Positions 1-64,000 of a DNA stretch of 64,000 nt are shown in pieces. The stretch's first letter is position 1. Each line of letters starts with the position of its first letter. The stretch is from Parcubacteria group bacterium Gr01-1014_20. Its GTDB lineage: Bacteria; Patescibacteriota; Minisyncoccia; UBA6257; 2-01-FULL-56-20. The notes below the pieces were generated by a model. That model searched no databases. It was not told the DNA's origin and saw nothing but the letters and a program-made list of their open reading frames with translations. Location of the stretch: contig VMFW01000002.1 in the NCBI GenBank assembly GCA_007376265.1, forward strand, positions 13,970-77,969, given 5' to 3'. The position numbers and the translations under genes are program-made.

Positions 1-1431
1 ACCCGCGAGGGGTGGCTTGCCCTTCGGCCTATAATCTTCCAAATCGGGCAACACAACCGGCAAATCCTTCTCCGCCACCGGCTGGATTCCGCACTTTACG
101 CAGTGGGTCATCGGAATCGGCACCCCCCAATATCTTTGCCTCGAAACTGACCAATCCCTGATCTTGTACTGAACCTTCTTCTCCCCCTCCATCTCTTTCG
201 TAATCTCCCACCTAGCCTTCTCCGAATCCACACCATCAAACTTTCCTGAATCAACTAGGTGTCCTTCGCCAGGATAAGCCTCATCCAAAACCGGACAAGT
301 CTTCGCTGGATAATGCGGACAAATTACCATCTTTATCGGTAATTCAAATTTCTTCGCAAATTCAAAATCCCTCTCGTCGTGCCCAGGCACTGCCATAATC
401 GCCCCCGTTCCATACGAACCCAAAACGTAGTCCGAGAGCCACACGGGGATTTCTTCCTTGTTTCCAGGATTTACTGCGTACACGCCCGTAAAAACTCCCG
501 TCTTATCTTTTTGATTCTCTAATCTATCCAGCTCCTTTTTGCCCAAACTCTTTCGAATGTACTCTCTCACCTCTTCGCTTGTCTGCCATCCCACGTCAAT
601 CCATTTTTGCGCCAACTCCGGCGAAACCACCAAAAAAGTTGCCCCGAAAAGCGTATCTGGTCGAGTGGTGAAAACTTCCACCGAATGTTTCCGGTCCGGC
701 TGCCCAGGCACCTTGACTAAGGAAAATTTCAGAAGCGCCCCCTCGGATTTTCCAATCCAATCTTTTTGTCGCTTTATCGTCGCCTCCGGCCAATCCAAAT
801 TCTTCAAATCAGAAAGTAATCGCTCGGCATAATCGGTGATTTTCAAAAACCACTGCTCCATATCCTTCTGAACCACCTCTGACTTGCACCGTTCGCATAC
901 ATTTTTGCCGTCTTTCTGAACCACCTGTTCATTCGCCAAAACCGTCATATCGCTCGGACACCAATTCACTTTTGCTTTTGCCCGATACGCCAAACCTTTT
1001 TTATAAAGCTGAATAAAAAGCCACTGGGTCCATTTGTAATATTCGGGGTCGGAGGTATTAATCTCCCTCTCCCAATCATAAGACAGCCCAAACATCTGCA
1101 CCTGCCGCTTAAAGTTTTTGATATTCGCCGCTGCTACTTCCTTCGGATTTTTTCCAACTTTAATCGCGTAGTTTTCTGTAGGCAACCCAAAAGCATCCCA
1201 ACCAATGGAGTATAGAACTTCACGACCCTTCATTCGCATATACCGAGCGTGGACATCTTCGGCGATGTAACCCTTAGGATGACCCACGTGTAAACCTTCC
1301 GCTGAGGGGTAAGGAAAGGTTTCTAGCTGGTAGAACTTGGGCTTTTTCGATTTATCATCAGCTTTAAAGGCCTTAGCTTCAAGCCATCGTTTCTGCCATT
1401 TTTTTTCGATATTTTTAAAGTTATAAGTCAT
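1..1431 (-). CDS. leuS: leucyl-tRNA synthetase, N-terminal part (gene continues past the left edge of the window)
   Basis: My minus-strand translation from the ATG at 1431 reads MTYNFKNIEKKWQKRWLEAKAF...FPYPSAEGLHVGHPKGY (HIGH motif)...DWSVSRQRYWGVPIPM with no stop before position 1. The ORF track omits it because no in-window stop exists; the listed 29..211 ORF is an out-of-frame artefact. Confidence 0.85.
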   Translation of the reverse strand, partial: MTYNFKNIEKKWQKRWLEAKAFKADDKSKKPKFYQLETFPYPSAEGLHVGHPKGYIAEDVHARYMRMKGREVLYSIGWDAFGLPTENYAIKVGKNPKEVAAANIKNFKRQVQMFGLSYDWEREINTSDPEYYKWTQWLFIQLYKKGLAYRAKAKVNWCPSDMTVLANEQVVQKDGKNVCERCKSEVVQKDMEQWFLKITDYAERLLSDLKNLDWPEATIKRQKDWIGKSEGALLKFSLVKVPGQPDRKHSVEVFTTRPDTLFGATFLVVSPELAQKWIDVGWQTSEEVREYIRKSLGKKELDRLENQKDKTGVFTGVYAVNPGNKEEIPVWLSDYVLGSYGTGAIMAVPGHDERDFEFAKKFELPIKMVICPHYPAKTCPVLDEAYPGEGHLVDSGKFDGVDSEKARWEITKEMEGEKKVQYKIRDWSVSRQRYWGVPIPMTHCVKCGIQPVAEKDLPVVLPDLEDYRPKGKPPLAG

Positions 1432-1618
1432 TTTTTATGCTTGCCCGTCCGTAGCTTTACGCGAAGGAGGGCCATTTTTCTCTATTTTCTTAAAGTCGTA
1501 TTTAGCCACGTTTTCTAATGATATTCTAAAAATCAGCTGTTCGCAAAAATTGACCGGACCAGCAAATTAATATACGATCGCAAGAAGTTCATTGAGATAA
1601 AAACCACGGGGAGGGTAA

Positions 1619-2038
1619 ATGAGTGATTGGGTAAAGCGTGGCCTGGGAATTGAGACATCAAATGAAATTGCCACGGCCGTAATCGTAACTGCTCGCGAAG
1701 CCACTAAAATTACTAAAGAAACCCACGAAGCGGTCAACCTAACCATCCCCGACCCCCTTATGATGGGAGACGATATCCTCGATGCGTTCGCAATTATCTG
1801 TTCAAAAAACGGCAGGTCCTTGCCGAGAAAAACCGTAGCTCTGATAGTTGATGACGCCATCTACGAAAACCTGGCCGATGATTCGAAAGAAATCAGAATT
1901 AAACTCTTCGACCCCCAAATCATGTCAATCACCGAAATTGAATTCGGCAAGATTGCGACTAAACTCGGAGTCGATGTTTCCATAGAAATGCCCGAAGAAA
2001 CCTCCGAGACAAGTGACGAGGCTAGCCCAACCGGCTAG
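1619..2038 (+). CDS. hypothetical protein, 139 aa, acidic C-terminus
   Basis: Clean ORF, GGGGAGGG just upstream of the ATG, divergent from leuS; no recognisable domain. Confidence 0.5.
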   Translation: MSDWVKRGLGIETSNEIATAVIVTAREATKITKETHEAVNLTIPDPLMMGDDILDAFAIICSKNGRSLPRKTVALIVDDAIYENLADDSKEIRIKLFDPQIMSITEIEFGKIATKLGVDVSIEMPEETSETSDEASPTG

Positions 2039-2062
2039 CCTCTTTTTTATCGTAAAAACAAA

Positions 2063-2100
2063 AAACCCGTTCCAGTAGCTACCGGAACGGGTCATAAAAA
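2063..2100 (-). terminator. rho-independent terminator hairpin (near-perfect palindrome AACCCGTTCC..TAGCTA..GGAACGGGT) between convergent genes
   Basis: Long inverted repeat centred on TAGCTA; a U-tract follows on the minus strand (TTTTTTGTTTTT), serving the 2116..2418 gene. The same CCCGTTC/GAACGGG stem recurs at 47995..48025. Confidence 0.6.
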
Positions 2101-2115
2101 AACCGACGTCACTCG

Positions 2116-2418
2116 TCACGCAAGGAGCTGTTTTGCCCTAGTGCGAATGGTCTCTTCGACTCTCCCCTTATATCCTCCTGCGAGAAACGGCAGGTTTCCT
2201 TCAACAGTCACATCACGGGCAGTAACCGTTAAGGTACCGGAAATACTGAAACCCATCACTGTAAAACTGAACACCCCCGAGTTACCTCTCCACTCCTCAT
2301 GCAAGTCGTTAACCTTGCCCGCGTACTGCGCTTTGACCTGGTCCAAGAGCTTCTTAGTTCGAGCGAGCGCCTCTTCTTGGGCAAGACAGTGCTTTTCCGT
2401 AACTACGATTTTCGGCAT
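2116..2418 (-). CDS. small conserved protein resembling the PHA-granule-region family (TIGR02610-like pattern IxVxxxHxL...WxGN..F.....G..ISG)
   Basis: 100 aa: MPKIVVTEKHCLAQEEALARTKKLL...EEWRGNSGVFSFTVMGFSISGTLTVTARDVTVEGNLPFL. The family match is recalled from memory, not searched. Confidence 0.4.
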   Translation of the reverse strand: MPKIVVTEKHCLAQEEALARTKKLLDQVKAQYAGKVNDLHEEWRGNSGVFSFTVMGFSISGTLTVTARDVTVEGNLPFLAGGYKGRVEETIRTRAKQLLA

Positions 2419-2520
2419 ACCCCTCCTTCTCCTATTCGCACAGCGTTTGAATTTTCCGACTAGATTTTAGCATAAAAACAAAATATGTCAAACCTGAATT
2501 TTACGATCGCACAATCTAAC

Positions 2521-3399
2521 CTATAACCTGAAAACCGTTTTAGCATTTCCCCAAATTTGATCGGCCATCTCTTCTTCAGAAACTCCTTTAATTTCCGCCA
2601 GCTTCCGAACCACGTAAACCACATACGCCGGTTCATTTCTTTTTCCCCTAAACGGCTCTGGTGCCACATACGGCGCATCCGTCTCTGATAAAATCCGATC
2701 CATCGGAATCATCTTGATCACTTCCTCATAAGCACCAGCCTGCTGCCCGGCCTTCGGCGGGAAAGTTATCACCCCCCCAAATGTAAAGGAAAATCCTAAA
2801 TCCAAAAGTTTCTTAGCGTCCTCGATTGTCCCGGTGAAAAAATGAATAACTCCCGGCTTATCGTTTAACTTAGCCTTATTCACCTCGAGAATTTCAATCA
2901 AATCCGAAAACGCATCTCGACAGTGAATCATGAGTGGCTTTTTAACATCAAACGCCAACTCAATCTGACTCACAAAAGCCTCCGCTTGCCGTTTTTTGCT
3001 CCCCTCTCCCAATCTAAAGTAATCCAATCCACACTCCCCTATCGCCAATGTCTTCGAATCCAATGCTAATTTTTTGTAATATTCGTAATCAAAATCTTCG
3101 CCTCTTGAGGTGAATCCGCCTTCATCACCACCAGCACCCAGCTCCTTAACGTCATGGTAAGATTTCTCCGTATGAATCGGGTGCAAACCCACCACCGCCC
3201 ACACGTCCTCTGCGAATTCATGAGCTACTTCCACTGCCTTCGCCGAAGTGTCTTTCTGCGTCCCAACATTTATAACCGCAACGCCGGCTTCAAGAGCTCG
3301 GCCAATTACTTCTTTATAATCCTCTTTAAACGCCGCAAAATGCGCGTGCGTATGGGCGTCAACGTACTTGGTTTTAGGCATATTTGAAAATATTATCAT
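2521..3399 (-). CDS. tatD: TatD-family metal-dependent hydrolase/DNase
   Basis: YVDAHTHAHF metal-binding motif near the N-terminus, TIM-barrel hydrolase pattern, and GECGLDY. The true start is probably MPKTKYVD at about 3381. Confidence 0.85.
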   Translation of the reverse strand: MIIFSNMPKTKYVDAHTHAHFAAFKEDYKEVIGRALEAGVAVINVGTQKDTSAKAVEVAHEFAEDVWAVVGLHPIHTEKSYHDVKELGAGGDEGGFTSRGEDFDYEYYKKLALDSKTLAIGECGLDYFRLGEGSKKRQAEAFVSQIELAFDVKKPLMIHCRDAFSDLIEILEVNKAKLNDKPGVIHFFTGTIEDAKKLLDLGFSFTFGGVITFPPKAGQQAGAYEEVIKMIPMDRILSETDAPYVAPEPFRGKRNEPAYVVYVVRKLAEIKGVSEEEMADQIWGNAKTVFRL

Positions 3400-3449
3400 A
3401 AGGCGCTAGGATAAAAATAGACCTTAAACAACTAGAAAAGGAGGCAAGC

Positions 3450-4178
3450 ATGACGGCTCAAACCGCAACGGTAACCTGGTATGGCGCTTTTGAACTCAAG
3501 CGAGACTACCAGAAACACCTTCGCTACGGCATCACCTTTGCCGCACTCTTCGCACTGTCAGTACTCGGAGCCTACAAAACTCTCGTCACCGAAACCATCG
3601 CTAAAAACGAAATCATCACTGTTTACGAACCACCACATCCGGTTCCACCGCCCCGAACCAGAGATCGCGTGCCTTTGCCGCCAATAGTCACTAACGCCGC
3701 TCCGCCAGTGCCAGTAATCGGCATCCCCACTCCAGTACCCGATGCAGAAGTTGCAGAATCACCAGTTTTTCCTACGAAGAACGAAATTGCCAACACAGGT
3801 CCTTTCTCTCCTGAAGGCACGGGTACAGGCAATAACGCGATAGTCGACGTCCCCAACGGAAACTTCGGCGACTACTTTCCAACCCCAGACGAATTCATGG
3901 CTGTCGAAGAAATGCCGGTCATGATAAGCAAGGTCTCACCCGTTTATCCCGAGGTTGCCTTACTCACCAATCGAGAGGCTACGGTTTGGATCAAAGCCCT
4001 GATTGACAAAGAAGGCAGGGTTCGGGAAGTGCGCATCGCCAAATCCTCTGGATCAAATGTTGGTTTCGACGAGGCCGCTCTAGACGCTGCCTGGAAAAAC
4101 CTCTACAAACCAGCCATTCAAAACGGCCGCCCGGTTGCGATCTGGGTTACGTACCCAGTCGAGTTCAAACTCAAATAA
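3450..4178 (+). CDS. TonB C-terminal-domain protein (N-terminal TM anchor, Pro-rich spacer, TonB_C domain)
   Basis: TM helix GITFAALFALSVLGAY, spacer PPHPVPPPRTRDRVPLPP, and C-terminal PVYPEVALLTNREATVWIKALIDKEGRVREVRIAKSSG...NGRPVAIWVTYPVEFKL typical of TonB_C. Confidence 0.7.
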   Translation: MTAQTATVTWYGAFELKRDYQKHLRYGITFAALFALSVLGAYKTLVTETIAKNEIITVYEPPHPVPPPRTRDRVPLPPIVTNAAPPVPVIGIPTPVPDAEVAESPVFPTKNEIANTGPFSPEGTGTGNNAIVDVPNGNFGDYFPTPDEFMAVEEMPVMISKVSPVYPEVALLTNREATVWIKALIDKEGRVREVRIAKSSGSNVGFDEAALDAAWKNLYKPAIQNGRPVAIWVTYPVEFKLK

Positions 4179-4244
4179 AGGAGAGGCGTCATGAACCACA
4201 CCTGGGGTAAACGCTGGGCTCGTGTGCTCGGCTAAAACCATAAA

Positions 4245-4271
4245 GGCGCGGAAACAAAACCGCGCCTTTTT
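4245..4271 (+). terminator. rho-independent terminator GGCGCGGAAACAAAACCGCGCC + T5 (copy 1 of a duplicated module)
   Basis: 7-bp GC stem, T-run; identical 28-mer at 5299..5327. Confidence 0.65.
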
Positions 4272-4335
4272 CTTTGACGTAGCAAAGAAAAATCTATAAG
4301 ATACCAAAACCAGCAACTTAACAAGGAGATTATAA

Positions 4336-4998
4336 ATGGATAGTCCCAAACTAGCCGCCTTGGATTGGAACGGCACTACTCTCAACGATCGAAACTCCGC
4401 CTGGAGAGGAATTAAGGCCATTTTCAATCACTATCAGATCCAAGCCCCTCAAGCCGATAACTTTTTCGATAGCTCCCAACCCGACTACCTTCCTGTATAC
4501 CACCAACACGGAATCCCCAAGCACGCCAGCAAAGACGATCTAAATAAAATCTGGCAAAGACATTATGGAGACTACACCAGTGATGGCCAGCTAAGAGAAG
4601 GTGTTATTGAGCTTCTCGAGTTCTTAAAAAATCTGGGCATAAAAACCGCCATCATTAGCGCCGAGTTTGGGCCAGTGCTCGAAAAAAGACTCAATCAATT
4701 GGAACTCCGCGAACTTCTTGATCTGGCCTGGGGTGATTGCCTCGACAAGAGTCTAGCCCTCGCAAAGGCCGCAAATGAACTTGGTATCCCCGCGGCCAAA
4801 GTCATCTACGTCGATGATAACTACCACGGCCTGATCCAAGCTAAGGCGACCAAAGTAATAACCGTTGGCTTTACTGGTGGGTGGCAGTCACCCAGCAAAA
4901 TCAGCCAAGCCAACCCTGACTTTCTAGCTTCCAACTTCTACGAAGTTAGGCAAGTCGTTGAAACCCTTCGGAACCTTCAAGAACAAGGTGCTACATGA
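4336..4998 (+). CDS. HAD-superfamily hydrolase
   Basis: N-terminal LAALDWNGTTLND (HAD motif I variant DxNGT), later KTAIISAEFG and VIYVDDN motifs; RBS AAGGAG. Confidence 0.6.
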   Translation: MDSPKLAALDWNGTTLNDRNSAWRGIKAIFNHYQIQAPQADNFFDSSQPDYLPVYHQHGIPKHASKDDLNKIWQRHYGDYTSDGQLREGVIELLEFLKNLGIKTAIISAEFGPVLEKRLNQLELRELLDLAWGDCLDKSLALAKAANELGIPAAKVIYVDDNYHGLIQAKATKVITVGFTGGWQSPSKISQANPDFLASNFYEVRQVVETLRNLQEQGAT

Positions 4999-5297
4999 AA
5001 TACAACAAACTGGTCCGAGACAAAATACCGGACATCATAAAAACAAAAGGTGGAGACTCAAAGACCCATCTCGCCACACTAGAAGAATACCTATCAAAAC
5101 TCGGAGATAAACTTCGAGAAGAGGTGGAAGAATTCCTGAAAGACAAAAACCCGGAAGAGTTGGCGGATATCCTCGAAGTCATCAAAGCGTTCGCAAATCT
5201 CCAAAGCCTAACACTCGCTGACATCGAAAAAATTCGAGCAAAAAAAGCCGAGGAGCGTGGTGGATTCGAAAAACGAATTATCCTCGAAGAAACCTAG
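4995..5297 (+). CDS. MazG-like / phosphoribosyl-ATP pyrophosphohydrolase-like nucleotide pyrophosphohydrolase
   Basis: 100 aa all-alpha: MKYNKLVRDKIPDIIKTKGG...EELADILEVI, the characteristic KLVRDKIP N-terminus of the PRA-PH/MazG-like family; ATGA overlap with the HAD gene. Confidence 0.65.
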   Translation: MKYNKLVRDKIPDIIKTKGGDSKTHLATLEEYLSKLGDKLREEVEEFLKDKNPEELADILEVIKAFANLQSLTLADIEKIRAKKAEERGGFEKRIILEET

Positions 5298-6751
5298 AGG
5301 CGCGGAAACAAAACCGCGCCTTTTTTTACCTCCAAATTCTTATCGTCTATCCAAACGATACTCTGAGAAATTTTCCCTGCAGTCTCTGGCAAAAACGGCT
5401 TAAGCAACCCCGCCACGTTATCTAAAATTACAACTAAGTTCAAAATTTCCTTTTTCTTAGACTCCGCCTCTTTCCAAACCTCGTGATCATTTACATATTT
5501 ATCGCCGAAAGAAATAAGTTCGTTTATAGCCCCAATCGCCTCGTGTAGTTTAAATTCATGAATTTTCTTGTCGAGCAAATTTCTGGCGGCCTCGATTTTT
5601 TCCTTAACCGAAGTTTCAACCTTCGAAAATTCCACCTCAAATTTTCCAAATTTTGAAGCTAGGCCTAAAACTCTGGCCGAGAAATTGCCTAAACCATTCG
5701 CCAATTCTCCGTTATAAACTCGCTCTAGATTAGCAACGCTAAAATCTCCGTCCTCATGCGACGGCACTTCTTTCAAGAAATAATAGCGCAGAGCGTCCGT
5801 ACCGTATTTTTTGACCAATTCAATTGGGTCAATCACATTGCCAACCGACTTAGACATCTTTGCTCCCTCAATCGTCAGAAATCCATGCACTAAAATGTGT
5901 TTTGGTAACGGCAAACCTGCCGACAAAAGCATCCCCGGCCAAATCGCCGCGTGAAATCTCAAAATATCTTTCCCAATTAATTGCGCATCCGCCGGCCACC
6001 ACTTTTTCCAGTCTTCGTTTCGGCCATATCCAAGCGCTGAAATATAGTTAGTTAACGCATCGCACCACACGTACATCGTCTGACTAGGATCTCCCGGAAC
6101 CGGCACTCCCCAGGGCAAATCCTTACTCGGCCTAGAAAAACTTACATCTTCCAAACCCTCACTAATCAAAGCCAAAATTTCGTTCGCTCGCCCTTCAGGA
6201 ATTATTCGTAATTCATTATTCCTAATTCGTAATTCTATTTCTTTAGAGTATTTTGATAGTCGAAAGAAATAGTTCTCCTCCTCCACTACCTCCGGCTCCC
6301 TCTGGTGATCTCGGCATTTGCCGTCTACTAAATCTTTTTCGGTAATAAACTTCTCGCACCCTACGCAGTAAAGCCCTTTGTAGTTCTTTTTATAAATATC
6401 GCCGGCCTCAACCAGTTTTTTCCAAATCAACTCCACTCCTGGCCAATGCCTTTCTTTATCGCTCGTCCGAATAAAATCGTCCCAGCTTAAATTGAGCGCG
6501 CCTTTTAGCGCCTTGAAACTCTCCACAATTTCATCCGTAAACACCTGCGGCTCTTTCCCGGCCTCTTGGGCTTTTCTGAAAACCTTCACTCCATGTTCGT
6601 CTGTGCCCGTTAAGTAAAAAGTTTCAAAACCCTTAGCCCTATGATACCGCGCCAAAACATCCGCCTGCACCTTTTCAAGCGCGTGCCCGACATGCGGAGG
6701 CGCGTTCGCATAATCAATCGCCGTTGTAATGTAATACTTCTTCTTTTCCAT
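5294..6751 (-). CDS. metG: methionyl-tRNA synthetase (short form)
   Basis: HVGHALE (HIGH-like), CVGCEKF...CRDH zinc knuckle, KMSKS motif, C-terminal LFPRL. Confidence 0.9.
   Translation of the reverse strand: MEKKKYYITTAIDYANAPPHVGHALEKVQADVLARYHRAKGFETFYLTGTDEHGVKVFRKAQEAGKEPQVFTDEIVESFKALKGALNLSWDDFIRTSDKERHWPGVELIWKKLVEAGDIYKKNYKGLYCVGCEKFITEKDLVDGKCRDHQREPEVVEEENYFFRLSKYSKEIELRIRNNELRIIPEGRANEILALISEGLEDVSFSRPSKDLPWGVPVPGDPSQTMYVWCDALTNYISALGYGRNEDWKKWWPADAQLIGKDILRFHAAIWPGMLLSAGLPLPKHILVHGFLTIEGAKMSKSVGNVIDPIELVKKYGTDALRYYFLKEVPSHEDGDFSVANLERVYNGELANGLGNFSARVLGLASKFGKFEVEFSKVETSVKEKIEAARNLLDKKIHEFKLHEAIGAINELISFGDKYVNDHEVWKEAESKKKEILNLVVILDNVAGLLKPFLPETAGKISQSIVWIDDKNLEVKKGAVLFPRL
5299..5327 (+). 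terminator. terminator hairpin GGCGCGGAAACAAAACCGCGCC + T7 (copy 2); it overlaps the last 10 codons of convergent metG
   Basis: Identical 28-mer to 4245..4271; its minus-strand translation gives the metG C-terminus KKGAVLFPRL. Confidence 0.6.
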
Positions 6752-6810
6752 GGGAGTGTTCGCTAATAATGCTAATTCTAACCAAATAACGCAAATAGGT
6801 CTATAAAATA

Positions 6811-6849
6811 AAAAAATGCCCCGCCGGTTATAAAAACCAAACGGGGCAT
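6811..6849 (-). terminator. rho-independent terminator (ATGCCCCG..CGGGGCAT) for the 6854..7420 gene
   Basis: 8-bp stem followed on the minus strand by TTTTTTTATTTT. Confidence 0.7.
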
Positions 6850-6853
6850 GAAG

Positions 6854-7420
6854 TTAGTCGCAGTCCAAAGTCGCTGCATAGAGACCGCTTGAGCAGGTTT
6901 CGAGCCAAACGTACTCGCGAATCCACTTCCCTGCCTCTTGTGGGTGCCATATGCCACCAACCGCCAGATTTCCCTTCCGATCCTGATACGTCGTTGCCAG
7001 AAACAGGATAAGGCAGGCTTCGTTCCAGTCCTCCGGAATCAAATAGGGATATTTGAGCAAATAATCCAAAACATTTCCATTCAAAACCGGCTTTCCCCTA
7101 AATTTCTCCATCATTTCACTTGGGCGACCAAGGTGAAGATCCCACGCTGACCAGAGCTTAACTCCCTTTGGATTCCACATGATGGGCTTGCGCCTAATGT
7201 GGCTGATGATTTCCCAACCTTCTGGCTTTGAAGGTTCAGCGCGACAGTTGATCACGTGCCTGCTCAAGTCAACGTGATGACCAAGCATGAAATCCCGAAC
7301 ATCAGAAGCAGTGTGTCCTTCGCAGAACCGCTTAACCTCGTCACTACTCCAACCAGCCTTTCGAAGCGCCAACTTGATCTCGTTGGCCTGTCCGACATCG
7401 AGTGTTTCAAGCGCACTCAT
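6854..7420 (-). CDS. hypothetical protein, 188 aa, Trp-rich, GC above background
   Basis: Strong RBS GAGAGGAGACGACT before the ATG; no recognisable domain. Confidence 0.55.
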   Translation of the reverse strand: MSALETLDVGQANEIKLALRKAGWSSDEVKRFCEGHTASDVRDFMLGHHVDLSRHVINCRAEPSKPEGWEIISHIRRKPIMWNPKGVKLWSAWDLHLGRPSEMMEKFRGKPVLNGNVLDYLLKYPYLIPEDWNEACLILFLATTYQDRKGNLAVGGIWHPQEAGKWIREYVWLETCSSGLYAATLDCD

Positions 7421-7617
7421 AGTCGTCTCCTCTCATCGCGACAATGTTCTCTAACCACAAGAACTGCGTCGCTTCTAAAGCAGTCGTCCGATTCCGTCGG
7501 AACACGGGATCCTTGGCTCTCAAGGAACTAGCCATCTTATACTACTTCCTAGTCGTCCCGTCAACCGTCCTCCCCCTTCAGTTTCAAGAAGGTTGAGGAC
7601 AAAAGAATAGAAGCTGG

Positions 7618-7757
7618 AAGTTTATTTGAGAAAGCTCTCGGAGGCACAAAAGCTTGGCTCCCCTGACGTTACGTCGGGGGATTTTTGTGCCGAGAGGCAG
7701 CGGGCAATTTTCGCGGGAAAAATTGAACCGCGATTTTGAAAAGAAACTTCCGAGCGA
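7618..7757 (-). repeat. structured intergenic element, copy 1 of 3 (abuts the 3' end of the M16 peptidase gene)
   Basis: Shares TTTATTTTGAGAAAGCTCTCG..GCCGAGAGGCAGCGGGC core with 9071..9196; outer stem CTCTCGGAGGCACAAAA/TTTTGTGCCGAGAG with inner hairpin CCCCTGACG/CGTCGGGGG. Confidence 0.55.
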
Positions 7758-9023
7758 CTAGAATTTCAAAATCTTCCTGAAACTCTCACTTTCTTTGTAT
7801 GGCCCAATCACCGCCAAGTTAAGTCCTCGATCCACAAAAAGCGTCTTCGCCACCGCGCGAATCTCCTCCGCCCTAACCGCTTTCACGTTTTTAATAACTT
7901 CCTCTGGCTCTTTGGTTTTTCTCGTAATTATCTCTTGCCCACCGTAATAGCTGGCCAAATCGTCCGATCCCTCAAGTCCCAAAATAAAATTCCCGATTAA
8001 ATGGTCTTTAGACTTCTGAAGCTCTACCTCCGGCACCAATTCCGTAGTCAATCTTTTCATTTCTTCCAAAACCGCTTTTATAACAATCTCAATTTTTAAG
8101 TGATCCACGCCAGCCGCGACCGACATATACCCATGGTCCAGTGTTAAATCGGAATCAGCTTTCACATAATAGGCCGCCCCTAAATCATCTCTCACCTTGC
8201 GAAACAATCGCGAGCTCATCCCTCCGCCCAGAACGTTCCCCAAAACTTGAAGCGCGTGTCGCCTCTTATCAAAAACATCGAAAGCTCGGACTCCTAGTAC
8301 TAAATGGCTCTGGTCTGACTCTTTAAATTTTATCGAAAGCTCCGGCTTAGACTGTTTTTCAGTTGTCTTCAGCTTCTTAGGCGCCGGCAATTTTTTCAAA
8401 TGGCCAAAAGTTTCCTTGATCTGTCCCAAAACGTTTTTCTCTTGAAATGCTCCGGCCACGACTACCACCGTCTTCGACGCCACATAGTGTTTGGTTCGGT
8501 AAGTTTCAAACTGATCCCGCTTAAGCTCCCTAATCACCTCCTTTCTCCCAGCGATATCCCAACCTGCCGGTTGATCACCATACAAAAGCCCCGAAAAAAG
8601 TTCGTGCACCCTCCTCATCGGCGTGTCTTCATACATGTTAATCTCCTCAATAATCACGCCTCGCTCTTTCTCAATCTCCTCCGGAATAAAAATCGGATTT
8701 AGATATAAATCCGACACCAAATCCAACGCCTTTGCAATTTTCTCTTTCTGAACCTTAGCGTAATAACCCGTATACTGCCCTCCCGTGAAAGCGTTGTACT
8801 CCGCCCCCAAGCTGTCGAGTTCATTGGCAATCATCCCCCGTTTTGGTCGATTTTTAGTGCCTTTAAACATCAAATGTTCCAGGAAGTGGGACAAGCCATT
8901 GATATTTTTCGTTTCGTATTCCGACCCAGCCTCAACCAAAATCAAAACCGTCGCCGCCAAAGTGGATGCCTGCGGCACCAAAATCACCCTCAAACCGTTC
9001 TTTAAAGTTAACTTTTTATGCAT
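7758..9023 (-). CDS. M16-family zinc peptidase (insulinase-like)
   Basis: Inverted zinc motif HFLEHLMFKGT (HxxEH), 421 aa, two-domain M16 layout. Confidence 0.9.
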   Translation of the reverse strand: MHKKLTLKNGLRVILVPQASTLAATVLILVEAGSEYETKNINGLSHFLEHLMFKGTKNRPKRGMIANELDSLGAEYNAFTGGQYTGYYAKVQKEKIAKALDLVSDLYLNPIFIPEEIEKERGVIIEEINMYEDTPMRRVHELFSGLLYGDQPAGWDIAGRKEVIRELKRDQFETYRTKHYVASKTVVVVAGAFQEKNVLGQIKETFGHLKKLPAPKKLKTTEKQSKPELSIKFKESDQSHLVLGVRAFDVFDKRRHALQVLGNVLGGGMSSRLFRKVRDDLGAAYYVKADSDLTLDHGYMSVAAGVDHLKIEIVIKAVLEEMKRLTTELVPEVELQKSKDHLIGNFILGLEGSDDLASYYGGQEIITRKTKEPEEVIKNVKAVRAEEIRAVAKTLFVDRGLNLAVIGPYKESESFRKILKF

Positions 9024-9070
9024 TAAGTCTATTTATACCAGAAAAAACTCGAATACAAAAATTTCGAGGA

Positions 9071-9196
9071 TTTATTTTGAGAAAGCTCTCGAAGGCGCGA
9101 AAAGCTCGGTCTCCGCCAAAGCGGGTTTTTCGCGCCGAGGGGCAGCGGGCGATTCATCACCGGAGTGAATCGAACCTCGGTTTCGAGAAACATATC
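9071..9196 (-). repeat. structured intergenic element, copy 2 of 3 (between the transglycosylase-like gene 3' end and the M16 peptidase start)
   Basis: Homologous to 7618..7757 with compensatory changes in the outer stem (CTCGAAGGCGCGAAAA/TTTTCGCGCCGAGGG versus GGCACAAAA/TTTTGTGCC) and different terminal hairpins. Confidence 0.55.
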
Positions 9197-9208
9197 CTCA
9201 AAATACCT

Positions 9209-9634
9209 CTAGCCAGTGAGCGTTTTTATGTCATCTCTAAATCGGTTCGCGCGACTAACTACCGCTTCTCCATAAGTCCAAAGATAGCTCCTCCAACGAC
9301 CGCCAGCGTAATACTTTGCCGCGGCGCACCTTTCTCGGCTCGTCTGATTAGAATACAGGTCAGTACAACCCCTCATGGCATCTTTAAGATACAAACCCGT
9401 CGCCACAAAAGCGTCAGCATGACTCCAGGGGTTAGCCGGGGAATTGCCGGTTATTTTCGAAACTGCATCCTTATAAAGTTTCCAGGTGGAAGGAATAAAC
9501 TGCGCCGGACCCATTGCGCCGCCATAGGCGCCATCCTTGTTAGCGCAGGAAACGAGAACCGCCGAAGAATCCTTGCTAATCCCAAGCTCTTTTAGTATTT
9601 CCTCAAATATCGGAATGTCCCTCTTGGGATGCAT
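9209..9634 (-). CDS. lytic transglycosylase-like domain (C-terminal segment of a frameshifted gene)
   Basis: [13 protein letters not shown] motif typical of MltB/SLT-type lytic transglycosylases; overlaps 9603..10616 by about 30 nt in the -1 frame. Confidence 0.5.
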
Positions 9635-10616
9635 CGCCGTTGTACAAGATCATCGCGGGATCAATCCCGGTAGACTGCCCGGCCAACTTTGCAAACTTAT
9701 AGGCCTCATCAAAACTTAGTTCTCCTCCGCCAAGAAGTTTGAAAATTCGGCTCCTAATTTCTGCGGCTGTTTTCTTGGTTTCCGTAAGCAAACCTTGATA
9801 CTTACTCTCTTGCCCTTTGGTGATATCGAGCAGACCATTCTTCTGGGTTTTAGTCTTCTCGTTTTCTTGCTTCTGGACCTCCTGGTACTCCCGGAGAGTC
9901 GTCTTGTCGGACTTAGCAAGCGATAGCTTATCCTTTTGGTCCTCTAGCTGATCCCTAAGGTCAGTGACTTTGGAAATAGTTAGCTGCAAATTGTCTTGAA
10001 TGAGAATGATGTTGTTTACATCGTTGAAAAAATCGGACAACTTAGGACTCTTCAAAAAAACCTCCATCAGGCTTGTCTGATCGCTAGCCTGAAGGTTCTT
10101 TATCAAAACCGACAAAGACTCCTTATTTTTTTCAATATCGCCTTCAGTCGTTACAATTTGATACTGGGTCTCTACGATTTTTTTATCCAACTGGCTGATA
10201 GTCAAATTAATCGCCTTTATCTCGAGGCCAATCTTAGAAATTTTATTATTCAAATTACTTATCTCCCCCTTTAATGTTTTACCCTGTTTCTGATAGCTAA
10301 CTATCTGGTCTTCATATTGATCAATCTGGCCCTCAAGTTCTTTAAGCTGAACCTCTAAGGCTTCTCTCTCATTTTCATCCAGAGTATTATTCGCCGCCAA
10401 AGTTGCTGTCGTGGGAGCCACTGCTGAACCCAAAATCAAAAAAGCCATGGCGAAAACCGGCACTATCACTTTCAAGGTGTTGAAAATCGGTATACGCTTG
10501 GCTACATAATACGACAGGTTAATCCTTTTTGGTAAAGGTGAGAAGGAATCACCCCCCCCTACCCTACTCGGTGATTTTATGTCGCGAAGAATCTTTGGTT
10601 TTAACAAATTAGACAT
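9603..10616 (-). CDS. coiled-coil protein with the start of a transglycosylase domain (N-terminal segment of a frameshifted gene)
   Basis: Signal/TM segment [15 protein letters not shown], long heptad coiled coil, ends ...[24 protein letters not shown] then a premature stop. Confidence 0.5.
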
Positions 10617-10682
10617 CCAAGCCTTATTATAACAAAAAAAGCCTCCTTAAGAAGGTGGCCAGAAAACGTTAAAACATAAGGA

Positions 10683-11336
10683 CTATTCCTTCTTTTCTTC
10701 AACCGCCTTTTTGGCGTCGCGCTCGGCTTTCTTCTCTTCTCCCTCAACTTTAACCTCTGAAACATCAACCGCAACCGGCGCCTCCACCTCCTCTTTTACT
10801 GGAACAACCGTAGCAATCACCGTTTCTGGTTCAACCAAAATCTTAACCGCCGCAGGGACCTTAAGATCTCTCGCATAGATACTTTTATCCAAACTATCCA
10901 AAACCGACAAAAGAACCTCAATTCTGTGCGGTAAATCACCCGGCAACGCTTCAACCTCGATCTCCGATACCGCCTTGTTTAAGACTCCAAGTTTCTCTCT
11001 AACCGCCGGTGCCTCCCCGATAAATTCAAGCGGCACATTGGCTTTGATTTTCTCAGTCATCGTCACCCGATAAAAATCAATATGGTTCACCTCCCCGGTT
11101 AAGTAATCCCTTTTAACTTCGTGAATTAAAGTGGGCAACTTATCATTCTCTAAAACCAAATTAACAATCGTATTTTCTCCGGCCTCCCTAAAAACCCTCA
11201 AGAATTCCGGCTTAGAAACCGTTAGGTGCTCATTCTTAAATCCGCGCCCGTAAACCTCGGCTGGAACCAAGCCCTGTTTGACAAGTAGCCGGCTGACTTT
11301 CCCTAGTCGATCTCTTTTTGTGACCAATAAATCCAT
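10683..11336 (-). CDS. rplY: ribosomal protein L25 / general stress protein Ctc
   Basis: N-terminal L25 fold (LVKQGLVPAEVYG...LTVSKPEF...ENTIVNL) and acidic Lys/Glu-rich tail. Confidence 0.85.
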   Translation of the reverse strand: MDLLVTKRDRLGKVSRLLVKQGLVPAEVYGRGFKNEHLTVSKPEFLRVFREAGENTIVNLVLENDKLPTLIHEVKRDYLTGEVNHIDFYRVTMTEKIKANVPLEFIGEAPAVREKLGVLNKAVSEIEVEALPGDLPHRIEVLLSVLDSLDKSIYARDLKVPAAVKILVEPETVIATVVPVKEEVEAPVAVDVSEVKVEGEEKKAERDAKKAVEEKKE

Positions 11337-11383
11337 ATGAATACGTGGACACTATGCTAGCAAAAAATTCTAGTTATGGCAAA

Positions 11384-12289
11384 TTAGACGAGCGAAGCGT
11401 CAAGCTTATTGAATAATTTGAGTCTCTTCAAAACCACCCCCTTCACCCCCTCAAAAGCCAGGGGGAATATTTTATAAGGCGCTACTTCTTTGGGATTAGA
11501 ACTAAGTCCAGCCTCAAGACCCTTCCGCCAAGCCAACCTTATTTCGGTGTTAATATGCACAACCACAACGCCTGCCTGAATCGCCATCCTGAAATCCTCG
11601 TCAGTATTTCCAGAACCGCCATGCAAAACTAGCGGCAACTTAACCGCGTCCTTGATTGCTCTAATGCGAGCTATATCGAGGTTTGGGTCGGGCATATTCG
11701 CAAACATTCCATGCAAATTTCCAACCGCCGGCGCAAGCATATCCACTCCCGTTTCATAAACAAACTGCTTCGCTTCCTCCGGAGTTGTTAAATCCTCCGG
11801 CTTAATCGCGGCTCCCTCTGGAAGCTCCTCTCTCACCTCTGAAGCCGAACCAATATAGCCAACCTCTCCTTCCACAAGGATTTCCGGATTAACCGATTTA
11901 ACATATTCAACCACCTCTTTCGTCTTTTTAACATTTTCCTCGAACGTTAGTTTGCTCCCGTCAAATAAAATTTCATCATAACCGGCCGCCACGGCTTCTT
12001 TAACTTTTTCAAAACTTTTTGTGTGGTCGGAGTTTAAAAAAATCGGATAATCAAATTCTTCGCGCAAAACGCGAACTAATGCGGCCGCTTGTTTCCTTCC
12101 AACAAAATCCCCTTCCCCTTCTGAGGTCCCGATCATGACTGGCACACTAATCTCTCTTGCCGCTTCGAAAATAGCTTTAAGCGCCACTAAGTCCGAGATA
12201 TTAAAATGTCCCACCGCCACTCTTTTCGCCTCTGCCTCTTTCAAAACAACCCTTAAGTTTTTTGCCATCTTTTTAAAGTTAAACCTCAA
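11384..12289 (-). CDS. fba: class II fructose-bisphosphate aldolase
   Basis: GHFNISD, NSDHTKS and LHGGSG motifs; the start is more likely MAKNLRV at 12268. Confidence 0.85.
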   Translation of the reverse strand: MRFNFKKMAKNLRVVLKEAEAKRVAVGHFNISDLVALKAIFEAAREISVPVMIGTSEGEGDFVGRKQAAALVRVLREEFDYPIFLNSDHTKSFEKVKEAVAAGYDEILFDGSKLTFEENVKKTKEVVEYVKSVNPEILVEGEVGYIGSASEVREELPEGAAIKPEDLTTPEEAKQFVYETGVDMLAPAVGNLHGMFANMPDPNLDIARIRAIKDAVKLPLVLHGGSGNTDEDFRMAIQAGVVVVHINTEIRLAWRKGLEAGLSSNPKEVAPYKIFPLAFEGVKGVVLKRLKLFNKLDASLV

Positions 12290-13532
12290 AATATCCCTGC
12301 AACAAATATTCCACCGCCCGCTTCTCCATGTCTTCCCGACCGAAATAAACTGAAAAGATCTGGTTCCACATGGCTTCCTGGTGATGATACAAGTATTTTA
12401 CCATTTCTCGCTGTTTCACTAAGGACATGACCGTATCCACCAAATTGAAACTAACCAAAATATTGTGACCCATCTCGTCCCTAAAATAATCCCCCACCCA
12501 GCCCAACTCACGCCAAAACTCCAAGTCCTTCCCAAGCCCATCCAGGGTCAAACCAACCTTAGATAAGCTATCTTCGGCCTTCAGCCAATGAAGTGCCTCG
12601 GGATTAATGTGGGGCACAAACAGCCTCCAGTCGTTTTCATCATCTTTAGCTAAATACCTCTGAACCACTAACCAGAGCGACCGATCACTGTCTGGAAAGT
12701 GCCGCTCCGTTACATCCCCCCGGAGAAGCGAAGTAAAGTTAGCCGTGAAGGTAATCCTCTCTTCCATTATGTGCTTAAAAATCCGCGAATAAAAAGGCAC
12801 CTCATATAAATAATGCATAACTAGCACAAACATCCGAAGCAACTCACCAGAAATGCCGAGTAGGGCCGGAATAATAAAAACCACGCCCAACTCCTTAAGG
12901 TGGCTAATATTGTGCTTCTTCTTTGAAACAAACTTTTCCGACTCCGCTCCCCACTTCTCACCAAGGGCCTTAACCTGGACTTCCCGCTCCTCAAAATCTT
13001 CGGGTGTCAAAGTTTCATACTGTTTGAAGAAAACTCCGTTCAGCCATTCACTCCCTTCAATAAATCTAAGCGCGCTATAAACCTCAAGCAAATCTTCTTT
13101 TTCGAGCATCTTATCCACCGAATCGTAACCTAAAAACTCCATTACCTTCTTGGGTGGTTCCTTCAACAAAAACTCCCTCGCCTTATCAAGTTTCAAAAAA
13201 AATCCTTTGGGGGGATTAATAATTCTTCTAGCCACATCCCCTATTCTCTGGCAATCGCCCACTAATTTAAAATTAGGGCTGCCAAACGCCTGAAATATTT
13301 GCCGATCATCCGACTCGATTTTTGAAATCAAAGCATCATAAATCTCCTTCGCATCCGCGCTCGACGAAACCCCTAAACGCAAAAGCCGATCCTTCATGAG
13401 CTCCTCGTTCTCCTGAACAATTGCCTCCATCATGGAACTCTTGCCGGTTACCGCCGCAAATCTCTTCTCAATATCCAAAATATAATCCTTATCCGTCCTT
13501 AAAATCTTGGCTATTTTTTCGTAAGCGTTCAT
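12279..13532 (-). CDS. hypothetical protein, 417 aa
   Basis: Uninterrupted ORF in an operon with fba and the pfkB kinase; no recognisable motif. Confidence 0.55.
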   Translation of the reverse strand: MNAYEKIAKILRTDKDYILDIEKRFAAVTGKSSMMEAIVQENEELMKDRLLRLGVSSSADAKEIYDALISKIESDDRQIFQAFGSPNFKLVGDCQRIGDVARRIINPPKGFFLKLDKAREFLLKEPPKKVMEFLGYDSVDKMLEKEDLLEVYSALRFIEGSEWLNGVFFKQYETLTPEDFEEREVQVKALGEKWGAESEKFVSKKKHNISHLKELGVVFIIPALLGISGELLRMFVLVMHYLYEVPFYSRIFKHIMEERITFTANFTSLLRGDVTERHFPDSDRSLWLVVQRYLAKDDENDWRLFVPHINPEALHWLKAEDSLSKVGLTLDGLGKDLEFWRELGWVGDYFRDEMGHNILVSFNLVDTVMSLVKQREMVKYLYHHQEAMWNQIFSVYFGREDMEKRAVEYLLQGYFEV

Positions 13533-13538
13533 AAAAAA

Positions 13539-14606
13539 TTAAATCTTGAAAGTTTTAACTGATAAGTTTTTCCACCTCGCTTGAGTTTCAAACTGACGCC
13601 GAGTTAGAATCCCCGATTGTGCCCCGACCTCTTCAACATTCGAAGTCGCATTAGCGCTTCCCAACCGAATCGCATACTCTATATCCTCTTCTTTAAAAAT
13701 TTTATTTCTCCCGTCTCTTGATGCTTGATGCTTGATGCTTGATGCTTGCCGGAGTAATCCGGCTGTAAATCCCGAACCAAAGGAATCTCCCGCGCCAGTT
13801 CGGTCAGCTACTCGTTTTTCTCTGTAAATTCCTGCCTTATAAATCCGTCTGCCATCCGAAACCGCGACTCCTTTCGGGCCATCGGTCATCACCGCCAACC
13901 CCCCCACCATCTCATCAAATTTTTTAAAAATCCCTTTTTCATCCTCATATTTCTTCCCTGTCAAAGCCGCCCCTTCGTCTCGATTCAAAATAATAATATC
14001 TGTGAAGTCAAAAAGAGGTCGGAGCTTTTTAGCGCCCAAATCAATGTAGTGACGTGACGGATTCATGGCCACCATCACACCCCTCTTTTTTAACTTTTTT
14101 AAAATACTCACAATCACCGAAACGCCTATTCGGCCGGGCACAACGTACGCTGCGTCCACATTGAAATCTCTTCTAGGAACCTCTGTGATTCGTAAATCCT
14201 GAGAGGCTCCATGATAGCTTAGAATGGTCCTTTCTCCTTCAGCAGAAAGAAATATCACCGAATAAGCCGTGCCTCTCACCTTGTCAAAAATTACTACCGG
14301 TCCAACTTTTTCTTTCTTTAAAGCTGTCATGATTTCCTCCCCATTGGGGTCGTTTCCAATCTTAATTAAAGCCTCGGTTTTGAACCCCTGTCTCGCAAAA
14401 GTAATCGCCGCATTGGCCGCTCCCCCACCCAGGGCAAAAATCGGCTCTTGAATCTCAATTTTCCCTCCCAATCCCAAAGCAAAGCATTGGGCCTCACCTG
14501 TCGGAAAACCGGCTTTTTTTAAGTGGCCTGGGTCGTGCACCACCTTAAAAAAATCGCCCCGAAGGACCACATCCCTCGTTGCCGTTCCAATCGTAAGAAC
14601 TCTCAT
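13539..14606 (-). CDS. PfkB-family carbohydrate/nucleoside kinase (ribokinase-like)
   Basis: GGGAANAA N-terminal motif and DRTGAGDSFGSGF (the DTxGAGD anion hole); an insertion encoded by a heptanucleotide tandem repeat sits after it. Confidence 0.8.
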   Translation of the reverse strand: MRVLTIGTATRDVVLRGDFFKVVHDPGHLKKAGFPTGEAQCFALGLGGKIEIQEPIFALGGGAANAAITFARQGFKTEALIKIGNDPNGEEIMTALKKEKVGPVVIFDKVRGTAYSVIFLSAEGERTILSYHGASQDLRITEVPRRDFNVDAAYVVPGRIGVSVIVSILKKLKKRGVMVAMNPSRHYIDLGAKKLRPLFDFTDIIILNRDEGAALTGKKYEDEKGIFKKFDEMVGGLAVMTDGPKGVAVSDGRRIYKAGIYREKRVADRTGAGDSFGSGFTAGLLRQASSIKHQASRDGRNKIFKEEDIEYAIRLGSANATSNVEEVGAQSGILTRRQFETQARWKNLSVKTFKI

Positions 14607-14678
14607 TGGCCATAATTATAGCAGTTTTCAAATAAAAACCCGAGCGCTTAAGCTCGGGTCGACGGTTAGTCGATAAAG

Positions 14679-15791
14679 TCATTCCTGGTCAGAATCCTCA
14701 ATGTCTTTCCGGAGTCGTTTAAACTTGACTTCGATTCTCCGGAGTCTCGTTAGTTCCGCTTCGGTTTCAGTATCAACCGTAGGTCTTTCTAAAAACCGAT
14801 CAAGAACCCCGGCTAATCGTTCAATAGCCGGACCCATCAGATCCATAGCGGCCTTTACTTCCGATATAGAGGAACGAACCTCGTCAGAAAACGTATCCGT
14901 ATCTGGAGTTTCGGTTGACAAATCCTGGTGAACCGGGGGATCTCCACTCGCAACGCTCCGAACAATCTTCGCTCCTTCAGTTGAAACACGTCTCGTTTTT
15001 AAGTATCCGTCTGGATCTTTCCTCCATGCGTAGTAAAGAACCTGCAGATACTGTGGCGTGGTTTCTATGTCCTCCACTACCGCCAGAGCGCAGACACGGT
15101 GGGCTTCATCCCCGGCCGTGCCATTACCTATTCGAAAGTGCTTGTAAGCAAAAGCTTTGATCGATCCGCGTTTCTGCTTGACCACAACTTTGGTTTCCGC
15201 CGGTTTTAACACTGGAGCATCACCACCTCTCTCTTCTTCAAGCTCATCGTGAGCCACCAATTCTTCTTCCGAAATCGTTTCTCGATCTGGAACAGTGGAA
15301 TTTCCTTCATGAGCAACAACCACATAATCAGATACCACGCTTTTTGAAACTTGAGGGGGAAAAATCAACGAAAAATCCCTAGTCTCGACGGCTTTGAGTT
15401 TGGCTAGTGCGGCAAGGGCCGCCTCTCGAGATGGCAGGATAGAGGCGACTAACCTTCTGGCCTCACCGGTTTGCATTGCGTGCGACAGAAACCACACCCC
15501 CCCGCTCTTCGCGTAATCCTTCACCTTGAGGTACCACGCCGTAGAAAGAAATTTCAAGAAGATAACTACGACCACACCCTTGGGGATATTTGGTTTTTTT
15601 CTGGCTGAAGGATCGTGAGAATCCCAAAATACCATTTGGGGGTGATTTCGAATATCATTTGGAAAATTACCGTCCTTGGAACCGACTACGAGTATCTTAG
15701 ATCTCGGATCGTCACGCAGTTTCTCGATGACCGCTTTGCTCGGCTGCAACAATTCCACTAGAAAACACCTCCCCTCTTCGGAAAATGACAA
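14679..15791 (-). CDS. hypothetical protein, 370 aa, GC above background
   Basis: Long clean ORF with no known motif. Confidence 0.5.
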   Translation of the reverse strand: MSFSEEGRCFLVELLQPSKAVIEKLRDDPRSKILVVGSKDGNFPNDIRNHPQMVFWDSHDPSARKKPNIPKGVVVVIFLKFLSTAWYLKVKDYAKSGGVWFLSHAMQTGEARRLVASILPSREAALAALAKLKAVETRDFSLIFPPQVSKSVVSDYVVVAHEGNSTVPDRETISEEELVAHDELEEERGGDAPVLKPAETKVVVKQKRGSIKAFAYKHFRIGNGTAGDEAHRVCALAVVEDIETTPQYLQVLYYAWRKDPDGYLKTRRVSTEGAKIVRSVASGDPPVHQDLSTETPDTDTFSDEVRSSISEVKAAMDLMGPAIERLAGVLDRFLERPTVDTETEAELTRLRRIEVKFKRLRKDIEDSDQE

Positions 15792-15838
15792 ATATCTCCC
15801 ATTCTTCTAACACAAAGAAAACCTTACGTCAAACAACT

Positions 15839-16855
15839 TTATTCAGGCAAGTAGGGCTGAAAATCACTGTTTATTTTAAATTTAACCGGTTTAACGTTAG
15901 TTATTTTCTTGTCAGTAACTTTAAGTTCGACTGACATTCCCCCCATTGTCTCCTCCGAAAAACCCTGATCAAAAACGAAATTCCCGAGGCTATAAAATAT
16001 CCAGGAACCTTCATATTCCTCAACTTCCTGTGGCACGTGTGGATGGTGACCAACAACCACGTCGGCTCCAGCGTCAACTAGTGATCGGGCTGTTTTTTTC
16101 TGCCAGTCGCTCGCATTGGTTTTATACTCCTCCCCCCAATGCAAAGAAACTACCACTAAGTCCGCCCGGCTTTTTACCTCCTCTACTCTCTCTCGAATTT
16201 TTTCCAAATCAAAATCACTCACCCCAGAAGAATCTGCCTCAGCCGCTAGACCATTAGGGTAAAGATTGGTGTAGGCCAAAAACGCGACGCGCAAATTCTT
16301 AACATCATAAAAATAAGCTTGATTCGCCTCTTCGTAATTTCGTCCCGCGCCAACCGTTCCAATTCCCACTCCAGCTAAATTAGAAAGGGTGTCTGAAATC
16401 GCTTCTGCGCCCCAATCCCAAATGTGATTATTAGCAAGAGATAATACTCCAAAACCCGCATCTTTGAGCGCAAGAGCTACCTCCGGCTTGAACCGGAACG
16501 AGTAAATACTTCCTTGATTTTTTCCTCGATCGGAGATTGGCCCTTCAAGATTGCCGAAAACCAAATCCGCCTGCCTCAAGTAGTCTTTAACCTTTAAGAA
16601 TGGAAGATGAAAGTCCGAGCTGTTTTTTGAAATCTTCCACTCTACTCCTCGTCCCAGCATAATGTCGCCTACAAAAATTAATGTGGTTTCTATTTTTTCC
16701 GACTTTTTGTTTACGGCAACTGACTGCAAATCTGCTATTCCGCCGGAAAAGCCTTCTGGCTTATCCGAAACAAGTCTAATCTCCTTGATCAGAAAACCCG
16801 AATAAAAAGCCGCAAACCCAACCAAAACAAAAAACCAGTAATAACCTGATTTCAT
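15839..16855 (-). CDS. capA: CapA/PgsA-family metallophosphatase (poly-gamma-glutamate capsule biosynthesis-like)
   Basis: N-terminal TM, then DIMLGRGV, GNLEGP, ANNH and GHHPHV motifs. Confidence 0.8.
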   Translation of the reverse strand: MKSGYYWFFVLVGFAAFYSGFLIKEIRLVSDKPEGFSGGIADLQSVAVNKKSEKIETTLIFVGDIMLGRGVEWKISKNSSDFHLPFLKVKDYLRQADLVFGNLEGPISDRGKNQGSIYSFRFKPEVALALKDAGFGVLSLANNHIWDWGAEAISDTLSNLAGVGIGTVGAGRNYEEANQAYFYDVKNLRVAFLAYTNLYPNGLAAEADSSGVSDFDLEKIRERVEEVKSRADLVVVSLHWGEEYKTNASDWQKKTARSLVDAGADVVVGHHPHVPQEVEEYEGSWIFYSLGNFVFDQGFSEETMGGMSVELKVTDKKITNVKPVKFKINSDFQPYLPE

Positions 16856-16892
16856 CTCTATCGAATTCTAGTTCAAGAAAAGCAAAAACCAA

Positions 16893-16936
16893 AACCCCAT
16901 TCTTTGGTTTCGACCAAAGAATGGGGTTAGGAAAAC
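16893..16936 (-). terminator. rho-independent terminator (AACCCCATTCTTTGG..CCAAAGAATGGGGTT) after the 608-aa surface protein gene
   Basis: 15-bp stem with a U-tract on the minus strand. Confidence 0.7.
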
Positions 16937-16948
16937 CAACTGCAAAAC

Positions 16949-18775
16949 CTATCTAAGGACCTGCAAGAGTTGCTGTAACTGTTGACTAATCTGGCTTAGC
17001 TGGGTCGAAAAAGATTGGATCACTGACGCCGACGGAGTCGCGCCGGTATTAACCCCACCGCCAGAAGAACCCGCTTCACAGGTCGGCGCCGGACCGCCTC
17101 GAAGTGCGTAATCGTCAATCAGGGTCTTGTCTAAAATGTCCACCTTGCCATCGCCATTCACGTCGGCATTCACCCCAGTCGGAATTTGAGTGCTCTGGAG
17201 GGTATAAAGCTGGATCAAAGTGACATCAACAACGTTTACAACCCCATCACCATTTAAGTCTCCGCAAACCCCAGAAACAGACACTGGCGCAATTTTGGTG
17301 ATGAAATCTTCCGCAGCGTAACCTTTATAGCGATTATCCCAATGGATACTCGCCGACCAAGAATCACCACTTAAACTCGATAGGCCGGCCACCGTGCCTT
17401 TTGTTCCAACCGCAATAGTTGTAGAAATATCGCCATCGGGAGTTTTCCTAAGTGGGAACGCTTCTTTCGCCTGCACCCTATCTCCAACCGCTAAACCCAA
17501 GCTGGTCTTAGTTAATAGTTTATTGTCGCAAGTCGGCGCCGGCCCTCCGCGATTCAAGTAGTTAACGAGAGTGGTTACATCCAAAATATCCGGCCTCCCG
17601 TCGCCATTTAAGTCCACCTTAAGCCCGGTCGGGATCGGCACTCCACCAAACACATAGTCGGTTATATCGGTAGTGCTGGAAGGATTATCGAGATCGTTCT
17701 GATCAATCACTCCATTGCCATCTATGTCGCCGCAATCACCCGCCGAAACCTTCGGCAAGACCGTCTCGTCCTTAGAAGTTTTCGTGAGCCAATCTTCCGC
17801 CGACCACCCATCTTCACCTGTATCGTAGTTCACTGCCCACCACCAACGACCCAAGATTGACCAAACCGGCCCACCAGTGATTGTTCCCCTAGCGTTAGGA
17901 AGTTGTATCCCAATATGTACTCCGCTCGGACCAGTTCTGACGTTTAAATTATCGGTGGTTATAACTGAGTCTCCCACTTTGAACTTTACGCTCGGTTGGC
18001 TAAGCACTGCATTCGCGTCAATCACATCCACCGTCAAAAACCTCGAAGCCGTAAACCCGCTGATGTCCGTAACTTTTGCTTCTATCTTATACGTTCCGCC
18101 ATTTTTATAAACGTGAGTAGCCGCGATATCACCACCGCTTAAAAGGTTGTAAGTATTTGAAGTGCCGTCACCCCAGCTTACTAAATAAACCAGAGTCCCC
18201 CCTTCTGGGTCATGGCCTTTCACCCTCCACCAATTGCTGTGCCCGGCACCTACGCTCGTTGGGCTTACAAAAGAGTCCACCGCAAAATATGGTGACTTGC
18301 TAAACTCGGCTGACAATCCCGAACCCGCTGTATCTTTTTTGTCCATCCAATCTTCTACTGACCAACCTGAATTGCCCTTGCTCCACTTAACCTGCCACCA
18401 CCAGTATGCGCCTTGTTGCACAGAGCCACCAATAATCACCCCATCATAACCAGGATTCGCCACCGAAGTTGCCGGACCCCCTGGATTCTCTCGAATATTT
18501 AAATAATCCACCGCTTGTACGCTCTCTCCGACGATAAATTTTTGACCGGGTGTAACCGTCACTGTCGGACCAATCGATACCGCAGGTGGTACATAAACAG
18601 ATCCGGCACCTTCCGCCGCTGAAAGCTGCGCTTGAAGCTGTCGAATCTGCTCCAAAAGCAACTGAATTTGTGCCCGAAGATCTTGGGCCGTAAGCTCACT
18701 CGTTTGAGCTAAACCTCGACCAGGCACAGAAACCAAAAACAAAAACACTAAACCCAAAACAATGAGTTTCTTCAT
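16949..18775 (-). CDS. secreted surface protein: signal peptide, N-terminal heptad helix, SH3b-like x3, PKD, two dockerin-like repeat pairs, C-terminal amphipathic helix
   Basis: Dockerin Ca-loop pairs CGDIDGNGVIDQNDL/DLNGDGRPDILDVTTLVNYLNRGGPAPTCD and CGDLNGDGVVNVVDVTLIQ/DVNGDGKVDILDKTLIDDYALRGGPAPTCE; PKD motif SWGDGTS; SH3b-like GESVQAVDYLNIRENPGG; C-terminus QLSQISQQLQQLLQVLR. Confidence 0.8.
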   Translation of the reverse strand: MKKLIVLGLVFLFLVSVPGRGLAQTSELTAQDLRAQIQLLLEQIRQLQAQLSAAEGAGSVYVPPAVSIGPTVTVTPGQKFIVGESVQAVDYLNIRENPGGPATSVANPGYDGVIIGGSVQQGAYWWWQVKWSKGNSGWSVEDWMDKKDTAGSGLSAEFSKSPYFAVDSFVSPTSVGAGHSNWWRVKGHDPEGGTLVYLVSWGDGTSNTYNLLSGGDIAATHVYKNGGTYKIEAKVTDISGFTASRFLTVDVIDANAVLSQPSVKFKVGDSVITTDNLNVRTGPSGVHIGIQLPNARGTITGGPVWSILGRWWWAVNYDTGEDGWSAEDWLTKTSKDETVLPKVSAGDCGDIDGNGVIDQNDLDNPSSTTDITDYVFGGVPIPTGLKVDLNGDGRPDILDVTTLVNYLNRGGPAPTCDNKLLTKTSLGLAVGDRVQAKEAFPLRKTPDGDISTTIAVGTKGTVAGLSSLSGDSWSASIHWDNRYKGYAAEDFITKIAPVSVSGVCGDLNGDGVVNVVDVTLIQLYTLQSTQIPTGVNADVNGDGKVDILDKTLIDDYALRGGPAPTCEAGSSGGGVNTGATPSASVIQSFSTQLSQISQQLQQLLQVLR

Positions 18776-18869
18776 TTTTAAAATATTTAAAATATTTTTT
18801 AGTAAAACCCGACTACCAATATTGTATCAAAAAACCACCTCCGAAACCAAGGGGCAAAAAACCACCAAA

Positions 18870-21800
18870 CTAAGGTTGAACGATTCTCAAAAGTGATTGG
18901 AGCTGCCTGGCAACCCCCTCTAGCTGGGCGCCAATTGATTCAATGAGCGATGATGAAAGTGGCTGCCCTATTGGTAATTTAGGAGGTAATTTTGGAGACG
19001 TTGGAGATGTCTTCGTCGGGAAACCTGTCGGCACCCTTAAAATCTTCTCATCGAGGGAAACAGCGCCAAGAATCTTCACAGTCGATGCATCGACCCCTGA
19101 AACTTTGGGTCTAAATTTTAAATTTACCACACCGGTAGAACCCGAAGGAACCCTTACTCCACCTTCCTGATCGTAGATACCCACCTTAGCCCCGCCTCCC
19201 TGAACACCCGTTTGAACCTCGAAATCTTGGAACTGGGAGTTTTTTTCCACTCCGACAAATTCAAGTTTGTTCAGGTCAAATGAAAAATTAATTTGTAAAC
19301 CAATAAGGGGCGCATTCGTGTTTACACTCAAGGGAACCGAAATTAGTCCGTCTGCACTTGTAGTTCCTGAACTCAAACTCACCGAAGCCGAAGCGGTACT
19401 CTCTGGATCAGCCGTGCAATCCGGCACCGGCCCGCCCCTAAAAGCATGATCTATGAGATGAACCACATCGATAATATTAATCACACCGTCAGCATTCAAG
19501 TCCCCAATCCACCTTGGACTTGGTTCCGGCCCGCCCCTAAAAGCATGATCTATGAGATGAACCACATCGATAATATTAATCACACCATTATTATCAAGAT
19601 CCCCGCAACGAAAACCGCCGGTCAAATCAAGAGAATAAAGATCAAGTGCATAACCTCCTTGAATATCCGAATTTCTAGCATCCGGCCAAACAACTCGAGT
19701 CCCGTAAATTACTGGCGTCGTCTGGGCCGACCCTTCGTAAGTAACTCGGCTTTCAGTGTTAGTTGAAAGATCGTACATATAAACGTCATCATTTCCTGTA
19801 GTGTCCAAATACCAAACTATCTTACTTCCATAAATATCCGGCCTAAGTTTTTTACTTGTTCCAGAACTAATTCTAGTCTCAAGCCCAGTTGCAATGTCAT
19901 ACATATAAATATTTTCGTTCGTGCCATCGCGCTTATCCTCATAAACCACTTTGTCACCATAAATTGCCGGGTTAGTCTGGTTAGCGGTGCTGGTTGTTAA
20001 CCTCGTCATAGCCACAGTCGAAACATCGTACATATAAATATCGAAGTTGCCATTCCGGTTGTCCTCCCAAACAATTCTATTTCCCCAAATATCCGGCGCG
20101 CGTTGGAAAGCCGTGCTAGTTGTAATCCGAGTTTCAAAAAAGGTAGAAAGTTTTCGCATATAAATATCCGGAACCCCACTGCCAGACCACCTTTCGTCCG
20201 CCCAGACTACATAATCCCCATAAATCGCCGGAGCTTCCTGATCCTTGAGGCTCGTCGAAATCGCCGTTTCAACCCCAGTTGAGAGGTTTTTCATGTAAAT
20301 ATCGCCGCCGTTTGATGCGTCATTTCGGTGATCTTCCCAAACCACCAGATCTTCATAGACAGCAGGCAAAACCGTGCCGTAGATTGGGTGTGAAGCCACC
20401 TCCGTCGTTGTCCCACTTAAAAGGTTATAAAGATAAATCCGCCTCACCCCGTTGCTCCAATCTTCGTACACCACCTTATCACCCCATATTGCTGGCGATT
20501 GTTGGTTGTCATAGCCACTCACAACTTTAGTGATCTGATTCAACAAAGACGCCTTCCTCTGGGTTGTTAGTCCGGCATAAGTCGTTATAACCTTGACCTC
20601 CTTATCGTACTGACCCGGAGAAACAATCGAGGTTGAGTAATCGGTTCCCGAAGCAGCCTGCAAAACCCCGTCCTCGTACCACTGATAGGTGCACCCACTA
20701 CAAGTGCCCGGTAGACTGCCCGGACTCGTCGAAAACGCCCTAAAGTAAACCGCCTGACCAGAAATGACCTGAAGCTCACGGTTCGTGCTAGTGGGGTTGG
20801 GACTAAAACCTGCGTAAAGATCAACCTTGGGCGTCCCCTTAACTTTCAAGGCAACCATGTCTCGCCCCGAATTACCCTGCATATCCGTCACGGTTAGACG
20901 CAGAATATAATAACCGTCATTAACTAAACCGGACGTGTCCCAACCGGAAAAAAGCAACTCAGTGGGTGGCAAAACATTTGACGAGTGAATCGGAATCCAA
21001 TTGTTAGTTTGATAATCCGTTGATTTTATGTAATCCAAACTGTAACTCGCAAAATCCGGCCCTTCAACCCGACCCTGAATGTCCGTAAGTCCTGAAACAA
21101 TTCCGTAGCTATAACTTGAAGTCGGCACCTCGAGCTTTGCAAAAAGCGAAAAATCTTTGGTAAGTGAATCCAAAGCGTCAATTCTTCCCCATCCTCCCGT
21201 AAAGATGGGATGTCCAACATTGTGAGTGCCGTTTTTGATAGCGTAGACTATTCTTTCTGATGACCAGGCAGGGTGAGCTTGTTTCAAAAGTGCCGCCAGC
21301 CCCGCTACGTGAGGCGTCGCCATACTTGTCGCTCCATTCTGAAAGTGCAGGGTATCAAAACACGGCTGTAGGTCCGGATTACTAATCCACGGCTCTACAC
21401 TGTCCCATCTTGCTGAACAAATAAAGGCGCCTGGCGCCACCAGGTCCGGTTTTAAAACTATCCCATCAGCCTGACTTCCAGTCTTGTAGTAAGCCGGACC
21501 GCGAGAGCTAATCGCTAAAATCTGGTCTTGAACTGGGTTAATGTCGTAATCATAAAAGAAAGAGCTGGAAGGATAGTTAATTTTGTAAGCAGCTCCAACT
21601 GCTATAACTTTGACCGCATCGGCCGGACTAGTCACCGCGTTCTCACCGCTATCCACGTCACCGTTTCCATAATTCCCAGCCGAAGCCACTACCACCACCC
21701 CCAAAGCTACTGCGTTATCTGCCGCAACCGACGTAGGAGAGTTGGGCGAGTGCAAGCCCCCTAAACTTAAATTAATCACGTCGAGATGATCTGCAAAATC

Positions 21801-22874
21801 ACCGTCCTGATTCGGGTCAACCGATCGTTCTATGGCCGCAATAACGTTTGGTATATAACCCAAGTTTTGAGAATTTAGAACCTTATAAACGTAGATGGTC
21901 GAGCTCGGCGCTACTCCCCTCAAAACACCATCGGCGGCGGCAATCCCAGCCACATGTGTGCCGTGATAATGATCGTCCATCGGGTCGGCGTCGTTGTTCA
22001 CAAAATCCCACCCTCCCCCAATCTTCGGGCAAGTTCCAGCCAAAATTTGCGGCGTGGTGCAGGATCCAAAATCCGGATGAGTGTAATCAATACCGCTATC
22101 AATCACTCCAATCCGAGCTCCCTGACCATTCAAACACGGCTGCCCCGAAGTCGCGCAACTCGCACCGTTTGCGTCCAATCCCCAAGACAAGTCCGCCTTT
22201 ATAAGCGGCACCGAATCCATAAGCGCGCCATAAAAAACATACTCCGGGTAAACCGCCTCCACCTCCGGCATCTTTTCAATTTTCTTAATATCCTCCGCCG
22301 AAAGAACGTTGACTGAAAAACCATTAAACACGTCCTTAAATTCACGAATTACCTTAACGCGAGAAACCGACTTAGAGAGAGTTGGCAGAAAAGATTTGTG
22401 CTTACTCAAAACGGCCGAACGATAATTCTTAACCTCTTGCTTCAAACTCTGTTGGACACTGAACAAATTAGCTGATTGGCTGACGGCCACCTCCTTTTCT
22501 CGCCTCACCTTATACTCTGAAACAGACGGGTCCTTAAGTTTAATTGTGTATCCGACAATCTCTCGCTCTTTTGGTAAACCGAGTGCTCGAACCGAGGCGC
22601 TTTTCGGCGGAACAGCTGACTCCTGAAGACTGACGAGCATCGATAAATCGCTAACCTTTTTCTTCAACTCCTCAATCTGTAATCTCAGACCATCCAAGTT
22701 CAAGGCAGTAGGAGAAAAAGTGGGACTCACAACCTTAGTCGAACCATCAATGGGTTGCTTCTTAATACTGTAGGGGTCGCTTTTGGAATACGGTACGTTT
22801 AAAGCCGAAACAAACCCCGGCAAAATGAAAATCGCCAAAAGACCAAAGAACAAAAACCTAAAAAATGTTCTCAT
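18870..22874 (-). CDS. giant secreted S8 subtilisin-like protease with ~8 TolB-type beta-propeller repeats, a dockerin-like pair, a cohesin-like domain and a C-terminal amphipathic helix
   Basis: Catalytic triad motifs IGVIDSGIDYTHPDF, HGTHVAGIAAADG and GTSMATPHVAGLAALL; repeats of the PAIWGDKVVYED/IYxxxL type; CGDLDNNGVINIIDVVHLIDHAFRGGP x2; cohesin-like LISVPLSVNTNAPLIGLQINFSFDLNKLEFVGVE; 4-nt ATGA overlap with tktC. Confidence 0.85.
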   Translation of the reverse strand: MRTFFRFLFFGLLAIFILPGFVSALNVPYSKSDPYSIKKQPIDGSTKVVSPTFSPTALNLDGLRLQIEELKKKVSDLSMLVSLQESAVPPKSASVRALGLPKEREIVGYTIKLKDPSVSEYKVRREKEVAVSQSANLFSVQQSLKQEVKNYRSAVLSKHKSFLPTLSKSVSRVKVIREFKDVFNGFSVNVLSAEDIKKIEKMPEVEAVYPEYVFYGALMDSVPLIKADLSWGLDANGASCATSGQPCLNGQGARIGVIDSGIDYTHPDFGSCTTPQILAGTCPKIGGGWDFVNNDADPMDDHYHGTHVAGIAAADGVLRGVAPSSTIYVYKVLNSQNLGYIPNVIAAIERSVDPNQDGDFADHLDVINLSLGGLHSPNSPTSVAADNAVALGVVVVASAGNYGNGDVDSGENAVTSPADAVKVIAVGAAYKINYPSSSFFYDYDINPVQDQILAISSRGPAYYKTGSQADGIVLKPDLVAPGAFICSARWDSVEPWISNPDLQPCFDTLHFQNGATSMATPHVAGLAALLKQAHPAWSSERIVYAIKNGTHNVGHPIFTGGWGRIDALDSLTKDFSLFAKLEVPTSSYSYGIVSGLTDIQGRVEGPDFASYSLDYIKSTDYQTNNWIPIHSSNVLPPTELLFSGWDTSGLVNDGYYILRLTVTDMQGNSGRDMVALKVKGTPKVDLYAGFSPNPTSTNRELQVISGQAVYFRAFSTSPGSLPGTCSGCTYQWYEDGVLQAASGTDYSTSIVSPGQYDKEVKVITTYAGLTTQRKASLLNQITKVVSGYDNQQSPAIWGDKVVYEDWSNGVRRIYLYNLLSGTTTEVASHPIYGTVLPAVYEDLVVWEDHRNDASNGGDIYMKNLSTGVETAISTSLKDQEAPAIYGDYVVWADERWSGSGVPDIYMRKLSTFFETRITTSTAFQRAPDIWGNRIVWEDNRNGNFDIYMYDVSTVAMTRLTTSTANQTNPAIYGDKVVYEDKRDGTNENIYMYDIATGLETRISSGTSKKLRPDIYGSKIVWYLDTTGNDDVYMYDLSTNTESRVTYEGSAQTTPVIYGTRVVWPDARNSDIQGGYALDLYSLDLTGGFRCGDLDNNGVINIIDVVHLIDHAFRGGPEPSPRWIGDLNADGVINIIDVVHLIDHAFRGGPVPDCTADPESTASASVSLSSGTTSADGLISVPLSVNTNAPLIGLQINFSFDLNKLEFVGVEKNSQFQDFEVQTGVQGGGAKVGIYDQEGGVRVPSGSTGVVNLKFRPKVSGVDASTVKILGAVSLDEKILRVPTGFPTKTSPTSPKLPPKLPIGQPLSSSLIESIGAQLEGVARQLQSLLRIVQP

Positions 22875-23872
22875 TTCCTCCTTACAACCCTTTTAACCGC
22901 CGCCTTAATATCCTTCACTCCCATCTCATACTTCTCAATTAATTCTACCGCTTTTCCGGATTCCCCAAAAGTGTCTTGCATCCCTATAAACTCTATCGGC
23001 GTTGGGGCGTGTTTCGCCAAAACTTCGGCCACTGCCCCGCCCAAACCTCCAATAACCTGGTGCTCCTCAACGGTCACCACCGCCCGAGCTTTTTTTGCCA
23101 GTTCAATAATTTTCTTCCCATCCAACGGCTTTATGGTGTGGCAATTCAAAACCACCGAACTAATTTTATCTTTCTCTAAGTCCCTGGCCGCCACTAGGAC
23201 ATTATATAAAAGGGGTCCCGCTCCAATAATCAAAACATCCGGATTTTTCCTACCTGGAGTCTCCCATAAAACTTCAGCCTTTCCCGGAGTAAACGAAGAA
23301 TTCTCCGTCGTAAAAAGATGGGTTTTTTCTCTGCCTACTCGCAGATAAATCGGTCCAAAAACCTTGGCCGCCGCGAGCGTGGCTTTCTTGGCTTCAATCG
23401 CGTCGCACGGCACGAACACCTTCATATTCGCCATCACCCGCATGGTTGTAATATCTTCAATCGCCTGATGCGTCGCACCGTCTGGTCCCACTGAAATCCC
23501 AGAGTGCGCCCCAACAATTTTCACGTTTGAATTATTATAAGCAATCGTAGTTCTAATCTGTTCCCAATTTCTACCTGGACTGAAAGTCGCGTATGAAGCA
23601 ATGAAAGGAATCTTTCCCGAAACCCCCAAACCAGATCCAATCGTCGCCAAATTCTGTTCCGCCACCCCCATCTCAAAAAATCTCTCCGGAAACTTTTTAG
23701 CGAACGCCTCCATCCGAGTCGATTCAGTAAGGTCCGCGCAGAGTGCCACCACATTTTTATCTTTTTCTCCGGCCATGATTAATCCTTCACCAAATCCGTC
23801 ACGGGTGGCCACCATCTTTACTTTTTTATCGTCAAACAAATCCGGATTAAGTTTTGCTAATGGGTTCAACAT
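22871..23872 (-). CDS. tktB: transketolase, C-terminal subunit (pyrimidine-binding and C-terminal domains)
   Basis: Split-transketolase C half: FEMGVAEQNLATIGSGL...GISVGPDGATHQAIEDI. Confidence 0.9.
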   Translation of the reverse strand: MLNPLAKLNPDLFDDKKVKMVATRDGFGEGLIMAGEKDKNVVALCADLTESTRMEAFAKKFPERFFEMGVAEQNLATIGSGLGVSGKIPFIASYATFSPGRNWEQIRTTIAYNNSNVKIVGAHSGISVGPDGATHQAIEDITTMRVMANMKVFVPCDAIEAKKATLAAAKVFGPIYLRVGREKTHLFTTENSSFTPGKAEVLWETPGRKNPDVLIIGAGPLLYNVLVAARDLEKDKISSVVLNCHTIKPLDGKKIIELAKKARAVVTVEEHQVIGGLGGAVAEVLAKHAPTPIEFIGMQDTFGESGKAVELIEKYEMGVKDIKAAVKRVVRRK

Positions 23873-23906
23873 AAAATTGTCTCAAATAAAGTAATTTCAG
23901 AAAAAT

Positions 23907-24779
23907 TTAGCCACCATGAATTTTTCGACCAATTGCTTCTAATTCTTTTAACGCTAACCTGGCCTGTTCCGCGTTAGGCGGTATCCCGTGCCATTTGTAA
24001 TCGTTTTCCATAAAACTCACGCCTTTCCCGGGGATGGTGTGCGCAATAATCATCGTTGGTTTCTCGTGAATCGCTTTGGCTTCCGCCACAGCATCCACAA
24101 TGTGTTCAAAATTATGTCCGTCAATTTCAATCACGTGCCAATTAAAAGCCTCATACTTTGCCCGAAAAGGCTCAAGTGGCATTATCTCTTCCGTGTTGCC
24201 GTCAATCTGAATATTGTTCCGGTCAACCACGGCTGTGAGGTTGCTCAAGCGATACTTGCCGGCAAACATCACCGCCTCCCATGTATTTCCCTCCTGGTGC
24301 TCGCCATCCGAGGTTAAGCAATAAGTTCGATATTTTTTACCATCCAGTCTTCCAGCCAAAGTTATGCCGATTGCTTGAGAAAGCCCCGAACCCAAAGGCC
24401 CGGAGGTTGTTTCCAGTCCCGGTAGGGCTGTTCGGTGAGGATGACCCTGTAGCCTTGAGTTAATTTTTCGCAAGGTTTTTAGCTCTTCAATAGGAAAATA
24501 CCCAGCTCGCGCCATTGTTGCATATAAAACGGGGCAAATGTGGCCGTTCGAAAGCACGAGCCTATCCCTATCTGGCCAGCCTGGTTTCTTGGGGTTTTGA
24601 TTTAAAATATGAAAATAAAAAGCCGTAAAAATATCGGCCATCCCCAAAGGCCCAGCCGAATGCCCTGAACCAGCCTCAAGAAGCATCCGAATAATATCCT
24701 GGCGAATCCGGTTCGCCGTCATCTCCAAAAACTCTATCTTCTTATCGTTTAATCCTTGCATAAAATTAAAACTGCTCAA
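23907..24779 (-). CDS. tktA: transketolase, N-terminal subunit (TPP-binding)
   Basis: GHSAGPLGMADIF, GDGE and HTIPGKGVSFMEN motifs. Confidence 0.9.
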   Translation of the reverse strand: MSSFNFMQGLNDKKIEFLEMTANRIRQDIIRMLLEAGSGHSAGPLGMADIFTAFYFHILNQNPKKPGWPDRDRLVLSNGHICPVLYATMARAGYFPIEELKTLRKINSRLQGHPHRTALPGLETTSGPLGSGLSQAIGITLAGRLDGKKYRTYCLTSDGEHQEGNTWEAVMFAGKYRLSNLTAVVDRNNIQIDGNTEEIMPLEPFRAKYEAFNWHVIEIDGHNFEHIVDAVAEAKAIHEKPTMIIAHTIPGKGVSFMENDYKWHGIPPNAEQARLALKELEAIGRKIHGG

Positions 24780-24805
24780 AATCTAAAAAGAATAAATTAC
24801 GCCGT

Positions 24806-25495
24806 TCAAATCTTCGCCAACTCGGCGTAAGCCGCTGTCGGATTCTTGGCTTGAAAAATATAGTTCGCGGCTATCAAAACATCAGCCCCAGCCTCACGAC
24901 ACAACTTACCAGTTTCCAAATTAATACCACCGTCAACTTCAATTATAGCATCACGTCTAGAATGCCTAATAAATCTTATCTTATCGATTGCTACCGGCAA
25001 AAACTTCTGCCCAGCCAACCCTGGCCTTACCGCTAAAACTTGGAAGAAGGAAAAAAAGTTCAGATACCTTTCTAAAAAGCCAATTGGGGTTTCGGGGTTG
25101 TTCGAAAGCATAAGCTGAATCCCTTCCTTTCGGCACAACTCGACTGTTTCTTCAATAATTTTATCCGGATCAAATTTTTGCTTTCTAAAACGCGGATCAA
25201 TGAGAGCCTCTAAATGAACGAGGATTCTTTTCGCTCCTCCGGCAATCCAATCTTTAATTACCGCCTCTGGCTCCTCAACCATCAGATGAATCTCGGTGTT
25301 AAACTCGAGTTCGGGGTGAGCCTCAAAAAGCGCGGTGAGCTCCTTCGGATTTCCCCAGGTTTTATTGTAGGTAAATTTTGCGTCCGCTACATCAATATGA
25401 ATCCACCCATCTTTCGGTAAAAAACTTTTTGCCTTGAGCAACTTCTCGGAAACACAGGGCAGATCCAAACAATTTATCGCTGGTATCACCTGCAT
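24806..25495 (-). CDS. rpe: ribulose-phosphate 3-epimerase
   Basis: TIM-barrel RPE pattern: PAINCLD, HIDVAD, HLMVEEP, VDGGIN. Confidence 0.8.
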   Translation of the reverse strand: MQVIPAINCLDLPCVSEKLLKAKSFLPKDGWIHIDVADAKFTYNKTWGNPKELTALFEAHPELEFNTEIHLMVEEPEAVIKDWIAGGAKRILVHLEALIDPRFRKQKFDPDKIIEETVELCRKEGIQLMLSNNPETPIGFLERYLNFFSFFQVLAVRPGLAGQKFLPVAIDKIRFIRHSRRDAIIEVDGGINLETGKLCREAGADVLIAANYIFQAKNPTAAYAELAKI

Positions 25496-25500
25496 GATTT

Positions 25501-25962
25501 TTAGCTGTTTTTTATCTCCTCCTCAATTTGGGAAATCTTGTCTAACCTTCTTTGATATCTCTCCTCGCCACCAAATTGAGTTTCCAAAAAAACCTGAACC
25601 ATTTTCTTGGCGTCTTCTTCGTTAGTAAAGGTAGATGAAATCGAAAGAATATTCACGCCGTCATCGTGTTTGGCGTCATAAACTTGATCCGAAGTTATTC
25701 CTAAAACCGACCTGGCTCCGGGAAATTTATTAGCCACAATGTCTACCCCCGCCCCCGAGCCACAAACCAAAACCCCAATCGTGCTATCCCCGCCCAAGGA
25801 AACCTTTTTGGCCACTCCGCTCGCAAAGTCTGGATAATCATCGTCTTTATCGTAATGATCGTTCCCAACATCCACCACCTCAAACCCCTGATCCTTAACA
25901 AAACTTTTCAAAGTTTCTTTTAAAGTAAATCCCCGATGATCCGCTCCAAAATAAATAACCAT
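25501..25962 (-). CDS. rpiB: ribose-5-phosphate isomerase B
   Basis: MVIYFGADHRGF...GVLVCGSGAGVDIVANKFPGARS (RpiB/LacAB family). Confidence 0.85.
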   Translation of the reverse strand: MVIYFGADHRGFTLKETLKSFVKDQGFEVVDVGNDHYDKDDDYPDFASGVAKKVSLGGDSTIGVLVCGSGAGVDIVANKFPGARSVLGITSDQVYDAKHDDGVNILSISSTFTNEEDAKKMVQVFLETQFGGEERYQRRLDKISQIEEEIKNS

Positions 25963-25984
25963 TGATAAAATTATAGCACAACCA

Positions 25985-26012
25985 AAAAACTCCGGTTCGC
26001 GGAGTTTTTTGG
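25985..26012. terminator. bidirectional hairpin AAAAAACTCCG-GTTCG-CGGAGTTTTTT
   Basis: A- and T-runs flank a 7-bp stem; lies between the 825-aa protein gene end and the rpiB start. Confidence 0.6.
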
Positions 26013-26030
26013 TTAAAGTCTATACTAAAC

Positions 26031-28508
26031 CTACTGCGGAAAAGTAAAGCTTACGTCTTCCTTAACAATAATCTCGTAACCTTTGCTAGGCTTTAAATTA
26101 GTCAGACCCAAATTTGATCCGGGAATCCAAAAATCTCCTTTGATGTCTTTAACAATGCTGATCTTATCTTTAATAGAAGAAAAAAAGCTCTCAACTCCGG
26201 TCTCAAAAGTTAACGGGTACCCGATGTAGTTGGGAAAACTATCACCTTTGTAAAGTTTTGTTGTAAGCCCCACCGGTCCGTAACCATAAATATACATCGA
26301 GAAAGCCCTAGTGGTGTAAAGTTTATAACCCTTACCAAACTCTACCACCTTGAGAGTCTCAATATTCTTTGATGGTTCGAAAACCAAATCTTGCGTCCCC
26401 TCGGTTGTTTTTATTACATCTATGTAGCTCAACCAATCCTTAAATATGCTTCGCACCTCCCTGCCCGAACCCTCCGGCAACCGGTGAAAAGAAATAAAAT
26501 TCCAACCTGGATCGACATTGATCGCTTGATAGCCAGCCGTCTGCCCAGATACGTTCACATTAAAACTATGAGTATCTAATCCTCCTTTCCCGTCTTGTAC
26601 CGTTACCGCTACTTTGTAAGTGCCAGCGAAAGACCAAGCGTGAGAGACATTCATTGTTCCACAGGTATCGGTTGTAAGTTCAGTAGCCGAAACGGCGCAA
26701 GCCATTCCCATGCCTGGCGAACCATCTCCCCAACCTACCGACCAACTCATCACGTCTCCATCAGGATCTTTCGCACTCCACGAAAAATTGACGGCCTGCC
26801 CAACCAAAATTTGCGAAGGAATGGATGGCACTCCCACAATTTCTGGAGAATGGTTAGTTGAAACTGAACCACCCACCACCACACTCATACTCGTCTTCGC
26901 TTGTTGTCCCTTGTCATCCGTCACGTAGAAAATCGGCGTATAGGTTCCTCCATTGCTATACGAATGAGTGAAGGTAGCTGTGTTCTGAACAGACAAAGCT
27001 TTCGGCGCAGCGCCAAGATAATTATTTGCGGTAGGTTCATCCCCCCAAATCACCGAATAACTCAAACTGCCATTTTCCGGATCATAGGCTTTCACCGTCC
27101 AAGTTCCCATCTCGCTAACTTTTAAAGTCGTCGGCCCGCTCACCCCCGAAACCACCGGCGGCAAATTATTTGGATTTATTATTGACTCGCCAATCACAAA
27201 CACCGCGCTCCGGCCACTCATTCCTCCATCCGCTGCTGAAACGGTGATAATCACTTTGTTCCGATATTGTTGTCCCAAATCCACCGGAACCGTCCATTCA
27301 AAAAGCCCGTCATTATCCGTTTTTTCAGAAATCACATACGGCATCGGCTCGGCCATCAAACATGCTACTTGTGGATTGTCGTATAAACAAGAAATGTATT
27401 TATGAAGTGTGATCTTCACCGCCCCAATCGGAGCAAAAGTTGTATTGGCTACCCCTGCCGATACAGACCCCTGTCCACTCACCGTTGGTTCACCCAAGGG
27501 TTTTAAGCTAGTCAAGGTCGGCCACACCTGACTCCAAGCAATTTTGTAAGTCTGTCCTGGTTGCCAAGTTTCTCCCGATGAAGGCGAGTAAACTTTGAAC
27601 CCACCCTGCTCTGGCCATGGTCGTGGCGTCGGCGGAATCGGGCAACGCATTGTCACTCCAGGAACAGACCCCGACCCCGTTGACTGCAATACTCCCACCC
27701 CTCCCGAACCGGATCCGACCGATCCATCCGACACTACTTCCAGCTTCGCCTCAATTCGTTGTTTAGTTTCGATGTCTAGTACGCCCGTTGCGGAAAGTCC
27801 CGCTTGAGTCTGGAATTTTGTGACTGCCTTCGCAGTCAGAGGTCCATAATAACCCGTCACCAATCCTTCGGGATAAATCGTGGGATCAATTTTCAAAAAT
27901 TCCTGAACGACTTTCACCGATTCACCACTGTAACCGACTTTGGTTCCAGCCTCCGGCAAAACACATCCTGCCATACCTAAAATCACTTTCTTCGCTGTGA
28001 ATCCCCAAAAGCCACCCTCAATGTTGTGCCACTGCAACTGTCCCCAAAGCGTCACCCTCTGGCCCTCTGATTTCTTGAGTTCTACCAACACTTGGTCGTT
28101 CACCGCCTTCACCAAATAACTCTTTCCGCCTTGAGTCGGATAAGTCAATCTCGTCGGTTCAACAATTTTATGTGTCCCCCACATATAAATCGACAATAAC
28201 CCATCGGATCCTTGTGCCGAAAGCACTCCGCTTATGGTATCCCACCCCCGCTCCGGTTCTATCGGTTTAACCACTGTCGGAAAAATGGGTTTGCTCTGTC
28301 CCCGCAAAGAATCCAGCTGTGCTTGCAAACTCTTAATAAGCTCCATCAGGGAGTTTATCTGTTTTTGCATGGCTTCAATGGATGCATTGCTATTTCGGCT
28401 CTGCATTTCCTCTTCTATATTCACCGTAGCCGACACCCGAGCCATCGGGGCGACAAGCGTTAACACCATCGCTCCTAACACCAAACCACCAATTACTTTT
28501 TTGCTCAT
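26031..28508 (-). CDS. secreted 825-aa protein: signal peptide, N-terminal heptad helix, peptidoglycan-binding-like domain, PKD-like repeats, unknown C-terminal domain
   Basis: IEAMQKQINSLMELIKSLQAQLDSLRG after the signal peptide; PG_binding_1-like GYSGESVKVVQEFLKID...GPLTAKAVTKFQ; SWSVGWGDGSPG PKD motif. Confidence 0.8.
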   Translation of the reverse strand: MSKKVIGGLVLGAMVLTLVAPMARVSATVNIEEEMQSRNSNASIEAMQKQINSLMELIKSLQAQLDSLRGQSKPIFPTVVKPIEPERGWDTISGVLSAQGSDGLLSIYMWGTHKIVEPTRLTYPTQGGKSYLVKAVNDQVLVELKKSEGQRVTLWGQLQWHNIEGGFWGFTAKKVILGMAGCVLPEAGTKVGYSGESVKVVQEFLKIDPTIYPEGLVTGYYGPLTAKAVTKFQTQAGLSATGVLDIETKQRIEAKLEVVSDGSVGSGSGGVGVLQSTGSGSVPGVTMRCPIPPTPRPWPEQGGFKVYSPSSGETWQPGQTYKIAWSQVWPTLTSLKPLGEPTVSGQGSVSAGVANTTFAPIGAVKITLHKYISCLYDNPQVACLMAEPMPYVISEKTDNDGLFEWTVPVDLGQQYRNKVIITVSAADGGMSGRSAVFVIGESIINPNNLPPVVSGVSGPTTLKVSEMGTWTVKAYDPENGSLSYSVIWGDEPTANNYLGAAPKALSVQNTATFTHSYSNGGTYTPIFYVTDDKGQQAKTSMSVVVGGSVSTNHSPEIVGVPSIPSQILVGQAVNFSWSAKDPDGDVMSWSVGWGDGSPGMGMACAVSATELTTDTCGTMNVSHAWSFAGTYKVAVTVQDGKGGLDTHSFNVNVSGQTAGYQAINVDPGWNFISFHRLPEGSGREVRSIFKDWLSYIDVIKTTEGTQDLVFEPSKNIETLKVVEFGKGYKLYTTRAFSMYIYGYGPVGLTTKLYKGDSFPNYIGYPLTFETGVESFFSSIKDKISIVKDIKGDFWIPGSNLGLTNLKPSKGYEIIVKEDVSFTFPQ

Positions 28509-28679
28509 ATTTTTTATTAAAACTTAAGACCTTTTTTATATACGTCCTGCTTCATGATTCACGTTGCATGACCCATGTCTATGCCTAATTATACGCCAAA
28601 AATCTGCAAATGTTACCAACAAAATACAGACGGGGTTTACCGTCTGCATTTTGCCCATAAAGCAACTGAGCTAACTACT

Positions 28680-31600
28680 CTACCTAACGTTGACCTCGAA
28701 AATAATGCTCTTTACCCCTCCCCTCGCATTAGTAGCCGTCACTTGAATCGTTTTTATCCCAGCCTGACTGTAAATATGTCTTGGATCAGGCGTCACAAAA
28801 ACCCCACTGTCCCCGCTATAACTATTAGAGACTCCGTCTCCCCAATTTACAACGTAACTAATCGGACCATATCCCGTACTCACCGCTTTAACTCTCCAAG
28901 AACCTTGTTGATTGGGCGTTAGACTATTAGAACCGGTTATAGTCAATGTCGTTGGAGCTGGCGCATATAGACTTGCCTTCTCAAGCCAATTATCAGCTGT
29001 GTACCCAACTGGCGGGACGGTAGGGGGATTACCAGTCACATATCTAATCTTATACCAACAGTAGCCTCCTCCGAGCACGGGTCCCTCTAAAGCCTTTCCA
29101 GTTGTTCCCGCCCCCATACCCACGAGCGCGCTCCCAGTCGGAGAAGCTGTACTCCTCACAGTAATACCAGCAGTGGTAACGACATCCTCACCATAGGGAT
29201 AAACTGGATTAACCGTAAACCTTGCCGCACAAGCAGTCTTCACCGGAAAAGAAACATTAACCGCAAGACTGCGACTAGCCCGGAGCGCCCCAGAGTCAAC
29301 CGCTGTCACTCTGATTGTGTAGGGATCGTCCATTTTGTAAGTGTGCGTGATGTTCACAGCGACACCACTGTTTCCGGTGTAGGCGCTAAAATTTCCATCA
29401 CCCCAATCAACTTGATAGTTGAGTAAGCCTCCTTCTGCATCAGCTCCCGTAACTACCCAGTTCCCCTGCACTCCAACCCCGAGAGCGGTCGGTCCCGTCA
29501 GGCTAGCAACGGTTGGCGCTCCATTGGCTGCGCCCACTGTTACCGTTTTTGACTGAGTCGTCACCTGACCCACTTTTTGCCCCCTAACCGTCACCGAAAT
29601 ATTTTTCTGGCCAGTAGTCAAATACGTATGGGAGAAAGTTTTTGTCTCTCCACTTAACCAAATAGAGCCGGTCAGCAATGGACCGCCGTCGCCCCAATCA
29701 ACCGAATACGTCATCGTGGTCGAAGCCGTCGCCGTAACCTGCCAAGTTCCAAGTATGTTTGCTGGTAATGTGGTGGGTCCAGTAAAACTGGAGATTACAG
29801 GAACAGAAAGCGCCAAAACCTTAATATTGTACGTCTGCGTAGTTGATAGTTGCCCATCACTCACAGTAACCGTCATCACATAATCTCCCGGAGTTTTGTA
29901 CGTATGGATCGGGCCTTCAGTTGTAACACCACTCGAACCAATAATTCCGGTGCGGGTGGTGGAACTTCCGTCTCCAAAATCAATATTATAGGTAATCGTA
30001 ACCGTTGGAATATTTGGCGAGTTTGCCGTATCTCTCACCGAAAGCTGCCAGGAATTACTATCAAACACATACACTTGAGTCGGTCCAGCAATAGTCAGAA
30101 CAGGCGGCAAGTTAACAACCGTTGAGCTCACCATCACCACCAAGGATTCCGTATCCGAAAGTTGACCATCAGAAGCCGTTACGGTGATAGTGCGGCTCCC
30201 ACTCTGCGTGAAAGTGTGTTGGGCAGGTACACTTTGTCCGCTCGCAATATTCGGAAATGTCGAAGCAGCTGTCCCATCTCCCCAATTGAACGTATAACTT
30301 AGAGCCGTTCCGTCTGGGTCAACCGCTTTCGCCTGCCAAGTTGTATTTACGTTCACGGTCGCCTGATTCGGAGTCGTAAAAGGATCAAGCACCGGCGGAC
30401 GATTGGGGCCAGCGGCTCCTACCACACTAACTGAAAAACTTTCCGTGTCGGTTAACTGTCCATCCGAAACCGTCACGGTAAATGTTTTTGTTCCGGATTG
30501 AGTGTAGGTGTGAGAAATGCTGATCGCCTGTCCGCTCGCGCCTGTGTAGGTTGTGTTGCTCGTACCATCCCCCCAGTTCACATTGTACGCAAGAGCTGGA
30601 GAATCGGCATCGAGTGCCATCACTTGCCAAGAGCCGGATGTATTAACATTAATCGTGTTTACACCAGTCGGCACCCCCAAAACAGGCGCCTGATTTGGCG
30701 GCGGAGGGCAAACTACTATAAGTAGGAAGTTTTCTACCGACCAACCGTCATAATTACCCGGAAAATCCATTCTCCACCAAGTGTATCCATTCGCCGAAAC
30801 TGGTCCGTCAACAATTAACCCTTCGGTCCCTAGCGGCACTGTTCCCACCACCGTCGCTCCGGTTGAAGCCGACACCCGCACATTCAAGTTAGCTGCTGTT
30901 CGAACAGTACAACCTCTCGCAAAACCTCCCACTGTGCCGCCACCACCAGCCTGATTCAGTCCTCCAGAACCACCTTGAGTTGTGATGGTAAACGTTCGGC
31001 TTGTGCTGTTTATTCCTCCCGCCTCAACATTCCCAGCGTAAATCGCAATTGCAAAACTAGTTCCTTCCAATATTTGGCCGTTAAACTCCTGCGGAACTGT
31101 CCATACGTAAACTCCATCATTCGGTTCGTCTTGAGCCAAAAGTCCAACTCCGGCCAGGTAAATATGTACTCTCGTTACACTCGATGGTGCCGTCCACCTA
31201 ATTGTAATCGGCTCTCCTGGATGCCATATGTCACCCGCCGCTGGAGAAATAATAGTAATCGCTCCGCCCACAGACTGATTCCCACCCGAAACTAATTCCA
31301 GCCAATAAACTCCTCCACCCGCCTCTGCCGACCAACCCCTCGGACCGCCATCATAATCTATTCGCCACCAGCAATAACCAACCGTCGCGCCAGGACCTCC
31401 AATAATAGTCCCCATCGCTCCATTCGCTTTGTTACCTAAAATCGTCCCGTTCGGAGTTTCTCTAACTCTTAAGTCCTGCTCGGCGCTCGTATTCACCACT
31501 CGCACCCTATCCCCAATTTGAAATCGCGTACTGCACGGCGCGGCCACCTGCGTGGTGAGAACTGATTCAGCCGAAAGCCCACCACCATCTGTCACGGTAA

Positions 31601-34040
31601 GCTTGATATTGAAACTCCCGACTTGAGCGTAAGCGTGAGAGAGTTCTTGAGTCACCGAGGCTCCAGTGATTGCAACTGGTGCTACAGCGCTACCATCGCC
31701 CCAATCAACTTTGTATGAAGCTAGCGCCCCTTCTAAGTCAGTCGCCTGAAATCGCCAAGTGTTTGGAATATTTGTAAATGAACTGGTTGAACCATTGAAA
31801 CTCACGATGGTTGGCGGTTGATTGCCCCGCCCATACTTACATCTATACCCCACCCATCTAAACGGGGGGGCATCGGAAATGGCTTGGCAGTTCCAGGCAC
31901 CACCGGTTGCGGCCGCCATGCCTGCGGCGTCGAGAGAATTTCGAGCCGGCTCACTCGGTATCGAGACCTGCCCATTCTCAACAAAGTAATAATAGGCTTC
32001 TGTAAAAACGCTTCCCTGACTCGGCTGGATTTTCCTCCCCAAGATGTTATCCCCTGTAAACGCCCACTCGCCAGTTAAGTGTCCGATTGAACTTAAGTAG
32101 TCCATCACCGACCACCCATCTGGCCCGTAATCGTAATTAACTTTGACCCAAGTGTAACCACCAACGGTTTGCGGTGCTTCTATCACCACTCCCTTAGCCG
32201 GCGCAAACTGCCTAAACCCAGAATACAAAATGTCCTTGTATTGAGTGCCTAAAACGTAACTGCCATTTGCCTCCACTCGAACATTTACGTTCGCCGTAAC
32301 CACCACTCTATCGCCCACCCCAATCGGACCCCCTCCACCCTGGGCTGTCACCGTAACCGTAAACGGGTATTGAGCGCTTAAACCGGCGGCGTCCTTAACC
32401 CTAAACATCAAAGAATAGGTCCCCGCCACTGTAAACGTATGCGTCAAAGCCGCCACCGTTCCGGCTGGAGTCGCGCTTCCATCTCCCCAGGTCGCCTCGT
32501 ATGTCAACACATCCCCAGTCGCGTCTATTGCTACTATCGTCCAGGTCCCACCCTGCCCAACATTCAAACTGGTCGGCCCGTCCACTCGAGAAATCACTGG
32601 CGGTTGATTGTTGTCCCCGCCAGGAACTGGGTCACCAATCGTGAACTGATTACTTAAAATAGTATTCGGTGAGCTTGTGTCTCTCCGATTAACCGTCGCC
32701 TTTATTTTATAAGTGCCATTTGCAATCGTAGTCGGAATTACCCAGCTAAAATCTCCTCCCCCCTGAATACTGACTGGGATATTGTCTTTAACAATCGCGA
32801 TGCTGTTCAAATTGTTTCCATTCGCATCAACTAAAATTAGCGATACCTCGCTCACGTTCCAAGCCGTTGGAGTATTCCACCCAATTCGATGAGTTTGACC
32901 CTTAGCCCAACTCTCTCCGCCTACGGGAGAGGAAAAACTACCCTCCCCTGTGGGTGTTGATGTCGGATTTCCGCCGGGCGGCGCCGTACCAGAAATCCTG
33001 AAAGCGCCACTAATAGAGTTTCGATCGCTTCCATTCCCGCTGTAATCGGCCGTCGCCTTAACCACGTACAAACCATCTTTAACATCCGAGGCGATCATCC
33101 AACTCGAACCAGTCGTATAGCCACCACTATTATTCCCTGGATTAACCTCGCTTCCTTTTGTGATGATCACCCTCTCGGTAGGAGCAGTAGTTGAATCGTT
33201 ATACGGACCAGCCAACTTCGCAGTTAATCCAACCGGAGCGTAATATTGATAGACCGGCAATGTACCCCAGCTAACGGGCAAATTCGTTCCTTTTTGATAA
33301 GTCGCCCCACCGGATGGTTGAGATAATGTGAAATCTCCTCCCGCGCTTGGCGGCGGAACGTTAGTGTTGCTCGGCAAAGTAACTTTTGCCAACCACATGG
33401 TTCCATCAGTCGCCGCCTCCGCTGACCAACCGATTAAATCCGTACAACTCGTAATCCCATTGGGACAATAACGCCCCCAATTAATCTTCCACCAAATATA
33501 ACCATCCTGATAATAAGGCCCTTCCTCAATCACTTTCCCACCTAAAATAAACGGCCCGTCCAAAACCTTTCCCTTATTACCCACGTAAATGGTAGTAATG
33601 ACATTATCAACACGGTTAAGTCCCTCGTAAACTTGAGATAAAATAGACGGCTGTCTTCTCACCCTCAAGGTATCCGATAAAACCTCAACCTCATCGTCCT
33701 TCACAAATCTAGGTTGAAGTTTAGAAATTCCAGATTCGGCCACCCATCCGTCTGGGTTCTCGTCAAAATCGACATTCCAATACCAAACATTTCCGCTATT
33801 ACTCGGACCAGCAATCACTGTTCCAATCGAACGATTGGGCTGGCTACCTAAATCAGCGCTAGTCGCCGTCGGAAACTCCTTAACCTTCAGGTTGGCGTTA
33901 GGCGCTGCTACCACTTGAACTCTATCGTCAATCGAAAACGTTGTGTTTGGTAGAACTTGTGCCTCAGCCATCCCGAGAAACCAAGGCGTCGACCCGAACA
34001 AAAACCCCGCTAAAACCGCAAAAACAATTGCTTTTTTCAT
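28680..34040 (-). CDS. giant (1786 aa) secreted protein with multiple SH3b-like and PKD-like (xWGDG) repeats
   Basis: Signal peptide; at least 5 SH3b-like modules (GDRVQVVAAPNANLKVKEFP, GVGDRVVVTANVNVRV, FQIGDRVRVVNTSAEQDLRVRETPNG); about 8 PKD-like modules with the WGDGS/T signature. Confidence 0.85.
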   Translation of the reverse strand: MKKAIVFAVLAGFLFGSTPWFLGMAEAQVLPNTTFSIDDRVQVVAAPNANLKVKEFPTATSADLGSQPNRSIGTVIAGPSNSGNVWYWNVDFDENPDGWVAESGISKLQPRFVKDDEVEVLSDTLRVRRQPSILSQVYEGLNRVDNVITTIYVGNKGKVLDGPFILGGKVIEEGPYYQDGYIWWKINWGRYCPNGITSCTDLIGWSAEAATDGTMWLAKVTLPSNTNVPPPSAGGDFTLSQPSGGATYQKGTNLPVSWGTLPVYQYYAPVGLTAKLAGPYNDSTTAPTERVIITKGSEVNPGNNSGGYTTGSSWMIASDVKDGLYVVKATADYSGNGSDRNSISGAFRISGTAPPGGNPTSTPTGEGSFSSPVGGESWAKGQTHRIGWNTPTAWNVSEVSLILVDANGNNLNSIAIVKDNIPVSIQGGGDFSWVIPTTIANGTYKIKATVNRRDTSSPNTILSNQFTIGDPVPGGDNNQPPVISRVDGPTSLNVGQGGTWTIVAIDATGDVLTYEATWGDGSATPAGTVAALTHTFTVAGTYSLMFRVKDAAGLSAQYPFTVTVTAQGGGGPIGVGDRVVVTANVNVRVEANGSYVLGTQYKDILYSGFRQFAPAKGVVIEAPQTVGGYTWVKVNYDYGPDGWSVMDYLSSIGHLTGEWAFTGDNILGRKIQPSQGSVFTEAYYYFVENGQVSIPSEPARNSLDAAGMAAATGGAWNCQAISDAPPFRWVGYRCKYGRGNQPPTIVSFNGSTSSFTNIPNTWRFQATDLEGALASYKVDWGDGSAVAPVAITGASVTQELSHAYAQVGSFNIKLTVTDGGGLSAESVLTTQVAAPCSTRFQIGDRVRVVNTSAEQDLRVRETPNGTILGNKANGAMGTIIGGPGATVGYCWWRIDYDGGPRGWSAEAGGGVYWLELVSGGNQSVGGAITIISPAAGDIWHPGEPITIRWTAPSSVTRVHIYLAGVGLLAQDEPNDGVYVWTVPQEFNGQILEGTSFAIAIYAGNVEAGGINSTSRTFTITTQGGSGGLNQAGGGGTVGGFARGCTVRTAANLNVRVSASTGATVVGTVPLGTEGLIVDGPVSANGYTWWRMDFPGNYDGWSVENFLLIVVCPPPPNQAPVLGVPTGVNTINVNTSGSWQVMALDADSPALAYNVNWGDGTSNTTYTGASGQAISISHTYTQSGTKTFTVTVSDGQLTDTESFSVSVVGAAGPNRPPVLDPFTTPNQATVNVNTTWQAKAVDPDGTALSYTFNWGDGTAASTFPNIASGQSVPAQHTFTQSGSRTITVTASDGQLSDTESLVVMVSSTVVNLPPVLTIAGPTQVYVFDSNSWQLSVRDTANSPNIPTVTITYNIDFGDGSSTTRTGIIGSSGVTTEGPIHTYKTPGDYVMTVTVSDGQLSTTQTYNIKVLALSVPVISSFTGPTTLPANILGTWQVTATASTTMTYSVDWGDGGPLLTGSIWLSGETKTFSHTYLTTGQKNISVTVRGQKVGQVTTQSKTVTVGAANGAPTVASLTGPTALGVGVQGNWVVTGADAEGGLLNYQVDWGDGNFSAYTGNSGVAVNITHTYKMDDPYTIRVTAVDSGALRASRSLAVNVSFPVKTACAARFTVNPVYPYGEDVVTTAGITVRSTASPTGSALVGMGAGTTGKALEGPVLGGGYCWYKIRYVTGNPPTVPPVGYTADNWLEKASLYAPAPTTLTITGSNSLTPNQQGSWRVKAVSTGYGPISYVVNWGDGVSNSYSGDSGVFVTPDPRHIYSQAGIKTIQVTATNARGGVKSIIFEVNVR

Positions 34041-34169
34041 GTATAAATTATTAAAAAGACCTTTCTTCTATTATATACGTCTAAAAAGTCAAAGGTAATA
34101 CTCCTTATCCCCAACTAAAAACCAAAATTCCCTCGCCAAAAGCGAGGGAATAAACTTCAAACCCGACTC

Positions 34170-35513
34170 CTATCTAACTATATTATCCAACTGAGCCAGC
34201 ATTTGAACCAGCTGATTTCTAACAGAATCCAAAATCACCAACATCGTCGCTAATTCTGAATTTGAATCACTCTCGTTTATCACCCCCAACTCTGAACCAG
34301 ATGAGTTTTCAATCATCGCCGAACCTGACCTTTGCACAAGCCAGTTTTCCGCCGACCAACCCAAAAAACCATCAGCCCATATTATCTTCCACCAAACATA
34401 CCCATCCCCTATCGCTGGGCCTTCAACCACCCTCCCTCTTGCTCCACCTTTTTCCTGAGTAACAACTTCCCCTCCCTTGGTTTTCGGTAAAGATCTCACA
34501 AAAAGACCATTGACACCAGCCACCACTTCAACTGAATCACCGGCATTAAATTTCACTTTCTCTGGGCCAACAGTCACCTGAAAAGTTTCAATATCAGATA
34601 ATTGTCCATCAGAAACAGTAACTTTAAAGGTGTAAGCCCCTCCTTTGGAGTAAATATGACCAACCGCAGCGCTTCTTCCAAGACCTGCCTGTCCAAGATC
34701 AATTGATTTTCCATCTCCAAAATCCACCCAAAAATTCACGGATCCGGACTCAGACCCAGGGTCGGTTACTGACAAACCCCAACCTCCTTTTTCATTTATC
34801 CTGAGACTCCTGGGCCCAGTAATTTCCCCCAAAATTGGAGCATAATTTTTTGGAGGTTCCACAGTTCCACCTGGCCTAACCGCAACATTAACTATCAAGG
34901 ATTTCGAATCTTTTAATTGCCCGTCTGAAACCGTAACGGTGATAGTCTTGTTCCCAACTTCAGTATAGGTATGAGTTATAAAAAACGAATTTCCACTTTC
35001 TCTTTGATATGTCGAGTTAGGAGTTCCATCTCCCCAGGCCACCGTGTAACTCAAATTTTTTGAGTCACTGTCAGTCGCTAAAACTGTCCAGGATTCGGTC
35101 GAACGCAGGGCAATACTAGCTCTTCCCGAAATCGCTGACAAAACAGGAGCTGCCGGTGTATTCGGCGTAGCTATTGGGGGGAGCGGAGGAGTTGTTGTCG
35201 ACGTAGTATTGGATGGAGTAGTTGTTTGGGTAACAGCTTTCATTAAATAACCTCCCGCCGACCATCCCTCCAAACCAATATCCCATCTGACTTTCCACCA
35301 ACCAGAAGTCGGCCCGCCAATCACCGTTCCCAAATAACCCGGCCAAACCGATCCCAAAGCCGTTTGAGACGTCCCCGCTATTGGCCTCACATTTAGATTA
35401 TTCCCATTTGCTGTCACCTTCACCCTTTCTCCGGCCACAAACTGTGCCTGTACGGACGACACAACTGCAAAAAATGCGAACCCCACTAAACCAATAAATA
35501 AAAACTTCTTCAT
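34170..35513 (-). CDS. secreted 447-aa protein: SH3b-like, PKD x2, SH3b-like, C-terminal amphipathic helix
   Basis: Signal peptide, FVAGERVKVTANGNNLNVRP, two xWGDG PKD units, C-terminus SVRNQLVQMLAQLDNIVR. Confidence 0.8.
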   Translation of the reverse strand: MKKFLFIGLVGFAFFAVVSSVQAQFVAGERVKVTANGNNLNVRPIAGTSQTALGSVWPGYLGTVIGGPTSGWWKVRWDIGLEGWSAGGYLMKAVTQTTTPSNTTSTTTPPLPPIATPNTPAAPVLSAISGRASIALRSTESWTVLATDSDSKNLSYTVAWGDGTPNSTYQRESGNSFFITHTYTEVGNKTITVTVSDGQLKDSKSLIVNVAVRPGGTVEPPKNYAPILGEITGPRSLRINEKGGWGLSVTDPGSESGSVNFWVDFGDGKSIDLGQAGLGRSAAVGHIYSKGGAYTFKVTVSDGQLSDIETFQVTVGPEKVKFNAGDSVEVVAGVNGLFVRSLPKTKGGEVVTQEKGGARGRVVEGPAIGDGYVWWKIIWADGFLGWSAENWLVQRSGSAMIENSSGSELGVINESDSNSELATMLVILDSVRNQLVQMLAQLDNIVR

Positions 35514-35563
35514 CTTTATTTTTGTTTTTAAAAGATTGCCACCGACCAGTGGCTAATGAAAAC

Positions 35564-36577
35564 TTATAGTTTCGAAACCGCTGCCACGTGCCTTACAAGC
35601 GTCGAAACATACCCGGCCTCATTGTCATACCAAGAAAGAACTTTCACTAAATCGCCATCAATCACTTTGGTGAAATTTAAGTCCACAATCGCTCCGTAAG
35701 GCATCCCCAAAATATCTGATGAAACGAGTTGTTCTCGCGTTACCTTCATAATTCCTTGCCACCTGTAAGAATGAGCGGCATTCGTTAAAATCTCATTTAT
35801 CTCCTCTACTGTTGTTTTTCTTTTTGCCAAAAAGGTAATGTCCGCAATCGATCCTGCCACCACCGGCACCCGAAAAGCCACCCCGTCAAACTTCCCTCCC
35901 AGTTCTTTGATTGCTCTTGTCACCGAAATCGCCGCGCCAGTCGTCGAAGGCGTAATGTTTTGCGCCGCCGCTCGCCCTCGCCTAAAATCACTCCCCTTGA
36001 CCGGCCCATCCACGATTGATTGGGTCGCGGTGTAGCCATGAACCGTACTTAAGATGGCTTTCACGATTCCCGGATTTTCGGATAAAACCTGAATCACCGG
36101 CGAGGCGGCGTTCGTTGTACACGACCCATTCGAAGTCAAAGCTACGCCACCCAACTCGCCCTCATTCACTCCCATCAAAACGGTTTTTCCCAAAGTTCCG
36201 TCTTCATCTTTCGCCGGCGCCGTGATTACCACCCGCTTTGCCCCGGCGTCAATGTGCACCTTAGCTTTTTCGTAAGACTCAAAAACTCCCGTTGCTTCAA
36301 TGACAACATCAATCCCCAAACTTTTCCATGGTAACTGTGTCGCATCTTTAATTTGCGTAAACTGAATCTCTTCGCCATCGGCCACCAACTTTCCATCCTT
36401 AACTTGAACCTCTTTATCCCAAGTTCCATAAACCGTGTCGTACTTTAATAAGTAAGCCAGATTCTCCAAATCCCCTAAGTCATTTATCGCCACCACCTCA
36501 AAATCTTTATTATCTAGAGAAGAACGCAAAAACAACCTCCCAATCCTCCCAAAACCATTAATAGCTACTTTCTTCAT
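35564..36577 (-). CDS. gap: glyceraldehyde-3-phosphate dehydrogenase
   Basis: MKKVAINGFGRIGR NAD motif, catalytic SCTTNA. Confidence 0.9.
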   Translation of the reverse strand: MKKVAINGFGRIGRLFLRSSLDNKDFEVVAINDLGDLENLAYLLKYDTVYGTWDKEVQVKDGKLVADGEEIQFTQIKDATQLPWKSLGIDVVIEATGVFESYEKAKVHIDAGAKRVVITAPAKDEDGTLGKTVLMGVNEGELGGVALTSNGSCTTNAASPVIQVLSENPGIVKAILSTVHGYTATQSIVDGPVKGSDFRRGRAAAQNITPSTTGAAISVTRAIKELGGKFDGVAFRVPVVAGSIADITFLAKRKTTVEEINEILTNAAHSYRWQGIMKVTREQLVSSDILGMPYGAIVDLNFTKVIDGDLVKVLSWYDNEAGYVSTLVRHVAAVSKL

Positions 36578-36635
36578 ACTTCTATTATATAAGAAGAAAA
36601 CTTTCTCTCGAAACTAAACTTGTCCCCAATGTCAC

Positions 36636-37910
36636 TCAACTACCAGAGTCATTCTTTGCAAATCTAATTAAATGAGAATATTTAGGATAGGCCTCCTTAA
36701 AACCCTCCATCCCAAACTCATCTTCTGGGTAATTAACGATAATCTCTTTAATATACGACATATCAATTCCTCCTAATACCTGCGCTTCAATATATTGAAC
36801 CGCCTTAGCTCCAGGCAACTCGTCTTCCCTACCCTTACCATAGTGGGGTTTTTCCAACTCTCGACTTAGATTATAAATCGCTTTCGCAATTTGAGCATGA
36901 TCTCTATTTAGCAATCTATGCTCAAGGCCATGCCTATCTGACTGATTTTCTTTTCCTCGTATTGCATCAATCATTCCCATCGGATTCATTGAATCACCCT
37001 CGGTAAAAATTACTCGGTCTCTCAGTTTGCTATCTTCAAGAACTAACACTAATTCCCCATACTGCGGCGCCGCCCCTCTCTCCAAACTCCAATCGCTTCC
37101 TCCTGCCAAAGCCGCATAAACCGGTTTATTTCCTGTCTTCGGGTAAATCCCCAACAACTCTTCAGATGCTTTTCTTTTATCCTCATAACTATCAACTTTA
37201 AACCCAAATATTCCAGGAATAACTGGTCCCTCCTTTCTCATCTTTGATCTCACTTCTTCTGATTGTTCAGTCATGGGTAAAATTTTACCTGTTTCAAAGA
37301 TTTTTTCTAAAGAATCAAAATCGACATTGTAAGTTAAGACTGACTTTTCTTTAATTTTAGCCAACTCTTTAGAAAGCTTAGTGACAACCTCTTCTTTATC
37401 AAAAACAATTCTATTTTCTCCCAAGTATTCCCTAGGGAACAAAGCATCGACCCTACTCTTTACCTCCCTTCCATTCTCCCAATCAGATAAGGGTCTGTTC
37501 TTACTATCAATCTTCTCACCTTCAATACTAGTTCGACCTCCCTCTTCTTGCCAAAAATCGCTCCAAACTTTTTCCTCGGCCTCCTTTCTTTCCGTTCTCA
37601 TTTTTTCATGATCATATATTCCATTCTTGCAATAGAAATCTAAAAACATCCTGATTGAGTCTCGAATATTCGAAAAAGAAGTTCTATCAACTTTATCCAT
37701 CAACTCTTGATTATCTTGATGCTCAACAGTTTCAAGATACTTTTTTTCATCCTCAAGGGTTACTCCGAGATTAGTAAAAACTTCTTTTTCTAAAAAACTT
37801 TCAAAATCTAAGTCTGTATTTTCTTTCTTAGATTCAAGAACCTCACCTCGAACGGGAACTTGCTCGCTCTGCTCCTCTATATCCCCGCTCGGAAAACTTT
37901 CAAAACCCAT
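36636..37910 (-). CDS. hypothetical Glu/Lys-rich protein, 424 aa, markedly AT-rich gene
   Basis: Clean ORF with no known motif; GC about 38-40% against about 47% in flanking gap and guaA. Confidence 0.5.
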   Translation of the reverse strand: MGFESFPSGDIEEQSEQVPVRGEVLESKKENTDLDFESFLEKEVFTNLGVTLEDEKKYLETVEHQDNQELMDKVDRTSFSNIRDSIRMFLDFYCKNGIYDHEKMRTERKEAEEKVWSDFWQEEGGRTSIEGEKIDSKNRPLSDWENGREVKSRVDALFPREYLGENRIVFDKEEVVTKLSKELAKIKEKSVLTYNVDFDSLEKIFETGKILPMTEQSEEVRSKMRKEGPVIPGIFGFKVDSYEDKRKASEELLGIYPKTGNKPVYAALAGGSDWSLERGAAPQYGELVLVLEDSKLRDRVIFTEGDSMNPMGMIDAIRGKENQSDRHGLEHRLLNRDHAQIAKAIYNLSRELEKPHYGKGREDELPGAKAVQYIEAQVLGGIDMSYIKEIIVNYPEDEFGMEGFKEAYPKYSHLIRFAKNDSGS

Positions 37911-37911
37911 A

Positions 37912-38379
37912 TTACTTATTTAAGTACACCGAATCGCCGACCTTAAATCCATACTTCGCCACCGTCCCCGCGTTTACCTCGAGCACCCGATCCACCGCTT
38001 CCGGCGGGTAATAAGTTTTTAAACCAAAAACCGACTTCTCCGGCTCCGGTTTTGCATTTTCTTGAAACCCCACAATCCGCTCACCCTTGATCCAAATAAT
38101 ATCAATCGCAAACTTCATGTCCTTCATCCAAAACCCATGATTTCCCGGCGAGTCAAAAACAAAAAACATCCCCTCGCTATCCTCCAGTTTTTCCCGCCCC
38201 GAAAGCCCTTGCGACCGACTCATCATGGTATCTGCCACATCCACGCTAAAAGTTTGATCATTAATCCTCACCTCCCCTTTCCCAAGGTTAGCTTTCCCTT
38301 TAAAACCAAAAAACCAGCCCCCGACCACCACCAAAACCACAATTGTAATTAGAGACCAAATCAATTTTCTATTTCTCAT
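37912..38379 (-). CDS. DUF192 (COG1430) family protein with N-terminal TM anchor
   Basis: GLSGRE..L....GMFFVF......FWMKDMKFAIDIIWI pattern of DUF192. Confidence 0.75.
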   Translation of the reverse strand: MRNRKLIWSLITIVVLVVVGGWFFGFKGKANLGKGEVRINDQTFSVDVADTMMSRSQGLSGREKLEDSEGMFFVFDSPGNHGFWMKDMKFAIDIIWIKGERIVGFQENAKPEPEKSVFGLKTYYPPEAVDRVLEVNAGTVAKYGFKVGDSVYLNK

Positions 38380-38873
38380 TATCTTTCTACTAGTAAATTA
38401 TACACCACAATCCCCGCCGCGACCGATACATTCAAAGACTCTTTCTTCCCTCGCATCGGAATCTCCAAAATTTTGTCGCACTTATCCAAAACCAATTTCG
38501 GCAACCCTTTGGTTTCTTCGCCAAGAACGAGAGCTATTTTCTTATTCTTAACTTGTCTCTTGTCTCTACTTAACTTGTAACTATAGTACGGCACCGATCG
38601 CTTATCCTGCTCCACTGCCAAAATATCGTATTCATCAGACTTCAACTCTTTTAACAATAAACTTGTCCCTTGTCTCTTTTCCCATGTCACTGTTCGCTCT
38701 GCCCCGAGCGCCACCTTCGCAAAATCCGCCCGAAATTTCTTAAATCGATCCAAAGGTGTCGGCGTCACCCCCACCAAATAAATCTTCGAAACTCCCGCCC
38801 CATCGGCAGTTCTGAATATCGAAGCTACATTATATACACTCCGAATATTATGGAGGATGAGTGTTAAATTCAT
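38379..38873 (-). CDS. SpoU/TrmH-family RNA 2'-O-methyltransferase (TrmL-like)
   Basis: LILHNIRSVYNVASIFRTADGAG, LVLGEETKGLP and IPMRGKKESLNVSVAAGIVVY (SPOUT knot motifs). Confidence 0.8.
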   Translation of the reverse strand: MNLTLILHNIRSVYNVASIFRTADGAGVSKIYLVGVTPTPLDRFKKFRADFAKVALGAERTVTWEKRQGTSLLLKELKSDEYDILAVEQDKRSVPYYSYKLSRDKRQVKNKKIALVLGEETKGLPKLVLDKCDKILEIPMRGKKESLNVSVAAGIVVYNLLVER

Positions 38874-38896
38874 GCTTGATTTGTCTCAGCAAAAAT

Positions 38897-38960
38897 TTTT
38901 ATTTTTGAGAAGCTATCGGAGGTAACGTAGGTGGCCGAGATGCAGGCAAATTTTCAGTAG
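38897..38960 (-). repeat. structured intergenic element, copy 3 of 3 (short deletion variant, abuts the guaA 3' end)
   Basis: TTTATTTTTGAGAAGCTATCGGAGG...GGCCGAGATGCAGGC retains both ends of the 7618 and 9071 elements with the internal hairpin deleted. Confidence 0.45.
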
Positions 38961-38997
38961 AAAATTATGCCGGTTCTCAAAAAGAAAAGTTTGAGCG

Positions 38998-40563
38998 TTA
39001 TTCGTATTCGACAGTCGCCGGTGGTTTTTGAGTAACATCGTACAAAACTCTATTCACTCCCCGCACTTCGCGCACAATTCGACTAGAAACCTTCTCCAAA
39101 ACTTCAACAGGCATCTTATGCCAATCCGCACTCATCCCGTCCACCGAATCGACCGCCCGAAGTGAAATCATGTATTCATAAGTTCTTGCGTCCCCCATCA
39201 CTCCAACTGTTTTTAGTGGCAGAAGCACCGCAAACGCCTGCCAAATTTTTTCATACTCACCCGCTCCCTCGAGCTCTTCCATATAGATACTATCGGCCTC
39301 TCTCAAAATCCTTAGTCTATCTGGTGTCACTTCACCAACAATTCGCACCGCTAGTCCCGGCCCCGGAAAAGGATGCCGCCACAAAAGATCCTTCGGCAAA
39401 CCCAAAAGCTTTCCCAACCTCCTAACTTCATCTTTATATAAGTCGCGAATCGGTTCAACTACCTCAAAACCCAATTTGGCCGGCAAAGTTAAGTTGTGAT
39501 GGCTTTTTATTTTTGAAGCGTGCCCACCTGGCTCGGCTGACTCAATCCTGTCCGGATAAATCGTTCCTTGGGCAAAGTATTTTATCTTGTGCTTAGATAA
39601 CTTAGTTTTTATGAACTTCTCAAAAACCTCAATAAAAGTGTGACCGATGATTTTTCGTTTCTTTTCCGGATCGGTCACCCCCTGAAGCCTTTTTAAGAAA
39701 AGATCTTTCGCTCCAAGTAGATGAAAATTCTTTAGCCTAAGATCCTTAAATACCTTTACAACTTGTTCTGCCTCACCTTTGCGAAGTAGTCCCGTATCCA
39801 CAAAAACCGCATGGCAGCTTCCTCCAACTGCCTCATTCAATAGCGTCGCCACCACGAGTGAATCAACCCCACCTGAAACCCCAACCAATATGTGATTTTC
39901 GCCAATTTTCCTCTTGAGCGACTGGGTTAAACCGCTTCTAACCGAGGCAATTTTCCAGTCTTGTTTAGCCCTACAAACCTGAAAAACAAAGTTCGAAATT
40001 ATCCTTATGCCACTTACCGTGTGGGTCACCTCCGGGTGAAACTGAACCCCCCAAATCCGCCTCTTAAGGTCCGCAACTCCAGCATTTGGACAACCCAAAG
40101 TCGAAGCTAATCTTATAAAACCTTTAGGTAACCCAGTAACCTGATCACCGTGCGAGAACCAAACTGTTTCTTCTTTTGAAAGTCCTAAAAAAATTCCTGT
40201 TCTATCCAAAACACTCAAAGTTTCCTTTCCAAACTCCCTTCTCGTTCCGGCCTTAACTTTTCCACCCAACATCTCGGCTATCACCTGCTCGCCATAACAA
40301 ATTCCCAAAATTGGAACTCCTAAATCAAAAATTCTCCTGTCGGGTCTCGGACTACCTTTTTCTAGAACCGATGCCGGCCCACCTGACAGAATTATACCCG
40401 CTGGCTTTAATTCCTGAATCTTCAAGGCGGGAACATCAAAACGCAAAATCTCGGCCCGAACGCCGAGATCTCTTACTCTCCTCGCAATTAAATGCGCAAA
40501 CTGGCTACCGAAATTTAATACTAATACCATACTCAACTGTATCAAAAATCCGTTGAAAATCAA
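38998..40563 (-). CDS. guaA: GMP synthase (glutamine-hydrolysing)
   Basis: GATase-1 domain, then ATP-PPase VGVSGGVDSLVVATLL and the C-terminal dimerisation domain ending ...PATVEYE; real start probably MVLVLNFGSQ (~40530). Confidence 0.9.
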   Translation of the reverse strand: MIFNGFLIQLSMVLVLNFGSQFAHLIARRVRDLGVRAEILRFDVPALKIQELKPAGIILSGGPASVLEKGSPRPDRRIFDLGVPILGICYGEQVIAEMLGGKVKAGTRREFGKETLSVLDRTGIFLGLSKEETVWFSHGDQVTGLPKGFIRLASTLGCPNAGVADLKRRIWGVQFHPEVTHTVSGIRIISNFVFQVCRAKQDWKIASVRSGLTQSLKRKIGENHILVGVSGGVDSLVVATLLNEAVGGSCHAVFVDTGLLRKGEAEQVVKVFKDLRLKNFHLLGAKDLFLKRLQGVTDPEKKRKIIGHTFIEVFEKFIKTKLSKHKIKYFAQGTIYPDRIESAEPGGHASKIKSHHNLTLPAKLGFEVVEPIRDLYKDEVRRLGKLLGLPKDLLWRHPFPGPGLAVRIVGEVTPDRLRILREADSIYMEELEGAGEYEKIWQAFAVLLPLKTVGVMGDARTYEYMISLRAVDSVDGMSADWHKMPVEVLEKVSSRIVREVRGVNRVLYDVTQKPPATVEYE

Positions 40564-40571
40564 ACCAAAAA

Positions 40572-41432
40572 CTACTCCTGTGAATTCTGAGGGCTCGGCA
40601 CATCAACCAGTCCAAACTCTGCCGAAATATCCAAACTCACTCGTGCGTAACTTTTGTTTTTAGAAATCTTAGTCCACCTAACTTCGTCCACCACTTCTCC
40701 ATTCGCGTTTAAAGTTATCAAAGAATTATTTTCGTAAGCGAGCTCGTACGACTTCGGCCAAAAAATATCCGGCGTCACTTTCCCGCGATACTCCTCGCTC
40801 ACCATCAAAAAGTATTTTCGGCTCGGAATAATTTTACCCTGAAATCTTTTCGAAGAGATCAAAACCGATTCCGTCCCACTCGCGCTTTTTTTCTTGACCG
40901 ACCAGCCCGTTAAATCCACCGAAGTCTCATTCGGGTTGTAAATTTCCACAAATTCGTCGTCCGTTGAAGCACTCGACCCCACGGCCACCTCGGTGATAAA
41001 AACTTTTTGAAGAACTGCGACGCGATTGCTCTCGCTTACAGTCGGAAGTTTCGTGTTTGATTCACTGCTCACCGTTTCTCTCGCAAAAGTTTTCATCTCA
41101 AAACTACTGGGATTTGAGAGTTTCTCCCTTGAAGTGTTCGAGGGCGCGGCGCCACGAGCGGCTGAATCCGAATTGGCAGTATTTCCATCTTCAATTCCAT
41201 CCTTTTCATTTCCCAACTCGCTAAGATCAAGTTCATAAATCGATTTTTCATGCCTTACTCCAAAAACATCCTGCAAGGTTTGAGAAATCGAAGCCGAAAA
41301 ATTCGATAATAGGTAATTTCGATCAGAAAATTTTACAACTAAGAAGACAGCGAGTATCACAACTACAAAACCGCCAACTCCAAACAAAAATTTCGACTGC
41401 TTCCAAGTTTTCTTATCTTCAAAACCCTCCAT
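40572..41432 (-). CDS. membrane-anchored protein with C-terminal lamin-tail domain (LTD)
   Basis: N-terminal TM; LTD-like DEFVEIYNPNETSVDLTGWSV...LITLNANGEVVDEV. Confidence 0.55.
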   Translation of the reverse strand: MEGFEDKKTWKQSKFLFGVGGFVVVILAVFLVVKFSDRNYLLSNFSASISQTLQDVFGVRHEKSIYELDLSELGNEKDGIEDGNTANSDSAARGAAPSNTSREKLSNPSSFEMKTFARETVSSESNTKLPTVSESNRVAVLQKVFITEVAVGSSASTDDEFVEIYNPNETSVDLTGWSVKKKSASGTESVLISSKRFQGKIIPSRKYFLMVSEEYRGKVTPDIFWPKSYELAYENNSLITLNANGEVVDEVRWTKISKNKSYARVSLDISAEFGLVDVPSPQNSQE

Positions 41433-41762
41433 TTGCCAAAAATTAGAGAAAATTTTTTAAAGTCTAACTCCTCAAAAACCTGTCAATAGGAAAAAGGACC
41501 TCCCCCCACCAAGCGGGCAACCCTGTCGCCAAACGCCACCTTTGAAACGTCAGGTTTTACAGACTCCAAGCCCGAGTCCACTCCCAAATAATACTTACTT
41601 CCACCCGAGTCGGCAAATTTTTGAGAGTTATCCCCAAAGTGGGAAATTTTCGGCACTTTGCTCGGTGGTAAACTTATCGGGTGCAAAAATTCTTGCCCTG
41701 CGAGATGGCAAAAAAATAGAAAAAATAAAAAGTCGTCGGCAAAGTAAAAAGATATAAAAATC

Positions 41763-44060
41763 ATGTTCACCAAAAAGCATCACTTCGCTGAAGTGAGAAA
41801 AAGGGACGGTCGCATCGCTCCGTTTGATCAAAGTCGAATCACTAGAGCCATCTCGCGCGCCATGCAAGCCGTGAATGAAGGCGATCCAATCAAGGATGCG
41901 GAACGGGTCACCGAACAAGTCATGGCGACATTATCAAAAAAATACCCCGAAGGGGTGCTTCCCGGTATCGAAGGCATCCAGGACGTCGTTGAATCGCAAT
42001 TAATCTTGATGGATTTCGCCAAAACCGCTAAAGCCTACATTCTCTATCGAAGTGAAAGATCAAAAATCAGGAACCAAAAACGCGACATCCCTGAAAATAT
42101 TAAAAAGCTCGCCGACGAAAGCAAAAAACATTTTAGAAACCCGCTTGCTGAATTTATCTACTACCGCACCTACTCACGTTGGATAGAAAACGAAGGCCGC
42201 CGAGAAACCTGGATCGAAACGGTTGATCGTTATATGCATTTCATGATTGAAAATTTGGGAAATAAACTGGACGACCAAGAATACTCTGATGTCCGGGAAG
42301 CAATTCTGCGCCAAGAAGTAATGCCGTCGATGCGCCTCATGTGGGCCGCTGGCAAAGCGGCAAGAAGTTCAAATGTTGCCGCATTCAACTGTTCCTACAT
42401 CGCCCCATCAAAAATCGAAGACTTCGCCGAGATTATGTACATCTTAATGTGCGGCACGGGCGTTGGTTTCTCGGTTGAATCTCAAACCGTTCAAGAACTT
42501 CCCCAAATCAAAAAAAGAAACGGTCATCCTATCAAAATTCATGAATACGTAATCGAAGACTCCAAAGAAGGTTGGGCTGACGCTTTCACTTTTGGACTCA
42601 AAGCCTGGTGGAATGCGGAGGATGTAAAATTTGATTATTCAAAAATTCGTGCGGCCGGGGAAAGACTTCACACTATGGGTGGCCGAAGCTCCGGCCCCGA
42701 ACCCCTTCGAGCCCTCCTTGAATTTTCTCGGCACAAAATTTTATCTAAACAAGGCAAGCGTCTTTCCAACATCGACGTCCACGACGTTATTTGTAAAACC
42801 GGCGAAGTTGTCGTAATGGGCGGGGTCAGAAGATCAGCTCTAATCTCTCTCTCCGACCTAGATGATCCCGAAATGCGCGATGCCAAAAAAGGCGCCTTCT
42901 ACAACAAAGAACCCCAAAGAGCGTTGGCCAATAATTCTGCCGCCTACAACGAAAAACCGACCGCCACCCAATTCATGGAAGAGTGGTTGGCGCTCGCCCA
43001 AAGCGGTTCTGGTGAGCGGGGCATTTTCAACCGCGGCGGACTAAAAAAACAACTGCCGGAACGCCGCTGGAAAGTTTTTGAAGAAGACTCGCACACCTCC
43101 GGCACTAATCCCTGCGGTGAAATCGTCCTAAAGTCAAAGGAATTCTGCAATCTCTCCGAAGTAGTCTGTCGTCTCGAAGACACAGAAGATACATTGCTCA
43201 GAAAGACTCGTTTGGCCACCATTTTAGGTACCTATCAGTCCACCCTGACCAATTTTCCCTACCTTTCAAAGGACTGGAAGAAAAACTGCGACGAGGAGCG
43301 TCTCCTGGGCGTCTCTATTACTGGCCAGTGGGATTCTCCTGGCGTGAGAAACCCCGAAACCCTCAAAAAAATGAAGGCGGAAGCCATCAAAACCAATCAA
43401 GAGTTTGCCAAAAAGATGGGCGTGAATATTTCAACCTGCATCACCTGCGTGAAACCATCCGGCACCGTCTCCCAATTAGTTGATGCCTCCTCCGGTGGCC
43501 ACGCCCGCCATGCCAAACACTACATCCGGCGCGTCCGCATTGCCGCAACCGACACCCTCTTCCAGATGATGAAGGACCAAAAAGTTACTTACTACCCCGA
43601 AGTCGGCCAAACCGCCGGCGCGGCTAGCACCTATGTTTTAGAATTTCCAGTTAAAGCGCCGGAGGGTTCAGTTTTCAAAAACGACTTAACCGCCAAACAA
43701 CAACTCGAACACTGGAAGATGGTTAAGGAAAATTTCACCGAGCACAATCCCTCCGTCACCATCTCCGTTGGCGACAACGAATGGATTGGCGTTTCAAACT
43801 GGCTTTATGATAATTGGGATATGCTGGGCGGCCTATCCTTCCTCCCTCGCGACAACCACGTCTACGCTCTCGCCCCCTACGAAGAAATTACTGAAGAGCG
43901 CTACGAGGAAATGATGAGCAAATTCCCGGAAATCGATTTCTCTCAAATCATTATTTACGAACACGACGATCAAACCCAAGGCGCCAAAGAATTGGCTTGT
44001 GTCTCTGGCGTCTGCGAAATAGACTCTGTCCCTACCGAAAAGAACATGGTCAGCATCTAA
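41763..44060 (+). CDS. nrdJ: class II (adenosylcobalamin-dependent) ribonucleotide reductase with N-terminal ATP-cone
   Basis: ATP-cone (VRKRDGRIAPFDQSRITRAISRA) and the NPCGEIVL motif of class II RNR with the catalytic Cys region. Confidence 0.85.
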   Translation: MFTKKHHFAEVRKRDGRIAPFDQSRITRAISRAMQAVNEGDPIKDAERVTEQVMATLSKKYPEGVLPGIEGIQDVVESQLILMDFAKTAKAYILYRSERSKIRNQKRDIPENIKKLADESKKHFRNPLAEFIYYRTYSRWIENEGRRETWIETVDRYMHFMIENLGNKLDDQEYSDVREAILRQEVMPSMRLMWAAGKAARSSNVAAFNCSYIAPSKIEDFAEIMYILMCGTGVGFSVESQTVQELPQIKKRNGHPIKIHEYVIEDSKEGWADAFTFGLKAWWNAEDVKFDYSKIRAAGERLHTMGGRSSGPEPLRALLEFSRHKILSKQGKRLSNIDVHDVICKTGEVVVMGGVRRSALISLSDLDDPEMRDAKKGAFYNKEPQRALANNSAAYNEKPTATQFMEEWLALAQSGSGERGIFNRGGLKKQLPERRWKVFEEDSHTSGTNPCGEIVLKSKEFCNLSEVVCRLEDTEDTLLRKTRLATILGTYQSTLTNFPYLSKDWKKNCDEERLLGVSITGQWDSPGVRNPETLKKMKAEAIKTNQEFAKKMGVNISTCITCVKPSGTVSQLVDASSGGHARHAKHYIRRVRIAATDTLFQMMKDQKVTYYPEVGQTAGAASTYVLEFPVKAPEGSVFKNDLTAKQQLEHWKMVKENFTEHNPSVTISVGDNEWIGVSNWLYDNWDMLGGLSFLPRDNHVYALAPYEEITEERYEEMMSKFPEIDFSQIIIYEHDDQTQGAKELACVSGVCEIDSVPTEKNMVSI

Positions 44061-44087
44061 GCGCCAAAATCTAGAACCAACAAGTTC

Positions 44088-45053
44088 CTAGAGGACCGCC
44101 GCTACCGCCTCGACCAGCTCATTGTTGAAAACAACAACCCATAAAATAATGAGTAACATAAACACCCCGTTCAAGATAAGATCGGGGTGTTGAATTTTTA
44201 TTTTTATTAGAATCTTCAAAAGCAAGGCAAAGCCCACCACAGCGGCAAATATCAAGTAAACATAATTCGTAAGAGTTTTAGGTTGCGACGCTATGCGTTC
44301 GATGGGAGATGCTAAAGACAAAACCGGGGTCTCTAGGACATCGCTAATTTTGTCGTCGATAAACTCTGCCCCCTGAACCGCAACGAAAGTTTCACTTGGG
44401 TGGGCGGCAATCTGATTTTCCTCTGGGCTAACTTCGCGAGGAGGTACAGTCAAAACAACTTGAAGTTCCTCCGAAATAACTGCCGGCATCGGTCGGCCAA
44501 AAAATTGCACCACAAAAAATGCGTTCCTCCCTTCATACAAACCCTCGGCTACGCCAATCCCAACTTCAGTAAAATGATTGTTTAGTATATTCGCTCGATG
44601 GGTTGGTGAGGCCAGCCACGCGTTAGTTACCTCTCTCGAGTCAGTAAAATTGATGGCTAGATTCTCTCCCGCGTAAACAAAATTATAATCAGCTTGATCA
44701 AACCAATACCAGGGCGTAACCCCTTCTGGGCTTACGTGGGCAAAATACCCCCTCGCCGCCATATCTTCTGCCTTCATTTGTGCCCCTTTAGCGAGATTGG
44801 GGTCCAATTTAAGTAAAACTAGACTTTGACCTCCTCTCGCCTCATTCGCGTAATCCACCAATACGTTTGGAAGAATCGCTGCCAGAAATTTAGACTGGGG
44901 AAAAACCAGAAAGTTTCCTAAAAGAAACAGGGTTTCAAATATTACAAGTAGGGCAATCGCGTAAACGACCCTTTCCCTTCTCAAGAAATGTGGACGATGG
45001 TCATTCTCAGCGTGGGGAATAAAATATTTTTTGAATAGTTGTTTTAGATCCAT
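44088..45053 (-). CDS. CAP/SCP (PR-1-like) domain protein with TM segments
   Basis: YFAHVSPEG...GENLA...AWLASPTHRANIL CAP signature, flanked by hydrophobic helices. Confidence 0.7.
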   Translation of the reverse strand: MDLKQLFKKYFIPHAENDHRPHFLRRERVVYAIALLVIFETLFLLGNFLVFPQSKFLAAILPNVLVDYANEARGGQSLVLLKLDPNLAKGAQMKAEDMAARGYFAHVSPEGVTPWYWFDQADYNFVYAGENLAINFTDSREVTNAWLASPTHRANILNNHFTEVGIGVAEGLYEGRNAFFVVQFFGRPMPAVISEELQVVLTVPPREVSPEENQIAAHPSETFVAVQGAEFIDDKISDVLETPVLSLASPIERIASQPKTLTNYVYLIFAAVVGFALLLKILIKIKIQHPDLILNGVFMLLIILWVVVFNNELVEAVAAVL

Positions 45054-45109
45054 AAAACTAATCTAGCGGAGAACGCTCTCCCTTACTTTATACTACAAAT
45101 TATGAAAAA

Positions 45110-45141
45110 AAGCAACCCCTAGTAAGATCCTAGGGGTTGCT
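45110..45141 (-). terminator. rho-independent terminator CAACCCCTA..TAGGGGTTG after the 793-aa protein gene
   Basis: 9-bp stem with a minus-strand U-run (TTTTTTTCAT). Confidence 0.7.
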
Positions 45142-45158
45142 ATAGCTTCGATTTCTTC

Positions 45159-47540
45159 TTACGGCAAAAGTGGAATCGGTAGATTGAGCGCTGGGCAAGC
45201 CAAGTTGTTGAGAGCCCGACGGGTTGTTTTGTAAACATACCCAGTTGAACTCGTGCCGTCATGACCAAATGGAACCCAAGGAAGAAGTACGTCTTTAGCA
45301 TTCTTCACTTGGAACCTTCGAACCGCCCCTTCCGTCAAAGAACCATAGAAACCCGTGAGCGGAAGACTTTCGCCCTCAAAGTTATTCAAAAACTCCTGGA
45401 GTTTTACAACTTGAAGTATGTCATTATTCGCTCCTCTCCTAATAAAAGAGCCTAGATGCACGCCACAAGTTGTACTGTCACCCAAGACCTGACCAATGGG
45501 GGTTCCCGTGTTTACACCAAGCACCTCTCCGCTCGGAGCCGAACCTCCCCCACCCCCACCACCAGTAAGGATAACGGTTGGATTTTCACCACCCCCACCA
45601 CCGTTTCCACCATCGCCTCCACCACCAGTATCATCATCCCCAGGCGGCGTAACAGCCACGTCATCAAAAGTCAGTTGGCAACTCTTAGTTTCTCCGGCCG
45701 CGATCGTCCCACTGCATTCACTAGACACACCAACCGTGTAGCCAGTTAAACTCCCTGAGACCGCATAAGAACCCGGCGCCAAGGTCACCTCGGTTGGAGA
45801 AGTGTTTCCCGGAAAGCTAGGGTTCGAAACATCAGTTCCGGTTACAGTGACTCCAGCATCGGAAGGAAGCTTCACCCCTCCATCGTTATTCGTCATCCCC
45901 ACCGTGACGTTGAGTTTAGGCATGAAAGCGGAGCAATCTGGATCGTTTAAATCAGTAAGCTCGTCGCCATCGTTATCTTGGCTGTCAGTGCAACGTTCTA
46001 AATTATTCTCCTCCACTGTTTCAGCTACGGGGTCGTTGTTAACTATCGTACAGGTCTTGCTTTCACCAACCGCGATCGTCCCAGAACAATTTTCGCCCGA
46101 GGTTTTCAAGTAACCAAAACTGTCTTCCTCGTCCACTGAATAAATTCCCGGCAAAAGCGTGACTAAAGTTCCCGCGCCCGATCCAGCGAAGGAGGGAGTG
46201 GAGACGCCAGTTCCCGTAACCATTAAAGTGAAATCGGAAGCTAATTTTACGCCACCGTTGTCATTTATTACCTCTTTAATAACCGTAAGTCTAGGCAGAA
46301 AAGACGAGCAGTCGGGATCGTTTAAATCCACCAACTCATCGTCATCATTATCTTCACCGTCAGTGCAGAACTCCAAAGTATTTTCCTCTCCCGGCTCAAC
46401 CACCGCAACGTCATCATTGGTAATGGTACAGGTTCTTGAATCACCGATTCCGATACTCCCAGAGCAATCAGCGCTCAAAGATTTGCTATAGCCCTGCGCA
46501 TCTACTTCGTCCACGCTGTAAGAACCAGGATCGAGCGTAATTACAGTCCCCACCTCCGAACCGGGAAAGCTCGAAGGGTTAGCGTCAGAGCCAATCACCG
46601 AGATTGTGAAATCGGAAGCTAATTTTACTCCGCCGTTGTCATTAATAACGTGTTTCACAACCGTGAGTTTTGGAATAAACGTGCTACAATCCGGATCGTC
46701 AAGATCCACCCTACTATCATTGTCGTTGTCAATCGTATCCGAGCAAAGCAAGAGGGTGTTTTCCACCGCTTGTACCACCACCCTCACCGTTCTCTGAGCA
46801 CTAGCCCAAACCTCCTGGGAGTCTAGGACCATATAGGTCCGAATGTAATCACCCAAAACGCCGGTGTTAACCGCGCCGCTCGCAAGAATACCAGAAGTTA
46901 AATCCCCGTCCTCTGAATCTAAAGCGGTGGCTCCTGGATCAGTAAAAATAGAACTCTGAGATACAATAAGGGGGTTGTCACCCAAAAGAGTGATGACTGG
47001 TGGCAAATTCTCTCCGTTGTCATCGGGATCAGAACACCCATCATCATTCGAATCAACTTCACCATCGCCATCGTTATCAAGCGCATCGGAGCACTGTGGA
47101 GGAATAACAACCGTGATGGTAACGACCGCATCACCCGACGCCTCCGCGCCCGGTGGATTGCCATGGTAAATCTTTGCCGTCACACCATAAGTTCCTGCGC
47201 TATTATATTGATGCGAATTACTCCAGGAACCAGAGAAGTTGCTACCGGAGCCAATCAAGCTTAGGGGCGAAGTGTTGCTTACCAATCCATCACCCCATCG
47301 AACTTGAACATTATGCTGACTAAGCTGCCCAGCAAAATTGGTTGAACTAGCTAGACCAGTCAAACTCAATATCTGATGAGCATTAACTGAGCTGTTTGTT
47401 ATTGAAATAAAGTACTCTGGCTTGGCTGCATCCGCCCTTTCACTAAATTTTAAAACCCCAAAGACTAGGCCCAAAAAAAACAATGCAAGGAACGCCCTCC
47501 TCATTGAAAAACCATCAACCTTTTTATTTAAAACACCCAT
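45159..47540 (-). CDS. secreted repetitive 793-aa protein: three ~120-aa Asp-rich calcium-binding-like/beta-sandwich repeats, Gly-rich linker, C-terminal peptidoglycan-binding-like domain
   Basis: Signal peptide; the unit ...CSDxxDNDxDxxVDxNDPDCSxFxPKLTVxKxVINDNGGVKLASDFT... occurs three times with a DNA period of about 370 bp; C-terminal VVKLQEFLNNFEGESLPLTGFYGSLTEGAVRRFQ. Confidence 0.75.
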   Translation of the reverse strand: MGVLNKKVDGFSMRRAFLALFFLGLVFGVLKFSERADAAKPEYFISITNSSVNAHQILSLTGLASSTNFAGQLSQHNVQVRWGDGLVSNTSPLSLIGSGSNFSGSWSNSHQYNSAGTYGVTAKIYHGNPPGAEASGDAVVTITVVIPPQCSDALDNDGDGEVDSNDDGCSDPDDNGENLPPVITLLGDNPLIVSQSSIFTDPGATALDSEDGDLTSGILASGAVNTGVLGDYIRTYMVLDSQEVWASAQRTVRVVVQAVENTLLLCSDTIDNDNDSRVDLDDPDCSTFIPKLTVVKHVINDNGGVKLASDFTISVIGSDANPSSFPGSEVGTVITLDPGSYSVDEVDAQGYSKSLSADCSGSIGIGDSRTCTITNDDVAVVEPGEENTLEFCTDGEDNDDDELVDLNDPDCSSFLPRLTVIKEVINDNGGVKLASDFTLMVTGTGVSTPSFAGSGAGTLVTLLPGIYSVDEEDSFGYLKTSGENCSGTIAVGESKTCTIVNNDPVAETVEENNLERCTDSQDNDGDELTDLNDPDCSAFMPKLNVTVGMTNNDGGVKLPSDAGVTVTGTDVSNPSFPGNTSPTEVTLAPGSYAVSGSLTGYTVGVSSECSGTIAAGETKSCQLTFDDVAVTPPGDDDTGGGGDGGNGGGGGENPTVILTGGGGGGGSAPSGEVLGVNTGTPIGQVLGDSTTCGVHLGSFIRRGANNDILQVVKLQEFLNNFEGESLPLTGFYGSLTEGAVRRFQVKNAKDVLLPWVPFGHDGTSSTGYVYKTTRRALNNLACPALNLPIPLLP

Positions 47541-47673
47541 TGGATTTTTTATCCGTGGTTTTTTCCGACATAAAACTTATACCCCATACCCTCATAGACT
47601 GTCAAATAGCCCCCCGTTGCCAAAAAACCAAAAACCAGCTACATTAACTACCAGCAACCAAAAGGAGGGGTTT

Positions 47674-47985
47674 GTGAAAATCACTGCGCAAGCGAAGGAA
47701 AAACCAAGGAAAAGAAACACGACGAAGCCTAAGTACGCTTGGTGGATCGAACCGATTGATGACATCACCAACCAAGCCATTGTTGACGAATTGCCCACCT
47801 CAAACATCGAACTGATCGAGATTGAGGGAGAAAGAAAAAGGCGTGCCTGGCCCTGTAGTTCAGATCTGATTCATAGGCTCAAAAAAGCCATGCAGACATC
47901 CCAAATCACTCTTCGCTACTACGTTTACAATCGCCGCGGCCAGGGCCAAATTCGCCGCGTTCCCATCTTTGAACCCACCAGATAA
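47674..47985 (+). CDS. hypothetical small basic protein (~103 aa, GTG start)
   Basis: RBS AAAGGAGGGG 5 nt before the GTG at 47674; the 187-aa ORF in the track is an upstream extension overlapping the convergent gene start. Confidence 0.45.
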   Translation: MKITAQAKEKPRKRNTTKPKYAWWIEPIDDITNQAIVDELPTSNIELIEIEGERKRRAWPCSSDLIHRLKKAMQTSQITLRYYVYNRRGQGQIRRVPIFEPTR

Positions 47986-47994
47986 AAAAACAAA

Positions 47995-48033
47995 AACCCG
48001 TTCCGACAATTTGTCAGAACGGGTTTATTTTTT
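47995..48033. terminator. bidirectional terminator AACCCGTTCCGACAATTTGTCAGAACGGGTT flanked by A- and T-runs
   Basis: Serves the convergent genes 47674..47985 (+) and 48043..48387 (-). Confidence 0.7.
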
Positions 48034-48042
48034 CCTTCAATC

Positions 48043-48387
48043 TCAAACTAAATGATGATCTTCGAGCGTCCAAGCCGGTGAACTAAAAACCAAAACCCTC
48101 GCTGGGTGTTCTCGGCCATAATGACTCCAAGCCGAATGCACCTGACCCGGGAAAATCTGAATCGATTGACCTTCTACAGAAAGAAGAAAAACTCGATCAT
48201 CAATTCTTACGGCTAACATACCCTCGACGAGAGTATAGGTTTCGATCATTTTTTCATGTCGGTGAGGTTTAGATTGAATAATATCAGCCACCGCAATCCC
48301 AAAACCGGTCCCGTCTCCCGAAGTCACAACCTCATACACCGTCTCGTTCCCATCCGGCGCCTCAAACTTCGACTTGTACCAAGTCAC
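48043..48387 (-). CDS. cupin-domain protein
   Basis: Small beta-barrel pattern with a His cluster (HRHE...H). Confidence 0.6.
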   Translation of the reverse strand: MTWYKSKFEAPDGNETVYEVVTSGDGTGFGIAVADIIQSKPHRHEKMIETYTLVEGMLAVRIDDRVFLLSVEGQSIQIFPGQVHSAWSHYGREHPARVLVFSSPAWTLEDHHLV

Positions 48388-48581
48388 ATCCTCTCCTTTT
48401 TTAGAGTGAAATTTCTGCCCCCATCATGGCACACCCACATCTAATTTTCAAATCAATTTCCATTGACAAAAATTCTTAAAAAACACAAAATAAGGCGTCT
48501 CGAAAAAAGCTCCAAACAGGAAGCCAAACGAGAAGAAGTACCTTGAAATAAAAATACTAACGGATACGAAAGGAGTAATTA

Positions 48582-49613
48582 GTGCCAAAGCCACGATCAC
48601 CCAGAAATCCCACCAACAAAGATCACTACGGGATCCTCGAAGTAAATCCTCGAGCTAGCCAAGAAGTCATCAAGGCTGCTTTTCATGCCCTAATGAAGGT
48701 TCATCATCCAGACAAACATGGTGATGAAACCTTGGCTAGAAAAATAACCATAGCCTACGAGATCTTGGGCGACCCAGATAAACGGGCTACTTACGATGAG
48801 ACCAGAAAAGTAAAAACCGGAACCATGATTGGCAACTATCGAGTTATTGAGAAAATTGCCGAAGGTGGATTCGGCACCACTTATCTTGGCGAACATGCAA
48901 TCCTCCAAGAACCGGTCTGCATTAAACACTGCGGTCAAGTCGACCCACAACATGATTCCATCCTTATCGAAGAAGCCAAATCGATTTGGAATCTCCGCCA
49001 CTACGGCCTGCCCGTCATGCAAAACCTGGAACGCCTACCCGACGGTAGCCTTGCTCTCGTCATGACCTACGTTCCAGGAAAAACTTTGCGTAAGGTTGTT
49101 GACAAGGTCGGCCGCCTCGAAGCTGAGCACGTTGCGTGGATTACCGAAAGGATCTTAAACGTTCTTAAATACCTCCACTTCAACGGCGTCGTTCACGGAG
49201 ATTTGAAGCCAGACAACATTATCGTTCAACACGAAAGCCACATGGTTGTTCTCGTTGACTTCGGCCTTGCCATGGTAAAGCCAACCAGCAAGAGCACCGC
49301 AAAAGGATTCACTGAATTCTTCGCTCCTCCCGAACAACTAGCCGGCCTCGCTTTAATTCCCGAATCCGATTTCTACAGCTTGGGCATGACCATGCTCTAC
49401 GCCCTAAGCGGCAATCTAAAGTCTCTCGAGCGAAAAGAAGTTCCGAGCGACGTACCCGATCCCCTGTGCGATTTTATTCGAAAACTTATCACCCGCGACC
49501 CAATGTCACGACCACGGTGGGAGAACGTAGACCTTTTTGCTGAAATTCAAAAAGTTCGCGAACAATCCTTTGGGCGTAGCCGATCTGGAATGAAACCAAT
49601 CCCTGGTGCCTAA
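48582..49613 (+). CDS. J-domain (DnaJ-like) fused to a Ser/Thr protein kinase domain
   Basis: J domain DHYGILEV...VHHPDKHGD...YEILGDPDKRATYD (HPD motif); kinase GGFGTTYLG, VCIKH, HGDLKPDNII, DFGLA, APPE; GTG start after GAAAGGAG. Confidence 0.8.
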   Translation: MPKPRSPRNPTNKDHYGILEVNPRASQEVIKAAFHALMKVHHPDKHGDETLARKITIAYEILGDPDKRATYDETRKVKTGTMIGNYRVIEKIAEGGFGTTYLGEHAILQEPVCIKHCGQVDPQHDSILIEEAKSIWNLRHYGLPVMQNLERLPDGSLALVMTYVPGKTLRKVVDKVGRLEAEHVAWITERILNVLKYLHFNGVVHGDLKPDNIIVQHESHMVVLVDFGLAMVKPTSKSTAKGFTEFFAPPEQLAGLALIPESDFYSLGMTMLYALSGNLKSLERKEVPSDVPDPLCDFIRKLITRDPMSRPRWENVDLFAEIQKVREQSFGRSRSGMKPIPGA

Positions 49614-49635
49614 ACCCTAACGGAAGGAAAAACAA

Positions 49636-50607
49636 ATGTCAGAAAGTGCCGATTTTGATCCCGGCGTATGGAGAGGACACGACTTCAGAAGTGCCCGGGC
49701 AGTTTATGACGCGCACGTTGGCCGAAGCTACGTAGATGCCACCGCCGCCGGCAAGAAAAACGCCGACCTCATCCCTTCCAGCATCACCACTCAGAGCCCG
49801 GCGCCACTTGCTATTCTTTGTGACGTAACCGGTTCTATGGGCGAGTGGCCCGCCACCATCTTTTCCAAGCTCCCCTATCTCGAACTCGAGGGGCAGGAAT
49901 ACCTTGGAAAAGAGATGGAAATTTGTTTCGCCGCCGTCGGGGACGCCTACACAGACCAGTACCCTATCCAGGTTCGCCCGTTCGCAAAAGGAACCGATCT
50001 CAAGAAACAGCTCAAAGAACTGGTCATTGAGGGCCACGGTGGCAACCAGCAAACTGAAAGCTATGAACTCTCCGCTCTCTACTTTGCAAGAAACGTCAGT
50101 ATGCCCAACGCCATCAGCCCCATCCTCATTTTCATCGGCGACGAGCAACCCTACGACTTCGTAGACAAAAGCCAAGCAAAATCTTTGGCATACGTCGATC
50201 TTCAGACTCGATTGAGCACAGACGAGATCTTCGAGGAACTGAAGAGAAAGTACTCCGTTTATTTGATCCGCAAACCGTACAGACTCACCGGTCGCAATGA
50301 CATCAGCGAAGAAGACGTCCGCATCAGAAAGGCCTGGGTCAAACTCCTCGGCGAAGATCACATCTCTGATCTGCCCGAAGCCGGGCGGGTTGTCGACGTT
50401 ATCTTCGGCATCCTCGCGAAAGAAACCGGTCGAGTTGAATACTTCGAGAAAGAATTGACCGAGCGCCAAAAGCCCGATCAAATCAAAACCGTCATGAAGT
50501 CTCTGGCAAGCGTGCATCTGTTGCCACCGCCGAGCAAGAGCAAGAAATCCGGCCAATCAACTCTGCGCAATCCCGGCACCGGTCGCAAAACCCAACCTCT
50601 AGTTTAA
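49636..50607 (+). CDS. von Willebrand factor A (vWA) domain protein with intact MIDAS
   Basis: LAILCDVTGSMG (DxTGS MIDAS) and downstream vWA strands (ILIFIGDEQP); RBS GGAAGGA. Confidence 0.75.
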   Translation: MSESADFDPGVWRGHDFRSARAVYDAHVGRSYVDATAAGKKNADLIPSSITTQSPAPLAILCDVTGSMGEWPATIFSKLPYLELEGQEYLGKEMEICFAAVGDAYTDQYPIQVRPFAKGTDLKKQLKELVIEGHGGNQQTESYELSALYFARNVSMPNAISPILIFIGDEQPYDFVDKSQAKSLAYVDLQTRLSTDEIFEELKRKYSVYLIRKPYRLTGRNDISEEDVRIRKAWVKLLGEDHISDLPEAGRVVDVIFGILAKETGRVEYFEKELTERQKPDQIKTVMKSLASVHLLPPPSKSKKSGQSTLRNPGTGRKTQPLV

Positions 50608-50658
50608 ACTCAAATAGAGCGCACCGATCGTAAAGATCGGTGCGCTCAAGGAGTCTTC

Positions 50659-51645
50659 ATGCCACAACCAGAACTCTTTGTTACTCTCTGGCCAAGTTTC
50701 CCCCATTTCGATCGCTTCTCTAGAGATTCCCGTATCGCTGGTATTCGCTTAAACAGCGCCATGATCTCAAACCCAGAATTAGAGAAAGAGCTAGTACTTG
50801 TAAAAGATTCCAAAACCGAAATCCCGATGTACTTTGACGCAAAAGCAAGACAACTTCGAGTCGAAGAAGTTCATGAAAATCCCGACTATCTCGACATAAG
50901 CCTGAACCACCCGATCTCCGTCCAGACTCCCTGCATCGTACTTTTCAAGCAAGAAATCGATCAAGCCATGCTAGCGGAAGTCACCGAAGGCGGCAGACGT
51001 CTCAAGTTCTCGCTCAATCCTCGCTATAACGTAAGACCTGGTGAATCCCTTCATATCCGACACTCCAGCCTGCAAGTCCACGGTCCAAACTTTACCGACA
51101 TCGAAAAGGAAAAAATCCGGCGTGTCCGAGAATTCGGCTTCCGTCGATATTTTCTATCCTACGTCGAAAACCAATCCATCATTGATGAATTCCTCGAAAT
51201 GGTGGGCAGCGACGCTGAGGTTTTTCTGAAAATCGAAAACGAGCGCGGTCTTGAATTCGTGGCGAGTGAGTTCCAAAAAAGAGATGGTCTCTATCTAGTG
51301 GCCGCCAGGGGCGATCTTTATGTAGAGCTAGATCGTCCTCATAAAATCCTGCAAGCCCTCAAGCTGATCATCAGCAAAGACCCAGAAGCCTGTGTCGGCT
51401 CAAGGATCCTGTTGTCCATAATCGGTGACCCCGTTCCTTCCTGTGCCGACTTTCTCGAGCTGGCTTGGCTCTACGACATCGGTTATCGAAAAATGATGCT
51501 CTGCGACGAAATCTGTCTTAGGGAAGAGTGGCTTGGAACCGCTATCAATGCCTTTGATAGTTTCCGAAACTCTTATCCTGAAGACCAAATCACTCTCGAC
51601 CTTCGGGATGAAACTGAAATCTCTCCTATAGAATCAATTGCATAA
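50659..51645 (+). CDS. divergent pyruvate-kinase-like TIM-barrel protein (PK barrel without the C-terminal regulatory domain)
   Basis: Matches the PK barrel landmarks: VTLWPS (cf. CTIGPAS), AGIRLNSA (cf. ARLNFSHG), LKIENERG (cf. SKIENQEG), AARGDLYVEL (cf. ARGDLGVEI), MMLCDEIC (cf. VMLSGESA); RBS AAGGAG. Confidence 0.65.
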   Translation: MPQPELFVTLWPSFPHFDRFSRDSRIAGIRLNSAMISNPELEKELVLVKDSKTEIPMYFDAKARQLRVEEVHENPDYLDISLNHPISVQTPCIVLFKQEIDQAMLAEVTEGGRRLKFSLNPRYNVRPGESLHIRHSSLQVHGPNFTDIEKEKIRRVREFGFRRYFLSYVENQSIIDEFLEMVGSDAEVFLKIENERGLEFVASEFQKRDGLYLVAARGDLYVELDRPHKILQALKLIISKDPEACVGSRILLSIIGDPVPSCADFLELAWLYDIGYRKMMLCDEICLREEWLGTAINAFDSFRNSYPEDQITLDLRDETEISPIESIA

Positions 51646-51649
51646 AAAC

Positions 51650-51682
51650 AGCCCGGGCGCCTCGCTCCCGGGCTTTTATTTC
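51650..51682 (+). terminator. rho-independent terminator GCCCGGG..CCCGGGC + TTTTATTT
   Basis: GC-rich 7-bp stem immediately after the stop of 50659..51645. Confidence 0.7.
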
Positions 51683-51739
51683 CCCACTACATACTCATTC
51701 TTGAAAAAAAAGCTTTTTTTGATACACTAACCATTGCAT

Positions 51740-52011
51740 TCCCCGGTAGCTCAGCGGTAGAGCGGATCCCTGTCGGATAGGCAGCCTATAAGAGTAATCT
51801 TATTTGAAAATTTCGGGATAACGGTGAACCCTTCGATATGCTTTTTGGGCATATAAAGGTAACACCGTGGGAACCCCGCCGAGGCGGGGGCACCGTAGAG
51901 ACTAGATACCGAAACATCCCACCCAGGATGATGATATAGTCCACGCCCTTTGGAAACTTTGGGATAAGTGTAAGGATAAGGTCGTAGGTTCGAATCCTAC
52001 CCGGGGAGCCA
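51740..52011 (+). tRNA. tRNA-Asn(GUU) interrupted in the anticodon loop (after U35) by a group I intron; exons 51740..51773 and 51971..52011, CCA encoded
   Basis: Exon 1 is TCCCCGGTAGCTCAGCGGTAGAGCGGATCCCTGT. Exon 2 is TAAGGATAAGGTCGTAGGTTCGAATCCTACCCGGGGAGCCA. The joined product folds as a canonical tRNA with anticodon loop CUGUUAA and is nearly identical in D- and T-arms to Bacillus-type tRNA-Asn. Confidence 0.7.
51774..51970 (+). ncRNA. group I intron (~197 nt, small IC3-like, no ORF) within tRNA-Asn
   Basis: 5' exon ends in U paired to a GCAG internal guide (U.G wobble), intron ends in G; P7 from R-like CCGTAGAGACTAGA and S-like GATATAGTCC; stable hairpins TATAAGA/TCTTATA, ATATGC/GCATAT, CCCCGCC/GGCGGGG; resembles the 205-nt Azoarcus tRNA-Ile intron. 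Confidence 0.7.
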
Positions 52012-52048
52012 AATAAAAATACTCGATGTTCGATCGGGTATTTTTGTT

Positions 52049-52067
52049 TCTCGGGTAGGATTCAAAC
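52049..52067 (-). repeat. inverted partial copy of the tRNA-Asn 3' end (TCTCGGGTAGGATTCAAAC)
   Basis: 15 of 16 match to the reverse complement of GTTCGAATCCTACCCGGG. Confidence 0.35.
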
Positions 52068-52155
52068 AGGGAAAGGGGTCGGGAAAACGGGAGTTTTCCT
52101 GTGGCGGAAGCATTGAAACCGCTGGGTTTCAAAAAATTTGTGATAGCAAATTTTG

Positions 52156-52179
52156 TTCGATTGCCTACCCGGGGAGCCA
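52156..52179 (+). repeat. direct repeat of the tRNA-Asn 3' end (att-like): TTCGATTGCCTACCCGGGGAGCCA
   Basis: 23 of 24 nt shared with tRNA positions 51989..52011 (TTCGAATCCTACCCGGGGAGCCA), 145 bp downstream of the tRNA. Confidence 0.6.
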
Positions 52180-52273
52180 GTAGAAAACTTAGGTCAGTTT
52201 TAGGAAAATTTACGCGATAAAAAACGCCCAGTTCGTATTTGAGCCAGGCGTCAAATTTTTGATCTGGGCGAGT

Positions 52274-53371
52274 TCATGGCATTACTCCAGTAAGCTCGTC
52301 CATTAATTCGTCTACGGAAAGAATGCGGTCCACGCGAGATGCATTTGTCCCCACGGTAAAAATCGGAAGGTCAGAAGTGTCGTTGGAATCCGCTGCACTC
52401 AAGAGTGCATTACAGATACAAAAAGCTTCATAGCCTTCCAACGCAAGGCAAGTCATACGGCCATCCTCACCCCCGTGGAGTAGATATTGTTTGTCGCAAA
52501 GAAGCGGTCGTCCACGCGAAAGCGCTTGCTGATATCCTGGTGAGCTTTTGATGATTCGGAAAGGCATACCCGCTGGCGATCCAGGATTTGTCACAACCTC
52601 GATATCTTCCTCTCGCGCGGCAACAATGGCCCGCTTGAACTCTTCTGATGCGCCACTTTCATCTGTTGCGGCAAATCGAGTGCCAATTTGTACACCATCA
52701 GCTCCAACGTTCATCCAACGCACAATGTCTTCGCGCGCATAGATACCACCCGCTACGACAACCGGGAAATCTCCGTTTTTCTGAGCCACTTCCTTCACTG
52801 GCCCAAAAAGTTCTTCGAGCCGGAACTCGGGTTTGGAAATATCTTCGACGTTAAAACCCAGGTGCCCACCTGCAAGCGGTCCCTCAAGAACCACTGCATC
52901 CGGCATTCGTCCGTAACGGCTCCAGCGACGGCAGATAAGTTCTAGCGCCCGGCCAGAAGAGATAATCGGGACAAGCGCTATCTGCGCATCTCCCACTATC
53001 TCCGGCAAAGTCATCGGTAAACCTGCGCCCGCGATAATAGCGTTCACTCCACCCTCAATTGCGCCTTCGATAGAAGGAATGTAAGTCTTTTCAATCAGGA
53101 CCATGCAATTGATAGCAACTACACCATTGTTTCCTGATAGTCGCCTTGCTTCTTCAATCTCGAGCTTGGCTGCTTCACGATGGCTTACCTTAAAGCCAGT
53201 TCTTCTTTCAACCATCCTGTCTAAGGCAATGAAGGATACTGTCCCTACGCCACCTCTAAGCGCAACAGCTCCGGCAAGGCGTGCGAGCGATACACCCGCG
53301 CCCATGCCTCCCTGAATAAGGATTACCCCCCGATCCAACCCCCGGACGGCAATTTTCGGCAACTCCACCAT
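52274..53371 (-). CDS. nitronate monooxygenase / NAD(P)H-dependent flavin oxidoreductase (NMO/FabK-like), high-GC gene
   Basis: GGMGAGVS FMN-binding N-terminus, VVAGGI, TIM-barrel NPD pattern; GC about 58%. Confidence 0.75.
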   Translation of the reverse strand: MVELPKIAVRGLDRGVILIQGGMGAGVSLARLAGAVALRGGVGTVSFIALDRMVERRTGFKVSHREAAKLEIEEARRLSGNNGVVAINCMVLIEKTYIPSIEGAIEGGVNAIIAGAGLPMTLPEIVGDAQIALVPIISSGRALELICRRWSRYGRMPDAVVLEGPLAGGHLGFNVEDISKPEFRLEELFGPVKEVAQKNGDFPVVVAGGIYAREDIVRWMNVGADGVQIGTRFAATDESGASEEFKRAIVAAREEDIEVVTNPGSPAGMPFRIIKSSPGYQQALSRGRPLLCDKQYLLHGGEDGRMTCLALEGYEAFCICNALLSAADSNDTSDLPIFTVGTNASRVDRILSVDELMDELTGVMP

Positions 53372-53545
53372 AGTCTTACCTCCCCTTTTCTTCTATTCTC
53401 ATGTAGACCCGATTGCTGGCTTAAGCCTAACATTTGTTAAAAATATTACGCAATACGTACACGTACGTTCCGCTACTAACAGGCGTAAGTCCGTAGCATT
53501 TAAGCACAGCGCAATCCTGAGCAAAACCGAAGACTATTAGTGAAA

Positions 53546-53565
53546 CTCCTACCCGTGGAGCAAAT
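53546..53565 (+). repeat. degenerate third direct copy of the tRNA-Asn 3' end (CTCCTACCCGTGGAGCAAAT)
   Basis: 17 of 20 match to ATCCTACCCGGGGAGCCAAAT; with 52156..52179 it brackets the NMO-like gene. Confidence 0.45.
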
Positions 53566-53608
53566 TTCTCTTGGTTAACTCCGAACGATTGCGGTATGAT
53601 TCTTTATT

Positions 53609-53776
53609 ATGAATAAAAGCAGGGTAATATACTCCGTTCTCGCAATATTATTCGGGGCATTTATGTTTGTATATGGTGAATTTGATGATAGTCCCGGAGG
53701 GCAACTGATCGGACTTCTCATAGGTATTATCGGTATTATAGGCGTGATAAAGAGCAAGAAGAAAAATTCTGGTTAA
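53609..53776 (+). CDS. possible small membrane protein (55 aa, two hydrophobic helices)
   Basis: MNKSRVIYSVLAILFGAFMFVYGEFDDSPGGQLIGLLIGIIGIIGVIKSKKKNSG; below the 60-aa cut-off of the ORF track. Confidence 0.3.
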   Translation: MNKSRVIYSVLAILFGAFMFVYGEFDDSPGGQLIGLLIGIIGIIGVIKSKKKNSG

Positions 53777-53830
53777 GCCAGATTTTAATACTTTCGTTTA
53801 GGCGAAGCAGATTTCAGATTTTTGATTAAC

Positions 53831-54082
53831 TTAACGATGAGGACAGCCGGCCCAACAACAAGGTCGGCGCATTCCGCCCTTAAGCTTAGAGAGTGCCTTC
53901 TCGATGCGGATACCTCTTGTCTCCACTTTCTTGCCTGATGTAATCCAGCAAATCCACTCATTGCGCGCGAGTGGGGTAATATCTTCCCATACTAATTTTG
54001 CCGCTCCGGAAGAAGCAAGAGCTTTTCGTAAATCCGCTGGCATACCATGCACCCCGCTAAGAGCGGTTTCTTTTTTTCCCAC
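53831..54082 (-). CDS. YdeI/OmpD-associated (bacteriocin-protection-like) family protein
   Basis: PADLRKALASSGAAKLVWEDITPLARNEWICWITSGKKVETRGIRIEKALSKL matches the YdeI-family signature. Confidence 0.55.
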   Translation of the reverse strand: MGKKETALSGVHGMPADLRKALASSGAAKLVWEDITPLARNEWICWITSGKKVETRGIRIEKALSKLKGGMRRPCCWAGCPHR

Positions 54083-54377
54083 AAAATCATTCTATCAAAT
54101 CAGAGATAGCAAAAAAATTAGCCTTTTTTGCCCCAGGAAGTAGCATTTGACAAGTCCAACATAGTATGCTACAATTCAAATCCTGAGTTTAAGTACCTCT
54201 CTTGCGAGCCATTCAGGTCTCAACTAAGCCAGTATCTCGTATCTCTAGTAGATTCTAACCTCCTGTCTTCAGGCATAGACGCATCAAGTCGTTTTCAGGC
54301 CTTTCAGAAACATAAGTTAGATATTGGTTTTGTTGAGCTCTTTGATCAGGAATTCAAAAACGAAAGGAGTCCCAAAA

Positions 54378-54614
54378 GTGACACAAAAAGCCTTCCTGGT
54401 GGGAACCCACAGGTTTTCCTTCCAGGCTGGTAAGCCCGCAGAGATTGTGGGAGTAACATTCGTCACTCCCGAGGGTCTCGAAACTCGCCCTTGTTATCAA
54501 ATTCGGTTTGATGACGGCAGAAACGACTTAGTCCCCCTGTCCGAATCTCACCACTTTGAAATCATTTCAGAGCAAGACGTGGCGACCGGAAAGATACCAG
54601 CGGTCACTCACTAA
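54378..54614 (+). CDS. hypothetical small protein (78 aa from the GTG; possibly extended to 54324)
   Basis: RBS GAAAGGAG 6 nt before the GTG; terminator follows. Confidence 0.4.
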   Translation: MTQKAFLVGTHRFSFQAGKPAEIVGVTFVTPEGLETRPCYQIRFDDGRNDLVPLSESHHFEIISEQDVATGKIPAVTH

Positions 54615-54631
54615 CACCTCGCATAAAAGAC

Positions 54632-54672
54632 GAAAACCCCGCTTCGCCTGATGCGAGGTTTTCTTTTTCTAA
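54632..54672. terminator. bidirectional terminator (GAAAACC..GGTTTTC with inner GC hairpin) between convergent genes
   Basis: U-runs on both strands. Confidence 0.55.
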
Positions 54673-54707
54673 AAAATAGAAACGCTTAGACTATTGTGAG
54701 ATAAGTT

Positions 54708-56381
54708 CTATTGGTTTTTCAAGAACTCAAGTCCACGAACTTCAACGTTTCCTGCTGGCGCGTTGATGTTCGGAGCGGGAACCTTCTTTACCGGCTTATC
54801 CTTCACTTTTCCATAACCGCACTGTGGGCCCGGATCGGACACCTTGGTTCCATCAGTCGCAGTCACAACACCCTGCGCCGCGTGCCAATGTTCGGCGCCA
54901 CAACCCACCTCGTCCTCTATAATAAGTTGGCCGACTGGCAAATATTTTCCTTTATATTCGATCACCTCGATTAGTCCCTCCGCCGCCGTCACAGTTATCG
55001 AAACGTTAAACGGGATGGTGTTGACGAGCTCGTTGGCGGCATTCTTGACCGTTATGCTCCCGTTTACGGTATACGTCCCTGGACCAAAACCCTGAACCGT
55101 GTTGCATGAGTAGGTTACATTCACCTTCGCTGGTAAAGAGCCACCGGGTTTATCAATGTGTAGCCAATTCGGAATGTTACCAACGATCGCATAGCGCGCC
55201 GAATCGGACGTAGCCTGTTTCAAATTCAACACTTGCAGATTCTGTGAGCACGAACCAGCTTCCGGAATAGTCCTGCTAATATACACGCCGTCTTGCTGTT
55301 GCACACCCGTATCGGGCGCAACGCAGGCCGCAGGCTTCCCAGCGCAGATTTCCGGATCAACGCAATCCTTCTTCTCGGATGCGCATACGCCCGCATCGCA
55401 GTAAGCACGGCCAACTTGTTTTCCACTGCAACACACCGGTTCTGGATTACCGCAATCGGCATCCACCTTACAGGTTCTTTCGGAATCCTTTAATTCCTGT
55501 CGTAAATCGTCCAAAGCTCCTTGGATGTGATCTATACCGGAAAGCCCCTCTCTCAACCCAGCTGCTTTTGCTTTCTGTAATTGATTCTCGAGGTCTGTAA
55601 TCTGCCTCTGCAAATCAGGATTATTACCACTAAACACGCCAGTGCACGCCAAACTGTTGGGTTGGATAGGCGTACCCGTACCGCCCGTATTAATCGCGCC
55701 GACATTCACATTCGATGTCCCACCTGGTTCTTTGCATTTCTTCTCTATGGCATCGAGTATTGCGGACTTCTCTTGATGCGCCGACTGCGCTTTTAGGACG
55801 GCTTCATCGTACCTTGTTTTTGCCGCTGCTTCTTTTGCTTGACGATCAACTTGGTTAGCTTCTCGGCCCGCCGCAAGCGTGGCATCACACACGGTTTCTT
55901 TTTCTTTATAAAAATCTGGTTTGTGTGTATCTTCGACACAATCATTGTATCTTTTCTTCGCTGCCTCCCGCTCGTTAAACTTCGCTTCGTTAAAACCCTT
56001 ACCAGCATCAAAATCCGCCATTATCTCTTCATATAGTCGGCCCACCTCCTCAAACGGCTTCTTGCATGGATCGGCAGTCAACGCTCGAGAAATACATGCG
56101 TGGTGCTCCGCCTCGAGAGCTCGATTCTTATCCCAATACGCGTCGCTTATCGTCTCCCGCTCCGCGTCAAGCGCCTCTTGCGCCGCAAGCTTTCGTTCCT
56201 CTAATTCGTTCCCAATCGCAATCCTAGCAGACGCCAAATCCTCGCAAGCGGTATTCCGCACATCAACTCCGCCATCGGCAAACTGATTGTTAAAAACGCC
56301 ACCCAAAGAAGCGGCTATGATCCCCAGCACGGCAACGCCTCCGATTAGAGTGGCCAACTTCCCAAAAGACATTGTCCCCAT
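54708..56381 (-). CDS. secreted cysteine-rich hypothetical protein, 557 aa, GC above background
   Basis: N-terminal TM/signal (LATLIGGVAVLGIIAASLGG), Glu/Ala-rich helical region, Cys-rich core (CKVDADCGNPEPVCCSGKQVGRAYCDAGVCASEKKDCVDPEICAGKPAAC), beta-rich C-terminus. Confidence 0.65.
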   Translation of the reverse strand: MGTMSFGKLATLIGGVAVLGIIAASLGGVFNNQFADGGVDVRNTACEDLASARIAIGNELEERKLAAQEALDAERETISDAYWDKNRALEAEHHACISRALTADPCKKPFEEVGRLYEEIMADFDAGKGFNEAKFNEREAAKKRYNDCVEDTHKPDFYKEKETVCDATLAAGREANQVDRQAKEAAAKTRYDEAVLKAQSAHQEKSAILDAIEKKCKEPGGTSNVNVGAINTGGTGTPIQPNSLACTGVFSGNNPDLQRQITDLENQLQKAKAAGLREGLSGIDHIQGALDDLRQELKDSERTCKVDADCGNPEPVCCSGKQVGRAYCDAGVCASEKKDCVDPEICAGKPAACVAPDTGVQQQDGVYISRTIPEAGSCSQNLQVLNLKQATSDSARYAIVGNIPNWLHIDKPGGSLPAKVNVTYSCNTVQGFGPGTYTVNGSITVKNAANELVNTIPFNVSITVTAAEGLIEVIEYKGKYLPVGQLIIEDEVGCGAEHWHAAQGVVTATDGTKVSDPGPQCGYGKVKDKPVKKVPAPNINAPAGNVEVRGLEFLKNQ

Positions 56382-56497
56382 ATGACTGTTTTATTAATTT
56401 TTGATTATCAGGCCCGACGAGTGCCCCTTTATAAATTTACTTAAATACTAGAATAGTCGAATAAAAAAATCAAAACTCCAGAATATCTAAGCATGTC

Positions 56498-57421
56498 TTG
56501 TGTATGTCTGGGTATGCTAAAATTAAATCCGTGAAAACACCCAAAATAAAAGGTGTCTACCTGGCGTTCGGTCTAATGACTGCCATAGTGGTCCTCCTCG
56601 CCTACGGCGGATATCGCTATTGGGAATTTAACGAATCAAAAATATTCAGACTCGAGCAACTTCTTTCAATCAACCAAAATAAACTCTTAATATTTGAAAA
56701 GGAAAACACCGACCTAACCGAAGCCCTACATAACGAACAAGCCAAAAACCAGCTTTACGAAGCCCAGATCAAAAACATCTTCGAAGTCGTTGGCGAACTC
56801 TCCGGCACCGTGGGTGTTCTAAAAAAATTGAGCCAAACCGATCCAGAGCTCCTCAAAAAATATTCCAAAGTTTACTTTCTAAACGAACACTACACGCCCA
56901 CTCGTCTCGAAATCATAGACTCAAAGTACATCTACGACAAAAACATTCCACAACAAATCCATATAAACGCCGCGCCGTTCCTCGAAAGAATGTTGGCCTC
57001 GGCAAGCAACGCTAGCGTAACTCTCAAAATTGCTTCAGCCTATCGCTCGTTTGGTACTCAAGCAGTCGTAAAATCTGGATACAAAGTTACCTACGGCGCT
57101 GGCACAGCCAATCAATTCTCCGCCGAACAGGGCTATTCGGAACATCAACTTGGCACAGCCCTAGATTTTAACTCCCCAGAAACCAAAGAAGTATTCCTTG
57201 GATTTGAGAAAACCAAAAACTACAAATGGTTGACTGAAAATGCCTACCAGTATGGTTTTGTGCTCTCCTACCCACCCAACAACATCTATTACCAATTCGA
57301 GCCTTGGCACTGGCGATTTGTCGGCGTCGCTCTCGCGAGCAAACTCCACGATGAAAACAAATATTTTTACGATCTCCCCCAACGCGATATCGATAACTAC
57401 CTCGTAAACATCTTCGACTGA
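56498..57421 (+). CDS. VanY-type D-alanyl-D-alanine carboxypeptidase (peptidase M15B) with N-terminal TM and coiled coil
   Basis: SAYRSF...SEHQLGTALDF...YGFVLSYP...EPWHWRFVG zinc-peptidase M15 motifs. Confidence 0.8.
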   Translation: MCMSGYAKIKSVKTPKIKGVYLAFGLMTAIVVLLAYGGYRYWEFNESKIFRLEQLLSINQNKLLIFEKENTDLTEALHNEQAKNQLYEAQIKNIFEVVGELSGTVGVLKKLSQTDPELLKKYSKVYFLNEHYTPTRLEIIDSKYIYDKNIPQQIHINAAPFLERMLASASNASVTLKIASAYRSFGTQAVVKSGYKVTYGAGTANQFSAEQGYSEHQLGTALDFNSPETKEVFLGFEKTKNYKWLTENAYQYGFVLSYPPNNIYYQFEPWHWRFVGVALASKLHDENKYFYDLPQRDIDNYLVNIFD

Positions 57422-57499
57422 TCCCGATTGACATTCTGTTTTAATATTGTAGAATATAGAACTTAGTAATTTAACATAAAACAAAGAGGAGGTTAGAGA

Positions 57500-58528
57500 G
57501 TGGCAGATCTGCTTTCAAGATTTCAAGGCTGTCTTTTGGGTGGAGCTATTGGCGATGCGCTTGGCATGCCGGTTGAGACCATGACTCACGAAGAAATCAT
57601 GGTGCTAAACAATGGCCAAGGCGTTATCGACTTTATGGATCCAGTCCAGAGAAAGTTTAAGGACGCCGCCAAACTCCCGGCTGGCGCTACTACTGACGAC
57701 ACTCAACTTACTATAATCGTAGCTGAATCCCTCATCCACTCTGGCGGCACTCTCGATATAAACGACTGCGCCCAACGACACGTCGAAGAATGGCGCAAGA
57801 ATCACATGACCTGGGGCGGATCCACTCGGAGTGCCATCGCCGAAATTGCCGAAGGCAAACGCGATCCAAAAACCCCTCCAGCAGTTACCGAAAAAACCGG
57901 GCTCGGAAACGGCGTCGCCATGAAGATTGCGCCATTGGGACTCTTAGCCTCCAACCCGCATCGGCTGGATGATGGAAACCTCGCACTCTTTAGAGAGTGT
58001 TGCGAGCTTGGCTATATCACTCACGGAGATCCAAGAGCCAGTATCGCCGCTTTTGCCGTTGCTGACACCATCCGATTTATTTTGCAAAAAGGAATTAATC
58101 AAAGTCTGTATGGTGGAATCTGGGGCTGCCTAGAAAACACAATTGTACGCACCACACTAGCCGAAGATTTCGTAGGCCGCCCCAGATGGGACAAAAACGA
58201 AGTTTCCGAACGACTCCGATTAATCCTAAGCGGTATTGATGATCCGGATAAACTCCGCGAAAATGTAGGCTGTGGCTTTACATCTCTCGAAACTGCACCC
58301 TTTACACTCGGCACCTTCATGCGTCATCCAACTGACTTCAGGGCTGGCATACTCGAGGCTGTAAATGCCGGGGGTGATGCCGACACCAACGCCGCCATCG
58401 TTGGCAATTTAATCGGCGCCAATCTCGGCATCGAAGGCATCCCACCCACTTGGATCAAACAGTTCCCGGCTCGTGACGAGATCCTAGGAGTCGCCAACCG
58501 ACTCTTTGAAATCTCAACTAGTAATTAA
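57500..58528 (+). CDS. ADP-ribosylglycohydrolase (DraG/ARH family)
   Basis: LLGGAIGDALGMPVE...TDDT and C-terminal GGDADTNAAIVGNLIGA; GTG start after AGAGGAGG. Confidence 0.85.
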   Translation: MADLLSRFQGCLLGGAIGDALGMPVETMTHEEIMVLNNGQGVIDFMDPVQRKFKDAAKLPAGATTDDTQLTIIVAESLIHSGGTLDINDCAQRHVEEWRKNHMTWGGSTRSAIAEIAEGKRDPKTPPAVTEKTGLGNGVAMKIAPLGLLASNPHRLDDGNLALFRECCELGYITHGDPRASIAAFAVADTIRFILQKGINQSLYGGIWGCLENTIVRTTLAEDFVGRPRWDKNEVSERLRLILSGIDDPDKLRENVGCGFTSLETAPFTLGTFMRHPTDFRAGILEAVNAGGDADTNAAIVGNLIGANLGIEGIPPTWIKQFPARDEILGVANRLFEISTSN

Positions 58529-58536
58529 CAGCTTCA

Positions 58537-58570
58537 AAGCCGCCCGAATTATCTAAAGGCGGCTTTTTTT
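58537..58570 (+). terminator. rho-independent terminator AAAGCCGCC..GGCGGCTTT + T7
   Basis: Perfect 9-bp stem. Confidence 0.75.
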
Positions 58571-58577
58571 CACCAAC

Positions 58578-58605
58578 TTGACAAAATGCATGGATTTGTT
58601 ATAAT
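58578..58605 (+). promoter_or_regulatory. sigma70-like promoter: TTGACA - 16 nt - TATAAT
   Basis: Consensus -35 (58578..58583) and -10 (58600..58605) about 50 nt upstream of the 58658 start, whose RBS is TAAGGAG. Confidence 0.55.
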
Positions 58606-58657
58606 GACAGCCTAAACTAAGTAATCGAAATTTCACATCTAAATTAAGGAGCTTGTT

Positions 58658-59131
58658 ATGGAAGACCTCAAGTTTGTTCTTCCTCAAGGGTCAGTCATTA
58701 CCGACCAGAGTAACTTCCCCATTCAGCCCGAAGACATTGATGCATCGAGTCACCTATGGGACGCCTTTGAAAACATGGAAACCGAAGTCTCCGCCGGCTG
58801 GGTCATTAAGTTCCTGCAAGAACGTGGGAAAGGCTGGGCAGAGTTCTCTGCCGAAGAAATTGAAGCTTTCTACGCGCGCAAACACAAAGACGGCTTCCGA
58901 TTCAATCGTCTGGTCAAACCCCAAGCCGTCCCCAAGAGTCTTGCCCAATACTTTGCAGAAGGCCTGCACTACCAAGGGGGGTTCATACCAAAAGGCGGCG
59001 GCTGGATCGTCCTCGCTCCTAGTGGTAAATACCAAGTGACTAGCGACTTCATCGAGCGCTGTCACCGCTCATCTCCCAAACCGAACCCGGAGGCAAACCC
59101 GACAACCACTCCTGCCTCCATCAGCAACTAA
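58658..59131 (+). CDS. hypothetical protein, 157 aa
   Basis: Strong promoter, RBS and terminator context; no domain recognised. Confidence 0.55.
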   Translation: MEDLKFVLPQGSVITDQSNFPIQPEDIDASSHLWDAFENMETEVSAGWVIKFLQERGKGWAEFSAEEIEAFYARKHKDGFRFNRLVKPQAVPKSLAQYFAEGLHYQGGFIPKGGGWIVLAPSGKYQVTSDFIERCHRSSPKPNPEANPTTTPASISN

Positions 59132-59137
59132 CCGCCG

Positions 59138-59170
59138 AAGAACCGCCTGTGTTCCCGGCGGTTCTTTTTT
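59138..59170 (+). terminator. rho-independent terminator GAACCGCC..GGCGGTTC + T6
   Basis: 8-bp stem with T-run. Confidence 0.7.
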
Positions 59171-59217
59171 AATAAAAAAATCCCCACCCGTCGAGCGAGT
59201 AGGGACTCTAAATCTAT

Positions 59218-59733
59218 TTAGGCAACCAAAGAGGTGTAAACCCTCTGAAGAGATAAGCGAAGTTTATTAACATCAAAAACAATCCAACCACCGCTCTGGA
59301 GAATAAAATGCTCAACCTGCAGGTTAACCACACTGCCTTCGTTATCCGAGCTTAAGCGAAAATCACCCCGGTAGCCAATGATCTTCTTGCCAAGCGCAAA
59401 ACCGAAGCCCACCTCCGAGGCCGTGCCACTGTCCACGTCCACGCCATCGAGTACCGCCATGATCACATCCGACTCCCTGATGGCCTCAGCGTTTCTCTCG
59501 CCCATCACTCGATTCAACTCAAACCATCTCTCGCGCCGTTCTTCCGCCCGAGGCATTTTTGAAACCGCCTCAATCTCCTCTTCTGAAGTTAGCGCCCAAG
59601 GATCACGGACGTCGTACCCAATTTCACCAACCATCGGTAAAACCACCTGCTCGTGAAACAGGCGCCCCACTTCCGAAAATCCCAGTGGCCCCGCCAGGTA
59701 AATAATCGGCTTCTTCATTCCCTCCCCTTTCAA
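59218..59733 (-). CDS. nucleoside 2-deoxyribosyltransferase-family protein
   Basis: PIIYLAGPLGF N-terminal motif and DSGTASEVGFGFALGKKIIG (catalytic Glu region). Confidence 0.7.
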   Translation of the reverse strand: MKGEGMKKPIIYLAGPLGFSEVGRLFHEQVVLPMVGEIGYDVRDPWALTSEEEIEAVSKMPRAEERRERWFELNRVMGERNAEAIRESDVIMAVLDGVDVDSGTASEVGFGFALGKKIIGYRGDFRLSSDNEGSVVNLQVEHFILQSGGWIVFDVNKLRLSLQRVYTSLVA

Positions 59734-59821
59734 AGTTAAAGTTCTAAAATATCTTATACTCCACCCTCAAATTAAAATCAACAAAAAACCGCCCCCAAAA
59801 CTAGCGGGCGGTTTAAACTAT

Positions 59822-61138
59822 TCAACCAAGATCACGATCGATACTGGCTTGGCAAAACGTGTAACCGTTCCCAAGGAACTTTACGACCTTTGCCGCATCT
59901 CGCTTGGCGTTTGCCAAACAGACCGAGGCCCCCGGCGATGGTGTGGTGTTGAAAATGCAACGATCACCAGTGATCGTTACGTCCCCCATCACCAAGCTCT
60001 TGGTTCGCAAGTCCACGATCTGCGGCCGAATTCCACCCGCTCCCCGTCGAAGTTTCAAATCACGGTAGCGAATAGTGGGCACAATCGGTCGCACCGCTCG
60101 AAGGAAAAGCCACGGGCCAATGATCGGCAAGTCGTACAGGGTGTTTTTGATCACGTAACCGATCATCCCCTTGCTTGCAAGAATCCGAGTCATACTGAGG
60201 AACCCGCGAAGCGAGACAAGCGGCAACTTGATGAAATCAAAAAAAGTCTTGTAGCGATGTCGCTCCATGAGTGGTAGGGGCTTCGTGGTCGGGCCAAATC
60301 GCGTATCCGCAAGATTCAAAATGTCTGGATCGCCGTGGATTGCCGCGAAGGGCATCCCCGGAATCTGCACCCGATAGACTTTGCCCTTCAGGAGATTGCC
60401 GCCGGAGTAAAAACTTCCGGCCACCGGCAAAATCGCGTACTCGGTTCCGTAGCCCATCTGTTGGGCGAAGTACAAACTATAAGAACCAGCCGCGAAAACC
60501 ACCACCCGCGAATCAAGCCGGCCTTGGCTGGTCTCCAAAACAAAGTCTTCTTCTTCGCGCCGAATGGAGTCCACCGTCACGTTGAAAACCAGTTCGAGTT
60601 CAGGATTAATCACCCGAGCATCCGAAAGCATCGATTCCGCCAGTCGCTGATAGTTAATCATATAGCCTTCGTTACTCACGAGGCCACAAACTGGCTCCTT
60701 CGGACCTCTGCCTTTCATAAGCATTGGCTCAATCCGGGAAAGCTCTTCCGGTCCAATGAGGGATAGATCGGGATAGTGAGTCCAAAACTCCATGTAACGA
60801 TTCTTGAGCGTCTCGACCTCTTCGGCGCCGACTCCTAACACCATTCGGTGGGTCTTGAAGGACAAAAGCGGATCGTTCTTAGAGAGAACGTACCGTCGAA
60901 GCATCGTCGCCGCGGCCTTAACCTCGAGCGCGTGGTGTAACGTGTAGTTAGTTTCCGTTCCTCCATCGTGTGAGGTTTGAGCATTGTTCATGGGATTGGA
61001 GTTCACCTCCGCTACCCACGAATTCTTCTCAAGTATCAAGATCCGCTTCACGTTGCTGTAGGATGAGAGTACGTACGCAAGCGCCGTACCCGTCACCCCA
61101 GCTCCAACGATGATTAGATCGTACTTCTTTCCACCCAT
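59822..61138 (-). CDS. FAD-dependent oxidoreductase, malate:quinone-oxidoreductase-like (Mqo family) or related hydroxy-acid oxidase
   Basis: YDLIIVGAGVTGTALAY dinucleotide fold; GGIRPQIVDL...VMGD...NTTPSPGASVCLANA C-terminal pattern. Confidence 0.55.
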   Translation of the reverse strand: MGGKKYDLIIVGAGVTGTALAYVLSSYSNVKRILILEKNSWVAEVNSNPMNNAQTSHDGGTETNYTLHHALEVKAAATMLRRYVLSKNDPLLSFKTHRMVLGVGAEEVETLKNRYMEFWTHYPDLSLIGPEELSRIEPMLMKGRGPKEPVCGLVSNEGYMINYQRLAESMLSDARVINPELELVFNVTVDSIRREEEDFVLETSQGRLDSRVVVFAAGSYSLYFAQQMGYGTEYAILPVAGSFYSGGNLLKGKVYRVQIPGMPFAAIHGDPDILNLADTRFGPTTKPLPLMERHRYKTFFDFIKLPLVSLRGFLSMTRILASKGMIGYVIKNTLYDLPIIGPWLFLRAVRPIVPTIRYRDLKLRRGAGGIRPQIVDLRTKSLVMGDVTITGDRCIFNTTPSPGASVCLANAKRDAAKVVKFLGNGYTFCQASIDRDLG

Positions 61139-61234
61139 ATCGGCCCTCCTCCTTTATATATTTCGATCGTTTTATACCTGTAAATTAACCGACTAAAGTT
61201 TAACAAAAAACGAGTAAAAAGTCAATAGAGAAAA

Positions 61235-61263
61235 TTGACAAAATCAACTGTATTGAATATCAT
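61235..61263 (+). promoter_or_regulatory. candidate sigma70 promoter TTGACA - 17 nt - TATCAT
   Basis: Located about 40 nt upstream of the GTG start at 61301 (RBS GGAGG). Confidence 0.4.
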
Positions 61264-61300
61264 ATGGCCAGTCATTTGAACTTAAAACCCGGAGGAAAAC

Positions 61301-61672
61301 GTGATCATTGCCGACGAAAAACACCTGCTCTTCATTGAGCCAAAAAATCCAGCATCACCCGAACCAGTCATCGACGAGTTCACCCGCATGATGACAGCGG
61401 CATTCCTTCTGTCAAAACGCGAGCACAGTTACCGCGGTTGGCACACCTGCCTATGCGGTGCCGATAGTTCTAACTGCGACCACGTCCTTCCAAGCGGAGT
61501 GATAACCAATTCACTCTGCATTCATTATCTCGCCTACCATCGAGACGAAGTACCCCAAGCAGAACTCGAAAAAGTCAGTCGGCTGAACCTAGGTGAAGAA
61601 GTCCCCGATGCTTCGCTCTTAAGAAAGCCTGGCAAAAAATTTATTCCAGAAAAACCAGTGTATCGGAGCTAG
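61301..61672 (+). CDS. hypothetical Cys/His-rich protein, 123 aa
   Basis: H-x-C-x-C...C-x-H...C-x-H spacing suggests metal binding; GTG start with RBS. Confidence 0.5.
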   Translation: MIIADEKHLLFIEPKNPASPEPVIDEFTRMMTAAFLLSKREHSYRGWHTCLCGADSSNCDHVLPSGVITNSLCIHYLAYHRDEVPQAELEKVSRLNLGEEVPDASLLRKPGKKFIPEKPVYRS

Positions 61673-61720
61673 AAAGTTGTCCCGCGTCGAAATAACCTCA
61701 ACCCAAAAGGAGATCAGTCT

Positions 61721-61915
61721 GTGGCAAAAACGAAGAAAACCCCTAACCCCCAGAAAGTCCATGCTAAAGCTCTCTATGGAACCATGAAGACCTACATGAA
61801 AGCTGGCTTCACTCGCAAGGAAGCCTTCCTTCTGGTCACACACGGAGTTACTGGGAAAAAAGGTTCCAACAAAGCCGCGGCAAAAAATCCAAGGAAGACT
61901 GGCGAGCGCCGGTAA
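61721..61915 (+). CDS. hypothetical small basic protein, 64 aa
   Basis: RBS AAAAGGAG, GTG start, strong terminator 61921..61955 (AACCCGAGC..GCTCGGGTT + T8). Confidence 0.45.
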   Translation: MAKTKKTPNPQKVHAKALYGTMKTYMKAGFTRKEAFLLVTHGVTGKKGSNKAAAKNPRKTGERR

Positions 61916-61920
61916 ATAAA

Positions 61921-61955
61921 TTCAACCCGAGCACTTTTTTGCTCGGGTTTTTTTA
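61921..61955 (+). terminator. rho-independent terminator AACCCGAGC..GCTCGGGTT + T8
   Basis: 9-bp stem with T-run. Confidence 0.75.
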
Positions 61956-61996
61956 AAGATCAAAGCTTTCAATTAGGACGTAAATATTGTAAACTC

Positions 61997-63568
61997 ATGA
62001 ATCAAAAACTCATGAAGGCTCACCTAAAAAAAATCCTAAGGCCCGAGAATAAACTGGTTCCGCTAGTTATAATCGGCCTTATTGTGATCGTAATCTTCGT
62101 TTCTATTTTTAAAAAAGGCAACGGTGGGAGCGATGTGGTTGAAGTTAAAAGAGGTTCTGTGGTCCAGCAGATAATCGTCACTGGAAAAACCAAGCCAGCT
62201 GAAGTCATTAATTTAGCCTTCGAGAAATCTGGAAAAGTAAGCTACGTGAACTTGAAAGTTAGCGACAAGGTAAAAGCAGGCGAAGTCGTCGTCAAGCTGG
62301 AAACAAGCGAACTTGAAGCCAACCTCCTTGAAACCGAAGCTAATCTCGAGACCCAGGAGGTAAAGTTAGACGAGATAAAAAAGGGGTCTCGTCCAGAAGA
62401 AATTGAGATTCAGGAGGCAAAACTTGCGAACACCAAATCTAACCTGGAAGACTCAAGAAAAAACCTCGTCGACAAAATAACTGATGCCTACGTGAAAGCC
62501 GATGATGCCACGAGAAATAAAACTGACCAATTATTTTCAGGCGGAGATAGTGCCAGCCCCCAACTAACATTTCCCGTGGCAAATACTGAAGTCGAATCCA
62601 AAATCGAATGGGGTCGATTTATGGTCGGAAGATCCTTAAACGCCTGGTCGGTCGGAATCACCAGTTTAAATTCAGAAAGTGATCTTGCCGCAAACACCAA
62701 AACCGCTAAAGATAATCTAAGCTTAGTGAAAACCCTTCTCGAAGATGCTGGGGTTGCCCTAAGCTCAGTTTCTCCAAGCCAAAACCTCTCCCAATCCACT
62801 CTCGACAGTTATAAGACTGACATCTCAACTGCGAGGGTAAACGTAAGCACCGCCATCAACAACCTTACTACCGCCGAAGAAAAATTAAAAACTGCTGAGT
62901 CAAATGTTTCGATTGCCGAAAAAGAACTGGCTCTCAAAAGATCCGGTTCCACCCTCGAGCAAATAAAATACCAAGAAGCCCAAATTAAACAGGCGGAAGC
63001 CAAAGTTCTCGCCGTCCGGGCTCAAATCGGGAAAAACATTCTTCGCTCACCTATCAATGGTCTTATCACCAAGCAAGATGCCAAACCTGGCGAAATCGTG
63101 GCCCCAAACATCACTCTCGTTTCCATCATGAGCGAGAACGATCTTGAGATTGAGGTTAATATTTCAGAAATTAACATTGAAAATATAAGCCTGGGTAACC
63201 CCGTAAAAATTACTTTCGATGCCCTTATGGAAGAAACATTCTCTGGCCAAGTTTCAGAAATCGATCCGGCCGAAACCATCATCAATGGGGTGGTAAACTT
63301 TAAAACTAAGATAACTCTACTAAACCCAAACCCCAAACTCAAAAGTGGTCTCACGGCCAATCTTGAGATAGAAACTTTTAGAAAAGATAACGTTCTCGTT
63401 CTTCCAAAATTCGCTCTTATTGAAGAGGGTGGGTCAATATTCGTCAACAAGCTAATTAACGGAAAAACTGAAAAAACTCCAGTTATAGTCGGTCTCAAAA
63501 GCCGGGATGGTTCTGTGGAAATTTTATCGGGAGTAGACGAAGGTAATTCCGTGATAGTAGCAAACTGA
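61997..63568 (+). CDS. HlyD/MacA-type periplasmic adaptor (membrane fusion protein) with long coiled-coil hairpin
   Basis: N-terminal TM; biotin-lipoyl-like halves VVQQIIVTGKTKP and ILRSPINGLI; beta-barrel domain; followed 10 nt later by an FtsX-like permease gene. Confidence 0.8.
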   Translation: MNQKLMKAHLKKILRPENKLVPLVIIGLIVIVIFVSIFKKGNGGSDVVEVKRGSVVQQIIVTGKTKPAEVINLAFEKSGKVSYVNLKVSDKVKAGEVVVKLETSELEANLLETEANLETQEVKLDEIKKGSRPEEIEIQEAKLANTKSNLEDSRKNLVDKITDAYVKADDATRNKTDQLFSGGDSASPQLTFPVANTEVESKIEWGRFMVGRSLNAWSVGITSLNSESDLAANTKTAKDNLSLVKTLLEDAGVALSSVSPSQNLSQSTLDSYKTDISTARVNVSTAINNLTTAEEKLKTAESNVSIAEKELALKRSGSTLEQIKYQEAQIKQAEAKVLAVRAQIGKNILRSPINGLITKQDAKPGEIVAPNITLVSIMSENDLEIEVNISEINIENISLGNPVKITFDALMEETFSGQVSEIDPAETIINGVVNFKTKITLLNPNPKLKSGLTANLEIETFRKDNVLVLPKFALIEEGGSIFVNKLINGKTEKTPVIVGLKSRDGSVEILSGVDEGNSVIVAN

Positions 63569-63577
63569 AACTAGCAA

Positions 63578-64000
63578 GTGGCTAAAACTCAAAAAAGTAA
63601 CTCGAGTGGGATAGAAAACCTGGTCAGGGTCGGCTTTTTCCTGGCCGTTCGTCAAGTAAAGAGAAGTAACATCTGGACCAACGTTTTGATCGTCTCAATT
63701 ATGACGCTCACTTTTCTGAACTTGGTCATTGTGAGCGGAATTTTAGTTGGCCTGATCGAAGGGGCGGTCACGGCTGTAAAAAGCCATTACCTGGGAGATA
63801 TCTTTATTTCTAATCTCAAAAACAAATCCTACATCGAACAGAGCTCCCAAATTATCAAAGCCGCCCAAAACCTACCTAGCGTCGAAGCAGTCGCCGCTCG
63901 CTACATTGAAACCGGCAAGGTTGAATCAGACTACAAAGAGAACAAAAAGAGGGTCACCGACCTCGACGAAAGTGTTGGAACTTCCATCGTTGGAATCGAT
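63578..64000 (+). CDS. ABC-transporter FtsX/MacB-like permease, N-terminal part (continues beyond the window)
   Basis: GTG start 10 nt after the MFP stop; first TM helix IWTNVLIVSIMTLTFLNLVIVSGILVGLIEG typical of FtsX-family permeases. Confidence 0.5.
   Translation, partial: MAKTQKSNSSGIENLVRVGFFLAVRQVKRSNIWTNVLIVSIMTLTFLNLVIVSGILVGLIEGAVTAVKSHYLGDIFISNLKNKSYIEQSSQIIKAAQNLPSVEAVAARYIETGKVESDYKENKKRVTDLDESVGTSIVGID

Follow-up and report, generated by a model that had tools for sequence, protein, structure and literature searches.

Copies of the tRNA-Asn 3' end form a putative att-scar array behind an intron-bearing tRNA gene in a Parcubacteria genome

The 3' end of tRNA genes is the classical sublocation targeted by genomic islands and prophages, for example by the asn-tRNA islands of enterobacteria. 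Genomes of CPR bacteria (Patescibacteria) are small, and to our knowledge descriptions of mobile elements from this group are few. The ssrA gene of Dehalococcoides carries tandem islands bounded by a 20-bp repeat, 15 of them without an integration module (McMurdie et al. 2011, PMC3146451). These islands are kilobases long and 16 encode the serine recombinase DsiB (PMC3146451). CIMEs and their accretion at att sites are a further described case (Pavlovic 2004; Bellanger 2011; review PMC5704250).

The window analysed here is a stretch of 64 kb from a groundwater Parcubacteria (CPR) genome. Behind its tRNA-Asn gene lies an array with leftover copies of the last 16-24 bases of the gene. Relatives have mosaic junctions at such repeats, and no recombinase was detected in the 64 kb. 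The locus is a known sort of genome hot spot in miniature form. As in the Dehalococcoides ssrA islands, tandem modules follow a small-RNA gene, a direct repeat of about 20 bp from the gene 3' end bounds each module, left of the repeat, a short motif departs from the gene itself, many units lack an integration module and the content is strain-variable. It differs from them in its target, which is a tRNA-Asn in a CPR bacterium, in the recombinase, which was not seen here, in module sizes of 0.1-1.4 kb and in a minimal shared core of 7 nt. CIMEs are likewise att-flanked modules without integration or transfer genes, lined up in tandem with other modules where a target gene ends; here, module 2 contains a single gene for an NMO-family flavin oxidoreductase. 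Whereas the CIMEs of Streptococcus ICE systems have a known cognate integrase and demonstrated excision, the att sites of the window are putative, and module 1 is without any gene. Classical tRNA islands likewise have an intact tRNA at one boundary, a partial direct repeat of its 3' end at the opposite one and a region that varies between relatives with breakpoints at the repeat. Unlike in these islands, no integrase adjoins the tRNA, the composition is not anomalous, the units are very small and the target tRNA has a group I intron. Integron cassette arrays also consist of small single-gene or gene-less units that end in a recombination site, in some cases one closed by imperfect inverted repeats, and are re-assorted between genomes. 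In contrast to them, IntI, attI and Pc were not found here, a tRNA end serves as the core in place of GTTRRRY, NMO comes with a promoter of its own, and most junctions lack an inverted partner.

The tRNA-Asn(GTT) gene occupies 51740-52011; coordinates refer to the + strand, except for the NMO gene and its flanks on the - strand. A promoter-like site (TTGAAA-16-TACACT, TG extended) is located upstream at 51701-51728, and a matching motif precedes the orthologous tRNA-Asn in the related locus L032. Exon 1 (nt 1-35, 51740-51773, with CCCTGT at its end) equals L004 8331-8364, an intronless tRNA-Asn according to ARAGORN and Rfam (tRNA, 69 bits). Both exons are identical to this L004 gene. Relative to it, the window has an exact insertion of 197 nt (51774-51970), which separates nt 35 from nt 36 within the anticodon loop. 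It is an ORF-less group I intron that matches Rfam RF00028 over the full length with 38.8-42.4 bits (E about 1e-8), below the gathering score of 50 bits; U closes exon 1 and G closes the intron. Exon 2 (51971-52011) encodes the CCA. ARAGORN made no tRNA call at 51740-52011 because the intron splits the gene. The trailer (52011-52049) forms a hairpin with arms of 17 nt and 88% complementarity (inverted repeat I4), followed by a T-run. It is terminator-like by eye and was not flagged by a consensus terminator scan. It is the centre of an 80-nt quasi-palindrome.

The tRNA 3' end, GGTTCGAATCCTACCCGGGGAGCCA, spans 51987-52011. Its 16-nt core, CCTACCCGGGGAGCCA, is present exactly at 51996-52011 (copy 1) and at 52164-52179. 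The latter is part of copy 2 (TTCGATTGCCTACCCGGGGAGCCA, 52156-52179), a probable att junction that deviates from the tRNA by one indel and one mismatch left of the exact core. Copy 3 (53546-53565) comprises TCCTACCCGTGGAGCAAAT (53547-53565), a degenerate core with two mismatches (53548-53563, 14/16 matches) and AAAT of the trailer; we interpret it as the oldest junction. With up to three mismatches, the 16-mer has only three matches in the 64 kb, all on the + strand, at 0.30 expected matches; three were reached in 1/100 shuffles. Both direct repeats had already been recognised in the sequence-only reading at these positions. An inverted partial copy, described there as 52049-52067, is longer and covers 52042-52067. 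It pairs with 51988-52013 as inverted repeat I1, with arms of 26 nt, 81% complementarity and 24/26 positions paired if G-U is allowed. The inverted copy is able to pair with the tRNA end or with copy 2. Its pairing with copy 2 closes a multibranch fold of 134 nt (52046-52179; z -5.2 as RNA, -3.6 as DNA), which has 15-nt terminal inverted repeats at 52046-52060 and 52164-52179. A MITE or insertion sequence was rejected: there is no target-site duplication and no second copy in the window or in related loci. Misassembly does not account for the junctions: copy 3, NMO and copy 2, together with 51 nt of the first interval, are covered by the independent Logan contig L002. A simple integration model does not predict an inverted core copy, which speaks against the integration reading.

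Module 1 (52012-52163, 152 bp) lies between the tRNA end and copy 2. It has no plausible ORF and is strongly structured (z -5.2 to -7). The two hairpins reported for this gene-less interval are present, in addition to a third one and the terminator-like trailer. The hairpins 52083-52100, 52113-52132 and 52133-52154 are located in the 'U' arm (52071-52163, about 90 nt), here taken to be the P arm, or right end, of an element in decay. Its homologues are L035 5563-5732 (BLAST; 64 nt at 87.5% and 28 nt at 92.9%) and L014 2696-2797 (z 11). In the third hairpin, pairing is kept between the window, L035 and L014 despite changes on both sides. The U arm is not related to the tRNA or the intron (z -1.1 against shuffles), which rules out a decayed second tRNA-Asn with intron as the origin of the interval. 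The L014 U unit has, for its 5' half, a further homologue (z 8.8-9.7) in the window, a degenerate second U arm (U-up, 53473-53546). U-up and the U arm of module 1 are linked transitively, via L014 alone, and no similarity between them is detectable. An alternative MAFFT register that aligned the flank after copy 3 with the U 3' end was regarded as AT-rich noise. An nhmmer profile of U found no additional copies in the related loci searched. Exact-pattern scans of viral contigs with the U-core 23-mer, the end of module B and tRNA exon 1 gave no match. Phage and plasmid collections likewise contained no BLAST match to the interval. Neither an attP nor a circular form was found. Module 1 is probably a gene-less remnant resembling a cis-mobilizable element.

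Five related Patescibacteria loci have kept a GGAGCCA remnant beside NMO. Orthologues of copy 2 are present in L003, L004, L035 and L036, and the copy 2 24-mer is also found in L035 at about 5566-5590. The L004 equivalent of copy 3 is GGAGCCAA, 209 nt upstream of the L004 NMO. The 7-mer GGAGCCA, formed by discriminator-proximal acceptor bases and CCA, is common to all junctions across genomes. Four pairwise comparisons showed homology on one side of GGAGCCA and its loss on the other. Left and right arm identities were 52% and 87% for window copy 2 versus L003, 85% and 52% for window copy 2 versus L035(a), 88% and 62% for L035(b) versus L003, and 53% and 82% for L035(c) versus L036, at a background of 57% on average and 65% at maximum; the arm homologies were supported by BLAST. 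Breakpoints are located at the left edge of GGAGCCA (window/L003) or at its right edge (L003/L035b). One left module is joined to differing right modules across genomes, and vice versa. One-sided homology and the re-joining of modules at GGAGCCA are the signature of site-specific recombination at the tRNA att core. With a probability of about 0.6, the three same-strand copies are att junctions from repeated site-specific integration at the tRNA-Asn 3' end, followed by internal deletion. The sequence-only reading had proposed successive integrations and deletions at the tRNA. As regards the junctions, it is borne out by the homology breaks at GGAGCCA and the arms swapped between genomes, but the high GC content that it gave for the NMO-like gene is not.

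The L035 array is denser: the U-core is followed by a module of about 420 nt with a 65-aa ORF, then by GGAGCCA and a module of 115 nt, and finally by an exact core, a module of about 320 nt and NMO. Module sizes of 115-420 nt are far below those of typical islands, an observation against the integration reading. Between genomes, the non-coding modules share 87.5-92.9% identity, more than the adjacent NMO coding sequence with 75.8-78.1%. This suggests that non-coding modules may have been exchanged later than the backbone.

Module 2 (52180-53546) comprises NMO with its own promoter and terminator, then the decayed U arm and copy 3. The gene (52274-53371, 365 aa; Pfam PF03060, E 2e-39) has homologues in Patescibacteria with 75-91% identity. 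Its 3' flank (52180-52273) with a terminator hairpin at about 52219-52252 is conserved up to the core, and the L003 alignment reaches window position 52173 and then ends. On the other side, the promoter and leader region (53372-53459) is conserved, and the nucleotide alignments of L003, L004, L005 and L007 all stop at 53446-53459. The NMO unit is placed between two old junctions, with a diverged U arm of about 90 nt ahead of each. A GC content of about 58% had been stated for the gene. The measured value is 51.9%, in comparison to 46.7% for the window and 44-53% for neighbouring genes; the composition of NMO falls within the range of its neighbours, and a GC argument for foreign cargo fails. 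The linkage of NMO and VanY is preserved in five lineages. The spacing of the core-flanked unit is 1383 nt in the window and 1390 nt in L004, so the unit was already present in the common ancestor of both lineages. The NMO unit is long-resident, VanY-linked and not recent foreign cargo. If it was cargo, it is ancient and fixed and not a recent island. Entry of NMO as cargo is the weakest step of the explanation and somewhat doubtful.

Pfam searches covered the window ORFs of at least 150 aa, apart from 28680-34040 and an ORF truncated at the start of the window; for 42274-63371, a precomputed Pfam table was used. They gave no match to PF00589 or PF00239. A phmmer search with four integrases had no match in the window either, in agreement with the earlier description of an island without an integrase. 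With no recombinase found in the window, the array is most likely inert now, like a cis-mobilizable element. An identical 23-nt tRNA-Asn end was found in seven viral contigs and adjoins an integrase gene in four of them, two large serine and two tyrosine integrases. The tRNA-Asn 3' end is a proven integration target. Judged from the sequence, the enzyme acting at this locus was probably a tyrosine recombinase with GGAGCCA as the 7-bp overlap, the strand-exchange region.

We infer the following order of events. A circular element with an attP holding the last 7-16(24) nt of the tRNA would recombine with the tRNA gene. The gene would be rebuilt from element DNA, and the old 3' end would be displaced downstream as a direct repeat. 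Further insertions would repeat the cycle and leave the newest module next to the tRNA, followed by a core, the older module and another core. The recombinase may be encoded elsewhere in the genome or may have been lost. Copy 3 and its U arm are decayed, in contrast to the intact copy closest to the tRNA; this gradient fits an accretion with the newest module next to the tRNA. At an empty site, the predicted junction after the tRNA would read CCTACCCGGGGAGCCA followed by GTAGAAAACTTAGG. A circle of module 1 would have the predicted junction of TTGTTCGATTGCCTACCCGGGGAGCCA with AATAAAAATACTCG, and loss of the NMO unit would join the left flank of copy 2 to AAATTTCTCTTGG.

The array may also have arisen locally, by template switching or slippage at the tRNA-terminator palindrome that copied the 3' end in both orientations without a mobile element. 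Trailer hairpin, tRNA end and inverted copy together make up a single quasi-palindrome of the type that grows by template switching, the modules are tiny and no recombinase was found in the window. However, such an origin is unlikely: it leaves unexplained that unrelated modules in five genomes meet exactly at GGAGCCA with swapped arms, that the U arm is unrelated to tRNA and intron, and that copy 3 is 1.4 kb away. A chance resemblance is effectively refuted, and so are further tRNA genes, whether complete or decayed. Copy 3 by itself matches at only 14/16 positions, but the shuffle control rarely reached three matches and relatives hold orthologous remnants. Additional complete tRNA genes had been named earlier as an explanation that would refute the island; ARAGORN and Rfam found no further tRNA gene, and sequences upstream of copies 2 and 3 have no likeness to a tRNA body.

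Two further explanations invoke enzymes. In an active integron-like array at the tRNA-Asn 3' end, sub-kb modules with zero or one small gene would each end in a tRNA-derived core, some would be closed by an inverted core as an attC-like hairpin, and NMO would be a long-lived cassette. A recombinase encoded elsewhere would insert, excise and exchange modules between genomes, and the tRNA-Asn end would be its primary site. The cassette-size modules shuffled between genomes, the higher conservation of non-coding modules than of NMO and the conserved pairing of the third U hairpin agree with this, although DNA-level correction alone can maintain palindrome pairing. Two modules are hairpin-closed, namely window 52046-52179 and L035 module C with CTCCACGGGTA 37 nt upstream of its own core, but the fold of the latter is not significant (z -1.6). 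An inverted partner occurs at two of about nine junctions and is absent at L003, L004, L036, L035b and window copy 3. An IntI-like gene, attI and a common promoter were not found, and only 3-4 sequences per element were available; the integron-like array is improbable. Even less probable are scars of double-strand-break repair, in which homing nucleases would have cut the tRNA-Asn gene, filler DNA would have been captured and the gene end partly duplicated. The group I intron in the anticodon loop points in this direction, as do GIY-YIG genes directly upstream of tRNA-Asn in L004 and L038, amid partial copies of the tRNA 5' part. These features concern the 5' half and the anticodon, 40-70 nt from the 3' core, and Pfam searches of the window ORFs found no GIY-YIG gene. 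An identical 7-nt junction in all modules is also not expected from break repair.

If the array stems from repeated integration, these tRNA-anchored att scars reveal a local zone of plasticity in CPR genomes that is shaped by site-specific integration. GGAGCCA within CCTACCCGGGGAGCCA is a concrete query for the recombinase and intact parent elements. As tRNA finders miss the intron-bearing tRNA-Asn, island predictors that depend on a tRNA and an integrase would miss such loci.

A comparison with relatives for the empty site, as suggested earlier, covered about 25 related loci and yielded none; L003 and L035, which are most closely related, stop at the contig edge, and the L032 contig stops 43 nt beyond its orthologous tRNA-Asn. 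Within 8.8 kb downstream of the L038 tRNA-Asn, further cores are absent. A core-like site with three mismatches, located 4.6 kb from NMO in L005/L018, lacks tRNA features and was discarded. A recent insert was considered for the 1.1 kb that separate tRNA-Asn from NMO in L004, and was rejected. The 215-aa ORF of this stretch is present at the equivalent place in L038 with 45% identity and shared upstream synteny, and the 1.1 kb are shared backbone. The loci L031-L034, which hold relatives of the upstream PK-like gene, retain the trio of DnaJ-kinase, 323-aa and PK genes and differ downstream. L039, a population variant of L004, has the identical arrangement.

The tRNA-Asn(GTT) gene of this groundwater Parcubacteria (CPR) genome lies at 51740-52011 (+). 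It is preceded by a promoter-like site (51701-51728, +). The related locus L004 (8290-8364) has an intronless tRNA-Asn in which the sequences of 51738-51773 and 51971-52011 follow each other directly and without a difference. In the window, an ORF-less group I intron of 197 nt (51774-51970, +) between anticodon positions 35 and 36 separates them. It matched the full length of RF00028 with 38.8-42.4 bits and an E value of about 1e-8, below the Rfam gathering score of 50 bits. ARAGORN called no tRNA in the whole window because this intron interrupts the gene. No description of a group I intron within tRNA-Asn of a bacterium turned up in a literature search.

The 3' end of the gene recurs downstream. 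Exact matches to the 16-mer CCTACCCGGGGAGCCA lie at 51996-52011, the gene end itself, and at 52164-52179 (copy 2), and a match with two mismatches lies at 53548-53563 (copy 3). With up to three mismatches allowed, the 64 kb contain only these three matches, each of them on the + strand, where 0.30 would be expected; chance similarity and additional tRNAs are excluded as explanations. An inverted copy of 26 nt (52042-52067) forms an 80-nt quasi-palindrome with the tRNA end and a terminator-like trailer hairpin. All direct and inverted repeats of the sequence-only reading are thus present in the window. The decayed island proposed there is partly supported: the copies are best read as att scars that successive rounds of integration and deletion have left, whereas a foreign origin of the proposed cargo, a nitronate-monooxygenase-like gene (NMO), could not be demonstrated. 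A direct core is preceded by an inverted partial core both in the window (52049-52060, 86 nt upstream) and in the related locus L035 (about 5058-5068, 37 nt upstream). The L035 inverted core, CTCCACGGGTA, is the reverse complement of the window's copy-3-type variant, TACCCGTGGAG.

The junctions were compared with loci encoding NMO proteins 61-91% identical to that of the window, or about 74-91% leaving out the outlier L010. A GGAGCCA remnant of the core is located downstream of NMO on the tRNA-sense strand in five lineages (window, L003, L004, L035 and L036), and its flanks are combined differently, a mosaic that marks the copies as recombination junctions. Window copy 2 has the U arm (52071-52163) on the left and GTAGAAAACTTAG..., then the NMO flank, on the right. 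L003 has module B on the left and the window's NMO flank on the right (87% over 60 nt). In L035, junction a joins the U arm, together with the 24-mer TTCGATTGCCTACCCGGGGAGCC of the window, to the start of module B (U-arm identity to the window, 87.5% over 64 nt and 92.9% over 28 nt); junction b joins module B (87.6% identical to L003 along 97 nt) to a 115-nt module C; and junction c joins module C to a ~320-nt module D. Module D is also on the right in L036 (75% to L035 over 243 nt), next to unrelated sequence on the left. Each of the four informative pairs shares one arm (82-88% identity) and is at background in the opposite arm (52-62%; background mean 57%, maximum 65%). Homology between window and L003 breaks at the left edge of GGAGCCA and that between L003 and L035 at the right edge, which confines the exchange point to the 7-mer. 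From the general properties of such enzymes, we take GGAGCCA to be the overlap region used by a site-specific recombinase, most likely one of the tyrosine type. NMO coding identity is 75.8% between window and L035 and 78.1% between L003 and L035. The adjacent non-coding modules are more alike, which suggests that modules were exchanged after the genomes diverged. L038, a more distant locus, has no extra core within 8.8 kb downstream of its tRNA-Asn; arrays are therefore not universal.

The NMO gene (52274-53371, -; 365 aa) encodes a protein identical to one from Parcubacteria group bacterium Gr01-1014_20. The gene had been credited with ~58% GC. This was the only part of the observation that failed: the measured value is 51.9%, inside the 44-53% range of the neighbouring genes. 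The composition is normal, and the gene has its own conserved promoter/leader and terminator. The NMO unit ends in a stretch (53473-53546) that shares homology with the L014 U unit over the latter's 5' half (z 8.8-9.7), and copy 3 comes after it. Two diverged U + core units, directly oriented, thus enclose NMO. In L004, GGAGCCA is present on both sides of NMO at a spacing of 1390 nt, versus 1383 nt in the window. Bracketing and near-equal spacing indicate that the unit existed before the two lineages separated. Copy 2 is intact together with its U arm and copy 3 is decayed together with its own, a gradient that fits accretion with the newest module beside the tRNA. Linkage of NMO and VanY is kept in window, L003, L004, L036 and L037, with varying genes between. 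If NMO was brought in by integration, it entered long ago and has been vertically inherited since. A 215-aa ORF behind the L004 tRNA was considered as a fresh insert, but is backbone there, since the same ORF follows the tRNA-Asn of L038.

Conservation at the nucleotide level extends over about 85 nt ahead of the NMO start codon and over a palindrome, ACGTACACGTACGT (together 53372-53471), in L003 (part), L005, L007 and L014, despite different neighbouring genes. This stretch had no Rfam match; an operator-containing promoter and a leader RNA are both conceivable. A very basic 37-aa ORF (MAKRNSGIGRKQVSRSRKTKKRLAAKRVMLETKKKRK), without Pfam match, travels with NMO, downstream in L035 (4784-4897, -) and L036 (about 5494-5734) and upstream in L007 (5713-5832) and L012 (7004-7123).

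Interval 1 (52012-52163) has three hairpins, is strongly structured and contains no credible ORF. It does not derive from tRNA or intron sequence (z -1.1), and the window has no further copies indicative of a repeat family. The U arm, which makes up the right ~90 nt of the interval, is found again beside a core in L035 and upstream of NMO in L014/L015 (z 11). We interpret interval 1 as what is left of an element after loss of all sequence between its two ends, in the manner of a cis-mobilizable element. The closest analogue of the locus is the Dehalococcoides ssrA tandem-island array. There, every island is delimited by a 20-bp repeat derived from the gene end, and the 15 islands without integration module were proposed to be possible cis-mobilizable elements (PMC3146451). 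The accretion/CIME model of streptococcal ICEs provides a general framework (PMC5704250). Unlike known systems, this locus has modules of only 0.1-1.4 kb, a minimal core of 7 nt, no visible recombinase, an intron-carrying target tRNA and a CPR bacterium as host.

No recombinase was found in the window by Pfam on ORFs of at least 150 aa, in the precomputed table for 42274-63371 or by phmmer, in agreement with the sequence-only reading. Seven ORFs had no Pfam match, thus a very divergent window-encoded recombinase is possible. The tRNA-Asn end is a known kind of integration target: the identical 23-nt end is present in seven viral contigs and adjoins an integrase gene in four of them (two large serine and two tyrosine integrases).

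The inverted copy could have arisen by template switching at the trailer palindrome, but this process does not explain the swapped arms in five genomes. The two hairpin-closed modules, and hairpin 3 of U, which keeps its pairing across three homologues, are reminiscent of an active integron-like system; however, the inverted partner is absent at most junctions and an IntI-like gene was not seen. Break repair following homing-nuclease attack on tRNA-Asn would agree with the group I intron in the window and the GIY-YIG genes beside tRNA-Asn in L004 and L038, yet these affect the gene's 5' half rather than the 3' core.

The GIY-YIG genes are located directly upstream of tRNA-Asn (L004 8355-8657 (-), with 8610-8650; L038 7540-8034). 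They are bracketed by partial repeats of the ~28 nt that begin the tRNA, one in L004 and two in L038, with a GC-rich hairpin in place of the D-loop. The stop codon of the GIY-YIG ORF is a TAG within the tRNA 5' end. The arrangement mirrors the 3' repeats and may represent a nuclease element carrying a replacement 5' gene part. Window 48582-51645 encodes a DnaJ-domain/Ser-Thr kinase fusion, a protein of 323 aa that lacks a Pfam match and one of 328 aa that matches only the pyruvate kinase barrel; the order of this trio is conserved in distant Patescibacteria (L031, L033). Downstream of tRNA-Asn, an OmdA-family gene is present in the window (53831-54082, -) and in L038 (16400-16657), with 73% identical proteins. 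Its distance from tRNA-Asn, 1.8 kb in the window and 8.4 kb in L038, suggests that this gene delimits the variable zone on the distal side.
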